Source of the DNA: Candidatus Moanibacter sp.
Lineage (GTDB): Bacteria > Verrucomicrobiota > Verrucomicrobiia > Opitutales > UBA2987
Assembly: GCA_965215885.1 (NCBI GenBank)
Contig: CBDCEW010000102.1
Location: 64,001 to 128,000 of the forward strand
Length of the DNA: 64,000 nt
Direction: 5' to 3'
Shown here: positions 1 to 64,000 of the stretch, piece after piece
Position numbering within the stretch: position 1 is the stretch's first letter
Layout: each line of letters begins with the position of its first letter
Translations under genes and position numbers: made by a program
Notes under the pieces: model-generated
Database searches by the model: none
The model's input: the letters and a program-made list of their open reading frames with translations, nothing else
What the model was told of the DNA's origin: nothing

Positions 1-630
1 GTCTTGGGCGATCGTTCGCTCTGCCATGAACTTGATTTCCCTCAACACTTCTGGAGATAAATGACTGCCCTGAACGAGGAGTGCAGTAGTCAATATCGCT
101 GCATCCAAGGGCTGCCCAGCCGGAGTAGCGACCGGCATAAATCGAGTATATGCCGTCAGCCTTCGAGTTTCCAGGAGTGTGTGGACAGCTGCATTACTCG
201 AATTCTCCAGAAACCCGAGCAGATGCCTGCGATATTCGGAACGGATCAGGAGGCTCATCACTTCATTCTCCGGAAGTGACTTCGGATCGACCGCCAACAT
301 ACTCAGGAACTGCTCAAAATAGGGAGCAGGTCCGCCGGAGAGGGCATAGGCGGGACGTCTCTCCAATAGGAACCGCTGCCTCTCTTCGAATGACGCTCTT
401 CCGACGCGTATTTTCGGTAGGGAACGTATAATTTCTACAGGCCCGATTTTTCCCGAATCCAGGTAGAGAATAGCCAGTTCATCAAGAGATTCCGTTCCTC
501 TTCCCGCTTCGACTAATACTCCAGGCGCAACCGCGCGAAAATGCACCGGAATACCCGCTCCAAACAATGCCAGGACAGATGCTAGCACCAGAAGTAAGAG
601 GGCTTCGAAGAGTATCGCCTGCTTTGTCAT
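1..630 (-). CDS. hypothetical membrane-anchored protein (partial, runs off window start)
   Basis: Open frame read by hand from ATG at 630 (MTKQAILFEALLLLVLASVLALFGAG...) to position 1 with no stop; hydrophobic N-terminus; divergent from def. Confidence 0.7.
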   Translation of the reverse strand, partial: MTKQAILFEALLLLVLASVLALFGAGIPVHFRAVAPGVLVEAGRGTESLDELAILYLDSGKIGPVEIIRSLPKIRVGRASFEERQRFLLERRPAYALSGGPAPYFEQFLSMLAVDPKSLPENEVMSLLIRSEYRRHLLGFLENSSNAAVHTLLETRRLTAYTRFMPVATPAGQPLDAAILTTALLVQGSHLSPEVLREIKFMAERTIAQD

Positions 631-690
631 TACTTACCGGGTGTTTTTGTTGCTCGATAAATTGTGAACCTTGTAGGAGATTAGAGCACT

Positions 691-1251
691 ATGTTGCTCC
701 GCGTGACGAAATACGGCGAGGCCATTTTGCGAAGAAAAGGGGAAAAAGTCCAACGCTTCGACCGTACCCTCGCGCAGCTGGCCGAAGATATGATTGAAAC
801 GATGGTCGGCCACGAAGGGATAGGCCTGGCCGCACAGCAAGTGAATCAATCAGTCATGCTTTGTGTGCTGGACCTCCAGTTGGCTGGGAAGGAGATTGAG
901 ATAGAGTATTCCATTGACGGGAAGCAGCCACCGCTCGAGCTGTTGATGCCCCTGGTGTTGATTAATCCTGAAGTTGAAATCACCTCTAGCGTAGAAGCTC
1001 CCTATGAAGAGGGATGCCTTTCCTTTCCCGAAATTCGGGGCGAGGTTTATCGGCCAAATGCCGTTACTGTCGTATATCAGGATCAAGAAGGCGTCTCTCA
1101 CAGGTTGGAATGCGACGGACTGCTAGCTCGCGTCATTCAACACGAGGTCGATCACCTGAACGGCATTCTCTTTATTGATCGCATGGAGCCTCTGGTCCTT
1201 AAATCCATAGAGCCCGAGATCAGAAAATTGAAACGCCAAACTCGTGAGTAG
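691..1251 (+). CDS. def: peptide deformylase
   Basis: GIGLAAQQ, EGCLS and QHEVDHLNG motifs. Confidence 0.97.
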   Translation: MLLRVTKYGEAILRRKGEKVQRFDRTLAQLAEDMIETMVGHEGIGLAAQQVNQSVMLCVLDLQLAGKEIEIEYSIDGKQPPLELLMPLVLINPEVEITSSVEAPYEEGCLSFPEIRGEVYRPNAVTVVYQDQEGVSHRLECDGLLARVIQHEVDHLNGILFIDRMEPLVLKSIEPEIRKLKRQTRE

Positions 1252-1287
1252 ATTAAAGCGCAAAGATAAAGAATCGCACCCACCCCT

Positions 1288-1695
1288 TTGCAATCACTCT
1301 CCAAAATGGCAAATCTCCGGAACACGAAACAGCGTAAAGCGATCTTGACCGCTCTGAACGAAGCAAGACGACCGCTCAGCGCAAGCGAAATTTACGAAAA
1401 TGGACGTCGATCTTCCCCTGGCCTGGGAATACGGACGGTTTACCGATTTATCCACGATATGGTGGAGGAGGGAAAACTGGTCGGCCTCGACTACCCAGGA
1501 CAACCGCCGCGCTTCGAACTCGTCCATAGGCGCCATCATCCTCATTTTATCTGCAGCAAGTGCAAAAAGCTTTTCGACTTCAAGAAGGAGACCCCGGATG
1601 TACCTTATGACCCTCCCGCGGGTTTCATAATCGAAGGCCAGGAGGTTACTTTTTACGGCACCTGCCCCAGTTGCCTCGATCAGGTGGATTCCTAA
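1288..1695 (+). CDS. Fur family transcriptional regulator (start probably ATG 1306)
   Basis: RNTKQRKAIL, TVYR, HHPHFICSKC and C-terminal CPSC. Confidence 0.9.
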   Translation: MQSLSKMANLRNTKQRKAILTALNEARRPLSASEIYENGRRSSPGLGIRTVYRFIHDMVEEGKLVGLDYPGQPPRFELVHRRHHPHFICSKCKKLFDFKKETPDVPYDPPAGFIIEGQEVTFYGTCPSCLDQVDS

Positions 1696-2130
1696 GACAG
1701 TATTCGGCCGCAGACATAACGAACGCAGGAATAGAAAAGAAACCACGGATTACGCTGATTGCACGGATGGGGAACTAAAAGACTGATCTTGCTGAGCGGT
1801 GCTGCAAATCGGGAGTCGACTCAGTCTTGGTCCTTGGTACCGAGCAGCATGCATCTTCAGAGACTCTTAGCTTCCAAATTCGCACTCTCCTATCCGTGTA
1901 TATCCGTATTACAATCCGGCAGAACCTTGTTTCTTTAGCAAGTTTCTGCGTAGAAGAGGTTGGTATTCAATAAATTGCAGTCGACAAGGTTTGGGATCCC
2001 GCTCAGCGGGATTCGCGACGAGGTTACCCAAGGGAAGTAGGAGTTTCCTTCTGCATTCGCGTCCATCTGCGTGCATCTGCGGTTCTCTTCTTCTTTTTGG
2101 TTGCGGCTAAGCTGCCCTAAGTCATCCGTG
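1691..2130. repeat. degenerate inverted-repeat region of CACGGAT/ATCCGTG and CGCAGAT/ATCTGCG units
   Basis: ccacggattacgctgattgcacggat (~1743), atccgtgtatatccgt (~1892), atctgcgtgcatctgcgg (~2065); the two ends are loosely complementary; lies between convergent genes. Confidence 0.55.
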
Positions 2131-2175
2131 TTCATTACAATCTCCGAACAACGTAAGCAAACTACGGGGTAAGAC

Positions 2176-3159
2176 CTAGTCGACCCCAAAGAGTTCCGGG
2201 TGAATTGCTTCGACCAGCTCCTCGAGGGCATCGATCATGCGTGGGCCCGGGATTGCAAATAGATCCTCTCTGATGATCTCCAGGCGCCTGTTCCTTACCG
2301 CCGATACATGACGCCAGACTTCGTGATGGGCCAGATTCGATAAACCCCGACCCGCTTCCTGCCTGGCCCGCAAATCGGGTGGCACGGCCAATATTAGAAC
2401 CTGGGGATCCGTTTTTACCAAGCCCTCCAGGGATAACTGCGGCCAGCTCGATCGAAGTTTAGCAGCGACGTTTTCAGCATAGCAGAGTTCAATCAAATCT
2501 CCCGCCCAGGAACCCCTCCCGGCACTGTGTAATCCTTCGAGATCATAGAGCAGCGCCACACGAGGCCTCACCAGATTTTCTGCACTCTCCAATATCATTG
2601 CAATCTCATCGCGTCTCTTCTCAATTCCAGAAATCAGCCGCAATGCCTCACCTTTTGATCCGGTGATTTTCCCAATCTCACCAATGTCTCGCAGGACGCC
2701 TTGAAAACTACCATGCTCAAACGCAGCCGAGGTCAGACCAACAGCCTCCATGCGGGCATATACCCGCAACGAGCTCAAAACTGTCCCCAATACAAGGTCC
2801 GGCTGTAGCTGTACTATCAACTCAATATTGGGATGCCGCAGGTCGCCGATCTTTGGAACTGACTGTGCTCCCTCCGGGTAATTGCAGTATGTCGTGTTGC
2901 CTACCAATCGATCCTCCGCCTTTAATGCGAATATTATCTCCGTAATGCTCGGAGCTAGAGACACTATCCGTCTCGGTGAATACTCAATTTTCACTCTGCG
3001 GTCGTAGCCATCCTTTAGCCAAAGTGGATACGTCCCCTCCGCTGCAATCATCCCTCCTGTCCGACTCCCTCCCTCCCTCCTGTAGGGGACCGGCAGAACT
3101 ATCAATATCAGACAGCCTATCAGCACACCAATAAAGTAATATCGCGCGCGACGTCCCAT
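2176..3159 (-). CDS. btuF: cobalamin/Fe-siderophore ABC transporter substrate-binding protein (BtuF-like)
   Basis: PRRIVSLAPSITEIIFAL, PGPRM motifs; divergent from TonB receptor and near metH. Confidence 0.8.
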   Translation of the reverse strand: MGRRARYYFIGVLIGCLILIVLPVPYRREGGSRTGGMIAAEGTYPLWLKDGYDRRVKIEYSPRRIVSLAPSITEIIFALKAEDRLVGNTTYCNYPEGAQSVPKIGDLRHPNIELIVQLQPDLVLGTVLSSLRVYARMEAVGLTSAAFEHGSFQGVLRDIGEIGKITGSKGEALRLISGIEKRRDEIAMILESAENLVRPRVALLYDLEGLHSAGRGSWAGDLIELCYAENVAAKLRSSWPQLSLEGLVKTDPQVLILAVPPDLRARQEAGRGLSNLAHHEVWRHVSAVRNRRLEIIREDLFAIPGPRMIDALEELVEAIHPELFGVD

Positions 3160-3230
3160 CCTATTTTATTGGCATATAATTGTCATTAAGCCTTGAAAAA
3201 GAGAGCTAGGCAAACAAAAGAGTATGGGGT

Positions 3231-5120
3231 ATGGAAGAGAATCTCGAGAAAATGAGAAGCGCGTTGAAGGTATTTTCAGTACTATTTACTGTTATAGTGC
3301 TTTCTGAAACGGAAGTGTGGGGTCAAGAAAGCAAGGAAACGAGGCGAGAGGTGGAGGAGGAAAGCGAACTGCATGCCTACGTGGTAGTGGCATCGCGAAC
3401 ACCGATAACTATGGAACGAACGTCTCCCTCGATATCAGTAGTCTACAAAGAGGAGATCGAAGACCGGCAATATCAGCGGCTGGAAGATGTGCTGAGGATT
3501 CTACCCGGGCTCAGTCTTGCGACGACGGGACAGAGAGGTGCCGTCACCTCGCTATTTACTCGTGGCACGAACAGCGATCACACGGCGTTTCTCTTGGATG
3601 GACGAAAATTGAATGGAGGATTTTCCGGCAGTTACAATCTGGCGCAGCTCGGTCTGGAAAACATAGAGAGTGTCGAGGTCATGCGGGGCGCATCCTCCAC
3701 TCTTTATGGCGCGGAGGGGCTTGGGGGGGTGGTAAACCTGCGGTATCGGCACAAGACTGATAGAGAGGGGCAAGCGATTACCGCAACAGGCGAGGGAGGA
3801 TCTTTTGATTCTTACCGGGCCACCCTGAGCGGAGAATGGGAAAGCGATCGGGTTGGAGCTTCGTTGGGCATTTCGCACTTTGAAACGGCCAACCAGGAAC
3901 CGAACAGTCGCTACCGGATCACAAATCTGATGCCCCGCTTCAGATTCAAACTCGATGAGAGAGCGGAGATTGATCTTGTCGGGCTCTACTATAATTCGGA
4001 CATCGGGACGCCTGACAACAGAAAGTCGTTTGCCTACCCGGCTCTATTTGACTTCCAGACCACAAAGTCGTGGATGATCTCACCGGGCCTATCATGGAAA
4101 TACAGGAAGGCGCTTTCGGCCCGCCTCTTCTACTCTCGTAGCGAGGATAGAATTGAGGCGAAGAATGTCGGATTTTTCTTTCATACGGATTCACGGACTC
4201 ATACCGATCAGGTCGATCTCCAGGTTGACTGGTCACCGACCGACAACGTAACCGGTACTGTTGGAGCGGTTTACTTCAACCAGGACTATCTTCAGGAAGA
4301 TCTTCTTTTCGGGGGACGGCCTTTTGACAATAGTTGGAACAGCCGGAGCATCTACGGCCAGATTCAATGGCAGACGAAGCAGAATTTTTTCCTAACCGGG
4401 GGAGTACGGTATGACGACTACTCCGATTTCGGTAGCCCTCTGACATGGAACCTATCGATTAACAGGAAACTCCCCCTTTTCGGCGCAGATCTTTTTGCCA
4501 AAGCGGCCACCGCATATGCAACCCCGCAGGCCATCGACCTATATGGCATCTTCGGCAACCCGGAACTCAATGCGGAGGAGAGTGATAGCTGGGAATTCGG
4601 AATAAAGCAAAAGCTCTACGGAGAGAAGATCTCCTGGAGTGCGCTATTTTTCCACAATGATTTTGTTAATCTGATCACCGGATTTCCTCCGGTTAACGCC
4701 GGAAGAGCATTTTCCGAAGGTCTCGAGACTTCCTTTCGGCTAACTCCCCATAAGCGGCTCCTTATCTACGCGAACTACACCTACCTCACAGCGGAGAATC
4801 TCGACAGCAATTCTCGACTGGCGAGGCGTCCCCGGCACCAGGGGACAATTGGGCTGAGACTGAGGGACAAGAGAGGTCTAACCGCGGGCTTCGAATTTCG
4901 GTTCGTGAGCGATCGGGAAGATATCGATGGAGGGACCTTTGTTCGCATCGATGGAGAAGATTATTCAGTAGCGCGCATCTATGGAAGTTACCGTATTTCC
5001 GAAAGCTTCTCCGTCTTTGGGCGGGTGGAGAATCTTTTCAATGAGCAGTACGACGAAGTCGACGGTTTCAAGACGTTGGACATGGGCGCCTATTTCGGCG
5101 CCCGGCTCTCCTTCAGATAG
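3231..5120 (+). CDS. btuB: TonB-dependent receptor, BtuB-like
   Basis: Plug motifs (VVVASRT, RGTNSDHT, IESVEVMRGASSTLYG), ENLFNEQY, C-terminal aromatic strand; B12 context. Confidence 0.8.
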   Translation: MEENLEKMRSALKVFSVLFTVIVLSETEVWGQESKETRREVEEESELHAYVVVASRTPITMERTSPSISVVYKEEIEDRQYQRLEDVLRILPGLSLATTGQRGAVTSLFTRGTNSDHTAFLLDGRKLNGGFSGSYNLAQLGLENIESVEVMRGASSTLYGAEGLGGVVNLRYRHKTDREGQAITATGEGGSFDSYRATLSGEWESDRVGASLGISHFETANQEPNSRYRITNLMPRFRFKLDERAEIDLVGLYYNSDIGTPDNRKSFAYPALFDFQTTKSWMISPGLSWKYRKALSARLFYSRSEDRIEAKNVGFFFHTDSRTHTDQVDLQVDWSPTDNVTGTVGAVYFNQDYLQEDLLFGGRPFDNSWNSRSIYGQIQWQTKQNFFLTGGVRYDDYSDFGSPLTWNLSINRKLPLFGADLFAKAATAYATPQAIDLYGIFGNPELNAEESDSWEFGIKQKLYGEKISWSALFFHNDFVNLITGFPPVNAGRAFSEGLETSFRLTPHKRLLIYANYTYLTAENLDSNSRLARRPRHQGTIGLRLRDKRGLTAGFEFRFVSDREDIDGGTFVRIDGEDYSVARIYGSYRISESFSVFGRVENLFNEQYDEVDGFKTLDMGAYFGARLSFR

Positions 5121-5183
5121 CAGTTGAGCGAAATTAAAGCTTGAGGACTCTTTTCTAAGATTTCTCCCACGGTGGGCTGCGCC

Positions 5184-5288
5184 CTATACCACTGTGCTTG
5201 CCAGTGATCCTCGCTCCCATGTTCGAATGGAGTCTCGGTTGAGCTTTTCTCCTTCATCGATCGATCACCGCAAGGAACAGTGGTATGG
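5184..5288. repeat. MITE-like element (family E)
   Basis: Imperfect terminal inverted repeats cta-taccactgtgcttgccagtgatc ... gatcaccgcaaggaacagtggta-tgg; single copy in window. Confidence 0.5.
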
Positions 5289-5369
5289 CTACTGCATCCG
5301 AGGGCTTTCTCTCTGTGTGAATTCTTTTCCATCGGGGGCTTCCCGATCGTCTCGCGCTGAGTGGGACTT

Positions 5370-5441
5370 CCGCCTCCCCCAGCATCCTAAATCGCCTCAG
5401 ATCCTCTCAGTGGGATGACCGTAATTGCGAATTGGAGTACT
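5370..5441. repeat. remnant of MITE family C (right end)
   Basis: ccgcctcccccagcatcctaaatcgcctc...cgtaattgcgaattggagtact resembles 43673-43735. Confidence 0.6.
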
Positions 5442-5512
5442 TTGCCATGGCGGTTTAATCCGTTGACCTTAAAGTCGATAGCTTCAAGTAATGAATTGAC
5501 CATACTTGACGG

Positions 5513-8500
5513 ATGCCTGATACAGAATCTCAAAGGCAGGTCTTAGAGGTCGAGCAGACCTTGAAGGATCTCCTCGAAAGGCGGATTGTCATCCTCGATG
5601 GCGCGATGGGGACGATGATTCAATCCTATGAACTTGGGGAGGACGACTTTCGAGGAGACATATTCAGGGATCATCCGACCGATCTGAGAGGCAACAATGA
5701 ACTCCTTTGTCTGACCCGCCCGGAAATTGTCGAGGAGATTCACTGTGGCTTTTTGCAGGCGGGCGCTGATCTCATTGAAACGAACACGTTTAATGGTACC
5801 GGTGTGTCTCAGTCCGACTATGGATTGTCGGAGATCGTATACGATCTTAACAGATCCGCCGCGAAACTGGCGAGAAAGTCGGCCGATGAGTATACGAGAC
5901 GGAATCCCGAGCGGCCGCGCTTTGTAGCCGGGGCAATGGGTCCCACGAATCGCACCGCTTCGCTCTCGCCTGACGTGAACAGGCCCGAATACCGAACGAT
6001 AACGTTCGACCAGCTCGTTGAGGCCTATTACGAACAGGCGAGGTGACTGGTCGACGGTGGGGTTGATCTTCTCATTCCGGAGACAGTGTTTGACACTCTG
6101 AATTTGAAAGCCGCTCTCATTGCGATAAACAATCTGAAGGAGGAACGCGGCGTAGAAGTCCCGTTGATGATCTCCGTGACCATCACTGACGCTTCCGGGC
6201 GCACGCTTTCGGGGCAAACGATCGAGGGTTTCTGGAATTCAGTGGCGCACGCGAGTCCGCTCAGCGTAGGAATCAACTGCGCCCTGGGTGCCACGGAGAT
6301 GCGCCCCTATATTGAGGAACTCTCACGCCTTTCCGACTGTTATCTCAGCTGCTATCCCAATGCCGGGCTTCCCAACGCATTCGGTGGTTATGACGATTCT
6401 CCGGAAAAGATGGCACGGCTGCTGGGGGAGTTCGCCAGCGAGGGGTGGCTCAACATGGTTGGCGGCTGTTGCGGGACAACCCCGCGCCACATTGAGGCGA
6501 TAGCGGGCGCCGTTCAGGCAATTCCCCCCCGTAAGAGGCCGACCATTCCGATGGCCACAAGACTGAGTGGCCTCGAAGCGCTTAATCTCGTAGGTGATGA
6601 AGCCCCTTTTATGATTGTGGGCGAACGTACCAATGTCACGGGCTCGCCGGGTTTTCGAAAGCTTATCAAAGCCAATGACTTCGAGGCCGCACTTGCCGTT
6701 GCACGCCATCAAGTGGAAAGCGGCGCCAATATGATCGATGTAAACTTCGATGAAGCCCTCCTCGATGGTGAGGCGAGCATGACTCGGTTTCTCAATTTGG
6801 TCGCATCGGAACCTGATATATCCCGAATCCCGGTTCTGGTCGACAGCTCGAGATGGTCCGTCATCGAGGCCGGCCTGAAATGCGTTCAGGGAAAATGTAT
6901 CGTCAACTCCATCAGCTTGAAAGAGGGGGAGGAGAGGTTTCTTGAACAGGCACGCACTATCCAGAGTTACGGAGCGGCCGTCGTTGTCATGGCCTTCGAC
7001 GAGAAAGGCCAGGCCACCACGGTTGAACAAAAAGTTGGAATATGCCGGCGCGCGTATGCTCTCCTGACGGAGAGACTCGGTTTCTGCCCCGCCGACATCA
7101 TTTTTGATCCAAACATCCTTACAATAGCCACCGGGATGGAAGAACACAACGAATACGCGGTGAATTTCCTGAAGGCGATACCTGAGATCAAGAAACATTG
7201 TCCCCATGCCCTGGTAAACGGTGGCGTCAGTAATATTTCTTTCTCGTTTCGAAGCCAGAAGGTGGTACGGGAAGCGATGCACGCAGCTTTCCTTTACCAC
7301 GCCATAAAAGCTGGGCTCGATATGGCGATCGTCAACGCCGGCCTCCTTGCTGTTTACGAGGAGATTCCGGAAGATCTCCTCGAGCATGTGGAGGATGCTA
7401 TTTTTAACCGGCGTCCGGATGCCACGGAACGGCTTATCGTGTTCGCCGAAAAAACCCGGGATCGAGAGAAGGGCAAGAGCAGGAAACAGACGCTTCCATG
7501 GAGGGAGGGGAGTGTTGAAGAGCGGCTTTCCCATTCCCTCATTCATGGCATTACTGATTTCATAGAAAAGGATACCGAAGAGGCCCGTTTGGCCTGCGAC
7601 CGTCCTCTCGATGTCATCGAGGGACCGCTTATGGACGGCATGAAAGTAGTGGGTGACCTGTTCGGGGAGGGTAAAATGTTCCTCCCACAAGTGGTGAAGA
7701 GCGCCCGCGTTATGAAGAAGGCGGTAGCCTATTTGAACCCATTTATGGAGGATGAGAAGGAAAGAACGGGTGTCAGGAGCAGCCAGGGAAAAGTCGTTCT
7801 CGCCACCGTCAAGGGGGATGTCCACGATATCGGTAAGAGCATCGTGGGAGTAGTTCTGGCATGCAACAATTACGAAGTGAAGGACCTCGGTGTTATGGTG
7901 CCGTGTGAAAAGATTCTCGAGACAGCTCGCGCCAACAATGTCGACTTCATCGGCTTGAGCGGGCTGATTACGCCCTCGCTGGACGAGATGGTGCACAACG
8001 CCGCGGTGATGCAGCGTGAGGGCTTCACTTTGCCCCTTCTCATCGGCGGGGCCACCACCAGCAAAGCACACACTGCCATCAAAGTTTCACCTGAATATGA
8101 AGGTGCGGTGTGCCATGTTCTCGATGCGTCACGTGTAGTCGGGGTATGTAATCAGCTTCTCAAACCAGATACACGGGATTCGTTTGTGGAAAAGACTGCC
8201 CGGGAATACGATAAAATTCGGGTGCGCCACAAGGCGAGGATAGGCGGTCGCAAAGTGACGATATCCCTTGAAAAAGCTCGTGAAAAAAAGCTCAAGGTCG
8301 ATTGGCAAAACACGAAAATCTCTCTTCCCACAAGATTAGGTACGCAATCCTTTGACGGCGTCTCCCTCGAGGAGATCGCGACCTATATCGATTGGTCGCC
8401 TTTTTTCTGGGTCTGGGAGTTGAGGGGCGTTTATCCGGGTATTCTGGAGCATGAGAAGTACGGAGAAGAGGCCAGCGAGCTCTATGACGATGCGAAAAGG

Positions 8501-9232
8501 CTAATGGAGGATATCATTGAGAACGACCGCTTCCGCGCCAGGGCCGTCTTCGGTATCTGGCCCGCCAACAGCATTGGCGACGATCTGCGGGTCTACGATC
8601 TGAAAGATAAGGATAGAGTGATCGCGGATTTTCATTGTTTGCGGCAGCAGAAAGAAAAGATCAAGAGTTCCGCATACCTCTGCCTCTCCGATTTTGTCGC
8701 GCCCCTTGATAGTGGAAGGGAGGATTACCTGGGCTTTTTCGCGGTGACCGCGGGCGAAGAGGTGCAGGAATACGCCTCCTTTTTCGAAGGGGAACACGAT
8801 GACTACTCGTCCATAATGGTCAAGGCGCTGGGAGATCGATTTGCGGAAGCCCTGGCCGAACTCATTCATAAGAAGGCGCGCGTTTTCTGGGAGTACGGAA
8901 AGGAGGAGAGCCTGACCATGGATGCGATCATACGGGATGAGTACCGTGGAATCCGCCCCGCGTCCGGGTACCCAGCTTGCCCCGACCACACCGAGAAAGC
9001 GGCGTTATGGGATCTCCTCGAGGTGGAGAAACACACCGGTATCACGCTGACTGAGACTTTCGCCATGAACCCGCCCAGTTCGGTTTCAGGGCTCTATTTC
9101 GCCCATCCCCATTCAAGATATTTCAGCGTCGGAAAAATTGGCAGAGACCAGGTCGAAGACTACGCCGTACGCAAAAATATGAAGGTCGAGGAAGTGGAAA
9201 AATGGCTGGCTCCCAGTCTGGGATATGCTTGA
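5513..9232 (+). pseudogene. metH: B12-dependent methionine synthase interrupted by one in-frame TGA at 6044-6046 (nonsense mutation or sequence error)
   Basis: ORFs 5513-6046 and 6086-9232 are in the same frame; [42 protein letters not shown] motifs; EQAR*LVDGG at the break. Confidence 0.9.
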
Positions 9233-9683
9233 CCTATTGGAATTGGCGGGGAAAAAGGCCGAGGAATCCCGTTCTCCTCAATCGGACTGGGTTTCTGCTT
9301 TAGAGAGACATCTTCCCGATTTAAGAGCGGCAATCAAAGAAGAAGGGAGTATTGCCCTCGTTGTCGCGAGCTGTGCTTCGTTATCCCAGCTAACCCTCAT
9401 ATCAAAGGCCCTGTCCCATCACTCCGGGACTTCATCTCTATCGAGCAACAGGTTTGAGGAACTCGTTCGCAGGGTCGACGAGTCTCCTTATACGCTCTCC
9501 GAGTGGATTGCGGCCTGGGAGACATTTAATGTCTGGCTCGAACGAAATAACCGAAGATCCGATTTTCTAAATGCGCTCGGTTACCTCGACTGCTGTGTCG
9601 AATATATCCGGCCGGCACCCTTCCAACCAACCTTTCCGGAACTCGTCGCTACGATGCTCGATGAGTATGGGTACGAAGGCTAG
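9225..9683 (+). CDS. hypothetical protein, start overlaps the metH stop
   Basis: 152-aa ORF; ATG lies within the last codons of metH. Confidence 0.65.
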
Positions 9684-9732
9684 GAATCCACCCTCCCTCC
9701 CCGGCTATCCGGGAGGGAGGGTGGATTCCTAG
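9680..9732. terminator. long GC-rich hairpin between convergent genes (terminator or minimal MITE)
   Basis: ctaggaatccaccctccctcc-ccggctatccgg-gagggagggtggattcctag; CTAG at both ends; first 9 nt identical to the MITE-A terminus. Confidence 0.7.
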
Positions 9733-9733
9733 A

Positions 9734-10156
9734 TCAAAAGACGACCTTGTAGACCCTCCCATCGTTGGAGCGTGCTTCGCCGTGGCCACTCCTCGACAGG
9801 ATGTTATAATCAGCCACGAGTTCCAGGACGAGTCCGGTCTTGGCACTATGGAGTAGGGAATAGAAATTCCCCGTGCCTCTAACACCGACCGATGGATGGA
9901 CACCGTAACCGGTCCGGCGTCCATAGCGTCCGATACCGGCTCCAATCGTAAAGCGGGCGTTGCTCATTTTTGTATATTTACCGGTGAGCACTTCACCATC
10001 TTCCAGGTAGACCCTGACTTCCCCTTTACCAGAGTCCCAAAACCCTTGCGCCGAATCACCGGACTTGAATTCCACAAATTGCATTTCCTTTAAGCAACCG
10101 GAGAGGAAAAGCGCCGAAATCGCGAAGAGAGTTAATTGCTTCAATTTTGTCACCAT
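9734..10156 (-). CDS. putative lipoprotein
   Basis: From ATG 10156: MVTKLKQLTLFAISALFLSGC (lipobox LSGC); the longer ORF-track start overlaps cysK and is rejected. Confidence 0.75.
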   Translation of the reverse strand: MVTKLKQLTLFAISALFLSGCLKEMQFVEFKSGDSAQGFWDSGKGEVRVYLEDGEVLTGKYTKMSNARFTIGAGIGRYGRRTGYGVHPSVGVRGTGNFYSLLHSAKTGLVLELVADYNILSRSGHGEARSNDGRVYKVVF

Positions 10157-10280
10157 AGGTGGAAGGAGTTTATTAGTGCGAAGTCCACTTCCCATATATC
10201 CCCGTAGCCCGGGATTAGTTTCAAGAATCTCGGAATAGGATTGCAATCGCCCTTCACATGCCAATGAACCCGAAGATAAA

Positions 10281-11252
10281 ATGAAGATCTCTCCTACCGT
10301 ACTCGAGGCGATTGGAAACACACCACTCGTTAAGCTCAACAAAATCTCACGTGACCACGCAGCCCACCTTTTTGCGAAATTGGAATATCTCAACCCTTCG
10401 GGCAGCGTAAAGGACAGGATGGCATGGTACATGGTGGAAGACGCCGAGAAGAGGGGGTTGCTTAAGCCGGGGGGCACGATAGTAGAAAATTCCTCCGGCA
10501 ATACGGGCTCCGCCCTGGCCATGATCGCCGCTGTAAAGGGCTACGAATGCATCATTACGATGCCCGACAAGATGAGCGATGAGAAACAGAATTTGATGCG
10601 TGCCTTCGGGGCGGAAGTGGTGGTAACTCCTACCAATGTGCCGGCTGACTCTCCTGAGAGCTATTACAGTGTGGCGAGACGCCTCGCCAAGGAGATTCCA
10701 AACGCCTACTACCCCGACCAGTACAACAACCCAAAGAATATCGAGGCACATTATCATACGACCGGCCCGGAAATCTGGGAACAGACGGAAGGCCAGATCG
10801 ATCTACTCGTTTGCGGAATCGGCACGGGGGGTACCCTCAGCGGGGCAGGGCGCTACTTAAAGGAGAATAAGCCGGAGATTAAGATTGTGGCGGTGGATCC
10901 GGAAGGCTCCGTCTTTTACCATTACTTCAAGACTGGAGAATTACCGGAACCCCACGTTTACCAGGTCGAAGGTATCGGTGAGGATTACCTCGTAAAGGCG
11001 GTTGATTTCAGTATCATTGACGAGATCATCCAGGTAAACGACCGAGATTCGTTTTTAATGGCGCGCAGGCTCTGCCGGGAAGAGGGACTGTTCGCCGGCG
11101 GTTCCAGTGGCAGCGCTTTGTGGGCGGCTCGGAAAGTAGCCGGAACCCTTGAGAAGCCCAGTAATATTGTGGTCGTTCTACCCGATTCCGGCGATCGCTA
11201 CCTGAGCAAGATCTATAACGACGAGTGGATGCGGGCGAAGGGGTACCTCTAA
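10281..11252 (+). CDS. cysK: PLP-dependent cysteine synthase / cystathionine beta-synthase family
   Basis: KLEYLNPSGSVKDR, SSGNTG, GIGTGGT, PDSGDRYLSK. Confidence 0.85.
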   Translation: MKISPTVLEAIGNTPLVKLNKISRDHAAHLFAKLEYLNPSGSVKDRMAWYMVEDAEKRGLLKPGGTIVENSSGNTGSALAMIAAVKGYECIITMPDKMSDEKQNLMRAFGAEVVVTPTNVPADSPESYYSVARRLAKEIPNAYYPDQYNNPKNIEAHYHTTGPEIWEQTEGQIDLLVCGIGTGGTLSGAGRYLKENKPEIKIVAVDPEGSVFYHYFKTGELPEPHVYQVEGIGEDYLVKAVDFSIIDEIIQVNDRDSFLMARRLCREEGLFAGGSSGSALWAARKVAGTLEKPSNIVVVLPDSGDRYLSKIYNDEWMRAKGYL

Positions 11253-11387
11253 CCCGAATATTTCACAAACCTTCTACTACGATCCCGGCGTGCCGGGATC
11301 GACCGCTGTGCTGCGGAAAAGCTTTGATACGCAGTCCCGGCGAGCCGGGACAATCTCGCTACGAAGTGTGTGAAATGTCCGGGCTAA
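11249..11387. repeat. MITE family B copy
   Basis: TIRs ctaacccgaatatttcaca ... tgtgaaatgtccgggctaa; homologous to 21712, 47008 and 53362 copies. Confidence 0.8.
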
Positions 11388-11392
11388 AGAAC

Positions 11393-11434
11393 ACGAAACC
11401 GGGGCGGGCCTTCCACGAACCCGCCCCGGTTCGT
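11393..11434. terminator. hairpin terminator between cysK and nrdA
   Basis: aaccggggcggg...cccgccccggtt stem between convergent genes. Confidence 0.55.
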
Positions 11435-11482
11435 CTCAGTTAGCAGTGGGCTTTATGGGCGTTGGGGGGAAATATCTATTCG

Positions 11483-14400
11483 CTATTGGCAGGCTTCGCA
11501 TTCTTCACCGTCCATCATTGCCTCTATGCTGCAGGCTGATTTTTCAGTTTCGCTATATTCTTTGCCGGAAGACTCGTCGGACTCAACGCTGCTGGCCATG
11601 ATTCCGCGAGTCTGTTTCTTCACGCTGATCGTGGCCTTCTCAATATTGGATGCCCCTAAAGTGCGCAGGTAATAAGTAGTTTTGAGGCCCTTATGCCAGG
11701 CAGCCCTATACATGTGTGAGAGCGTCTTAAGGTTGGGTTTGCCGAGGAACAAATTGACTGATTGTGACTGGTCGATCCATTTTTGCCGTCGTGCCGCCGC
11801 ATCGATGAGATACTTAAAATCGATATCAAAGGCGGCGAGGTACTTCTGCTTCAATTCCTCCGGGATCGATTCAATAGTCGTCAAATCGCCGTCGAAGTAT
11901 TTTAACTGATCCAACATATCGCGATCCCACAAGCCGCTCTTTTTGAGATCGCGCACAAGATATTGATTCAGGACGATGAATTCGCCGGACAGATTACTCT
12001 TCACGAAAATGTTCTTATAAGCCGGTTCGATACATGGAGAAGTGCCCATGATGTTCGATATTGTAGCGGTGGGCGCGATCGCCAGGACATTGCTGTTTCG
12101 CATCCCCTGCTTTGCTACCTTCTTCCTCAATGGTTCCCAATCCATCTTTCCTTCCCGCGGTATATCGATCTTTACGCCGCGTTCTCTCTCAACCAGCTCA
12201 ATTGAATCCGCAGGTAAGATGCCGTTTTCCCATTTGGATCCAGCGTAGCTACTGTACTTTCCGCGTTCTCTGGCCAGATCGCTGGATGCTTCAATGGCGT
12301 AATAGGACACAGCTTCCATGAGTTCATCATTGAATTCGACCGCCTCGTCGGAAGCGAAAGAGAGGTCCTTCTTATATAGCGCATACTGTAGTCCCATAAT
12401 CCCCAAACCGATGGGACGGTGGCGCATGTTCGATTTTCGCGCGGTATTCGTGGGGTAGTAGTTGATGTCAATGACATTATCGAGGGAACGTATTGCTATT
12501 CGAATCGTTTCCCGAAGGCTGCGATGGTCAATATTACCATTCGCCTTGATGTGTGTGTCGACGACGACAGAACCTAGATTACAGACCGCCGTCTCCTCGG
12601 CATCCGTGTTTAGAGTGATCTCGGTGCAGAGATTGGAACTATGGATAACGCCGACATGGTCCTGTGGGCTACGCAAATTACAGGTGTCCTTAAAAGTTAT
12701 CCAGGGATGACCGGTTTCAAAGAGCATGGTGAGCATCTTCTTCCAGAGATCGATGGCCGGAATGGTTTGACCGAATATTTCGCCACGCTCCGCCACCCCT
12801 TCGTAATAGCAGTACCGTTCCTCAAATTTCTTGCCATAGAGTTCATGGAGATCCTCCACTTCATTGGAGCGAAAGAGCGTCCAATCCTGGCGTTTTTCCA
12901 TTCGCTTCATGAAGAGATCGGGAATCCAGTTGGCTGTATTCATGTCATGAGTGCGGCGGCGGTCATCACCAGTATTTCGCCGCAGCTCGATAAAGTCTAT
13001 TATGTCATTGTGCCAGGTTTCCAGATAAGAGCAGCCCGAACCCCGACGCTTGCCACCCTGGTTCACCGCCACGAGCTGATCGTTGTGCAATTTGAGAAAC
13101 GGTATTACACCCTGGCTCTCCCCATTTGTACCTTTGATATAGCTTCCGGTTCCCCGCACCGACGTCCAACTGCCCCCTAGACCGCCGGCCCATTTTGAGA
13201 GAAAGGCATTCTCCGCGATTCCGCGTATCATGATCGATTCAATATTATCATCGACTTTGTAAAGATAGCAGGAGGAGAGCTGCGGATGGCACGTGCCGCT
13301 ATTAAATAAAGTGGGCGTCGATGAACAAAACCGTCGGCTCTTGTAGAGATTGTAGAGTCGAATGGCACAATCCTCCCCGTTCTTTTCGTTCTCGATAGAG
13401 AGCCCCATCGCAACTCGCATCCAAAACATCTGTGGCGTCTCTATGCGCTTGGGTTTCTTTCCGGTCTTATCGATTATCAAATAGCGATCGTAAAGTGTCT
13501 GCACCCCCAGGTAGTCAAATTCGAGATCGGAAGAGGGATCGATGGCGCGGGCTAATTTCTCGATATCACAATTGAGCATCTTATCATCAAGCCGTTCGAT
13601 TTTGACAGCATGTTCGAGATACCCCTTAAACCTCAGCCGATGGGCTTCCTTAAGTGACTCGATACCGTCGCGAACGATATCCCAACCGAGCACCTCTTCG
13701 TAGATGTAGGTTAGGAGTATCCGACCTGCGAATTTGCTGAAATCAGCATCCCTTTCATTTAACGCTTTAGCGTTGAGTATGATCGTTTTGCACAGGTCAT
13801 CGAGCGTCACCTCCGAGTAGAGGGAGCGCCGCAACTCAGTTTCAATCTCCTCCTTGTCGAGGCAGAGATCGAGTCCGATCATACCGAATTCGATCCGCTT
13901 CTTAAGATCGTTCCCATCCCAGAAATAGGTATCGCCTTCCGGGGTGCGGACCACGATCATGGATTCCTGGAGCATTTCGTTTTCCGGTTCCTTCTCCTGC
14001 TCTTCCCGTAGACGCGCCCGATGCGCCCGGTACAAAATATAGCCCTCCGCTACCTTGTAGTGACCTTGGCGCATAAGTTCCTCTTGGACAAAGTCTTGCA
14101 AGTCTTCAATGTGGGTAAAAGCCTGGCCGAGCTTGCGTACATGTTCGGTTACGGCCATGGCTATGGATATGGCTGGATCGGATTCAAAGTTATTTGAGAG
14201 AAATGCCTTACGCACCGCTATTTCAATCTTGTCGATATTCCACGGTACAACTTGCCCGTTTCTTCGAATGAGCCGTACCGTCAGGGGAGCGCTTTGTGGA
14301 ACCTTCGTCGGCACATTACCTTGTTGAGAGCGCCGAAAAACTACGCTCTTGGCGACATCATGCGCATTGCGTTGTATGAGGGCCTTCTCGATGAGGAGAT

Positions 14401-14749
14401 ATATGTCCCCATCGGAGAGCTTCAGCATTCTCCCCTCCTCCATCTGCGCTGCCAGCCGCTCCCCGACTTCCTTTGCCACATCTGCTACGAATTCCTGATT
14501 CTCATTCGTAAAGATCTCTTCTTCTCTTCGTGAAAGTAAGAGATCGGTAAGCGCGTTGCCGATCGTTTCGGCTACCTCGGCGAGATCAAAATCCCTCGCT
14601 CTGCCTTCCACATCGACCGTAATCTCCGGCTGAACAAGCCGCTCCTCAAGTAGCACATCACGCCATTTAAAGCGTGGCTTCTCATCTTTTGGAGTTGTCG
14701 CAAAGCGCTTTAGTTCGAGGTCTTCTTCAAGTGAGAGTTGACGGATCAT
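11483..14749 (-). CDS. nrdA: ribonucleoside-diphosphate reductase alpha subunit with multiple N-terminal ATP-cone-like domains
   Basis: TPTLFNSG, QLSSC, SNLCTEI, APTATIS, KTTYYLR, C-terminal CEACQ. Confidence 0.96.
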   Translation of the reverse strand: MIRQLSLEEDLELKRFATTPKDEKPRFKWRDVLLEERLVQPEITVDVEGRARDFDLAEVAETIGNALTDLLLSRREEEIFTNENQEFVADVAKEVGERLAAQMEEGRMLKLSDGDIYLLIEKALIQRNAHDVAKSVVFRRSQQGNVPTKVPQSAPLTVRLIRRNGQVVPWNIDKIEIAVRKAFLSNNFESDPAISIAMAVTEHVRKLGQAFTHIEDLQDFVQEELMRQGHYKVAEGYILYRAHRARLREEQEKEPENEMLQESMIVVRTPEGDTYFWDGNDLKKRIEFGMIGLDLCLDKEEIETELRRSLYSEVTLDDLCKTIILNAKALNERDADFSKFAGRILLTYIYEEVLGWDIVRDGIESLKEAHRLRFKGYLEHAVKIERLDDKMLNCDIEKLARAIDPSSDLEFDYLGVQTLYDRYLIIDKTGKKPKRIETPQMFWMRVAMGLSIENEKNGEDCAIRLYNLYKSRRFCSSTPTLFNSGTCHPQLSSCYLYKVDDNIESIMIRGIAENAFLSKWAGGLGGSWTSVRGTGSYIKGTNGESQGVIPFLKLHNDQLVAVNQGGKRRGSGCSYLETWHNDIIDFIELRRNTGDDRRRTHDMNTANWIPDLFMKRMEKRQDWTLFRSNEVEDLHELYGKKFEERYCYYEGVAERGEIFGQTIPAIDLWKKMLTMLFETGHPWITFKDTCNLRSPQDHVGVIHSSNLCTEITLNTDAEETAVCNLGSVVVDTHIKANGNIDHRSLRETIRIAIRSLDNVIDINYYPTNTARKSNMRHRPIGLGIMGLQYALYKKDLSFASDEAVEFNDELMEAVSYYAIEASSDLARERGKYSSYAGSKWENGILPADSIELVERERGVKIDIPREGKMDWEPLRKKVAKQGMRNSNVLAIAPTATISNIMGTSPCIEPAYKNIFVKSNLSGEFIVLNQYLVRDLKKSGLWDRDMLDQLKYFDGDLTTIESIPEELKQKYLAAFDIDFKYLIDAAARRQKWIDQSQSVNLFLGKPNLKTLSHMYRAAWHKGLKTTYYLRTLGASNIEKATISVKKQTRGIMASSVESDESSGKEYSETEKSACSIEAMMDGEECEACQ

Positions 14750-14856
14750 GGAGAAATTCGACGTTTGAGTTTTAGAAGCAACAGATTCGAATAAAGATGG
14801 ATATAAACACTCGGGATGGATTGAATTCGATGATATGCCTCAAGCAGCGATTCCAT

Positions 14857-15939
14857 TCAAAGCTCGTCGTCGTCAACCGCATCCAGAGCGGACGCCTTTT
14901 GATACTCAGTGACGCGGCCCTCAAAGAAATTCTGCTCCTTCTCAATGTCCATAAGTTCGGCTAGCCAGGGGAATGGATTCCTTATTCCAGGATTTAGAGG
15001 TTTCAAACCCACGCCTTCCAGACGCCGGTCCGCGATAAAATCGATATAAGAGACAAATTCCTCAGCGCTCAGGCCCACCGCATTAACCGGCAGGCAGTCG
15101 CAGATGAATCTCTTTTCGAGATAAACGGCCTCAACCATCAGCTCCGTGAGTTCCTTCCTGAACTCCGAAGTCCAGATTTCGGGATTCTCCTCCACCAGGT
15201 CCATAATAAGGTTGCGGAGGAGCTCGATATGGTTCGACTCGTCACGCAAAGTGTAGCGAAACATCTGACCGATTCCGGGAAATTTGTTCTGCCGGTAAAG
15301 AGAGAGAATCATACCGAAAAGGCCGTAGAACTGGGTGCCTTCCATGCATTGACCAAAAACGAATATGTTCTTCGCCAGTTTCTGTTTGTCCTCGGTTTTC
15401 TTCAGATCGAGTTCCCCCCGGAGGGATTTTGATACTTTCGACACGAACTCGGTCTTCTCCAAAACCGATTCAATATCCTCCAGAATTGACTCGCATTCAT
15501 GGGGGTTCACCCCCAACGAGCTGATCATATATACAAGGCTATCGGCATGAATATTCTCTTCGTGGGCGTGCCGTCCCAAGACAAGTTTCAGCTCAGGCGC
15601 GGTGACGCATTCGCGCACCACATGTAAGATATTATCGCCGACAATCCCTTCCGCCGCCGAAAAATAACCGATGCCCATTTTTATGATCCATCGTTCGATA
15701 TCAGTGATTTGATTGGAGCGCCATTGTTCGCAATCCTTCTGCATGGGAATATCTTCGGGTTCCCAATGATTCGCTTTCATGGTACGGTAGAGTTCGTAGG
15801 CCCACTGATATTTGAGAGGAAGAATATTGAAATACATGGTCTTCCTGCCATTGATGACTCTTTTCGCCGAATAAGCTTTCTGCGCTTTTTCCGAATCGAG
15901 GACGAACGACTTGTTACCAATAGTGTATGTGGACTGCAT
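14857..15939 (-). CDS. nrdB: ribonucleotide reductase beta subunit, class Ic (R2c)-like
   Basis: WEPEDIPM, EENIH, RDESNH, NFFEGRVTEYQ; first ligand Glu (SAAEG) and Leu at the radical-Tyr position. Confidence 0.95.
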   Translation of the reverse strand: MQSTYTIGNKSFVLDSEKAQKAYSAKRVINGRKTMYFNILPLKYQWAYELYRTMKANHWEPEDIPMQKDCEQWRSNQITDIERWIIKMGIGYFSAAEGIVGDNILHVVRECVTAPELKLVLGRHAHEENIHADSLVYMISSLGVNPHECESILEDIESVLEKTEFVSKVSKSLRGELDLKKTEDKQKLAKNIFVFGQCMEGTQFYGLFGMILSLYRQNKFPGIGQMFRYTLRDESNHIELLRNLIMDLVEENPEIWTSEFRKELTELMVEAVYLEKRFICDCLPVNAVGLSAEEFVSYIDFIADRRLEGVGLKPLNPGIRNPFPWLAELMDIEKEQNFFEGRVTEYQKASALDAVDDDEL

Positions 15940-16118
15940 GAGCGATTTCTCGTGTTCGAGCGTTATCTGTCGCCTTCGGGGGTTGGCGACGGCCAGAGAG
16001 AGTCTCCTTTTCGAAGGTCAAACATGCGAAGGATTGTCTAAGGCCTTAATAAAACGTCTCGCCATCTCGTGGATTTTGCAATCGCCGGGAGAGTTACTCT
16101 CCCATTCCCTTTCCCAAA

Positions 16119-16166
16119 CCACAAGATGTTGTGGGCTCTACTAAAAATAGCCACTATATATTGTGT
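16119..16166. promoter_or_regulatory. tandem NrdR boxes upstream of nrdBA
   Basis: ccacaagatgttgtgg (16119-16134) and ccactatatattgtgt (16151-16166); 32-bp period; fit the acaCwAtATaTwGtg consensus. Confidence 0.85.
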
Positions 16167-16721
16167 CAACAGATTTCAAATGTGAAAGCAAGAAAAATTC
16201 ATCCCTTTCCCCGAAAGTTCACAGCTATCGCCCAATTCAGACTCGGTGCTCTTCCTCGTTTCTCTCCTTGTGGTAACTGTTGAGCTCCATGCGCCGAGAG
16301 ACGAATCGCCTACAATCGGAAGCACAAGCGTCTCTCTATTCTTTATCCTCAGCAACTTTTTCTTCTTAGAACTTATTGGCTCTCTTCTTAACCAAAGATC
16401 GGGATCGGGACCTTCCGCATATTCGCGGATTCAAGCGGTTGTTTACATTATTCACAGAGTCCCTGTCGTGTTTATTAACAGTCTTGCCATCCACACCCCC
16501 CTTCGCCTTTCCTAAAACCGCGAATGGCAGTGGCGGATTTTCCCGCCCAACTGACAGAAAAGCGGACTGTGTGAAACTTTTTGGAAAACTGTGCGGTTAA
16601 ATTATCGTGATGACACAACCTCTAGGTATACCGGCTTGGCCGGTATTCACTTCCACGCTTTGTCCCGTCAATATGCCTGAAGAGGACCACTTCAATGGGG
16701 CTGGGCAAGACGAAGCATTGA

Positions 16722-17234
16722 ATGCTGCGCGTGGGTGCGGGTGACGAAACTGCATTGGAGATTCTCATTGATCGATGGAAGAATCCGCTCATCAACTTCT
16801 TTTATCGCTCACTCAGATCGGTTGAAGAATCCGAAGATCTCGCACAAATGGTGTATCTTCGCCTCTATCGCTCAGCTCCCAGGTACAAACCGACGGCAAA
16901 ATTCTCAACTTACCTTTTCCACATTGCCCGCCGGTTGCTTATCAATGAATATCGCAGACGGCAGCGCAAACCCCTCCAGACTGTAGATCCTGCCGACCTA
17001 CGGGCTAGCACACCGGGGCGCAACGATTTGAGAATTCTTGAGATTGAGGAGGCTTTCAGCGCAGCCCTCAAGGGTTTGCCCGAAAATCAGAGCACTGCCA
17101 TTCTTCTCCTTAAACAACAGGAACTCAGCTACAGGGAAATTGCCGATATTATGGAAGCCACTGAGTCGGCCGTAAAAACCTGGATTTTTCGTGCCAGAAA
17201 GCATCTTAAAAAGGAATTAAAAGGAATCTTGTGA
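16722..17234 (+). CDS. ECF RNA polymerase sigma factor (true start may be 16673 with a +1 frameshift)
   Basis: AEDLAQ-like SEDLAQ, FSTYLFHIARR, LSYREIADIM..TESAVKTWIFRAR. Confidence 0.92.
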   Translation: MLRVGAGDETALEILIDRWKNPLINFFYRSLRSVEESEDLAQMVYLRLYRSAPRYKPTAKFSTYLFHIARRLLINEYRRRQRKPLQTVDPADLRASTPGRNDLRILEIEEAFSAALKGLPENQSTAILLLKQQELSYREIADIMEATESAVKTWIFRARKHLKKELKGIL

Positions 17235-17277
17235 ACTCGTGTCGTGTCCGACACCAAACTAGGAGATCTATCTCAAA

Positions 17278-17931
17278 ATGAACCCCCGCGAACAACCGGA
17301 TCAGATCGATCTGAAACTGGATGAACTCTTGCGTTCCTCACCTCTTGAGGCATCGCCCCACTTTAAAAAGAATCTGTTGGAGCGTCTGCATGATGTGGAG
17401 AGAAGGCAGGCAGGGATCGATGCAACATTGAGTGCGCTCCTTGCGCGTCAGCCGATCCAGGCGTCTCCAGACTTTGCAAAGAACACGTTGCAGCGAATTC
17501 GCGCCGAAAAAGTGCGGGAAGAAAGAGTGAAGGTAATCAGTTTTCCTTTCCTTGCCTGCTGGTTTAGTGCCGCTGCTGCAATCTTCGTTATCGGCTTTTT
17601 CGGAGTGCAATTCCTGATGCCTCCAAAAAGCGTTCCTACAGAGAAGTACCCCGTAGCAAAGAGTATTCCTGTCACGCCCTACGAAATCCAAGTTGTAGAG
17701 GAGTCGGAAGAAATCGAAGAGATCATTGCCGAAGTGAGGGAGGCTCCACACATTCCAATTATGCTTAAAGTTCTCGAGGAGACCGAAGTGTTGCCGGATC
17801 TGCAAATGGCAGAGCTCTTCCTGCTGGCCGAATCCATGACTGACGCCGAGGTTCTTTTGGACGATGAGGTATTCGACACGCTTACTTTCATCGCAACACA
17901 ATGGACTTTTCGATGGACCTCAAACCTGTAG
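17278..17931 (+). CDS. putative anti-sigma factor (single TM helix)
   Basis: Directly downstream of the ECF sigma; central hydrophobic segment WFSAAAAIFVIGFFGV. Confidence 0.65.
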   Translation: MNPREQPDQIDLKLDELLRSSPLEASPHFKKNLLERLHDVERRQAGIDATLSALLARQPIQASPDFAKNTLQRIRAEKVREERVKVISFPFLACWFSAAAAIFVIGFFGVQFLMPPKSVPTEKYPVAKSIPVTPYEIQVVEESEEIEEIIAEVREAPHIPIMLKVLEETEVLPDLQMAELFLLAESMTDAEVLLDDEVFDTLTFIATQWTFRWTSNL

Positions 17932-18479
17932 AATTTCGGACAGCTTTCTTTGCCGTGTGGCGCCCTCTCATTGTGTTGGCGGCACTCCTCCTTGGGTTAT
18001 CCGTATCGCCTTCCTCTGCAGTAGCGAAAGATAATTATTCGGACGCCGCTTCCGCCCGCAGATTGGGCACACCGAATGATCGGGTTTCGCCGGATCCAAG
18101 CCATCTCTCTCCAGCAGACCGCAAGCGTATGCGGGATATGGTCATGCTCGACCGTCTCCTCAGCCTTCCTCCCGAACGGCTGTCGCATATGCGCACCACG
18201 ATCGAACGCATCGAGAGGATGTCGGATGACGAAAAGCACGATCTGAGGGAAAAAATCCGGGAATTTAAGCGACTCAATCCCAATCAGCGTACCCGGCTGC
18301 ATCGGCAGTGGGAAGGGATTCCGAAAGAAACACGCTCTCTCCTCAGACAGCATTGGCAGGATATGTCCCAGGAGGATCGTCGAGCGGAAAGGCTCAAGCT
18401 ACAGCATATGAATCCCCAGGAACGCAGGAAGTATCACCACGAGCTTCTTATGCGCCTCAGAGATATTCGGCCGGATTAG
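17901..18479 (+). CDS. secreted helical-repeat protein (DUF3106-like)
   Basis: Signal peptide followed by repeated LSP..R/W..M..E.R helices; third gene of the ECF cluster. Confidence 0.6.
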   Translation: MDFSMDLKPVEFRTAFFAVWRPLIVLAALLLGLSVSPSSAVAKDNYSDAASARRLGTPNDRVSPDPSHLSPADRKRMRDMVMLDRLLSLPPERLSHMRTTIERIERMSDDEKHDLREKIREFKRLNPNQRTRLHRQWEGIPKETRSLLRQHWQDMSQEDRRAERLKLQHMNPQERRKYHHELLMRLRDIRPD

Positions 18480-18532
18480 ACGTTCCTCTTTTCCGGTTCA
18501 ACAAAATGTGCTTGCCAATTTCTGGTTGACTG

Positions 18533-18552
18533 AGTTGACTAATCAGTCAACT
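18533..18552. promoter_or_regulatory. TetR operator palindrome
   Basis: agttgact-aatc-agtcaact, perfect 8-bp arms, 40 bp upstream of the TetR gene. Confidence 0.75.
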
Positions 18553-18591
18553 TTACCGGAATAACCGCAGCCTAAGCCCGATGACTGAGCT

Positions 18592-19257
18592 ATGAGGCCA
18601 CGCAGGAACACCAGAGAACGGCTCGTAACAGTTGCTCTGCAAAGCATCTGGAAAAAGAGCTGTGCGGCGGTCAGCGTTGATGCAATTTGTCGGGAAGCGA
18701 GAGTCAATAAGGGTAGTTTCTACCATTTTTTTGAGTCTAAATCCGCCATAATTCTTGCGACCATTGATGCTGCCTGGCGCACAATGAGGGAGGATGTTTT
18801 GGAACCGGCATTTGATCCCGAATTCAACGCGCTGGAACGAATAGAGAGGCTCTTTGAAAGGGCCCACAATTTTCAAAAGGAGCAGAAAGCGATAACTGGT
18901 TTTGTTCCGGGTTGTCTCTTCTGTAATGTAGGCAGTGAGCTCAGTACGCTGGACGAGTCGATTCGCGTGAGAATCGAAGAGATTCTTTCCCGGCATGTCG
19001 CGTATATCGAATCGGCCCTTCGGGAGGCTAAAGACGAAGGTCGCTTTGCGGGAGATCCCTTGAGAGTGGCAAAATCCCTATTCTCTTATCTTGAGGGACT
19101 CATTTTACGCGCCAAGATTCAAAATAACCCCGATCTGATTATCGAACTAGGAATCTGTCGGACTGAGCTTTCTGAACATCCCTGTGGCACGGATTTTTGG
19201 GTGACGGATGTGGATTCCGACGAAGATGAGACCGACAGATTCCTTGAGAGAAAATGA
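18592..19257 (+). CDS. TetR/AcrR family regulator (NemR/LmrA-like) with a MITE-derived C-terminal insert
   Basis: HTH SVDAICREARVNKGSFYHFFESK; GCLFCN motif. Confidence 0.9.
   Translation: MRPRRNTRERLVTVALQSIWKKSCAAVSVDAICREARVNKGSFYHFFESKSAIILATIDAAWRTMREDVLEPAFDPEFNALERIERLFERAHNFQKEQKAITGFVPGCLFCNVGSELSTLDESIRVRIEEILSRHVAYIESALREAKDEGRFAGDPLRVAKSLFSYLEGLILRAKIQNNPDLIIELGICRTELSEHPCGTDFWVTDVDSDEDETDRFLERK
19147..19246. repeat. MITE family A copy, in frame inside tetR
   Basis: TIRs ctaggaatctgtcgg ... ccgacagattcctt; internal homology to the 25535 and 53253 copies. Confidence 0.85.
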
Positions 19258-19425
19258 ACCTGAGATTTGAGACAGTTTGTCATATTTGCTGCGTTCTTGG
19301 CCAAGATCCTTCCGATAGAAAGTTGCCGCCGTTGCAACCATCGTGGCAAGATGGCCCAAAGCGCATCAGCTGAGGAGAATTTTGATCACTCACCCACAAA
19401 TCTCAGATTCATTTTCTTAATGCTA

Positions 19426-21343
19426 GACCTTATCCGAAAAGCTACTGATTTGCCGCAAAGAGGCGCAAAAAGCGCAAGAAAAACTTGAGAAAAATCAGTT
19501 TTTCGGCTTGATAAAAAGTGTCGTAACATACTAGTGTTTAACAACTTAAGATTAAGAAATGAGTTAAACATGCCAACATGTGCGACAGAGGAGAACAAAA
19601 GCGACAAGACGCCCCTTAGCAACCTCATTCTGCCGGTTCCAGACACGGATTTTCGTGATTTTCTGGATGAAGTTGAAGAATTGGCCGGGTTCGCGGCGCA
19701 AATCATCGAGGCGATCGAGAAGGATCTGGACGCCCATGCGCGTGAGAAGAAGAAACTTCGATTGGAAGATCGAAGGTTCTTTGAAGGGCGCACAGCGGAG
19801 CTGCCGGAGCTGGACATCGAGGAGGAGAATATTCTGGCTGCTGAATTGAATCTTGCGGTAGGCCGGCCGCGGATGCCGGCTTATGCGGTATACGTGTGCG
19901 TGATGATTCGAGGGTTTCTGGGTTCGTTGACCACGAAACCGGCACGGCGGTTTCTGCGCGAGTCGATGAGCTTGTACGGATTTCTTCAGAGGCGGGGACT
20001 GAGAATGCCGGCGGTGACGACGATTCTGGAGAACGTGAACCTGGTCAGCCATAGGACCCGCGAGCTGATCTTTGATAAACAGATTGGGTTTATCCTCCAG
20101 GAGCAATGGGACGATTTCGGGAAGCTGACGATCGACAGCACCTCGGTGAAAGCAAACAGCTGCTGGCCCACCGATGGGAGGATTCTGGCCGGTCTTTTGA
20201 TGCGGGCCAATCGTTTGGGTCAGAAGTTGCATATATTCGGGCTGGAGGATTTTCGCAAGGGATGGGTTGGGCGTTGGCTGCAGGAGATAGACAAGCTGGA
20301 GTTTCAGATTTGTCTGGCCGCGGGCAAACCGAAGTCGAAGGGCAAGCTGAAGAAACACTACCGGCGGTTGCTCAAGCGGGGCCGCAAGGCGGCCGACTCA
20401 CTAACGGGGGAACTGAGCCATCTTGAAGAGGGCCTGTCGATGGATTCACTGCCTCCCACTCGCCGGGAGCTTCTGGAGCGGGCATTGAGCCAGATCAGGG
20501 GCGATATTGCCGACGCCAAGCGGGTTGTTGAGTATGCTCATGATCGGGTGTTTCACGAAAAGAAGCTACCGTCCACACAGAAGGTCCTGAGCCTCTCGGA
20601 CGGATCGGCGGCCTACATCAAGAAGGGCAGCCGCAATCCAGTCATCGGGTACAAGCCACAACTGGTTCGCAGCGAAAACGGTTTTGTCACCAGCCTGATC
20701 GTACCGCAAGGCAATGCGGCAGACTCCATTGAGCTGGCGCCGGCCATCGGCGATTCGATCAAGCGCACCGGTGTCATTGCTGAACTGATCAGCACCGATG
20801 ACGGATATGCTTCGGCGAAGGGGCGCAAGGAGGTGCTGGGCATGGGGGTAAAGCAAATCAGTATCAGTGGGGCGAAGGGCAAGAAGTTGACCACCCCCGA
20901 GGACCGGGAGAGCGAGGCGTATCGCGAGGCACGCCGCAATCGCTCCGCAGTGGAGTCGCTGATGTTCACGATTAAAGATGGATTTGCCTTTGGCGAACTC
21001 GGCCGCCGCGGCATCGATGCGGTAGGCGATGAACTGCTCGAGAAGGTTCTGGCCTACAACTTCTGCCGCATCATACTGATGAAGAAACGACGACGGGAGG
21101 AACTGGAACAGGCGGCCTGAATCTGACCGCTTTGCAGCTCGGAGAAAAAAGCACCACGGGATGAGTATGCCTCCAAACAGCGGCAAATATGCGTATTGTG
21201 CAGCAAGCCACGCCGATGGCCGCTCAATACCTGCTCATCGGCAGCGTCGGCAGCCTGAAACCCGACGCCTGCCAGCCATAGGCTGGTCCGCCTGTGGCGG
21301 AAAACCTGAAACCGTCCGCTCGAAAGGCTTTTCGAATGGGGTC
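19426..21343 (+). mobile_element. IS5/IS1182/ISNCY-like insertion sequence, 1918 bp
   Basis: 17-bp imperfect TIRs gaccttatccgaaaagc / gcttttcgaatggggtc; 6-bp TSD ATGCTA (19420-19425, 21344-21349). Confidence 0.88.
19534..21120 (+). CDS. DDE transposase (start possibly ATG 19570)
   Basis: IDSTSVKAN, STDDGYAS, RSAVESL...K catalytic motifs. Confidence 0.9.
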   Translation: MFNNLRLRNELNMPTCATEENKSDKTPLSNLILPVPDTDFRDFLDEVEELAGFAAQIIEAIEKDLDAHAREKKKLRLEDRRFFEGRTAELPELDIEEENILAAELNLAVGRPRMPAYAVYVCVMIRGFLGSLTTKPARRFLRESMSLYGFLQRRGLRMPAVTTILENVNLVSHRTRELIFDKQIGFILQEQWDDFGKLTIDSTSVKANSCWPTDGRILAGLLMRANRLGQKLHIFGLEDFRKGWVGRWLQEIDKLEFQICLAAGKPKSKGKLKKHYRRLLKRGRKAADSLTGELSHLEEGLSMDSLPPTRRELLERALSQIRGDIADAKRVVEYAHDRVFHEKKLPSTQKVLSLSDGSAAYIKKGSRNPVIGYKPQLVRSENGFVTSLIVPQGNAADSIELAPAIGDSIKRTGVIAELISTDDGYASAKGRKEVLGMGVKQISISGAKGKKLTTPEDRESEAYREARRNRSAVESLMFTIKDGFAFGELGRRGIDAVGDELLEKVLAYNFCRIILMKKRRREELEQAA

Positions 21344-21344
21344 A

Positions 21345-21416
21345 TGCTAGCAGCCTGTCGGAATAAACTCGAGTATCTCTTCCGAAAGAAGCATAAACTC
21401 CGACAGGCTGCTAGCA
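21345..21416. repeat. MITE family A' copy
   Basis: Perfect 18-bp TIR tgctagcagcctgtcgga / tccgacaggctgctagca; related ends at 40549, 51510 and 54298. Confidence 0.85.
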
Positions 21417-21534
21417 CCGGAACTACCAGTATTCATCGGCCTCTCCTGAGATTTGCTAGCTATATCAGGTCGGCACGTGCTGTGCTGGATTAATATAATT
21501 TGAAATAAACGCGTTTATCGATTATCTTATCTCT

Positions 21535-21710
21535 GTCCAGAGAGTAGTCCAAACAACTTGAATTACCAGAGCTTCTGGTAATTGCAATAGACTGAAAGGC
21601 CTTAAAACGGCCTGAGTGTTAAGACTAGCGACAGATAACACCAGAAGCTGGATTTGAGAGCGGCCCGGCTTCATTTAAGCCACCTGCCCGTCCACGGGAG
21701 GTGGCTTTTC
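21535..21710 (+). ncRNA. candidate orphan structured small RNA
   Basis: TTGAAA-N17-TATCTT promoter (21500-21528); stems gcttctggt/accagaagc, aggcc/ggcct, gtgtta/taacac; terminator aagccacct...aggtggctttt; no ORF. Confidence 0.5.
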
Positions 21711-21711
21711 C

Positions 21712-21769
21712 CTAGCCCGAACATTTCACCAAATCTTCCGCTACGAAGTGTGTGAAATGTCCGGGCCAG
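21712..21769. repeat. MITE family B short copy
   Basis: ctagcccgaacatttcac ... gtgaaatgtccgggccag. Confidence 0.75.
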
Positions 21770-21875
21770 CTGCATTCGGCGAGTCTCGCCCGACGGACTG
21801 CAGAGCAAGAATCATGGCGCATTCTTCAGGGCCGCATTCAAGGCAAAAATGGAAGACCACGCCAGGAAAAGCGGG

Positions 21876-22799
21876 CTAAAAGGCGACGTCGATCTCGGCA
21901 AGAGCATCCTTTAGAGAGGGTTCCATGGGATGCCCGTTGAAGAGCACTTTCCCCTCTGGATTCAGAAGAATCATACGGGGCAGGGAGTCGATCATTAAAA
22001 GGCGGCCGATTGGACCACCGCTTGGCTCCACCAGCCAGGACAACTCGATAGCTTCATTCATTCGGAAATTCTCGGCTTTTTCGATCGATTCGGTATTTAA
22101 ACCCGCTACTACGAGACCCTGTGGTTCGAGAATTTCCGCCTTCTTCATAAGTTCCGGCATCAGGGCGATACAGGGAGCGCACCAGGTGGCCCAAAAGTCT
22201 AAAAGTATCCCTTTCTTGTCTTTTGCCAGTTGCTCCAATGTTATGGAGTCTCCCTGAGAGGTGGATATTGGAAGATCCATAGGTAGAACGAGATTGTCCA
22301 ATCTTTCGGCTTTTCGGTGCTCTTCGATAAAGAAGGCCAAAAGGGTTCCGAGCTCGGGATTGAACCAAAAACTCTCCTTGGTAGATGCCTCAAAGTCGGT
22401 GTTGTTCTCTTTCTGCTTTGCCTCCAGCGCGCGAAAGAAATGATAGTATCCGTATAATTCATCGGGATTGCGAAAAATCTCGCTCTTTTCGATATCCCAC
22501 GAGTGCAGCAGGGCATCAATCTCCGGTAACAACACAACGACCTTTTCAAATTCTCCATTCTTCCAGATTCGGGCGATTCTGGCCTCCATCAGAATTTGGG
22601 GTGTAGCGCCGAGCATAGCCGCATTTCCCAAATAAGACTCGAATTCATGATCCGACTGGATCTCGTCGTCGAAAAGAATCCGTAACAGAGAATCGAGTTC
22701 ATCTACGGCAGGATTAGTCTCCGCGTTTTCCTCCGCCGATAGTGATGGAGTGTAAAACGCCGAGATTAGAAACAATAAAATCCGAACTTGCCTACGCAT
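21876..22799 (-). CDS. TlpA-family thiol-disulfide oxidoreductase, exported
   Basis: LLDFWATWCAPC; signal peptide from ATG 22799. Confidence 0.88.
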   Translation of the reverse strand: MRRQVRILLFLISAFYTPSLSAEENAETNPAVDELDSLLRILFDDEIQSDHEFESYLGNAAMLGATPQILMEARIARIWKNGEFEKVVVLLPEIDALLHSWDIEKSEIFRNPDELYGYYHFFRALEAKQKENNTDFEASTKESFWFNPELGTLLAFFIEEHRKAERLDNLVLPMDLPISTSQGDSITLEQLAKDKKGILLDFWATWCAPCIALMPELMKKAEILEPQGLVVAGLNTESIEKAENFRMNEAIELSWLVEPSGGPIGRLLMIDSLPRMILLNPEGKVLFNGHPMEPSLKDALAEIDVAF

Positions 22800-22978
22800 T
22801 TTCCTTGATTCGTTAATTAGCACACCGTTGCGATTCCGGCCAATACTATTTGGAGATAAAGAGATATGTTTTATTTCCGGGATAGAAGACAAACCCTTGC
22901 GGAAACGCAAGTGGGCCTCGAATAATCCGACGGGCTCTTAAGGAAACACCCGCCTCTCGGAACGGTCTCACATAAGGT

Positions 22979-23764
22979 TTGACCCGTCTGAATAAAGATT
23001 CGATAAATCCAAGCCCTATGATCGCGTTAAGAGAAGTATACAAGAGTTTGGGCCTTATTGGCGCTCTTTCGCTGGCAACGATTACTGCGCCCCGTGCGTT
23101 CGCCCAGGAGGATGATTCTCCAGCACCGAAAAAGGATTCCCTGCACAACGAGGCCTTGCAGGCATACGGGTGGTACCTCGGATCTCAAGGGGGGCTGAAT
23201 TGGGACTTCACGGAGGAAGATAAAGAGCAGATCATAATAGGGATTCGGCGGGCGGCGAACGGTCATGGCGCGCCCAGCGACATGGAGGCGCTCCTGCCCA
23301 GGATCGACAAAATTGTCAGCGCAAAGGCTGAGAAATTTCAGAAAGAGCAGGCCGAGCAAAATAAGGAGATATCCAGGCGCTACCTGGAAGAGGCGTTAAA
23401 GACAGAGGGGATCGAGAAAACCGAAAACGGACTGGTGTATCAAATCATAGAGCTCGGTATCGGAGCATTTCCGAAGCCAGATGATATGGTACGTCTCAAC
23501 TATCGTGGGAGACTCATCAACGGCCAGGAATTTGACAGTTCGTTCCAACGGGGAAGGCCGGCTGACCTTGTCATGAGCAACGTCATACCGGGCTTTCGTG
23601 AAGGATTACAGCTTTTACGTGAAGGAGGCAGAATAATCCTCTACATACCTCCGGAATTGGGCTACGGTGAGGAAGCTCAACAAGGCATTCCCGCAAACTC
23701 GGTGCTCACCTTTGAAATCGACCTCATCGAGGTGAATCCGGTTGGGGTTCGCGCGCCACAATAG
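22979..23764 (+). CDS. fkpA: FKBP-type peptidyl-prolyl isomerase (FkpA/Mip-like)
   Basis: NYRGRLINGQEFDSS, VIPGFREGL, IPPELGYG, IPANSVLTFEIDL. Confidence 0.88.
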   Translation: MTRLNKDSINPSPMIALREVYKSLGLIGALSLATITAPRAFAQEDDSPAPKKDSLHNEALQAYGWYLGSQGGLNWDFTEEDKEQIIIGIRRAANGHGAPSDMEALLPRIDKIVSAKAEKFQKEQAEQNKEISRRYLEEALKTEGIEKTENGLVYQIIELGIGAFPKPDDMVRLNYRGRLINGQEFDSSFQRGRPADLVMSNVIPGFREGLQLLREGGRIILYIPPELGYGEEAQQGIPANSVLTFEIDLIEVNPVGVRAPQ

Positions 23765-23771
23765 CAAATCG

Positions 23772-25532
23772 TTACGAATCGACCGGCGGAGGGATCTTCT
23801 CTCCTATCGAAAAAAGCAAAACGGCTATCAAAACAGGAGCGAGGATAAAGTACAACCAGACGGGCATTCCGAGGGCTACACCTACGTAACCTGACAGTGA
23901 GGCCACCGCCATCGTAGTCAGCGCGTAGACGATCTGGGTCGTAACGTGATCGATGTGGTCGCAGCCCGTGGAAATCGAGGAAAGAACCGTGGTATCGCTG
24001 ATCGGGCTGCAGTGATCCCCGAAGATCGCACCATCCAGTACGGCCGCGGTTGCGAGCCAGAAGAGGATGCGATTGCCCTCTTCATAAGCGCCCATGGCAT
24101 GGGCGAGTGGAAGGATAATGGGAATGAGTATACCCATCGAGCCAAAGCTCGTTCCTGTTGCAAACGCCATACCCGAAGCCGTGAGAAATACAACGAGAGG
24201 AAGCAATGTCAGCGGCAGCCGAGTGCCGAGGAGTGAGATCAGATATCTGTCGGTGTGAAGTCCGTAGGCATCGTTGGTACAGATCTCTTTCATTGCCCAT
24301 GCCATGGTGAGTATAAATATCGCCATCCACAGAGTCGGAATGGCTCGAAGGTAAGCTCCCATTGACTGGCGGATTGACAATATTCTCTGGCCCACAGCCA
24401 GCGAAACGGCTATCACGCCGCCGGCCACGGAAGCCAGGAACAGTATCATCATCGCGCCTCCTCCTCCATAGGAGGGATTGGTAGTCGCTCCGAAAGCATC
24501 GCGCCAGCTCAACAGCTGGAGGAGCGAGAAGCTTCCCCCTCCATCGATGATACGGGCTCGGCCCAAAAGAAGGATTCCTGCCAAGGTGCCGAAAATCACG
24601 ATGAAGAGTGGCGCGGCGGCATTGATCCAACGCTGTGGTTTATCAGGAATTGGCTCCATTTCTTCCCCACCTTCGCGCACGATCAATACGGCACTGTCTG
24701 AGACCAGCTTTCCTTCCACCGCGGCGCGAATTTCCGCTTTTCGCATGGGTCCGAAATCTCTGCCCGTTGCCGAAGCCAGGAAGACCATCATCAGGGTACC
24801 CCAGCAGTAGAAGCGAAACGGAATGATCGTTACGAAAATGAGGTATCCCCCTTCCTCCAGTGCCAGATCGTTTCCCACAGCTTCAAAGAGCCATACTTCA
24901 AATGCGATCCAGGTCGACAGCAGGGCCAGGCCGGCAACCGGTGCAGTCGTTGAATCAACCAGATAAGCCAGTTTCTCCCGTGATATCTTCCACTTGTCGC
25001 AGAGTTTTCTCATCGTAGAACCGACCACCACCGTGTTGGAGTAATCGTCGAAGAAGATCACCAATCCTGCCAACATTGTGGCTACTTTGGCGGAACGAGG
25101 GCCCTTCGCCACTCTGCTGATGATGGTGACGAGACCATGAATGCCGCCGCTCCTGTAGGCGACATGAATCATTCCGACGAGGGCGAATAGAAAGAGAAAG
25201 ATGTATAGATTGAATTGTCCGGTGAAGTTGATCCAGATAAACTCCTTTATCCCCCTCGGAATCGCTGTCATGAATTGAGGATAGAACGCGAGAACGGAAC
25301 CCAGGATGAAAGCGCTGCTCAATGCCCACACGAGCGTCCGAAAATAGACTGCTACCGTGATCGCCATGAGCGGCGGTAATATTGACGTCCAATGGCCGGC
25401 TTCCTCTTCCGCAAGATACACAACCTTATCTGTGGGAAGGTTGGCGAAAAACAGGCAGATACAGAGACAGGTAAGAATGAAAGCTCCCCATCGCGCAGGG
25501 CGCTTCCAATAATGTGTATCTCGTCTCTTCAT
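23772..25532 (-). CDS. Na+/H+ antiporter NhaC family protein
   Basis: IFFDDYSN, SREKLAYLVDSTTAP, FATGTSFG, GDHCSPISDTT. Confidence 0.9.
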   Translation of the reverse strand: MKRRDTHYWKRPARWGAFILTCLCICLFFANLPTDKVVYLAEEEAGHWTSILPPLMAITVAVYFRTLVWALSSAFILGSVLAFYPQFMTAIPRGIKEFIWINFTGQFNLYIFLFLFALVGMIHVAYRSGGIHGLVTIISRVAKGPRSAKVATMLAGLVIFFDDYSNTVVVGSTMRKLCDKWKISREKLAYLVDSTTAPVAGLALLSTWIAFEVWLFEAVGNDLALEEGGYLIFVTIIPFRFYCWGTLMMVFLASATGRDFGPMRKAEIRAAVEGKLVSDSAVLIVREGGEEMEPIPDKPQRWINAAAPLFIVIFGTLAGILLLGRARIIDGGGSFSLLQLLSWRDAFGATTNPSYGGGGAMMILFLASVAGGVIAVSLAVGQRILSIRQSMGAYLRAIPTLWMAIFILTMAWAMKEICTNDAYGLHTDRYLISLLGTRLPLTLLPLVVFLTASGMAFATGTSFGSMGILIPIILPLAHAMGAYEEGNRILFWLATAAVLDGAIFGDHCSPISDTTVLSSISTGCDHIDHVTTQIVYALTTMAVASLSGYVGVALGMPVWLYFILAPVLIAVLLFSIGEKIPPPVDS

Positions 25533-25534
25533 CC

Positions 25535-25633
25535 CTGGGAATCTGTCGGACCTGGATTTGCCAACATCCCCGTGGTGCGGATTTCATGATGACAGATCGA
25601 CATTCCAATGCAGATGAGAGCGACAGATTCCTT
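25535..25633. repeat. MITE family A copy
   Basis: ctgggaatctgtcggac ... cgacagattcctt; colinear with 19147-19246. Confidence 0.8.
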
Positions 25634-25637
25634 CTTT

Positions 25638-26429
25638 CTAGAGGCCGAAAAAATCCAGCGTGTTACGTGAGGCGGTTTCCGCAAATTCCTCGAATTCCAT
25701 ACCGAAGAGTTTGGCACAGAAATCGGCTGTATAGCGGACAAACGCCGGCTCGTTCGGTTTGCCCCTCTTTGGCTCCGGCGATAAATAGGGAGCGTCCGTT
25801 TCGACCATGACGGAGTCCACCCCCTGAAGGAGAGCTGCTTCGCGTATCTTTTGAGCATTCCGATAGGTGATGATCCCCGTAAATGAACCGCGGCCCCCCC
25901 GGTTGTTCAGTAGGCGTATCTCTTCCGGCCCTTCCGCGAAACAATGAAAGACCACCCGGCTCCAGTCCAGACCGCTTCCATCGATAACCCTGATACACTC
26001 ATGAAAAGCGTTGCGCGAGTGTATGATTACGGGGCACCCGAATTGGAGAGCCAGGGCGAGCTGATGCTCGAATACCTCGATCTGCCGCGCTTTAACCTCA
26101 GCTGCTTCGTCAGGATACTTGGGAAGATGAAAATGATCGAGACCGATCTCGCCTAACGCTACAGGCAGGTTCTCCTGGGTGAAAAACGGCGAAAGTTGCA
26201 CCAGCTGCTCCTCCCAATCATCTTCTATGTCTGTCGGGTGTAAGCCCACCGAATAGCCAATCTTCCCGTCACTACCGATCGACAGTTCCTGATTGTCGCT
26301 CCAGTCCGTTATGCTTGTGCCGATCGTAATTAATCGACCCACTCCGGCGTCCGCCGCATTCCTTAACGCCTCTTCCAGGGTGCCTCGTCTTTGCAGAGAA
26401 GCGAGATGACAATGACTGTCTATCAGCAT
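25638..26429 (-). CDS. tatD: TatD family DNase
   Basis: IDSHCH, GLHP, GEIGLD, IHSR, FHCF, ETDAPYL. Confidence 0.93.
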   Translation of the reverse strand: MLIDSHCHLASLQRRGTLEEALRNAADAGVGRLITIGTSITDWSDNQELSIGSDGKIGYSVGLHPTDIEDDWEEQLVQLSPFFTQENLPVALGEIGLDHFHLPKYPDEAAEVKARQIEVFEHQLALALQFGCPVIIHSRNAFHECIRVIDGSGLDWSRVVFHCFAEGPEEIRLLNNRGGRGSFTGIITYRNAQKIREAALLQGVDSVMVETDAPYLSPEPKRGKPNEPAFVRYTADFCAKLFGMEFEEFAETASRNTLDFFGL

Positions 26430-26727
26430 TCGATTCCTCCAGTATACCTTATAGGCGGTTTCTCAGTCGTCATAGAACGACCCGAACCATTACGCAATAT
26501 TTCAAATTTATTCGTTGCCCTCCATTTGTCCGGAGTTTTGACAGATTTCCTGACTCCAGCGAAACCGCATCCCCAAAGCTTCAATATTAAGAGAATTGAA
26601 TTTGAAAAAGGAACCATTCAAGCGAATCTGAGAACGACACCGTGTAGATTATCCAAGCGGATGAAAAAGATTGCTTTCCGCTTCAACATTTTCGTTTTCA
26701 GAAACCTACGATGCGGTTTCGCGTTCT

Positions 26728-26791
26728 CTAACCCGAAGATAGGAAGATGTCTCCCGCTGAGTCGGGAGCGGTAGTGAAATCTTCGGGTTGG
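26728..26791. repeat. MITE family B-related hairpin upstream of trxB
   Basis: ctaacccgaagat ... tgaaatcttcgggttgg resembles family B TIRs. Confidence 0.5.
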
Positions 26792-26824
26792 CTGCGTCGT
26801 TTCAAAGGACTCATTAGAATCTAA

Positions 26825-27757
26825 ATGGAAAACGTTATTATCTTAGGGACTGGGTGCGCGGGCCTGACCGCAGCCATATATGCTTCTCGGGCAAACTTGA
26901 ATCCGCTCGTTATTGAGGGAGGTCAACCAGGCGGTCAGTTGACGACAACCTCCGAAGTAGAGAACTTTCCCGGCTTTCCCGAAGGAGTCGACGGATTCGA
27001 GCTGATGGATCTCCTTCGTAAACAAGCGACTCGGTTTGGCACGCGAACCGCCCACGATTCAATTGAGAAGGTCGATTTCACGGACGGGAAAATGGTGGTG
27101 AGTTCCGCATCCAAGACCTACCAATCAAAGGCGCTGATCATTGCGACAGGAGCCTCTCCCCGGCTCCTCGGTATTCCGGGAGAACAGGAGATGTTCGGTG
27201 GAAAGGGTGTCACCACCTGCGCCACCTGTGACGGTGCGTTCTATCGCGGAATGGATGTCGTAGTCGTGGGCGGGGGAGATTCGGCCTGCGAGGAGGCACT
27301 CTTCCTTACCCGTTTCTGTAGCAAGATCTCTCTCATCCATCGCCGCGATGAATTGAGAGCATCCAAAATTATGGCTGGACGCCTTCTCGGCCACGATAAG
27401 ATCGAGCCGATTTGGAACACTGTCGTCGATGAGGTGCTGGCCGACGAAAGCGGCGCGGCCCGTGCCGTATCCGTCCTCGGCGTCGACACCAATGTAAGGG
27501 GTGAAATCCCCTGCAAGGGTGTCTTTCTCGCCATCGGACATATCCCCAACACACAGCCATTTGCGGGAGTGCTCGAGCTCGACCGTCAAGGGTATATCAT
27601 TCCCCGGTCGAATAATCAGGTTCTCACAAATATTCCCGGTGTGTTTGCCGCCGGCGATTGCGTCGATCATGTCTACAGGCAGGCCGTGACCGCCGCCGGT
27701 ATGGGTTGTCAGGCCGCCATAGAGGCGGAGAGATGGTTGGCCAGTCATGAGCATTAA
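26825..27757 (+). CDS. trxB: thioredoxin reductase
   Basis: [28 protein letters not shown]. Confidence 0.96.
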
Positions 27758-28166
27758 TTGTTGGTGACAATTGATGTTCCTTGGCTGTAGAGTTGAACGA
27801 GCTTATGTCAAATTTACTCAAGAGAGTTATATGTTGTTCAATTCGTAACGATTTACCTGTTGGCAGCACGGGTTATCGGTGCGGCGGCGGCTTACATGGA
27901 CATTGACCGGTTCTACAGAAAAAGAAGAGTAAGCATTCCTACTGTTCTGCGACACATACCCACTGACATTTTCATAATCGCAAACCAAGAAAACAATCCG
28001 ATGGGCTATGGATACGATTGGTGTAGAGTCAACTAAGGAGATGCTGGAAAAACGACGTTCATCCGACCAGAGTTAGATCGGAAGCCTTCGATTTAATTCT
28101 ACCTCCAATCTTTAGTTTGCGCGAGCGTGCTCTCCAAGATCTCGAATCAATGAGTTGATTGTGTGT

Positions 28167-28577
28167 ATGCCCGAAAAGATAAAGAAATCCGATGAAGATT
28201 GGAGGGCGCAACTCACTCCAATGCAGTATAACGTGGCGCGCCAGAAAGGCACCGAGAGGCCCTTCCAGAATGAGTACCACGATAGTAAGGAGCCGGGTAC
28301 GTATCGCTGCGTTTGCTGTCACGCACCACTCTTTAGTGCCGACGAAAAGTTCGATTCCGGTACCGGTTGGCCGAGTTACACCGCTCCCGTCAATGATGAC
28401 GCAATCGCCACCGAAACCGACTCCGGTCTGTTCATGAAACGCACCGAAGTGCTCTGCCGCAAGTGCGATGCCCACCTAGGGCATGTCTTTCCCGATGGCC
28501 CCGCCCCCACCGGACTGCGCTACTGCATCAACTCCGCCGCGCTCGCCTTCGAGCGCGATCCTGCGTCAGACATGTAG
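28167..28577 (+). CDS. msrB: peptide-methionine (R)-S-oxide reductase
   Basis: [32 protein letters not shown]. Confidence 0.96.
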
Positions 28578-28594
28578 ATATCAGAGGATCGCGA

Positions 28595-29704
28595 ATGCGT
28601 GTTCTCCGTAAGATTCCCACTCCATGGACGCCCTATTCCGTAATGTTCAGCCGGGATGGCGGCCGGCTGGCAATTGGCGGCGGCACATGGTATGGAATGG
28701 GCGGCATCATTTTATCTTCATTATCCAATGAAGACAGGGAGCTCTTTGACTTCAACCGTCCTCCTGAGCATTCGAATGGTGACATTCTGTCGTCTACTGT
28801 TTCCGGTATCTGTTTCACGGGGGATGACCGCCATCTGGCGGCCTCCACTTGGTTTGATCGCCATAACTACGGTCCCACCTACCTCTTTGAGGTCTCCGTG
28901 CTGAGACTGACCCATCGGGAGACCCTTAAATATGCGTGGCACGACGATATTGGAAATCCCTGTCCCACCGGGGTGCTCTTTTACGACCGCCATCTCATTG
29001 TCCGTCACAATGCTACCATCCCTCGTGACGTCATCGCCGTTTGGCCAATGCCACCGGAAATTGCGGTTCAAACGGAAGAAATTCGTCCGCATCTCACAAG
29101 CAGTCGAATGGTGGTCGTTGACGGTGACGTGATAACTGGCGGTGGCGGTTCGCTAAGTCTCGTCGCTTGGCGTATTGATATGGGCATGCAAGAGGAGGGT
29201 AGGGCATGCGGCGGCATGGTTCAGGCAACTCTTCAGTCGCAAGGCGATGATGTTCGGTTTATACCGGTCGCCGATTGCCGTAGGGTTACGGCAATTGTCA
29301 CCGACCGGATCGGGAATGGCATCATAACCGGTGGCCTGGACGGGGAAGTGGATCGCTGGTCAACGGGCAACGACTGGGAGCAGCGACGATTGCAGGAAGT
29401 AAGAACGAAGGATGCTCCGAAGTCCCCTGAACTTGCTTGGGCAACTTATGAACCCGCCAGCATCGTCGGAATCTGCCATCTTTGTAAGAACGATCTGTGG
29501 GTCACTGTGGATGCAGTCGGAGAACTTACCCTATGGCAAAGGGACGAGATTTGTCGTACTTGGCGACTTCCTGAGGCAGGTTCACCCCGATCCATAGCCG
29601 CCCATCCCTTCGAGCCATGGATCGCAGTCGCCATCAAAAAGGGAGGCTTGGGCTGCGCCGAGTCAGCAGTTCTGTTGCTGGATTTGCGCGAGAGCGTCAT
29701 GTGA
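28595..29704 (+). CDS. hypothetical WD40/beta-propeller-like protein
   Basis: FSRDGGRLAIGG, ITGGLDGEVDRW, GELTLW blade-like segments; start at ATG 28595 after msrB. Confidence 0.6.
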   Translation: MRVLRKIPTPWTPYSVMFSRDGGRLAIGGGTWYGMGGIILSSLSNEDRELFDFNRPPEHSNGDILSSTVSGICFTGDDRHLAASTWFDRHNYGPTYLFEVSVLRLTHRETLKYAWHDDIGNPCPTGVLFYDRHLIVRHNATIPRDVIAVWPMPPEIAVQTEEIRPHLTSSRMVVVDGDVITGGGGSLSLVAWRIDMGMQEEGRACGGMVQATLQSQGDDVRFIPVADCRRVTAIVTDRIGNGIITGGLDGEVDRWSTGNDWEQRRLQEVRTKDAPKSPELAWATYEPASIVGICHLCKNDLWVTVDAVGELTLWQRDEICRTWRLPEAGSPRSIAAHPFEPWIAVAIKKGGLGCAESAVLLLDLRESVM

Positions 29705-29733
29705 GACGGATCGAACTCTACGCAGTTTCATAG

Positions 29734-30585
29734 GTGAACGAAACAGCTGATGCATTCGACTTCCGTGTTTCCGTAGTAATTCCGACTTTTAATCGGCGGA
29801 ACCTCCTATCCAGGGCCCTCGACTCGGTCCTGGGGCAGACTGTTTCACCGGAAGAGACTATCGTGGTCGATGATGGTTCCACCGACGAGACAACGGTCTT
29901 GCTCAACGAAAAGTATCCTTCCGTGCAAGTAGCGATTCAGGAAAATCGGGGGGTCTCCGCGGCGCGAAACACCGGCATAGCGATGGCCCGCTGCGATTGG
30001 CTCGCCTTTCTCGATTCGGACGACGAATGGCTGCCGCGAAAACTGGAAAATCAGCGTAGCGCACTCTCCCGCAATCCGAACATGCTCGTCTGTCATGGCA
30101 ACGACATCTGGGTACGGAACGGAAAGCGGGTGAATCCTCCAAAAAGATACGAAAAGTCCGGCGGGAGGATTTTTCAGAAGTGTCTGCCCGTCTGTGTCAT
30201 ATCGCCATCTGCCGTCATCATCCACCGGCAGATTTTCGATCAAGTCGGTCTCTTTGACGAAGCCCTGCCCGCAGCAGAGGATTACGACATGTGGCTACGC
30301 ATTTGCTCACGATTTCCCGTGCTCTATGTGGAAGAACCACTCATCGTCAAATATGATGGACACCCCGACCAGCTTTCCCACCAGTGGGGAATCGACCGTT
30401 ACCGCATTCAAGCCCTGTGTAAGATCCTCGATTCAGGGCTTCTCAATGCCTCCGATTACGATGCCACGCTCAAGGTCTTAGGCGAAAAGTGCGCTGTTTA
30501 TTCGCACGGCTCAAAAAAACGCGGGAAATATGATGAGGCGGAGAACTACTCCCGAATACCCCAGCGTTACCACACCCGTCGCTAA
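29734..30585 (+). CDS. glycosyltransferase family 2
   Basis: [32 protein letters not shown]. Confidence 0.92.
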
Positions 30586-30627
30586 GTACTCCAATTCGCA
30601 AATACGATGACGTATGCCGAGGCGATT
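30582..30627. repeat. MITE family C single end
   Basis: ctaagtactccaattcgcaaatacgatgacgtatgccgaggcgatt closely matches the reverse complement of the 43690-43737 end. Confidence 0.7.
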
Positions 30628-30696
30628 GTTGCTCATCCTGGCGACATTCGACTTTGACAGACCTCTCAATTTTCCGAATGGTCACCCTTCACGTCT

Positions 30697-31716
30697 ATGG
30701 ACACCTTGACGAGCGAACAGCGCATACAGACGACCTGTCTACTGATCATCAGTGCCTTCGCCATTGGTGTGGCCTTTTACTTCCTGCGGCCCGTCCTCGT
30801 GCCCTTTGTCCTGGCCATCTTTTTTACTTACTGCCTGAGCCCAGTTATCGACCTTCAACGGCGACATCTCAAGATGCCCCGTCTCCTCGCCATCTTCATT
30901 ACCATCGTTCTGGGCTGTCTTATTCTCACCGTTCTGGCAATGGTCGTATCCGCTTCGGTCAGCCAAATGACGGAGCACGCGGAAGATTATCAGGAGCGGC
31001 TCAAGGCGCTGCTCGCCGGATTACCCGTATCGATTCCCCTGGAGAAACTGGGTGTCGAGCCGGCTGCAATTACCAGCACTCTTTTCCAAAATTTTCAATC
31101 TACGGTGGGTGGCATGGTCAGCGGTACAATCAGCGCAATCGTCAACGTCCTCTCCAAAGGTGTGCTCGTTCTTGTCTTTATGATCTTTATGCTTCTCGGA
31201 CGAAAAGAGATGGGAGGCGCCGAGACGGGTCTATGGAGTGAAGTCGAAAAACGCATCCGGAAGTATATTCTCAATATGATGCTCATCTCCGGCGCTACCG
31301 GACTCCTTGTGGGTTCAGCCTTGAGCATCATGGGTGTCGAATTTGCCCTCGTTTTCGGAGTCTCGGCATTTTTCCTCAACTTCATTCCCAGCATCGGTTC
31401 CATTATCGCCACCCTTCTCCCGCTGCCCGTTGTCCTCTTGGATGCAGAGCTCGGTATCCTTCTAAAAATCTTCGCCTTCGCTATTCCGGGACTCATTCAG
31501 TTTTGCATCGGTAATCTTCTTGCCCCGAAGATATTGGGGGACTCCCTCGACCTTCATCCCGTCGCCGTCATCTCCGCATTGATCTTCTTTGGAGTGATTT
31601 GGGGATTTGTGGGCATGTTTCTCGCCACACCAATCACCGCCATTACCAAGATTCTTCTCGAGAAAATGGAGCAGACCCGGCCCGTCGCCGCCCTCCTCGC
31701 CGGCCGCATCGGGTGA
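30697..31716 (+). CDS. AI-2E family transporter
   Basis: LNFIPSIGS, PKILGDSLDLHP, WGFVGMFLATP; multiple TM helices. Confidence 0.9.
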   Translation: MDTLTSEQRIQTTCLLIISAFAIGVAFYFLRPVLVPFVLAIFFTYCLSPVIDLQRRHLKMPRLLAIFITIVLGCLILTVLAMVVSASVSQMTEHAEDYQERLKALLAGLPVSIPLEKLGVEPAAITSTLFQNFQSTVGGMVSGTISAIVNVLSKGVLVLVFMIFMLLGRKEMGGAETGLWSEVEKRIRKYILNMMLISGATGLLVGSALSIMGVEFALVFGVSAFFLNFIPSIGSIIATLLPLPVVLLDAELGILLKIFAFAIPGLIQFCIGNLLAPKILGDSLDLHPVAVISALIFFGVIWGFVGMFLATPITAITKILLEKMEQTRPVAALLAGRIG

Positions 31717-31751
31717 TCTCTCTGGCTTGACATGCCCGGATTCTTAATTTT

Positions 31752-31770
31752 AATGATATTAAATCTCATT
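31752..31770. promoter_or_regulatory. Fur/PerR-box-like palindrome
   Basis: aatgatattaaatctcatt in the AT-rich promoter of the Fur-suf operon. Confidence 0.6.
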
Positions 31771-31828
31771 TACTATTGATTTTTGGTCTCATTCCAAATA
31801 ACTTACGGGTGTATCCACAAATTCAGCT

Positions 31829-32275
31829 ATGAATCTCTCAACAACACAAAGGGAAGTCCTCAATCGAGCACTTGATTATGGGGGATTGCGTTCCACTCGG
31901 CAGCGTGAACATGTATTTGGAGTTTTGCTGGGCAAGCGCGATCATCCGACAGCAGACGAAGTCTACGCCAGGTCGAAGATGGAGATGCCGAGCATATCTC
32001 TGGCCACGGTTTACAATTGCCTGGAGGCGCTGGTTGAATGCAAGCTGGTAAAGCAGGTGAATTTCGAGCGGGAACCCTCTCGATTCTGTCCGAACCTGGC
32101 CGAACATGCTCATTTCTACGATGAGGATAGCGGTAGCGTATTTGACATAGATCTACCGGAGGAACTCTTTGAAAAGCTAAAAGGAGTCCTGCCGAATGAC
32201 CTCGAGGCAACCACCGTGGAACTCAGTTTTCGAGGCAAGAACAAGGCCTTATTGAGCAGAGCGGAGGCAGATTAA
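31829..32275 (+). CDS. Fur family regulator (Irr/PerR-like) heading the suf operon
   Basis: DHPTADEVY, SLATVYN, HAHF; no CxxC pairs. Confidence 0.88.
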   Translation: MNLSTTQREVLNRALDYGGLRSTRQREHVFGVLLGKRDHPTADEVYARSKMEMPSISLATVYNCLEALVECKLVKQVNFEREPSRFCPNLAEHAHFYDEDSGSVFDIDLPEELFEKLKGVLPNDLEATTVELSFRGKNKALLSRAEAD

Positions 32276-32353
32276 TTCACTTTCCTGGAAATTCAACGAC
32301 ACCAGCATAGGGAAGTTACCTCCGATTGCATAACAAAGCGAAAGCACGAACTC

Positions 32354-33112
32354 ATGAGCGCCTTTGAAATCAACAATCTGAATATTGAAGTGGGAGAGAA
32401 ACTCATTGTAAAGGACCTGTCGCTCAGGGTGCCTAAAGGGGAGGTCCACGCTCTGATGGGCCCAAACGGTTCGGGAAAGAGCACGCTGGCAAAGGCTCTT
32501 GCCGGTCACGAGGATTATGTGATCAAAGGAGGTGAAGCCCTACTCGACGGCCAGAACATCATCGGCTGGGAACCGGATGAGATCGCCCGAGCCGGACTCT
32601 TTATGGCCTTTCAATACCCCAATGAGATTCCGGGTGTGAGCATTGCCAATTTTATCCGAGCCGCCATCACGGCCCGCCTAGAGGAGGGCGAGGAGTTGGA
32701 TGTCGCGCAGTACTATCGACGTCTTTACGAAAAGATGGACATGCTCCAAATTGATCGCAAGTTCACTTCCCGTTCCGTTAACGAAGGCTTTTCCGGTGGG
32801 GAGAAAAAGCGCGGCGAAATCCTTCAAATGGCGATGCTGGACCCCAAGTACGCCATAATGGACGAAACCGACAGCGGGCTCGATATCGACGCTTTGAAAA
32901 TCGTCGCCGCGGGGGTCAACGCCATGCGGGGACCGAATAGAGGCATGCTTGTAATCACGCACTATCAGCGGCTCCTGAATTATATTGAGCCGGAGGTTGT
33001 CCACGTGATGTGGGATGGCGGCATCGTCCTCAGTGGCGGCAAAGAGCTTGCTTTGGAACTCGAAGAAAGGGGATACGACTGGGTGAAGGAAGAACTCGTC
33101 GCTGCCGTTTAA
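32354..33112 (+). CDS. sufC: Fe-S assembly ATPase SufC
   Basis: [29 protein letters not shown]. Confidence 0.96.
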
Positions 33113-33232
33113 TCGCTTCGGGTTTAATTCCCCGAAGCTTGCTTCGTTTCTAATTCATAAATTAATATCAAATGCCTCGGGGCTTCTCTTTACTCCACAG
33201 GATATTAAACGTTCTAAGAGAATAGGGAAAAA

Positions 33233-34639
33233 ATGCTAGAGACACCTACCATAGACATTGATCGAGAGAGAGGAAACTTCCGGTATGCCGAGGACTACAG
33301 CTTCGACGCGGGATACGGCCTCAATGAAGATACGATTCGTTACATTTCCGATGTTAAAAAAGAGGATGATTGGGTACGGGACTTCCGCTCCAAGGCGCTG
33401 CGAATCTTTGAAAGTAAGCCCATGCCGACACACTGGGCCTCCAGGGACCTTGAGAATATCGAATTCTCCAAGATCCGCTACTATCTGGCCAAAGGGCAAC
33501 AACCGAGCCGAAGTTGGGAGGAGGTGCCCGACGATGTAAAAGAGACTTTTGAGAGACTTGGGATTCCCGAGCAGGAGCGTAGGTTTCTAGCTGGGGTGGA
33601 GGCCCAATTTGACAGTGAGGCGGCCTATTCCAACGTAAAAGAAAGACTGACTAAGCAAGGGGTGATTTTTATCGGATCGACGGAAGGGTTGAAGGAACAT
33701 CCGGAAATCTTCCGTCGCTTCTTCGGCAAAGTTATCCCTATTGCCGACAACAAGTTCTCCGCTCTAAACAGTGCTGTCTTCAGCGGGGGCAGCTTTATAT
33801 ATGTGCCGCCCGGCGTTAAGGTGGATCAACCCTTGCAGGCCTATTTCCGGATAAATGCGGAGAACTTTGGCCAATTTGAAAGGACTCTGATTATCGCTGA
33901 TGAAGGCGCCGAAGTTACCTATATGGAAGGGTGCACGGCGCCGAAATTTGAAACGACGACCCTGCACAGCGCCGTCGTAGAACTTGTCGCTCTGAGAGGT
34001 GCTAATATTCAGTATATCACCGTGCAGAACTGGTCCAACAATGTCTTCAACCTCGTGACCAAGCGCGGACTGGCAATGGAAGAGGCGAAAATCAAATGGA
34101 TAGACTGTAACATTGGAAGTCGCCTCACTATGAAATACCCGGGAGTCGTTCTAAAAGGGCGTAAATCGCGTGGCGAAGTGCTCTCGATCGCTCTCGCGAA
34201 CGATGGCCAACACCAGGATACAGGCGCCAAAATGGTCCATGCCGCAGACGAAACGACTTCGAATATTACCTCAAAGAGCATCAGTGTGGGAGAGGGGCGT
34301 GCCACCTATCGCGGAGTCGTTCATATGCCGAAGCATCTGAAGAATTGTAGGAATAACACCGAATGTGACGCGCTTCTCATAAACTCAAACAGCCGAACAG
34401 ACACCTATCCGGCAATAACGGTTCGAGGAGATGGTAATTCCGTGCAACATGAAGCGAGCGTCTCGAAAATGAGCGCTGAACAGATCTTTTACATGATGCA
34501 ACGAGGGCTTAATGAAGGTGAGGCCATGAGCCTGGCCGTAAATGGATTTGTCAATGACCTCATTCGCCAATTCCCGATGGAATACAGCGTCGAACTCAAG
34601 AGGCTGATCGACATCGAAATGGAGGGCTCGGTAGGGTGA
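33233..34639 (+). CDS. sufB: Fe-S assembly protein SufB
   Basis: [29 protein letters not shown]-terminus. Confidence 0.96.
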
Positions 34640-34700
34640 GTTAACTCTCCCTCTGTCCCGGCGTTCCTATCCCCTCAAGGCGGGGTAATGAGATTCCAAA

Positions 34701-36047
34701 ATGGCTCACATTAAGGTGGGGGAGGGTAGATCATCGGCGACGACCGGCGAGATTTTAAGTGCGGATGCGTTCCAGCGCCACCTTGCCTGCTTGCGAAATG
34801 CTCCCGGATGGGTCGCCCGATTAAAGAAAGAACAGCGGGAACGGTTTGACGAGCTTCCGCTTCCCGTCCGAACCGACGAAAAGTGGCGTTTCTCCAACAC
34901 TCGTAATCTCTCTTTAGACGGCTTCGAGCTAGCAAATGAAGGTTGTGCCATCGAAAAATCCTCCCTCCTGGATATCTCACCCTACTCCGCGAAATCGGCC
35001 GGGAGACTCATCTTCGCAGACGATCAACTCATCTTGGAAGAGGCCCCGACGAAAGAGTTGCTGGGAAAAGGGGTAATTTGGACGAGCCTGAAGAAGGCAT
35101 TTTCCCGAGAGGGAGACCTTCTCCAGAGTTTTCTCATGAAATGGACACCGGACCTCGGTTCGGAGAAATTCCAAGCCCTCCATGGCGCCTTCTTGAGCAA
35201 CGGCACCCTGCTCTACGTGCCGAAAGGTGTTGAAATTGAATTGCCGTTCATCATTCGACATTGGGGATGTAATGACGGAGTGGCGCTCTTTCCCCACACC
35301 CTCGTGATCGCCGAAGATAACGCCCGGGTCACCCTAGTCGATTATTTCGAGAATCGAGTAGCCGACACCCGCCATTTCGTTTGCGGGTTGGCTAGTATCA
35401 TCGCCGGTCGCGGCTCTCAGGTATTTTACAAGGCCGTCCAGGATTGGAACCTGAATACCTTGTCCTTTCACCTGAACTCCGTGACTGCCAAGCGTGACTC
35501 TAACGTAAAGACGGTTATGTTGAATCTGGGCTCCCGGCAAACACGGAATGAACACCACACCCGTATCGTGGGAGAAGGCTCTAACGTGGAGAGCTATTCC
35601 TTAAGCATACCAACCGGCACACAGGAATTTGACCAGCGCACTCTTCAGACACACAGCGCCCCCCATGCCCGTTCCGATGTCCTCTACAAGAATGCCCTCA
35701 TGGAAGACTCCCGTACCATATTTTCCGGTCTCATTCATGTGGACCGGATCGCTCAGCAGACCGACGCCTACCAGACAAACCGAAACCTTCTTCTTAGTGA
35801 TACCGCGGAGGCCAATTCCCTACCCGGCCTCGAGATTTTAGCTAACGACGTGAAATGTAGTCATGGCGCCACTACTGGAAAACTTGACGCAGATCAGCTC
35901 TATTACCTTTTAGCGCGAGGAATCCACAGGCCGGTGGCGCAGCAGCTTCTTGTCTTTGGATTTCTCGAGGAGATCATTGATAAACTGGACAACGAACAAT
36001 TGAGGGATAACGTGCGAATACTCATTCAACAGAAATTGCGAAAGTAA
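34701..36047 (+). CDS. sufD: Fe-S assembly protein SufD
   Basis: [37 protein letters not shown]. Confidence 0.93.
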
Positions 36048-36048
36048 G

Positions 36049-36609
36049 ATGAACTCAGCGGAGAGCAAGTTACTGACCAGGGATTGTCATGCTACGGTTG
36101 TTCCTTCCGGGGAATCGGTAACCATTCCGGAAGGGACCAACGTCTACATAACCCATCGGCTTGGTGGGAATTACACTGTACAGTGGGCTATGGGAATGGC
36201 TCGCATTTCAGGGGAAGACGGTGATGCCCTGGGAGAGGAGATCATGACTGAGGCGAAACCCACTGCGGCGTCCGGAGAGGCTCACCAGGGTCCTCCAGAT
36301 GGCGCCGCGGTTTGGGATCGGCTGAAAGAAGTTTTTGATCCCGAAATTCCTGTGAACATTGTCGATCTGGGACTCATCTATTCGATGGAAGTCAAGGAAC
36401 ATGACGAAAATGGTGAGTATGAAGTCGAAGTGCAGATGACCCTTACCGCTCCCGGGTGTGGGATGGGTCCGGCAATCGCGGAGGACGCTAGGTCCAGGGT
36501 TATGCAGGTGCCGGGAGTTGACCGCGCTTCCGTCGATCTCGTCTGGGACCCCCCTTGGCATCAGGATATGATATCGGAGGAGGGCAAGATGCAATTGGGT
36601 TTGATCTAA
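36049..36609 (+). CDS. sufT: Fe-S assembly protein SufT (DUF59)
   Basis: [31 protein letters not shown]. Confidence 0.88.
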
Positions 36610-36653
36610 TACCCGTTCATGTAGTAGATAATACCGATAAAATACGTAATCGA

Positions 36654-37256
36654 ATGAACGATTTCAAAAATATGCTTAATGAGGATGCCGGGGAGAAGGA
36701 CCTACAGAAGGGCATTGACCAAATAATGCAGAAGAAATTCCTCGAAGAGAGGAAGATTTTTCTTTGGGGAGAAATCGACGATAAGACCTGCCAGGATGTC
36801 ACCGAAAAGCTTCTCTATCTGGAGACCACGGATCCGGGGAAAGAAATTACTGTGTATCTGAATACTCCGGGTGGATCGGTCACCGCTGGAATGGCTGTGT
36901 ATGATACCATGGAACTCATCGGTTCACCTGTTAAGGTTGTTGTTACAGGCATTGCCGCAAGCATGGGTGCCATCCTGCTCTGTGCAGCTCAAAAGGGGAA
37001 GCGATTTTTATTTCCCAACTCGCGTTTACTCATCCATCAGCCACTCATGCACGGACGTATGATGGCAGCGGCAATCGACATTCACATTCAGGCTCAGGAG
37101 TTCGAAAAGACACGCGAACAGATCAACAGAATCCTTGCCGACGCTTCTGGACAACCTTTGGAGAAAATCCAGCAGGATACTGACCGAGACTTTTATATGT
37201 CAGCTGAGGAAGCCATCGCCTACGGACTCGCGGACTCCATCGTGGCGGAAATCTAA
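36654..37256 (+). CDS. clpP: ATP-dependent Clp protease proteolytic subunit
   Basis: NTPGGSV, AASMG, IHQP, DTDRDF catalytic triad motifs; start at ATG 36654. Confidence 0.93.
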   Translation: MNDFKNMLNEDAGEKDLQKGIDQIMQKKFLEERKIFLWGEIDDKTCQDVTEKLLYLETTDPGKEITVYLNTPGGSVTAGMAVYDTMELIGSPVKVVVTGIAASMGAILLCAAQKGKRFLFPNSRLLIHQPLMHGRMMAAAIDIHIQAQEFEKTREQINRILADASGQPLEKIQQDTDRDFYMSAEEAIAYGLADSIVAEI

Positions 37257-37273
37257 GTCCGACAGATTCCTAG
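37247..37273. repeat. MITE family A terminal fragment spanning two convergent stop codons
   Basis: ggaaatctaagtccgacagattcctag matches 53319-53345. Confidence 0.65.
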
Positions 37274-37710
37274 ATCCAGAACTGCCACCACTTTTTCGTC
37301 GCTCGCTTCCTCCGGACCTCGCGGTACCATTCCTGCCCGCTCATCAATTCTCCAACCCATGAGGAGAAAGAGAATCCCTGCCTGAAACGATCGATTTCTT
37401 CAGGGTCGAATTGTTCCATTTCGTGAGTAATTGCGAAAACCGGGGAATCGTCTCTCGCAAGATCGACGAAATAGACATCCCCTGCGCGATTTCCCCCGAT
37501 GACGAAGAGTGATTCCGGCCAATTATTGCCCCGAAATCCAGATTCCCTGAATTCCCGGTTCACGCGGTAGATTAGATCGAGATCCTCGTAGAGCAAGGGT
37601 TCCTCCCCATCTCCGGTAAGAGGGAAATCCAGCAAGGTCGATTTGTAGTCTTCCGGCAACCGGATTCTCAACCCCGATTCTATAGCCGATAACTTTTCCT
37701 CGTTGTTCAC
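37270..37710 (-). CDS. SMI1/KNR4 (SUKH) family protein
   Basis: IESGLRIRLPEDYK, FVIGGNRAGDVYFVD; KKWWQFW tail. Confidence 0.8.
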   Translation of the reverse strand: MNNEEKLSAIESGLRIRLPEDYKSTLLDFPLTGDGEEPLLYEDLDLIYRVNREFRESGFRGNNWPESLFVIGGNRAGDVYFVDLARDDSPVFAITHEMEQFDPEEIDRFRQGFSFSSWVGELMSGQEWYREVRRKRATKKWWQFWI

Positions 37711-37711
37711 G

Positions 37712-37812
37712 TTAGCCCGCTTTTCTCACAGATTTCCTAGAACACTGTCACGACAAATGGTTCTTTGCGACACTCCGCAGTACGGCAGAGCCAGCCGAGA
37801 AAAGCGGGCTAG
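37712..37812. repeat. MITE family D copy
   Basis: TIRs ttagcccgcttttctc / gagaaaagcgggctag; a second end at 21866-21879. Confidence 0.7.
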
Positions 37813-39428
37813 GGCGTGCTGAGGCGTGCGCTCCACTCCACCGATAAGGGGAGATCTCCGATTCTGCGGGCTAGTTCCTTGCCTTTTTTCATGAATTCGT
37901 CTCTCAGCGGCTTTGGAAGGCCGGGACTGTCGATCAGATTTCGATAGATCACGACGGCGACGCGAACCTCTCCGTGGGCAACTAGCAGGTCGGCGATTCC
38001 CTTTGCCGGCAACCAATCGTCACTCGAAAAGTAGGAGATATACTCGGCAAAACGCAAAGTGCTTACTGCCTGATTTCTTTGTCCCGAAGCGAGATAGGCT
38101 TTGCCCAATTCCAATCCGAGAGCGAGACCCGGACTCTCACGGAACCCCCTCTCTCCCCATTCGATCGTCTCCGTGAACCTGCCTTCGGCACGCAGCAAAC
38201 GCATTTTTCGAATAAAGGCATACTGGCCAAGCGCCATTTGTTCTTCACCAAGTCGGGCAAGCTGTTCCTCGAGGTCGACTTTAAATGGTTGATAAAGTGG
38301 GTCTCCTAAAAGCACTGCCTGCCAACTCAATGTGGGGAGGGCGTAATAGGCAGCGTCTCCCAAATTCATCCCCTCGACTATTGCGCTTACGAATGCGTCC
38401 AGGTGGTGCGTAAACTCGAGGTAAGGTTCAGCGACATTTCCCAAAGTTGCGGTGACCCCCCGTGAGATAAACGGACCACACCAGGATTTTTTCGGATCTC
38501 TTAGGGTAGAGGCCGACGTGCTGTGAATATGAACGGCGATGGCGCCGGGTGGAAAGCGAAAGCCCGGGTTGAGAAAGGGCCCGTTGACGCTATGCGCGTA
38601 CCAGCCGAAATAGAGGGCCGGCGCATCGAACCGATCTGTCTGACCAAAGTTTCGCGCAGACGTCTCCGCGGAGTGGTCGTAACCGAGAGGCCTGATGGTC
38701 GAAGCAACCGTGTCCAGCCACTCGTCGCCCTTTCGGTGACGTCCGCCACTGTCGACATAAGTTCTCCCCATTAATCCCTTTTTTTCAGCAATCAAAGCTC
38801 CATCAATCATTCCTTTCACCGCGGTTACGCTGGGACCATCCAAACGGGCAACCTTTATGACCTGTTGTTGCTCGTAGATACTTGGATTTCTTCTGCGAAA
38901 CAGCGGATTCGCCACCAATCCGGTTATCGCGTGTTCGGACATTGCCATCAACGCGAGTTCAGCATCAACAGAAGAGCGATTTATTCTGAATGCCTCCTGG
39001 ACTTCGCTCGCGGCTTCCCGCTTTAGTCGCTCCGGATCATTTTCAATCTTCAGAGGCACTCCTCGGCAAAGAACCAGATATCCGATTCTGTGCCCCGTAA
39101 TTCCAAACCTCCGGCGACCAACGCTATCGAAAAGATCGCTCGCTACGGCTTCAATCCATTCTTTTTCGACGAGCTCGGACAACAATGGATTGTAGATTTC
39201 AGCGAGAAATGTTGACCAGCTTATGGTCTCATCTTTGGGAGTCGATATGAGCAGAAGATTAGCCTTTGGGATCTTGCGCTTCTCCTGATAATGCCGGGCC
39301 AGTAGAATGGAATTCTCGTCGTCCTCGTTGGCAACAATTACGACGTTCTCTTCATTCCCTGCCTTCCCGAGTAACGGAATCAGAACCAATATCAATGTGA
39401 TTGTTTTCCTCGGCACGGCGATTCTCAT
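37809..39428 (-). CDS. TIGR03790-like exported protein with C-terminal TPR-like helices
   Basis: VVIVANE..NS..LARHY, SVDAELA, VARLDGP, YFGWY, GNVAEPYL, GDPLYQPF. Confidence 0.8.
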   Translation of the reverse strand: MRIAVPRKTITLILVLIPLLGKAGNEENVVIVANEDDENSILLARHYQEKRKIPKANLLLISTPKDETISWSTFLAEIYNPLLSELVEKEWIEAVASDLFDSVGRRRFGITGHRIGYLVLCRGVPLKIENDPERLKREAASEVQEAFRINRSSVDAELALMAMSEHAITGLVANPLFRRRNPSIYEQQQVIKVARLDGPSVTAVKGMIDGALIAEKKGLMGRTYVDSGGRHRKGDEWLDTVASTIRPLGYDHSAETSARNFGQTDRFDAPALYFGWYAHSVNGPFLNPGFRFPPGAIAVHIHSTSASTLRDPKKSWCGPFISRGVTATLGNVAEPYLEFTHHLDAFVSAIVEGMNLGDAAYYALPTLSWQAVLLGDPLYQPFKVDLEEQLARLGEEQMALGQYAFIRKMRLLRAEGRFTETIEWGERGFRESPGLALGLELGKAYLASGQRNQAVSTLRFAEYISYFSSDDWLPAKGIADLLVAHGEVRVAVVIYRNLIDSPGLPKPLRDEFMKKGKELARRIGDLPLSVEWSARLSTP

Positions 39429-39446
39429 ATTTGGAGATTAACACTC

Positions 39447-40472
39447 TCAGTCCTTCGATTCCGCTCCAACCGATTTTCCCCTGAGTCGGTTAATTGTCCT
39501 CTGATACCGAAAAACCCCAGTTGCAATGGCTTGAGCGATGCGCTGGCGATAGGCCTGCGTCTTCAACATGCGCGCTTCTTTCGAATTCGTCACAAATGCG
39601 GCCTCGATGAGTAAACCCGGACATTCCAATGTGCGGAGGACATCCCAGCGACCACGCTTGAGGCCGCGATCGGGAGTCTTGAGGCTATTCGTCAGCTCAC
39701 GCTGCACGTAATAACCGACGAGCGTGCTCCATTCATTGTTGCGGTTTCCAGGATAGAACCTGCGGTCGCTGGCGCTTAACTTTGAGTTCTTCGTCGAGGG
39801 CTGGTTTCGGGGTGTAAAGGCATAAGTTTCCGATCCGTTCACACTCCCGGACGCAGTGCCGTTTAGGTGGACGCTCAGAAAAAGATCCGCCTTCAGTCGA
39901 TTTGCCAGACGTGGTCGCTCGTCGAGCCTGATAAAACGGTCGCTCTTTCGAGTATACTCCACTTCATAGCCCATATTCTGGAGAAGCAGCCCCAAACGCT
40001 GCGAGATATCGAGTACTAAGGTCTTCTCTTCCAATCCTTGCTTCTTGTTTTGCGTCCCCGGATCCTTTCCACCATGTCCGGCGTCAAGGACGATGCGGTA
40101 GAGTTTGGGCACCTTAGAATAGATCTGCGGTGTCAGGACTGGCGAAACTGTGTATTCCAAATCGAGCTTGCTGATATTGAGATCTCCTTGACGAAAGGCG
40201 ACCGGCGATCCGAGGTATACCCGTATCCCATTGATTCTGATATCGCGGTCATTTACTCGAAATTCCATCCGCGTCCAATCGCTCCGCAGGATCATCTGCT
40301 TTCCCATAACAACCCATTGCCTTTTCATCCCGAGTCGCTCGGCCACCGTCCGCAGACTCACATATTCCGTTCCATTTACTTTCAGGGTCGCACCATCGAG
40401 TGCTCCTATCAATCCCGCTATCGAGAATAGTAACACCGACCCATACCCGAGAACTTTCAGCTCTGTTCGCAC
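39447..40472 (-). CDS. N-acetylmuramoyl-L-alanine amidase (Amidase_3)
   Basis: LDAGHGGKDPG, FLSVHLN, LIEAAFVTN. Confidence 0.92.
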   Translation of the reverse strand: MRTELKVLGYGSVLLFSIAGLIGALDGATLKVNGTEYVSLRTVAERLGMKRQWVVMGKQMILRSDWTRMEFRVNDRDIRINGIRVYLGSPVAFRQGDLNISKLDLEYTVSPVLTPQIYSKVPKLYRIVLDAGHGGKDPGTQNKKQGLEEKTLVLDISQRLGLLLQNMGYEVEYTRKSDRFIRLDERPRLANRLKADLFLSVHLNGTASGSVNGSETYAFTPRNQPSTKNSKLSASDRRFYPGNRNNEWSTLVGYYVQRELTNSLKTPDRGLKRGRWDVLRTLECPGLLIEAAFVTNSKEARMLKTQAYRQRIAQAIATGVFRYQRTINRLRGKSVGAESKD

Positions 40473-40548
40473 TTATCCACCTTCAATATCAACCGTCTCC
40501 TCTTGTCTCTTGACTCGGAAACTCGATCTCAGTTTCATTTTCTTAATA

Positions 40549-40617
40549 CTAGGAGCCTGTCGGACGAGATTTGTCACTTGCACAGAAATCCGAAGACAAA
40601 GTCCGACAGTCTCCTGG
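40549..40617. repeat. MITE family A' copy
   Basis: ctaggagcctgtcggac ... gtccgacagtctcctgg. Confidence 0.7.
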
Positions 40618-40742
40618 CGCGGGTGGGACTTCACCCAACCGACACCCGGGTGGCTTTCCGGATAGTTTTCTCATCCGGGTGGTAGAAACGGTCGCAAGAA
40701 AAAGTCTGGGAGAATCAAATAGGGGCGGTCAGCTGCACCGGC

Positions 40743-41345
40743 TTATTCCTCTTGCCGTTCGTTATATTTTAGCGTGCGTCGGGCGACCGGCAAAGGACTC
40801 ACGAGCAGAATGATATTTCGACCTGCCATTTTCGGCTCTGCTTCCCCGCTACCGATGTGGGTAAGATCCTTTACCGCGCGATTAATTACGTCGAATCCCA
40901 ATTCCGTATGCTCCAACTCCCGCCCCCGAAACGACAGCGTCAATTTTACCTTATTACCTTTGTCGAGGAAATCTTCCGCCCGCCGCAACTTTACCATATA
41001 ATCATGCTGCTCGATACGAACGCGAAACTTTACCTCCTTTATCTTCGAAGTGGGATGCTTCTTGTTTTCTCTCCCTTTCTTCGATTGCTCATACTTATAC
41101 TTACCGAAATCCAGAATGCGGCATACCGGCGGCCTCGCGGTAGGTGAAATCTCGACCAAGTCCAGCCCCACCTGTCGGGCCAATTTGAGAGCTTCGGAAG
41201 TTTGCAGGATGCCTATCTGCTTCGCATCTGGCCCAATTACACGCACTTCACGGGAACGAATCCTCTCGTTCTTTCGAAGATACGGTTTCCGATGGTGACG
41301 CCGCCTGCCTCTGAAGCGGCCACCTGCGTGGGGAAATTTTGCCAT
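40743..41345 (-). CDS. infC: translation initiation factor IF-3
   Basis: NERIRSREVRVIG, LDLVEISP..RPPVCRILDFGKYKYE, FRGRE. Confidence 0.96.
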   Translation of the reverse strand: MAKFPHAGGRFRGRRRHHRKPYLRKNERIRSREVRVIGPDAKQIGILQTSEALKLARQVGLDLVEISPTARPPVCRILDFGKYKYEQSKKGRENKKHPTSKIKEVKFRVRIEQHDYMVKLRRAEDFLDKGNKVKLTLSFRGRELEHTELGFDVINRAVKDLTHIGSGEAEPKMAGRNIILLVSPLPVARRTLKYNERQEE

Positions 41346-41515
41346 CAACGCGTGATCACGTAATTAACTCATACCGCGTCTTCAGGCTACCCGTGCGTTC
41401 CGGGTTTTGTAATTTGCGAAATGTAAGCAGCGATAAAGTCTTCTCCTTAAGACCATGGGAAAGCGTCCTATTAAGATTCCCTCTCCATCGATTTACAACC
41501 TTTTTCATGAACGAA

Positions 41516-42979
41516 TCATTTCGCGCCCACACCGCTCAATACCACTGGTATGGTGCGAAATATTATGACCATGTCTAACCATAGACTCCACGAGTCGATG
41601 TATTCCAAATCGAGCTTTACCCACTCCGAAAAATCCGCGATCTCGTTTCGGCCTGAAACCTGCCACAATCCTGTCAGACCGGGCAACACACTATAACGGC
41701 GGTGATCCTTAAAAGCCTCGAAATTCTCGGTCTCGTATACCGGAAGTGGTCGCGGCCCTACCAAACTCATCTCTCCCTTTAAGACATTATGCAGCTGCGG
41801 CAATTCATCCAAACTGTAACGTCGAAGAAAACACCCCATCACTGTAACACGGGGATCGTCACTCAATTTGTATACAGGGCCCTTCATCTCGTTTCGCTGC
41901 ATGAGATCAGACTGTTCATCCTCCGCACCAGCTTTCATGGTGCGGAATTTATACATACTGAACGATTTCCCCCTCAACCCGGTCCGTCTCTGTGCATAAA
42001 CTGCCGGGCCTTTCGAAGTCGCTCTGATGAGAAATGCAATTAGAAGCAAGAGTGGACATAACAGCACGAGGAAAGTGGAGGAGACGACGACATCAAAAAG
42101 CCGTTTTGCGAAAACCTTTCCACCCAAATTGGGGGTCGTCTTGAATATGATCACGGGTTTGCCTCCGTATTCATCCACTTCCGGCCTTGAAAGAATTGGT
42201 GTCAAGATCTCCGCGAAATACCAGACATCTATTCCTTGCTCCTCCGCCGCGTTGAGAACTTTCTGCGTATTCTTCGACTCACTCACGAGCAGTCCCAGAA
42301 AAACAAAATCGTAGCTCCCTTTGGACAAAATATCGGCAAACTCATCGAGATTTCCAACTACGAGATTGCCCAGGTGGGCCGGCAGTTCATTCTTCGACCC
42401 CTCGGACAGCACTATTCCCTTAATCGTTATACCGGAGAGTTGCCGATCGGAAAACTCGGTCATTCGCGCTTCCGCGCTCTCGGTCGAACAGACTAACAAC
42501 GCCTCCAGCGGTCTTTTGCGATAATGCCTGTTCAAAAGATAGCTGCGCAGAAGGGTTTCCTTCGTGATGAGGTATAATAAAAATACGCCCGCAAATCCGA
42601 AAAAGAGGGAACGATTGACCTGAATTATGGAGAAAAAATAGAAAAAGACGGCTGTCATTCCCATCCCAATAGCCACACATTTCAAAGACTGAAAAACCAG
42701 TTTCGGCCATTTCGCAAACAGATCTATTTGATAGAAGCGGTTGAGCTTCAAAGCCGCGAACAGATTCAAGAGAATCACCAGAAACAGCCAGCCCTGTTCT
42801 TGCAAATGGGTTACCGTCTGGATATTAAAGGGGTAGCCGGTTGCCGCTCGCAGAAACTGTTGCCATTCTCTTCCGAATAAATGGAGGAAGAAGTAGACCG
42901 CTATCATCACCAGGATTCCACCCAGCACATCGATCAGGAAACTGATCTCTTCCAGCAATCGCTTTCTCCGTCCCAGCAT
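41516..42979 (-). CDS. exopolysaccharide polyprenyl glycosylphosphotransferase (WcaJ-like sugar transferase)
   Basis: KRLFD, YKFRTM, DPRVT, SLDELPQL, MSLVGPRP, PGLTGLWQVSGR. Confidence 0.92.
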   Translation of the reverse strand: MLGRRKRLLEEISFLIDVLGGILVMIAVYFFLHLFGREWQQFLRAATGYPFNIQTVTHLQEQGWLFLVILLNLFAALKLNRFYQIDLFAKWPKLVFQSLKCVAIGMGMTAVFFYFFSIIQVNRSLFFGFAGVFLLYLITKETLLRSYLLNRHYRKRPLEALLVCSTESAEARMTEFSDRQLSGITIKGIVLSEGSKNELPAHLGNLVVGNLDEFADILSKGSYDFVFLGLLVSESKNTQKVLNAAEEQGIDVWYFAEILTPILSRPEVDEYGGKPVIIFKTTPNLGGKVFAKRLFDVVVSSTFLVLLCPLLLLIAFLIRATSKGPAVYAQRRTGLRGKSFSMYKFRTMKAGAEDEQSDLMQRNEMKGPVYKLSDDPRVTVMGCFLRRYSLDELPQLHNVLKGEMSLVGPRPLPVYETENFEAFKDHRRYSVLPGLTGLWQVSGRNEIADFSEWVKLDLEYIDSWSLWLDMVIIFRTIPVVLSGVGAK

Positions 42980-43034
42980 ATTTTATGCGCCCTTGTATGC
43001 AAACACGCTTAACAGATATTCGACCGACACGCTC

Positions 43035-43412
43035 CTAGAGGCTGAAACTCTCCCCACAGGAGCAGCTGCTCTTCGCATTGGGGTTTGCGAATTTAAACCC
43101 ACCTGTAATCAGTTTTTGCGAATAGTCGAGTTCAGTTCCCTTTAGATAGAGCGCACTCTTGGAGTCAATCACCACACGGGCTCCGGCGGAGTCCACCATA
43201 ATATCGCCTCGCTTCGGTTCCTCAATGAATTTCAGCCGATAGGACAAGCCATTGCAACCGCCCCCCGTAATGGCAACCCGCAAGAGATCTCCTTCTCTCT
43301 CCCGTGCAGCGAGTTCACCGATTTTCTCCCCTGCAGCTGCAGTCAACAGGATGAGCTTTTCGTTTCCCTTACGGACGCCCTCAGGTAGGACCCTGGAATC
43401 TGACTCATTCAT
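43035..43412 (-). CDS. iscA: A-type Fe-S carrier (IscA/HesB family)
   Basis: GGGCNGLSY, NPNAKSSCSCGESF. Confidence 0.88.
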   Translation of the reverse strand: MNESDSRVLPEGVRKGNEKLILLTAAAGEKIGELAAREREGDLLRVAITGGGCNGLSYRLKFIEEPKRGDIMVDSAGARVVIDSKSALYLKGTELDYSQKLITGGFKFANPNAKSSCSCGESFSL

Positions 43413-43457
43413 TACTGAAAAGAAACAAATATAGGGAACTGATCGTGGATTTGCAAT

Positions 43458-43737
43458 CTAAGTACTCGAATTCGTAAATACGGTGATGTATGTGGGAGCG
43501 CCGTTGGGGGTAGTGCAAGGCGCGCCGGCGACGGACAGCCCTGGCGGGCTCTCCTCGTCGGCGCAACGCCGCAATACCCTCAATGCCGCCCCATCCCCTT
43601 GGGACCGGGCGCTTTTGGCGCTGGGCAGCGTTGGTCGAGTCGCCCAAGGCCTAATGGCCTGGCACGACTCGACCGCCTCCCCCAGAATCCAAAATCGCCT
43701 CGGCATACATCATCGTATTTACGAATTTGAGTACTAA
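43458..43737. mobile_element. MITE family C, full-length (~280 bp)
   Basis: 32-bp TIRs agtactcgaattcgtaaatacggtgatgtatg / catacatcatcgtatttacgaatttgagtact; no transposase; remnants at 5370 and 30582. Confidence 0.85.
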
Positions 43738-43749
43738 ATTCGCGCACCG

Positions 43750-44376
43750 TTACCTCTTGCGCGCACCACCCGCATCTGGAAACAGTTCCATTTGAGGTTC
43801 TTTTATGAGGTCGTAGTTCTTTAAGATTCGCAGTATCTGTAGAATATCCGACTTCTGGTAATTGAGGTTTGTTTCCACTTTGGCGAGGATATCCTGCAAC
43901 ATCGAACGGAAAGATATAATTCCATCGACCCCGTGTTCCTTTAACAGCCGGATGCTCTCTGAGCGATGGGGTTCAGTTATCGGCAGGCCGGGTAGGACTA
44001 TGATCTTCAGGAGACCGGATCCATCATCAAAATCCTCCTCGTCAACGAATAGATCTTCAGCCTTCTTAAGGACGTTTTTTCCCAGAAATTTCAGGACTTC
44101 GGAACTGTTTTTCAGCATCGCCGGCGTAAACCTCAAAGTCGTATGCCAGCCTTTAACTACCACAATGGCCCGGTGAATATAGCGTAATTCACTGGAAAAG
44201 AGCAGGAACTCAGGCTTCCTCTCGCTCCGCACGAAGGCCGGATTGAATACCATAAGGTCGATCTCCTCTTCGGCCAGCTTCCTGCGCGACTGCACCTGAT
44301 ATTTGCGCAATTGGCGAACGAGGAATCCGTGCAGCTCGAAATACTCGCGAACGATATTTTCGTCAAATCCTGCCAT
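43750..44376 (-). CDS. hypothetical protein, possible PD-(D/E)XK nuclease fold
   Basis: 208-aa ORF; ENIVREYFELHGF, EIDLMV, VVVKGW pattern. Confidence 0.65.
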   Translation of the reverse strand: MAGFDENIVREYFELHGFLVRQLRKYQVQSRRKLAEEEIDLMVFNPAFVRSERKPEFLLFSSELRYIHRAIVVVKGWHTTLRFTPAMLKNSSEVLKFLGKNVLKKAEDLFVDEEDFDDGSGLLKIIVLPGLPITEPHRSESIRLLKEHGVDGIISFRSMLQDILAKVETNLNYQKSDILQILRILKNYDLIKEPQMELFPDAGGARKR

Positions 44377-44414
44377 TCTCAGAAGAGTGAAATGCTTTTA
44401 GTTCCTAAAAGTTT

Positions 44415-45897
44415 GCCTCGTCAGCAGAATCTGTGGGTTATTTCGGGTTCAGGCAAGTCGCCCATGGTATGAAATAGGGCGATCTTAAGCACTTCGAAGC
44501 TCTTAAAGCCGTATGCTTTTCTGATAGTGAGATTTATATTGCGGTTAAAGCCCTCCACAATGCCGCAGGAAAAGGCCTTTTTGGCCCGAAACCAGTTGAG
44601 GATGAGCGGCTCGTGTTTGCGCACCGAGCGCACGAACCTTTTGATCGGTTTGAGGCGCGAACGCATGGCGCGCGTGCACCATTTTTTCAGATACCATTGG
44701 GCCCAGTAGGGACTTTTATAATGCCACAAGAGCTGAAAGCTCTCCTTTAGTAGATAGGCCCGCACGCTCTTCAGATCGTATTGGAGCACCTCCTTGAGGC
44801 GGATCTGTTGGGTGGGGGTGAGATTTTGCGGATTTTTCAAGAAACAGTATTTGCTTTTGACCAGCACGTTGATGTAGCCGTCCCGTTGCAATCGCCTGGC
44901 TTCCGCAGCACGAATCTCATTGAGGGCCTTGTTCAGGTTGGCTACCAAGTGGAAGCGATCGAGGATGTGCAGCGCCTGGGGTGCCTTTTTCTTGATCACT
45001 TTGAGGTAAGGCTTCCACAGATCCGAGCAGACGTAGAGGATCTGGCTGCTCTTTTGCGCTCCCAATTCCCAGAAAAAACGCAAGAGCGATTTTACGTTGC
45101 GCTTATTGAATACGCCCAATAGCCGCCGCCGCCCCTCGTCAAGCTGGTAGACCACGGTGAGATAGTGATGGCCTCGATGATACTGCACCTCATCGACTCC
45201 GATCGCCTCAATCCCGCTCATATCGCGCCGTTTGAGCCCCCAACGCACCATCGCCTCGACCGACTCGAAGACGTTGCGCCAGTTCGTGCGAAAAACCCTT
45301 GCCGTCTCTTCCCAGCTCAAGCGCCTCGCCCACTGGGCCAGAAACCATTGCATTGGCCAACTCAGATGACTCTTGCCCTTGGCCCAGGGCACCTCTTCGA
45401 CCTTCACCCCGCACCGCCGGCAATTGACCCGCCGCATGCGGTAACGAAAATACACCTTCATCCCCCACAAGGGCACAAATTCAAAATGCCTCGCCTCGCT
45501 CATGTGGTCGTAGCCGCTGGCCGTCCGGCCACACCCCGAACAGCACACCCGACTATTCTTGCGCGGCTCAATCTGCACCACAATCGCCTCCTCCGATTTC
45601 ACCATTTCCATACTCGCCTTTGCGTAAACAAAGCTCTTGAGCCAATAGCACCGATTCAGTAGCGTTTTGATGAGCACTGGGTCCTCCGTGTTCAGGATGT
45701 ATTTTCGGTACTACTTTCATCCTCGGAACGGCCCGGTGCTTCAACCTTTCAATCCCATATGCAAAGAAAACACCGACCAGCCCCTCCGGCTGTGGAGGAG
45801 CGGGATTCAGGGCAGCGCCCTGACTTCTCCTTGTGCTCACCGACTCTATTTCCTCTTGTAAGCGACGTTACCCACCCACAGATTCTGCTGTAGACCC
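44415..45897 (-). mobile_element. ISL3 family insertion sequence, 1483 bp
   Basis: 24-bp TIRs sharing cagcagaatctgtgggt; 8-bp AT-rich TSD AAAAGTTT (44407-44414, 45898-45905). Confidence 0.93.
44421..45677 (-). CDS. ISL3 transposase
   Basis: CxxC zinc finger, IGVDEVQY, CSDLWKPY, DRFH, VEGFN, RKAYGF. Confidence 0.95.
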   Translation of the reverse strand: MLIKTLLNRCYWLKSFVYAKASMEMVKSEEAIVVQIEPRKNSRVCCSGCGRTASGYDHMSEARHFEFVPLWGMKVYFRYRMRRVNCRRCGVKVEEVPWAKGKSHLSWPMQWFLAQWARRLSWEETARVFRTNWRNVFESVEAMVRWGLKRRDMSGIEAIGVDEVQYHRGHHYLTVVYQLDEGRRRLLGVFNKRNVKSLLRFFWELGAQKSSQILYVCSDLWKPYLKVIKKKAPQALHILDRFHLVANLNKALNEIRAAEARRLQRDGYINVLVKSKYCFLKNPQNLTPTQQIRLKEVLQYDLKSVRAYLLKESFQLLWHYKSPYWAQWYLKKWCTRAMRSRLKPIKRFVRSVRKHEPLILNWFRAKKAFSCGIVEGFNRNINLTIRKAYGFKSFEVLKIALFHTMGDLPEPEITHRFC

Positions 45898-45903
45898 AAA
45901 AGT

Positions 45904-46998
45904 TTAATCATCCACCGCGCCGGCCTCCATCCACAATTCTCGGACTAATTCCGAAGGTGCGTCGTTTCTCGAAACGGCCGAGCCTATTTTATCCAGGACA
46001 ATGTAACGCATGGTTCCATACCTCACTTTCTTGTCTCGCTGCATTGCTTCGAGGAGCCGCCCAACCGATAGGGGATTCGCAAGCCGCACGGGCAAATCGT
46101 ATTTCGCGATCAAAGTCGATATCGCGCCCACCTCCGCTTCCTTCAATAACCCAATCCTGCAGGAAAGCCTAGCCGCCAGAACCATACCAACCGCCACTGC
46201 TTCCCCATGCAGATATTCGGCATAATTGGTCACCGCCTCGATCGCATGACCAAAAGTATGGCCCAGGTTTAAGAGTGCTCGCCCTCCTGAGGGGGCATTC
46301 TCCCTCTCATCATCCATAACAATTCTCCCCTTGATTGCGCAACAGGAATGGATGATTCGAGGCAGTTCCTTGTGTCCCGGTTCAAGCCTGTCCAACGACT
46401 CCAGTGTAGTAAAGAGTTCCACGTCGGCAAGCAAACCGGACTTGATCACCTCCGCCATACCCGACGAAAATTCACGGGATGAAAGCGTGCGCAAAAGATC
46501 CGTGTCGGCAAAGACGGCTTTCGGCTGGTAAAAGGCCCCCACAAGGTTTTTCCCCCTCCTCAGGTTTATGCCGGTCTTTCCGCCTACCGAGCTGTCCACC
46601 ATCGCCAGAAGGGTAGTGGGAACCTGATAGTAGTCGATTCCTCGCATGTAACTGGCTGCGGCAAAACCTCCTAAGTCTCCTACTACCCCTCCTCCAAAGG
46701 CGAAAAGATAGCCTGTCCGATCGACCTTTCTCTCGGATAGAAAGTCGTAAACTCTGCCCAAATGTTCAAGGGCTTTTGTCTCTTCGCCCGATGGCAGCAC
46801 AAGTAAGGGCAAATCGGGAAACGCTTTCTCGATATACTCCCTCTGGTGGGAATAGACTCCCTCATCCGTCAAAACAGCGCCGTTGCGATTCTCCGCGCGC
46901 AGCACATCTACCGCTTTGTGAACCCGGTCGAGTAGTTCCTCACCTACCAGAATCCTGTAGCCGCGCTCGCCAAGATCAACCTCCAGATCATAGCTCAT
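45904..46998 (-). CDS. aroB: 3-dehydroquinate synthase
   Basis: GGGVVGDL, PTTLLAMVDSSVGGKTG, LNLGHTFGHAIE, HGEAV. Confidence 0.96.
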   Translation of the reverse strand: MSYDLEVDLGERGYRILVGEELLDRVHKAVDVLRAENRNGAVLTDEGVYSHQREYIEKAFPDLPLLVLPSGEETKALEHLGRVYDFLSERKVDRTGYLFAFGGGVVGDLGGFAAASYMRGIDYYQVPTTLLAMVDSSVGGKTGINLRRGKNLVGAFYQPKAVFADTDLLRTLSSREFSSGMAEVIKSGLLADVELFTTLESLDRLEPGHKELPRIIHSCCAIKGRIVMDDERENAPSGGRALLNLGHTFGHAIEAVTNYAEYLHGEAVAVGMVLAARLSCRIGLLKEAEVGAISTLIAKYDLPVRLANPLSVGRLLEAMQRDKKVRYGTMRYIVLDKIGSAVSRNDAPSELVRELWMEAGAVDD

Positions 46999-47007
46999 TT
47001 GGAGTGT

Positions 47008-47199
47008 TTAGCCGGGACATTTCACACACTTCGTAGCGAGAGTACGTAGATTGCTGCATATCAAAGCCTTTCCGCAGCACGGCGGGCGATCCCGGCGTGC
47101 CGGGATTGGGACCCTCTGAAGTCGGCGGGCAAGGGAACGCTTTGATAGGTACCGGCGCGCCGGGATCGTAGTAGAAGGTTTGTGGCATGTTCGGGCCAG
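47008..47199. repeat. MITE family B long copy
   Basis: ttagccgggacatttcacacacttcgtagcgag ... gtagtagaaggtttgtggcatgttcgggccag; reverse orientation of the 11249 copy with an extra module. Confidence 0.8.
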
Positions 47200-47249
47200 A
47201 TCATGTCAAATTAAGGAGTGTCTAAGCAAGCCAAAGGGAGAAAAGCGGA

Positions 47250-48167
47250 TCAGTCACGACCGAGAATTGCCTCGACGTAGTTGCGTGTTGAAAACGGCTG
47301 CAAATCCTCCGCCTGTTCGCCAAGCCCTACAAAGTAGATCGGTAACTTGAGCTCCCGATAAATGCCGACCAGTGCACCCCCTCGGCTTGTCCCATCGAGC
47401 TTCGTGATGACAATGCCTGTGAGACCAAACTCGCGATGAAACACCCTTGCCTGCTCAATCGAGTTCGAGCCGACCGTTCCATCTATGACGATCCAGCTGT
47501 GGTGCGGCGCAGCTTCTTCGTGTTTCTGCAGCACCTTTCGAATTTTCTGCAGTTCCGCCATGAGGTTACTCCGGGTGTGTAACCGCCCCGCCGTATCCAA
47601 TATTAACGCATCGCGCTTTCGGCTTCTAGCTGCCTCATAGGCATCAAAGGCAACAGCTGCGGCATCCGCCCCAGAATGGCTTGAAATGAGCTCCAGACCC
47701 AGACGATCCGCCCATATCTGTATCTGCTCGTTGGCGGCAGCTCGAAAAGTATCGCACGCCCCTAGGATGGGTTGATACCCCTTTCCCTTTAATCGAAATG
47801 CAAGCTTTGCCGCCGTAGTTGTTTTTCCCGATCCATTTGCCCCTACCAGACAGAAGACTTCGGGTCTTCCATCACCCACTTCAAACGCTCCTTCGGCGCC
47901 TTCCAGGATCCGATTTAAGACAGCTGCTCCGATCTGCCTCGCATCCTTTCCCAGCAACCCCCTGTCCTCTTGCACCGCGCTACGAATCTCATCGATTATA
48001 TCCGTGGTTGTCTCCACTCCGAAGTCGGTGCTGTAAAGTGCCTCTTCAATCTGCTCTATGGCCGCATTATCAAGTTTTTCTGTTCCTAAGACCCCCGCGA
48101 TCGCCCCGAACAAAGACTCTTTGGTGTGTGCCAATCCCCTCTTGAATCTGGAATACACACCGAGCAT
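47250..48167 (-). CDS. ftsY: SRP receptor FtsY
   Basis: GANGSGKTTT, DTFRAAA, DTAGRL, TKLDGTSRGG. Confidence 0.96.
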   Translation of the reverse strand: MLGVYSRFKRGLAHTKESLFGAIAGVLGTEKLDNAAIEQIEEALYSTDFGVETTTDIIDEIRSAVQEDRGLLGKDARQIGAAVLNRILEGAEGAFEVGDGRPEVFCLVGANGSGKTTTAAKLAFRLKGKGYQPILGACDTFRAAANEQIQIWADRLGLELISSHSGADAAAVAFDAYEAARSRKRDALILDTAGRLHTRSNLMAELQKIRKVLQKHEEAAPHHSWIVIDGTVGSNSIEQARVFHREFGLTGIVITKLDGTSRGGALVGIYRELKLPIYFVGLGEQAEDLQPFSTRNYVEAILGRD

Positions 48168-48220
48168 ATTATCGGTCTCAAATCTTAGTAATATATCCTT
48201 GCCGGGAAACGGTAAGGTTC

Positions 48221-48655
48221 CTAATCCCCCGATGCCTCCCGTAAGGGCCTCTTCAACTTCAGTTTGTACTCGTCGAGTATTCCATTTATAAAGCGCTTGG
48301 AATCCTCGATCGAAAACAGCTTACTGAGCTCAATGGCTTCGTTTATCGAGACGATGGGAGGTATGTCATTGCGAAACATCATCTCGTAGATAGCCAGGCG
48401 GAGAATGGAAAGATCGATCTTTGCGATTCGTCGAAAATCCCAATTTTTGGCGTATTCATTAATCACTGCGTCGATTTCACTACGACTTTCAATAACGCCG
48501 TTCACCAGATCTTCCGCGAAACTGTAATAGTCTCGAGGGTGCTCCTGCTTCTCGAGGAACTCTCGGATGTCGCCGGCAAAGTCTTCGGAAGGGTTTATCT
48601 CCCACATATACAGTAGTTGAATCGTAGCAATACGGTTGTCTCGCCTGCTGCTCAT
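48221..48655 (-). CDS. nusB: transcription antitermination factor NusB
   Basis: WDFRRIAKIDLSILR, VSINEAIEL, FINGILD. Confidence 0.95.
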   Translation of the reverse strand: MSSRRDNRIATIQLLYMWEINPSEDFAGDIREFLEKQEHPRDYYSFAEDLVNGVIESRSEIDAVINEYAKNWDFRRIAKIDLSILRLAIYEMMFRNDIPPIVSINEAIELSKLFSIEDSKRFINGILDEYKLKLKRPLREASGD

Positions 48656-48676
48656 AACGATACTTAGCGACCCCGA

Positions 48677-49243
48677 TCAGGACTTCCATTGGTCCGAATC
48701 ACGATCCTCTTCCAGGAAAATATCCCGCAATTTTCCTTCTTCTTCATACTCCTCGTGAATTTCCCCAAACTGTTCCGCAAACTGATTTGAGAGGCTCGCC
48801 ATTTCAAGCGCGGCGAAAGCAAATTCTTCGCCCCGGTTAATCTTCTCTCCGCATCGCGCCTCCGCTTGTTCAGGGGTTTCAGCCACGATGATACCGTTTA
48901 TAACCGGTACTCCTGTCTCCAGTCCGATTCTAATAAAGGCCTCACTGGTGTTATTCGCAATTATCTCATGATGCTGCGTATCACCGGCAATCAAAACACC
49001 GAGCGCGATGATACAATCAAAGAAGCCCGTTCCCGCAAGCATACCGACAGCGTAGGGAACTTCGTGCGATCCCGGAACACGAACTGTCTGCAAATCAAGT
49101 TTGTCGACCATGGATGCATGCAGCGTCTTGAGGACATTTTCCAGCAACCGATCGACATACTTCTGATTGTAGCGTGCCGCCACGATGCCGAGATTCAAAT
49201 ATCCACCTTCGTATGATGTCCCTTTGGGAGAATCCTGACTCAT
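48677..49243 (-). CDS. ribH: 6,7-dimethyl-8-ribityllumazine synthase
   Basis: VAARYN, VPGSHEVP, IALGVLIAGDT, PVING. Confidence 0.93.
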   Translation of the reverse strand: MSQDSPKGTSYEGGYLNLGIVAARYNQKYVDRLLENVLKTLHASMVDKLDLQTVRVPGSHEVPYAVGMLAGTGFFDCIIALGVLIAGDTQHHEIIANNTSEAFIRIGLETGVPVINGIIVAETPEQAEARCGEKINRGEEFAFAALEMASLSNQFAEQFGEIHEEYEEEGKLRDIFLEEDRDSDQWKS

Positions 49244-49268
49244 CGGTAGTCGATCGTTGCCTGGTGTT

Positions 49269-50378
49269 TCAGCTCAGTGGAATTTGCTCGACGATTTCCA
49301 ATCCGTAACTGTCGAGACCAATGATATGTCGAGGGGTACTCGACAGAAGACGAACTTTGCCGAGACCGAGTTCAACCAATATCTGTGCACCAATACCGTA
49401 GTCTCTAAAATCAAGCGGTACTGATGAAGCCTCTGCCGGCTTCTCCTTGTGGGCATTCAGCAGGTTCAAACCACTATTCCGTTTTTCCAGGTAAACCACC
49501 ACGCCCTGTCCCTCACTCACAATCATTTCGAGTGATTTCTCCAGGTTTTCGTGGCTCCTCACTGCCTTCGACTTGAAGATGTCTCCTAAGAGATTTTGTC
49601 TCTGGACCCGAACCAACGTGGGGCTCTTATCCAGGGCACCTTTGACCAGAGCAACATGATGTCGCCCGTCCACCTTGCTGCGAAAAATATGCAGGTCGAA
49701 TTCACCGTATTCGGAAGAGAAAGGTTGAGAGGAAACACATTCGATTAATTTCTCTCTCTGATGGCGGTAAACGATCAACTCCGCGATCGCCATCAACTTC
49801 AACCCGAATCGCTCCTTGTATTCAATCAGTTGTGGAAGATGCGCACAAGATCCGTCCTCATTGAGAATCTCGCATACTACAGCACTGGGATGGAGCCCTG
49901 CCAATGCCGCGAGATCGACGCTGGCTTCAGTGTGCCCGGCTCGTTCGAGAACACCTCCGGAACGGGCGCGTAGGGGAAAGACATGGCCAGGCTGAACCAG
50001 CATGTCTGACGTCGACTTGGGATCACCAAGAATATTGATTGTTCTCGTGCGGTCATAAGCACTGATTCCCGTCGTGATCCCATCTGCAGCATCGACCGAT
50101 ACCGTGAAATCCGTCCGATGGGATTCGCGATTCTGTTCGACCATCGTGTTGATACCGAGTCTTCTTAACTGGTTGTCCGTAGTAGGCACGCAGATTAGCC
50201 CGCGGGCGTGCCGGATCATCATATTTATTGTCTCAGTTGTGGCCTTGGAAGCCGCCATCACCAGGTCGCCTTCGTTTTCACGGTTTCTGTCATCGGTAAC
50301 GATGACTAACTTTCCCGCGGCAATATCGGCGATTGCCTCTTCTACCGAATTAAACGGTGATGATAATGATGATGGCAT
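49269..50378 (-). CDS. ribB: 3,4-dihydroxy-2-butanone-4-phosphate synthase with a degenerate GTP cyclohydrolase II domain (RibBX-type)
   Basis: DDRNRENEGD, TGISAYDR, PGHVFPL, RAGHTEA; C-terminal domain lacks the Zn-binding cysteines. Confidence 0.9.
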   Translation of the reverse strand: MPSSLSSPFNSVEEAIADIAAGKLVIVTDDRNRENEGDLVMAASKATTETINMMIRHARGLICVPTTDNQLRRLGINTMVEQNRESHRTDFTVSVDAADGITTGISAYDRTRTINILGDPKSTSDMLVQPGHVFPLRARSGGVLERAGHTEASVDLAALAGLHPSAVVCEILNEDGSCAHLPQLIEYKERFGLKLMAIAELIVYRHQREKLIECVSSQPFSSEYGEFDLHIFRSKVDGRHHVALVKGALDKSPTLVRVQRQNLLGDIFKSKAVRSHENLEKSLEMIVSEGQGVVVYLEKRNSGLNLLNAHKEKPAEASSVPLDFRDYGIGAQILVELGLGKVRLLSSTPRHIIGLDSYGLEIVEQIPLS

Positions 50379-50535
50379 AGCTGAAAGAGCGCAGATCAAT
50401 TTGCCTACGCCATATTTCTACCGTTAACAACTTTAAAATCGGCGCTAGTCCCGGCCAGCCGGGATCGGATTTTATGCTTCTTTCGAAGGATTTACTCGGT
50501 CCTTATGAACATGCTACCGAAGAGACTCAGGTAAA

Positions 50536-51513
50536 TTGCATAAAGATCAAAAACAAAGTGAACCTTTCGCGGTAGACTTCGAGTCGCTCCAATGTCGACT
50601 CGGGGCTGATCTGTTGGGTCGCCGGATGCGAAAACAGGCCGAGTTATGGGCCCGTCTCGTGCATCAGGGCCAAGGCATCCTTTCCCTTGAGAGATATCTT
50701 CCCATCGACAGGATACTCAATTCGTGCTTACGCGTTTTCGGGTTTTACGAAAGGGGAAACCGGAATTTTCGAGATTTGGGCCTTGTCGAAAATCACGTAT
50801 CACTTGCGAACCTTCCACTCCCCTTCGACGGATATCGCATTCTGCAGATGAGCGATCTCCACCTTGACCTCGATACTTCTCTCACTCCCGCTATTATCGA
50901 AGTTCTAGGCAAAGCCGATTGCGATCTGGCTGTCATAACGGGTGACTTTCGCAATACCACTACGGATTTTCACGGCGAGGCCCTTCGACAGTTGAAAAGA
51001 ATCATGAAGCATCTACCGATGCCGGTTTACGGTGTTCTCGGCAATCACGACTTTATTGAAATGGTCCCGGAACTTGAAGCATTAGGCCTGCGTATACTGC
51101 TGAACGAGAACGTTGTCCTCCAACTAAAGGATTCCACTATTCGCCTGGCCGGAGTCGACGATCCTACTTTCTACGAAACGCACGATTTGAAGGCAGCCGG
51201 CCGTAACAGAGCGAAACGCGAGTTCACCATCCTCCTCTCCCACGGACCGAAGATCTACCGTGATGCCGAAGGAGCGGATATTGATCTCATGCTATGTGGA
51301 CATACGCATGGTGGCCAGATTTGCCTCCCTGGTGGTTGGATTGTCGTCCGCAACGGCGAATGCCCTCTTCGAATGATCTCCGGTGCCTGGAGATACAGGG
51401 AGCTTTCCGGCTACACTTCCCGAGGCACCGGATGCACCGGAATCGCCATCCGGTTCAATTGTCCGCCCGAAATTACCGTGCATGTCCTCCACGCGAAATC
51501 TGTCGGATCCTAG
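50536..51513 (+). CDS. metallophosphoesterase
   Basis: SDLH, TGDF, GNHD, LSH, GHTHGGQ. Confidence 0.9.
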   Translation: MHKDQKQSEPFAVDFESLQCRLGADLLGRRMRKQAELWARLVHQGQGILSLERYLPIDRILNSCLRVFGFYERGNRNFRDLGLVENHVSLANLPLPFDGYRILQMSDLHLDLDTSLTPAIIEVLGKADCDLAVITGDFRNTTTDFHGEALRQLKRIMKHLPMPVYGVLGNHDFIEMVPELEALGLRILLNENVVLQLKDSTIRLAGVDDPTFYETHDLKAAGRNRAKREFTILLSHGPKIYRDAEGADIDLMLCGHTHGGQICLPGGWIVVRNGECPLRMISGAWRYRELSGYTSRGTGCTGIAIRFNCPPEITVHVLHAKSVGS

Positions 51514-51547
51514 CAGCCTGTCGGACTCTTTTCATCAGGCTGCTAGG
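51510..51547. repeat. short MITE family A' copy
   Basis: ctagcagcctg...caggctgctag; shares its CTAG with the adjacent MITE-A. Confidence 0.65.
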
Positions 51548-51561
51548 AATCTTATAGTAGC

Positions 51562-51876
51562 TCCAGGTTATTCATCCAAGGGGCCGAGTGGAGCCGCAGG
51601 AAAAACTCGGCGAGGCCCCTTTGTGAATAACTTGGCCGATCAGTGGTTGGCGATGGGTCAAAGAGTTTGTTTGGCTAAGGGTGAAAATATTCAAAGGCAG
51701 CCGTCCACTACGAACTTAGGAATCAGTCCGAAGAGGACTTCCGACAGAATTTCGAGTGGACGGCCTGCCTGGATGACCGAAAACGAACACTCAGTTTACA
51801 TCCTCATAACAGGATCCAACTATAAGGACTTCGCCTGGACATCCAGTGCCTTTGAAAAAAGCAAAAAGACAAACTA
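51562..51876 (+). ncRNA. IS110 bridge RNA (5' stem-loop, target-binding loop, donor-binding loop)
   Basis: Target loop guides TAGGAATC (51717-51724) and TCCGACAG (51740-51747); donor loop guides CTCAGTTT (51790-51797) and ACTATAAG (51819-51826); each pair flanks an internal hairpin inside a closing stem. Confidence 0.88.
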
Positions 51877-51889
51877 AAGGAACAAAGGG

Positions 51890-53200
51890 ATGCAGAAAAG
51901 GGAAAAAACAAATCGATATAGTGTGGTGATAGGAATTGATTGGGCGGATCAGAAAAACGATCTGTGGATCATAGAGAGCGAAACGGGAAAAGGGACCCAT
52001 CGACAGGTGGCGCAGGATGCGGTCAGCTTGCACGAATTTGCCGTAGAGATGAGAGAAAAGTATGCCAGCGTGGGCAAGCGCATGGCCATGGTGGTGGACC
52101 AGAAGCGAGGAGGGTTGATCAACTTTCTGATGGGCTTGGAGTTTGTCGATATCTATCCAGTGCATGCGGCCAGGGCGAAGGATTATCGCCGGGCGCTGTA
52201 TCCATCAGGGGCCAAGAGCGACCCGGTCGATGCGCAAATACACGCGGAGTTTTTCCTCAAACATCCCGAGCTTTTTACCAAATGTTTCATACCTGACACG
52301 GCCCAAACACGGGAGCTGAACCTGTTGTGCGAGGACCGCCGTGGATTCGTCGATCAGGCTACCAGCCTCGAACAGCAGTTGGGCAGTTGTCTGAAGCAAT
52401 ATAACCCTTTGGTCTTGAAATTGTTCGATGATCTAGGCAGTGGCCTGTGCCTGCACTTTATATTGCGTTGGCCGACCCTCAAGAAGCTGCACAGAGCATC
52501 GGAGGGTGTCTTGCGAAAGTTCTTCTATAAGCACAACTGTCGCAGTGACGCCAAAATCCAGGAGCGTCTCGAATTGATCGGTAACGCACGAGCCTTGACC
52601 GAAGATGCAGCCATCATTGAAGCATCCAGCAGAAAAGCACAGACGTTGGCCGGACAGCTTTTGACCCTGTGCCCGCAGATCAAAGCGTATGAGAAGCGTA
52701 TCAGGGAGCTATTCAGAAGCCATCCCGATGCAGCCGTGTTCAGTGGCATTCCCGGAGCCGGCGAGGTCATGAGTCCCCGGTTGCTGTGCGCGTTCGGGAC
52801 CGATCGTTCGCACTTCGAAACGGCCCAGAACATGACCCAGTGGAATGGATCCGCTCCGGTCACGATCAACAGCGGGCAGGACAAAAGAACCGGACAACCG
52901 AAACGAATGGTCAACTGGCGGTGGGCGGCTCCTACCTTCGTGCGGCAAAGTTTCGTTGAATTTGCCGAACATTCGATCCGAAACTGTGCCTGGGCAAAGG
53001 CCTTTTACCAGATCAAAAAAGAACAGGGCAAACCCCGCCAAACCATTCTTCGTGCCCTCGCTCTCAAGTGGACCCGCATTCTGTTTCGCTGTTGGCAAAA
53101 TAGCGAACGCTACGATGAGCAAAAGTATCTCCAATCGCTCCAACGCACCGGTTCACCGGTGTGGAAAAGACTTCAGCAAGCAAATGCCAACGCCTTGTAA
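51890..53200 (+). CDS. IS110 family recombinase/transposase
   Basis: IGIDWAD, AKSDPVDA (RuvC-like domain), IPGAG, APVTINSG (catalytic Ser), ALALKW. Confidence 0.95.
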   Translation: MQKREKTNRYSVVIGIDWADQKNDLWIIESETGKGTHRQVAQDAVSLHEFAVEMREKYASVGKRMAMVVDQKRGGLINFLMGLEFVDIYPVHAARAKDYRRALYPSGAKSDPVDAQIHAEFFLKHPELFTKCFIPDTAQTRELNLLCEDRRGFVDQATSLEQQLGSCLKQYNPLVLKLFDDLGSGLCLHFILRWPTLKKLHRASEGVLRKFFYKHNCRSDAKIQERLELIGNARALTEDAAIIEASSRKAQTLAGQLLTLCPQIKAYEKRIRELFRSHPDAAVFSGIPGAGEVMSPRLLCAFGTDRSHFETAQNMTQWNGSAPVTINSGQDKRTGQPKRMVNWRWAAPTFVRQSFVEFAEHSIRNCAWAKAFYQIKKEQGKPRQTILRALALKWTRILFRCWQNSERYDEQKYLQSLQRTGSPVWKRLQQANANAL

Positions 53201-53252
53201 ACACAACATGAGAAAAAACTCAAAAAATCCCTTGACGGACTACCTCAGTTTT

Positions 53253-64000: not shown

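What the first reader, a model, noticed from the sequence alone, without database searches (positions are those of the whole stretch)
51562..51876. Fully readable IS110 bridge RNA with target and donor guides longer than those of IS621
Seen in sequence: the non-coding left end of the IS110 folds into a 5' stem-loop (51562-51635) and two guide loops. The target loop has stem aggcagccgtccact.cgaa/ttcg.agtggacgg.ctgcct (51695-51770). It holds LTG (CT)TAGGAATC (51715-51724, matching the left target flank), hairpin agtcc/ggact, and RTG TCCGACAG (51740-51747, reverse complement of CTGTCGGA). The donor loop has stem ctggatg/catccag. It holds LDG CTCAGTTTaC (51790-51799, against the right end CTCAGTTTtC), hairpin atcct/aggat, and RDG ACTATAAG (51819-51826, reverse complement of CTTATAGT). 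Established: this is the IS621 bridge-RNA layout with a CT core. Inference: the right guides pair over about 8 nt against about 4 in IS621, giving a 15-17 bp site, and the RNA is about 310 nt. That would make it a distinct, possibly more specific programmable recombinase from Verrucomicrobiota.
Basis: partly seen in the sequence, partly recalled or inferred. Interest (0 to 1): 0.92.

Follow-up and report, generated by a model that had tools for sequence, protein, structure and literature searches.

The report
Ordinary bridge RNA of an IS110 element
The stretch is the guide ("bridge") RNA gene of an active jumping gene of the IS110 family; it works like the known IS621 system, and its guides are not really longer than those already described.

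Summary
The window holds a 1,702-bp IS110-group element, one of 10 identical copies in this genome. Its 338-nt non-coding left end encodes a bridge RNA with a 5' stem-loop, a target loop and a donor loop. Nine of the 10 copies lie between AGGAAT-CT and CT-GTCGG, as the target guides predict. The donor guides match the element's own joined ends.

The RNA is one member of a large, conserved family. A covariance model found it upstream of 159 of 173 homologous recombinase genes. In 42 non-redundant relatives the target guides change together with their own flanks.

The claim of longer guides fails. Family covariation supports 7 nt + CT + 5 nt, the same as IS621 with its published 7-bp extended right guide. 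The extra positions (-7, -8, +6) are mismatched in natural insertions at background frequency. One copy sits in a donor-like off-target site.

Two things are new here. An 8-bp outer helix closes both loops and covaries across the family. The recombinase is only remotely like IS621 (E about 1e-4). Verdict: a new member of a known kind, of modest interest.

The parts
51544..51550 (+). Left target half (LT) TAGGAAT, positions -7 to -1
   Evidence: Matches LTG 51717-23. AGGAAT is invariant in 9 of 9 canonical insertions.
51551..51552 (+). Left copy of the CT core
   Evidence: CT lies at both junctions of all 10 copies.
51553..51558 (+). First bases of the left end (right donor half, RD). TATAGT is the -10 box of the circle-junction promoter.
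   Evidence: CT|TATAG is invariant in the 44 aligned family members, which were selected on a CT|TATAG-like motif.
51564..51634 (+). 5' stem-loop of the bridge RNA
   Evidence: Minimum-energy and centroid folds. Its arms GTTATTCATC and GTGAATAAC recur in L032, L035, L102, L113, L114, L138, L172 and L183.
51691..51698 (+). P0, 5' strand (TCAAAGGC) of the outer helix closing both loops
   Evidence: Pairs with 51848-55. Seven of 8 pairs change on both sides in the family.
51699..51768 (+). Target-binding loop module: stem, CGAA/UUCG clamp, LTG, hairpin, RTG
51716..51724 (+). LTG UUAGGAAUC, covering positions -8 to -1 and core C
51740..51747 (+). RTG UCCGACAG, the reverse complement of CT+GTCGGA
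51748..51749 (+). Handshake guide of the target loop (AA), complementary to donor positions -2 and -1 (TT)
   Evidence: In the family this guide at -1 equals donor -1 in 38 of 42.
51769..51846 (+). Donor-binding loop module: stem, clamp, LDG, hairpin, RDG
51790..51799 (+). LDG CUCAGUUUAC, with one mismatch at -1 to the right end CTCAGTTTTC
51819..51826 (+). RDG ACUAUAAG, the reverse complement of CT+TATAGT
51848..51855 (+). P0, 3' strand (GCCTTTGA)
51890..53200 (+). Recombinase gene, 436 aa: DEDD RuvC-like domain plus Tnp domain
   Evidence: Pfam PF01548 at 1.2e-17 and PF02371 at 2.3e-09. D17, D70, D111, D114 and S328.
53232..53237 (+). TTGACG in the right end, the -35 box of the circle-junction promoter
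   Evidence: Counted. The spacer is 15 nt of right end plus CT, 17 nt in all, before TATAGT.
53253..53254 (+). Right copy of the CT core
53255..53260 (+). Right target half (RT) GTCGGT. Position +6 is mismatched to the RTG in this copy.
53330..53345 (-). Unoccupied target site, TTAGGAATCTGTCGGA on the minus strand. It is the other arm of the same palindromic repeat unit.

Best explanation
Window 51551-53254 is an intact and recently active IS110-group insertion sequence.

Inferred life cycle, by analogy with IS621:
- On excision its ends join around one CT core. The join creates the promoter TTGACG-17 nt-TATAGT.
- That promoter transcribes the left end into a bridge RNA of about 290 nt. The RNA has a 5' stem-loop, a linker, and an outer helix (P0) that encloses a target-binding loop and a donor-binding loop.
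[quoted passage not shown] - In the donor loop, the LDG pairs with the right end CTCAGTTT(T)C. The RDG pairs with CT+TATAG(T) of the left end.
- The 436-aa DEDD/serine recombinase then exchanges strands at the CT core.

The natural target is a motif present several hundred times in a palindromic genomic repeat of about 110 bp.

Shown here: the anatomy, the guide-to-flank matches, the family-wide covariation of stems, guides and handshake bases, and the copy number.

Inferred: transcription from the junction promoter, recombinase binding and catalysis.
For: Copies and flanks
- The genome holds 10 full copies at 100% identity.
- Nine of the 10 have left flank (T in 6, C in 3)AGGAAT-CT and right flank CT-GTCGG(A in 7, T in 2).

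Protein
- Pfam finds DEDD_Tnp_IS110 and Transposase_20.
- D17, D111, D114 and S328 are invariant in 35 relatives.
- S328 aligns with the ESG serine of ISCro4.

Fold
- The fold has z = -5.4.

Guide-to-flank matches in 42 non-redundant relatives
- LTG at -1 to -7 matches its own flank in 35, 29, 26, 27, 28, 30 and 20 of 42. The cross-pairing control is about 0.27.
- RTG at +1 to +5 matches in 36/42, 40/42, 37/41, 34/41 and 35/41. The control is about 0.28.
- The target-loop handshake base equals donor -1 in 38 of 42.
- The donor-loop handshake base equals target -1 in 38 of 42.

Structure on the 36-row alignment
- 84.3% of cells are paired, against 68.4% in shuffles (0 of 500 reach the observed value) and 29-44% when partners are slid.
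- 274 cells change on both sides, against 93.5 in shuffles.

Covariance model R1
- The window scores 116 bits.
- 159 of 173 homolog loci are hit; 35 of these were seed sequences.

Target
- The motif AGGAATCTGTCGG with up to 1 mismatch occurs 465 times in the genome, against 4 for the reversed control.

Promoter
- The junction promoter was counted.

Transcription (weak hint)
- In 3 of 4 metatranscriptome runs, all from one study, the bridge RNA region assembles as its own contig: 51606-51839, 51545-51845 and 51669-51850.
- These contigs have depth 13.7-25.3. The adjoining contigs over the 5' part of the ORF have depth 2.6-6.7.
Against: - No experiment exists for this element.
- The RNA evidence is assembled contigs from a single study. 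Contigs cannot show transcript ends or strand, and they may include DNA. No circle-junction contig was seen.
- No Rfam 15 family matched.
- In this element the donor-loop handshake base is G opposite target T. It is one of 4 exceptions among 42.
- The LDG is mismatched to its own right end at -1.
- The 44 rows used for covariation were chosen because their ends carry the motifs CT|TATAG-like and CTCAG..CT: 59 of 167 loci had both, giving 51 distinct sequences, of which 43 went into the alignment alongside the window. Donor-side conservation is therefore partly built in by selection. The target-side covariation is not.
Confidence: 0.9

Rival explanations
1. One reading: a distinct bridge RNA class whose right guides pair over about 8 nt. 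It would read a 15-17 bp site and so be more specific than IS621.
For: - In the window's RNA, complementarity runs from -8 to +6 for the ideal site TTAGGAATCTGTCGGA. The RDG matches CTTATAGT over 8 nt.
- Seven of 9 natural sites have A at +6.
Against: - In the family, own-flank matches are at control level at RTG +6 (11 of 41, control 0.20), RDG +6 (20 of 44, control 0.45) and LTG -8 (7 of 42, control 0.23).
- Base frequencies at the 256 empty genomic sites are T 0.64 at -7, T 0.25 at -8 and A 0.62 at +6. The occupied sites show 6/9, 2/9 and 7/9, so there is no enrichment.
- One of the 10 copies lies in a donor-like site, not a target-like one.
- IS621 itself uses a 7-bp RTG when one is offered, and longer RTGs in orthologues are already in print.
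Confidence: 0.08
2. The structured left end is only a cis-regulatory leader or small RNA controlling recombinase expression, as was once proposed for ISPpu9. Its resemblance to the flanks would be incidental.
For: - It lies directly upstream of the ORF. P0 ends 34 nt before the ATG.
- One RNA contig runs from the RNA region into the ORF (X3, 51655-52284).
Against: - The variable loop segments track each element's own insertion flanks across 42 relatives.
- Handshake positions follow the IS621 rule.
- Both findings are hard to explain without RNA-DNA pairing.
Confidence: 0.02

Closest known systems
IS621 (and ISCro4/IS622) bridge recombinase with bridge RNA, IS110 group. Sources: Durrant et al. 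2024, PMC11208160 (passages); Hiraizumi et al. 2024, PMC11208158 (passages); Perry et al. 2025 preprint 10.1101/2025.05.14.653916 (passages).
   Same: - The RNA is encoded in a long left end upstream of a DEDD + serine recombinase.
- A 5' stem-loop is followed by a target loop (LTG, hairpin, RTG, handshake base) and then a donor loop (LDG, hairpin, RDG, handshake base).
- The core is CT.
- The LDG ends at core C and is followed by A.
- A sigma-70 promoter is rebuilt across the joined ends.
- The target is a repeated palindromic element.
- Effective target reading is 7 + CT + 5.
- Donor-like off-target insertion occurs.
   Different: - The recombinase is 436 aa, against 326-341 aa. It is only remotely similar: E 8.8e-5 to ISCro4 and 1.7e-4 to IS621, over the C-terminal domain alone.
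- The RNA is about 290 nt, against 177 nt.
- An 8-bp outer helix P0 closes the two loop modules. The IS621 RNA ends with the donor loop at nt 177.
- The RDG pairs contiguously. In IS621 it pairs discontiguously.
- CGAA/UUCG clamps flank both loops.
- D replaces E at the second DEDD position.
IS1111-group elements with seekRNA or bridge RNA in the right end (described in Durrant et al. 2024, section 12)
   Same: Same recombinase family and the same RNA-guided logic.
   Different: - Here the right end is only 52 nt and the left end is 338 nt.
- The RNA lies upstream of the gene.
- I did not look for long sub-terminal inverted repeats.
ISPpu9 and ISPpu10 of Pseudomonas putida, IS110 elements that insert into REP sequences (seen in search listing and abstracts only)
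   Same: They insert into a highly repeated extragenic palindromic element.
   Different: The host, target sequence and recombinase clade differ. I did not compare sequences.

Membership tests
IS110 family, IS110 group (bridge recombinase + bridge RNA) | N-terminal DEDD RuvC-like domain | tested here: met
   PF01548 at E 1.2e-17, residues 14-173. D17, D111 and D114 are invariant. Position 70 is D here, where 31 of 35 relatives have E.
IS110 family, IS110 group (bridge recombinase + bridge RNA) | C-terminal Tnp domain with a conserved catalytic serine | tested here: met
   PF02371 at E 2.3e-09. S328-G329 are invariant in 35 of 35. They align with ESG of ISCro4.
IS110 family, IS110 group (bridge recombinase + bridge RNA) | The same core dinucleotide at both junctions, and a left end much longer than the right end | tested here: met
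   CT lies at both junctions of 10 of 10 copies. The left end is 338 nt and the right end 52 nt.
IS110 family, IS110 group (bridge recombinase + bridge RNA) | The left-end RNA folds into a 5' stem-loop plus two stem-loops with large internal loops | tested here: met
   Fold. Covariation. Covariance model hit.
IS110 family, IS110 group (bridge recombinase + bridge RNA) | The first loop carries guides matching the left and right target flanks and covarying with them | tested here: met
   Nine of 10 own sites. Forty-two relatives.
IS110 family, IS110 group (bridge recombinase + bridge RNA) | The second loop carries guides matching the joined right and left ends | tested here: met
   The LDG matches 9 of 10 and the RDG 8 of 8 in the window. 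The donor side is conserved across the family, so covariation there is limited.
IS110 family, IS110 group (bridge recombinase + bridge RNA) | Handshake guides pair with position -1 of the non-cognate DNA | tested here: inconclusive
   The family meets this in 38 of 42 for both loops. In the window, target -1 and donor -1 are both T, so the rule cannot discriminate. The donor-loop base is G, which could only wobble-pair with T.
IS110 family, IS110 group (bridge recombinase + bridge RNA) | A promoter is rebuilt at the circle junction, the RNA is expressed, and it is bound by the recombinase | not testable with these tools
   TTGACG-17-TATAGT was counted. RNA-library contigs cover the region but cannot prove a transcript.
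Close orthologue of IS621/IS622 | High recombinase and RNA identity. For reference, IS622 is 88% and 86.6% identical to IS621. | tested here: not met
   Only E about 1e-4 over residues 251-413. No Rfam hit.
IS1111 group | Guide RNA in a long right end downstream of the gene | tested here: not met
   The right end is 52 nt. The covariance model hit lies upstream of the gene.

The most novel reading that the evidence does not exclude
This clade may be a structurally distinct and undescribed subclass of bridge RNA. In it an outer helix (P0) ties the target and donor modules into a three-way junction. The clade is spread across Verrucomicrobiota, Acidobacteriota, Proteobacteria and enterobacterial plasmids.

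In the window P0 competes with the base of the target-loop stem for the same 4 nt (51695-98). The competition could act as a conformational switch.

The genome also preserves a natural insertion read by the donor loop, at one of only two sites that match LDG plus core outside the element copies' own guide segments. This suggests that the half-match recombination seen with IS621 in the laboratory also shapes natural transposition.
Probability: 0.3. Interest if true: 0.55.

Novelty: new member of a known kind. Interest (0 to 1): 0.33.

Why it matters
The result shows that the bridge RNA design of IS621 holds in a recombinase clade so distant that sequence similarity is barely detectable. The shared features are the loop order, the CT core, the 7+2+5 reading and the handshake bases. 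The clade adds one structural element, a closing helix.

The element is a reasonable candidate for bench testing as an alternative bridge recombinase:
- its 10 identical copies indicate recent activity;
- its natural target and donor are known;
- its genome holds hundreds of natural target sites and one natural donor-like off-target.

It does not offer the promised gain in guide length or specificity.

Tried and rejected
- **Rfam.** A scan of 51000-54000 at E up to 10 gave only a chance lncRNA hit.
- **Single-protein search.** It found no related loci in genome contigs. An alignment query was needed.
- **blastn of the RNA region against all loci.** It gave two weak hits, so sequence similarity alone is useless here.
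- **Unconstrained four-guide solver.**
  - Self scores of 29 or more occurred in 31 of 128 loci, against 2 of 512 controls.
  - It was too noisy and ambiguous about the core register. I replaced it with motif-anchored alignment.
- **LDG statistics.** The per-position LDG counts suffer from register errors, and I do not rely on them.
- **Flanks of the odd copy L010.** I tested whether they are remnants of a related element. Similarity does not extend beyond about 12-14 nt, so I rejected this.
- **L013.** I tested whether it is a second full element. It is only a left-end and 5' stem-loop remnant.
- **RNA contigs.**
  - They show no circle-junction joint.
  - Stretches without cover and contig ends say nothing firm.
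- **Tandem copies.** The assembly has no right-end-to-left-end junction (0 hits).
- **Earlier scan notes.** There are none for this place.
- **Literature.** No paper in the library holds 'bridge RNA', 'IS110' and 'three-way junction' together.
- **Durrant supplements.**
  - They do not contain this element's target, its junction, or the clade's junction motif.
  - Two of the files were cut when stored.
- **Not attempted.** I did not try structure or complex prediction.

Full report
**Observation**

- LTG 51715-24, hairpin 51725-29 / 51735-39, RTG 51740-47.
- Target-loop stem and CGAA/UUCG clamp 51695-51714 / 51751-51770.
- Donor-loop stem 51769-75 / 51840-46.
- LDG 51790-99, with one mismatch to the right end.
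- Hairpin 51800-04 / 51811-15, RDG 51819-26.

RNAfold places the 5' stem-loop at 51564-51634. The whole 337-nt leader folds at -120.6 kcal/mol, against a shuffled mean of -90.8 (z = -5.4; 0 of 100 shuffles fold as well).

**The element**

The ORF 51890-53200 encodes a 436-aa protein with Pfam DEDD_Tnp_IS110 and Transposase_20.

The genome holds 10 full-length copies at 100% identity (6.36 Mb, 105 contigs, 90% complete). It also holds three fragments: a right end at a contig start, a 210-nt piece at 97%, and an 87-nt piece at 77%.

Aligning the flanks fixes the borders.
- The left junction is ...AGGAAT-CT-TATAGT.
- The right junction is CTCAGTTTT-CT-GTCGG...
- In the window this gives core CT at 51551-52 and at 53253-54. 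The element is 1,702 bp counting one core.

The left end is 338 nt and the right end 52 nt, the IS110-group arrangement (Durrant et al., section 12).

The right end carries TTGACG (53232-37). After circularisation it would lie 17 nt upstream of TATAGT (51553-58). This is the circle-junction promoter typical of the family, counted and inferred to function. In the integrated copy only a weaker site is found, TTTTCA-18-TATAGT with 9 of 12 matches. That is one site, where shuffles give 1.2.

**Guides against natural sites**

Nine of the 10 copies have these flanks:
- left flank (T in 6, C in 3)AGGAAT-CT;
- right flank CT-GTCGG(A in 7, T in 2).

The LTG and RTG predict exactly these. The window also holds an empty site, TTAGGAATCTGTCGGA, on the minus strand at 53330-45.

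The motif AGGAATCTGTCGG with up to 1 mismatch occurs 465 times in the genome, against 4 for the reversed control. There are 256 exact copies. Thirty-five pairs are inverted and 80-84 bp apart, which marks a palindromic repeat of about 110 bp. IS621 and ISPpu9/10 also target repeats (abstracts).

**Relatives**

- A protein search found 1,570 proteins at E up to 1e-20. The nearest are 79, 79, 70 and 59% identical, and the rest are under 50%.
- In a sample of 400 other genomes of the phylum, 13 had a match at E up to 1e-30.
- I fetched 79 loci from named genomes and 80 from metagenomes.
- The clade spans Verrucomicrobiota, Acidobacteriota, Planctomycetota, Gamma- and Betaproteobacteria and others.
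- tblastn finds relatives on 1,159 plasmid records, all under 60% identity and many from Klebsiella and Enterobacter. The 12 listed are annotated as 'IS110 family transposase', except one 'hypothetical protein'.

**Covariation of guides**

Selection of rows:
- Of 167 non-own loci with a tblastn hit, 59 carried both end motifs: left end CT|TATAG-like and right end CTCAG..CT.
- These gave 51 distinct leaders.
- I aligned 43 of them together with the window.
- I dropped L093, L100, L120, L128 and L134 (leaders over 400 nt), L153 (bad coordinates), and L174 and L187 (near-duplicates).

The skeleton is conserved. The target half reads ACGAAU-[LTG]-C-hairpin-[RTG]-AG-NN-UUCG. The donor half reads ACGAAU-ACUCAGAUGUC-hairpin-CUAUAAGG-NN-UUCG.

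In 42 non-redundant rows the counts were as follows.

| Guide position | Matches own flank | Cross-pair control |
|---|---|---|
| LTG -1 to -7 | 35, 29, 26, 27, 28, 30, 20 of 42 | about 0.27 (0.57 at -1) |
| LTG -8 | 7 of 42 | 0.23 |
| RTG +1 to +5 | 36/42, 40/42, 37/41, 34/41, 35/41 | about 0.28 |
| RTG +6 | 11 of 41 | 0.20 |

- The RDG matches at +1 to +5 because TATAG is conserved. At +6 it matches 20 of 44, against 0.45 in controls.
- The target-loop handshake base equals donor -1 in 38 of 42 and target -1 in 6 of 42.
- The donor-loop handshake base equals target -1 in 38 of 42 and donor -1 in 2 of 42.
- The cross controls for the handshake bases are 0.64 and 0.58.
- This is the handshake rule of Hiraizumi et al..

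**Guide length**

The family reads 7 + CT + 5. IS621 has a 9-nt LTG and a 4-nt RTG, both including the core. Its natural and engineered sites use a 7-bp RTG, and the authors state that some orthologues have longer RTGs.

In this genome the extra complementary positions are not enriched among occupied sites.

| Position | Frequency in 256 empty sites | Occupied sites |
|---|---|---|
| -7 | T 0.64 | T in 6 of 9 |
| -8 | T 0.25 | T in 2 of 9 |
| +6 | A 0.62 | A in 7 of 9 |

With nine sites the power is low. Still, nothing supports a 15-17 bp site or higher specificity.

**Structure**

On the 44-row MAFFT alignment, the window's helices are paired in 71.1% of cells. Shuffles give 62.4% (0 of 500 reach the observed value) and slid partners give 33-45%.

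I then noticed an outer helix, P0. In the window it is TCAAAGGC 51691-98 with GCCTTTGA 51848-55, and it closes both loop modules.
- Twenty-eight of 44 rows have a P0 of at least 6 bp, against 137 of 1,564 cross pairs.
- On a 36-row alignment of the P0-to-P0 region, 84.3% of cells pair. Shuffles give 68.4% (0 of 500) and slid partners 29-44%. This alignment left out L062, L110, L122, L123, L138, L143, L145 and L172.
- In the same alignment 274 cells change on both sides, against 93.5 in shuffles.
- Seven of the 8 P0 pairs change on both sides.

In the family the two outermost pairs of that stem are unpaired in 25 and 23 of 40 rows. P0 is therefore the conserved alternative.

IS621's RNA ends with the donor loop at nt 177 and has no such helix.

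A covariance model of 165 positions and 46 pairs gave these results:
- it hits the window only at 51691-51855 (116 bits, E 8e-26);
- it hits 83 of 93 plus 76 of 80 homolog loci, 159 of 173 in all, of which 35 were seeds;
- most of the 14 misses lack upstream DNA or hold partial genes.

**Distance from IS621**

Against all solved structures, only ISCro4 (E 8.8e-5) and IS621 (E 1.7e-4) match, and only over residues 251-413. S328 aligns with their ESG serine. D17, D111, D114 and S328 are invariant in 35 relatives. Position 70 is D in 4 of the 35 aligned sequences, the window's among them, and E in the other 31.

**Odd copy**

The tenth copy (L010, contig C84) lies between CTCAGTTTA-CT and CT-TATGGGG.
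- Its left flank matches the LDG at 10 of 10 positions.
- Its right flank matches the RDG over CT+TAT.
- Similarity to the element does not extend further.
- LDG plus core T occurs only twice in the genome, once here and once at one empty site.

This looks like a natural insertion read by the donor loop. It is the LD-type half-match or off-target event reported for IS621 in laboratory data (preprint 10.64898/2026.08.31.748434, abstract and section 8).

**Transcription**

Four metatranscriptome runs from one study hold 0.38-0.74 of the sampled words. Only assembled contigs could be laid.
- The RNA region forms separate contigs in three runs: X1 at 51606-51839 (depth 21.5), X2 at 51545-51845 (13.7) and X4 at 51669-51850 (25.3).
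- The adjoining contigs over the 5' part of the ORF have depth 2.6-6.7.
- In X3 one contig spans 51655-52284.
- Contigs cannot show ends, strand or level, and DNA may be present.

This is a weak hint only.

**Host**

Named relatives of the neighbouring RibBA protein are Opitutaceae, Rariglobus, Opitutus and Coraliomargarita at 62-71% identity. This is consistent with Verrucomicrobiota.

**Verdict**

This is a correct and complete reading of a bridge RNA, but it belongs to a known kind.
- The scan has also found bridge RNAs on other DNA.
- The added value here is the family-level model, the P0 helix, and the natural donor-like insertion.
- I could not establish whether P0 is already in print.

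Noticed in passing
window 51691-51698 with 51848-51855; family alignment A3: An 8-bp outer helix (P0) closes the target and donor modules. It covaries across the family and competes with the base of the target-loop stem (51695-51700 / 51765-51770).
   Followed up: yes
L010 (own genome, contig C84, about 54652-56355, minus strand): One of the 10 copies lies in a donor-like site. The LDG matches at 10 of 10 positions and the RDG over CT+TAT. Only one other site in the genome matches LDG plus core. It looks like a natural insertion read by the donor loop (half-match).
   Followed up: partly
window 53255-53345 and 51497-51550; genome-wide: The target lies in a palindromic repeat of about 110 bp bounded by inverted TAGGAATCTGTCGGA motifs. 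The genome has 256 exact 13-mers, and 35 inverted pairs lie 80-84 bp apart. The nature of the repeat (REP-like or MITE-like) was not studied.
   Followed up: partly
L013 (own genome, contig C6, 7714-7799, minus strand): A lone remnant of the left end and 5' stem-loop of a related element, 77% identical. No loops or recombinase gene lie behind it.
   Followed up: partly
window 51798 (LDG position -1): The LDG has A where the right end has T. Similar -1 mismatches appear in L101, L126, L168 and L170. Their function is unknown.
   Followed up: partly
L108, L069 and the enterobacterial loci L039-L047, L058, L061: The guide solver suggests that a subclade in Alteromonas and Pantoea (L108, L069) uses a GT core, with right end CTCAGGGC|GT and left end GT|AATATGG. 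The solver gave this only for L108; its top solution for L069 had a CG core, and the GT reading there is my own from the right junction. The covariance model still hits these two loci and the enterobacterial loci, at 48-67 bits. I did not check the core of the enterobacterial loci.
   Followed up: no
L052 (1281-1440 and 3012-3171), L053, L033, L109: Several homolog loci carry two covariance model hits. In L052 they are 1,731 nt apart on the same strand, which suggests adjacent or tandem element copies.
   Followed up: no
window residue 70 of the recombinase (about 52097-52099): The second DEDD position is D in 4 of the 35 aligned sequences, the window's among them, and E in the other 31.
   Followed up: partly
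window 51527 to 53316 (RNA run X2): One contig joins these two places with 34 other letters between them. It is probably another copy of the repeat unit without the element.
   Followed up: no
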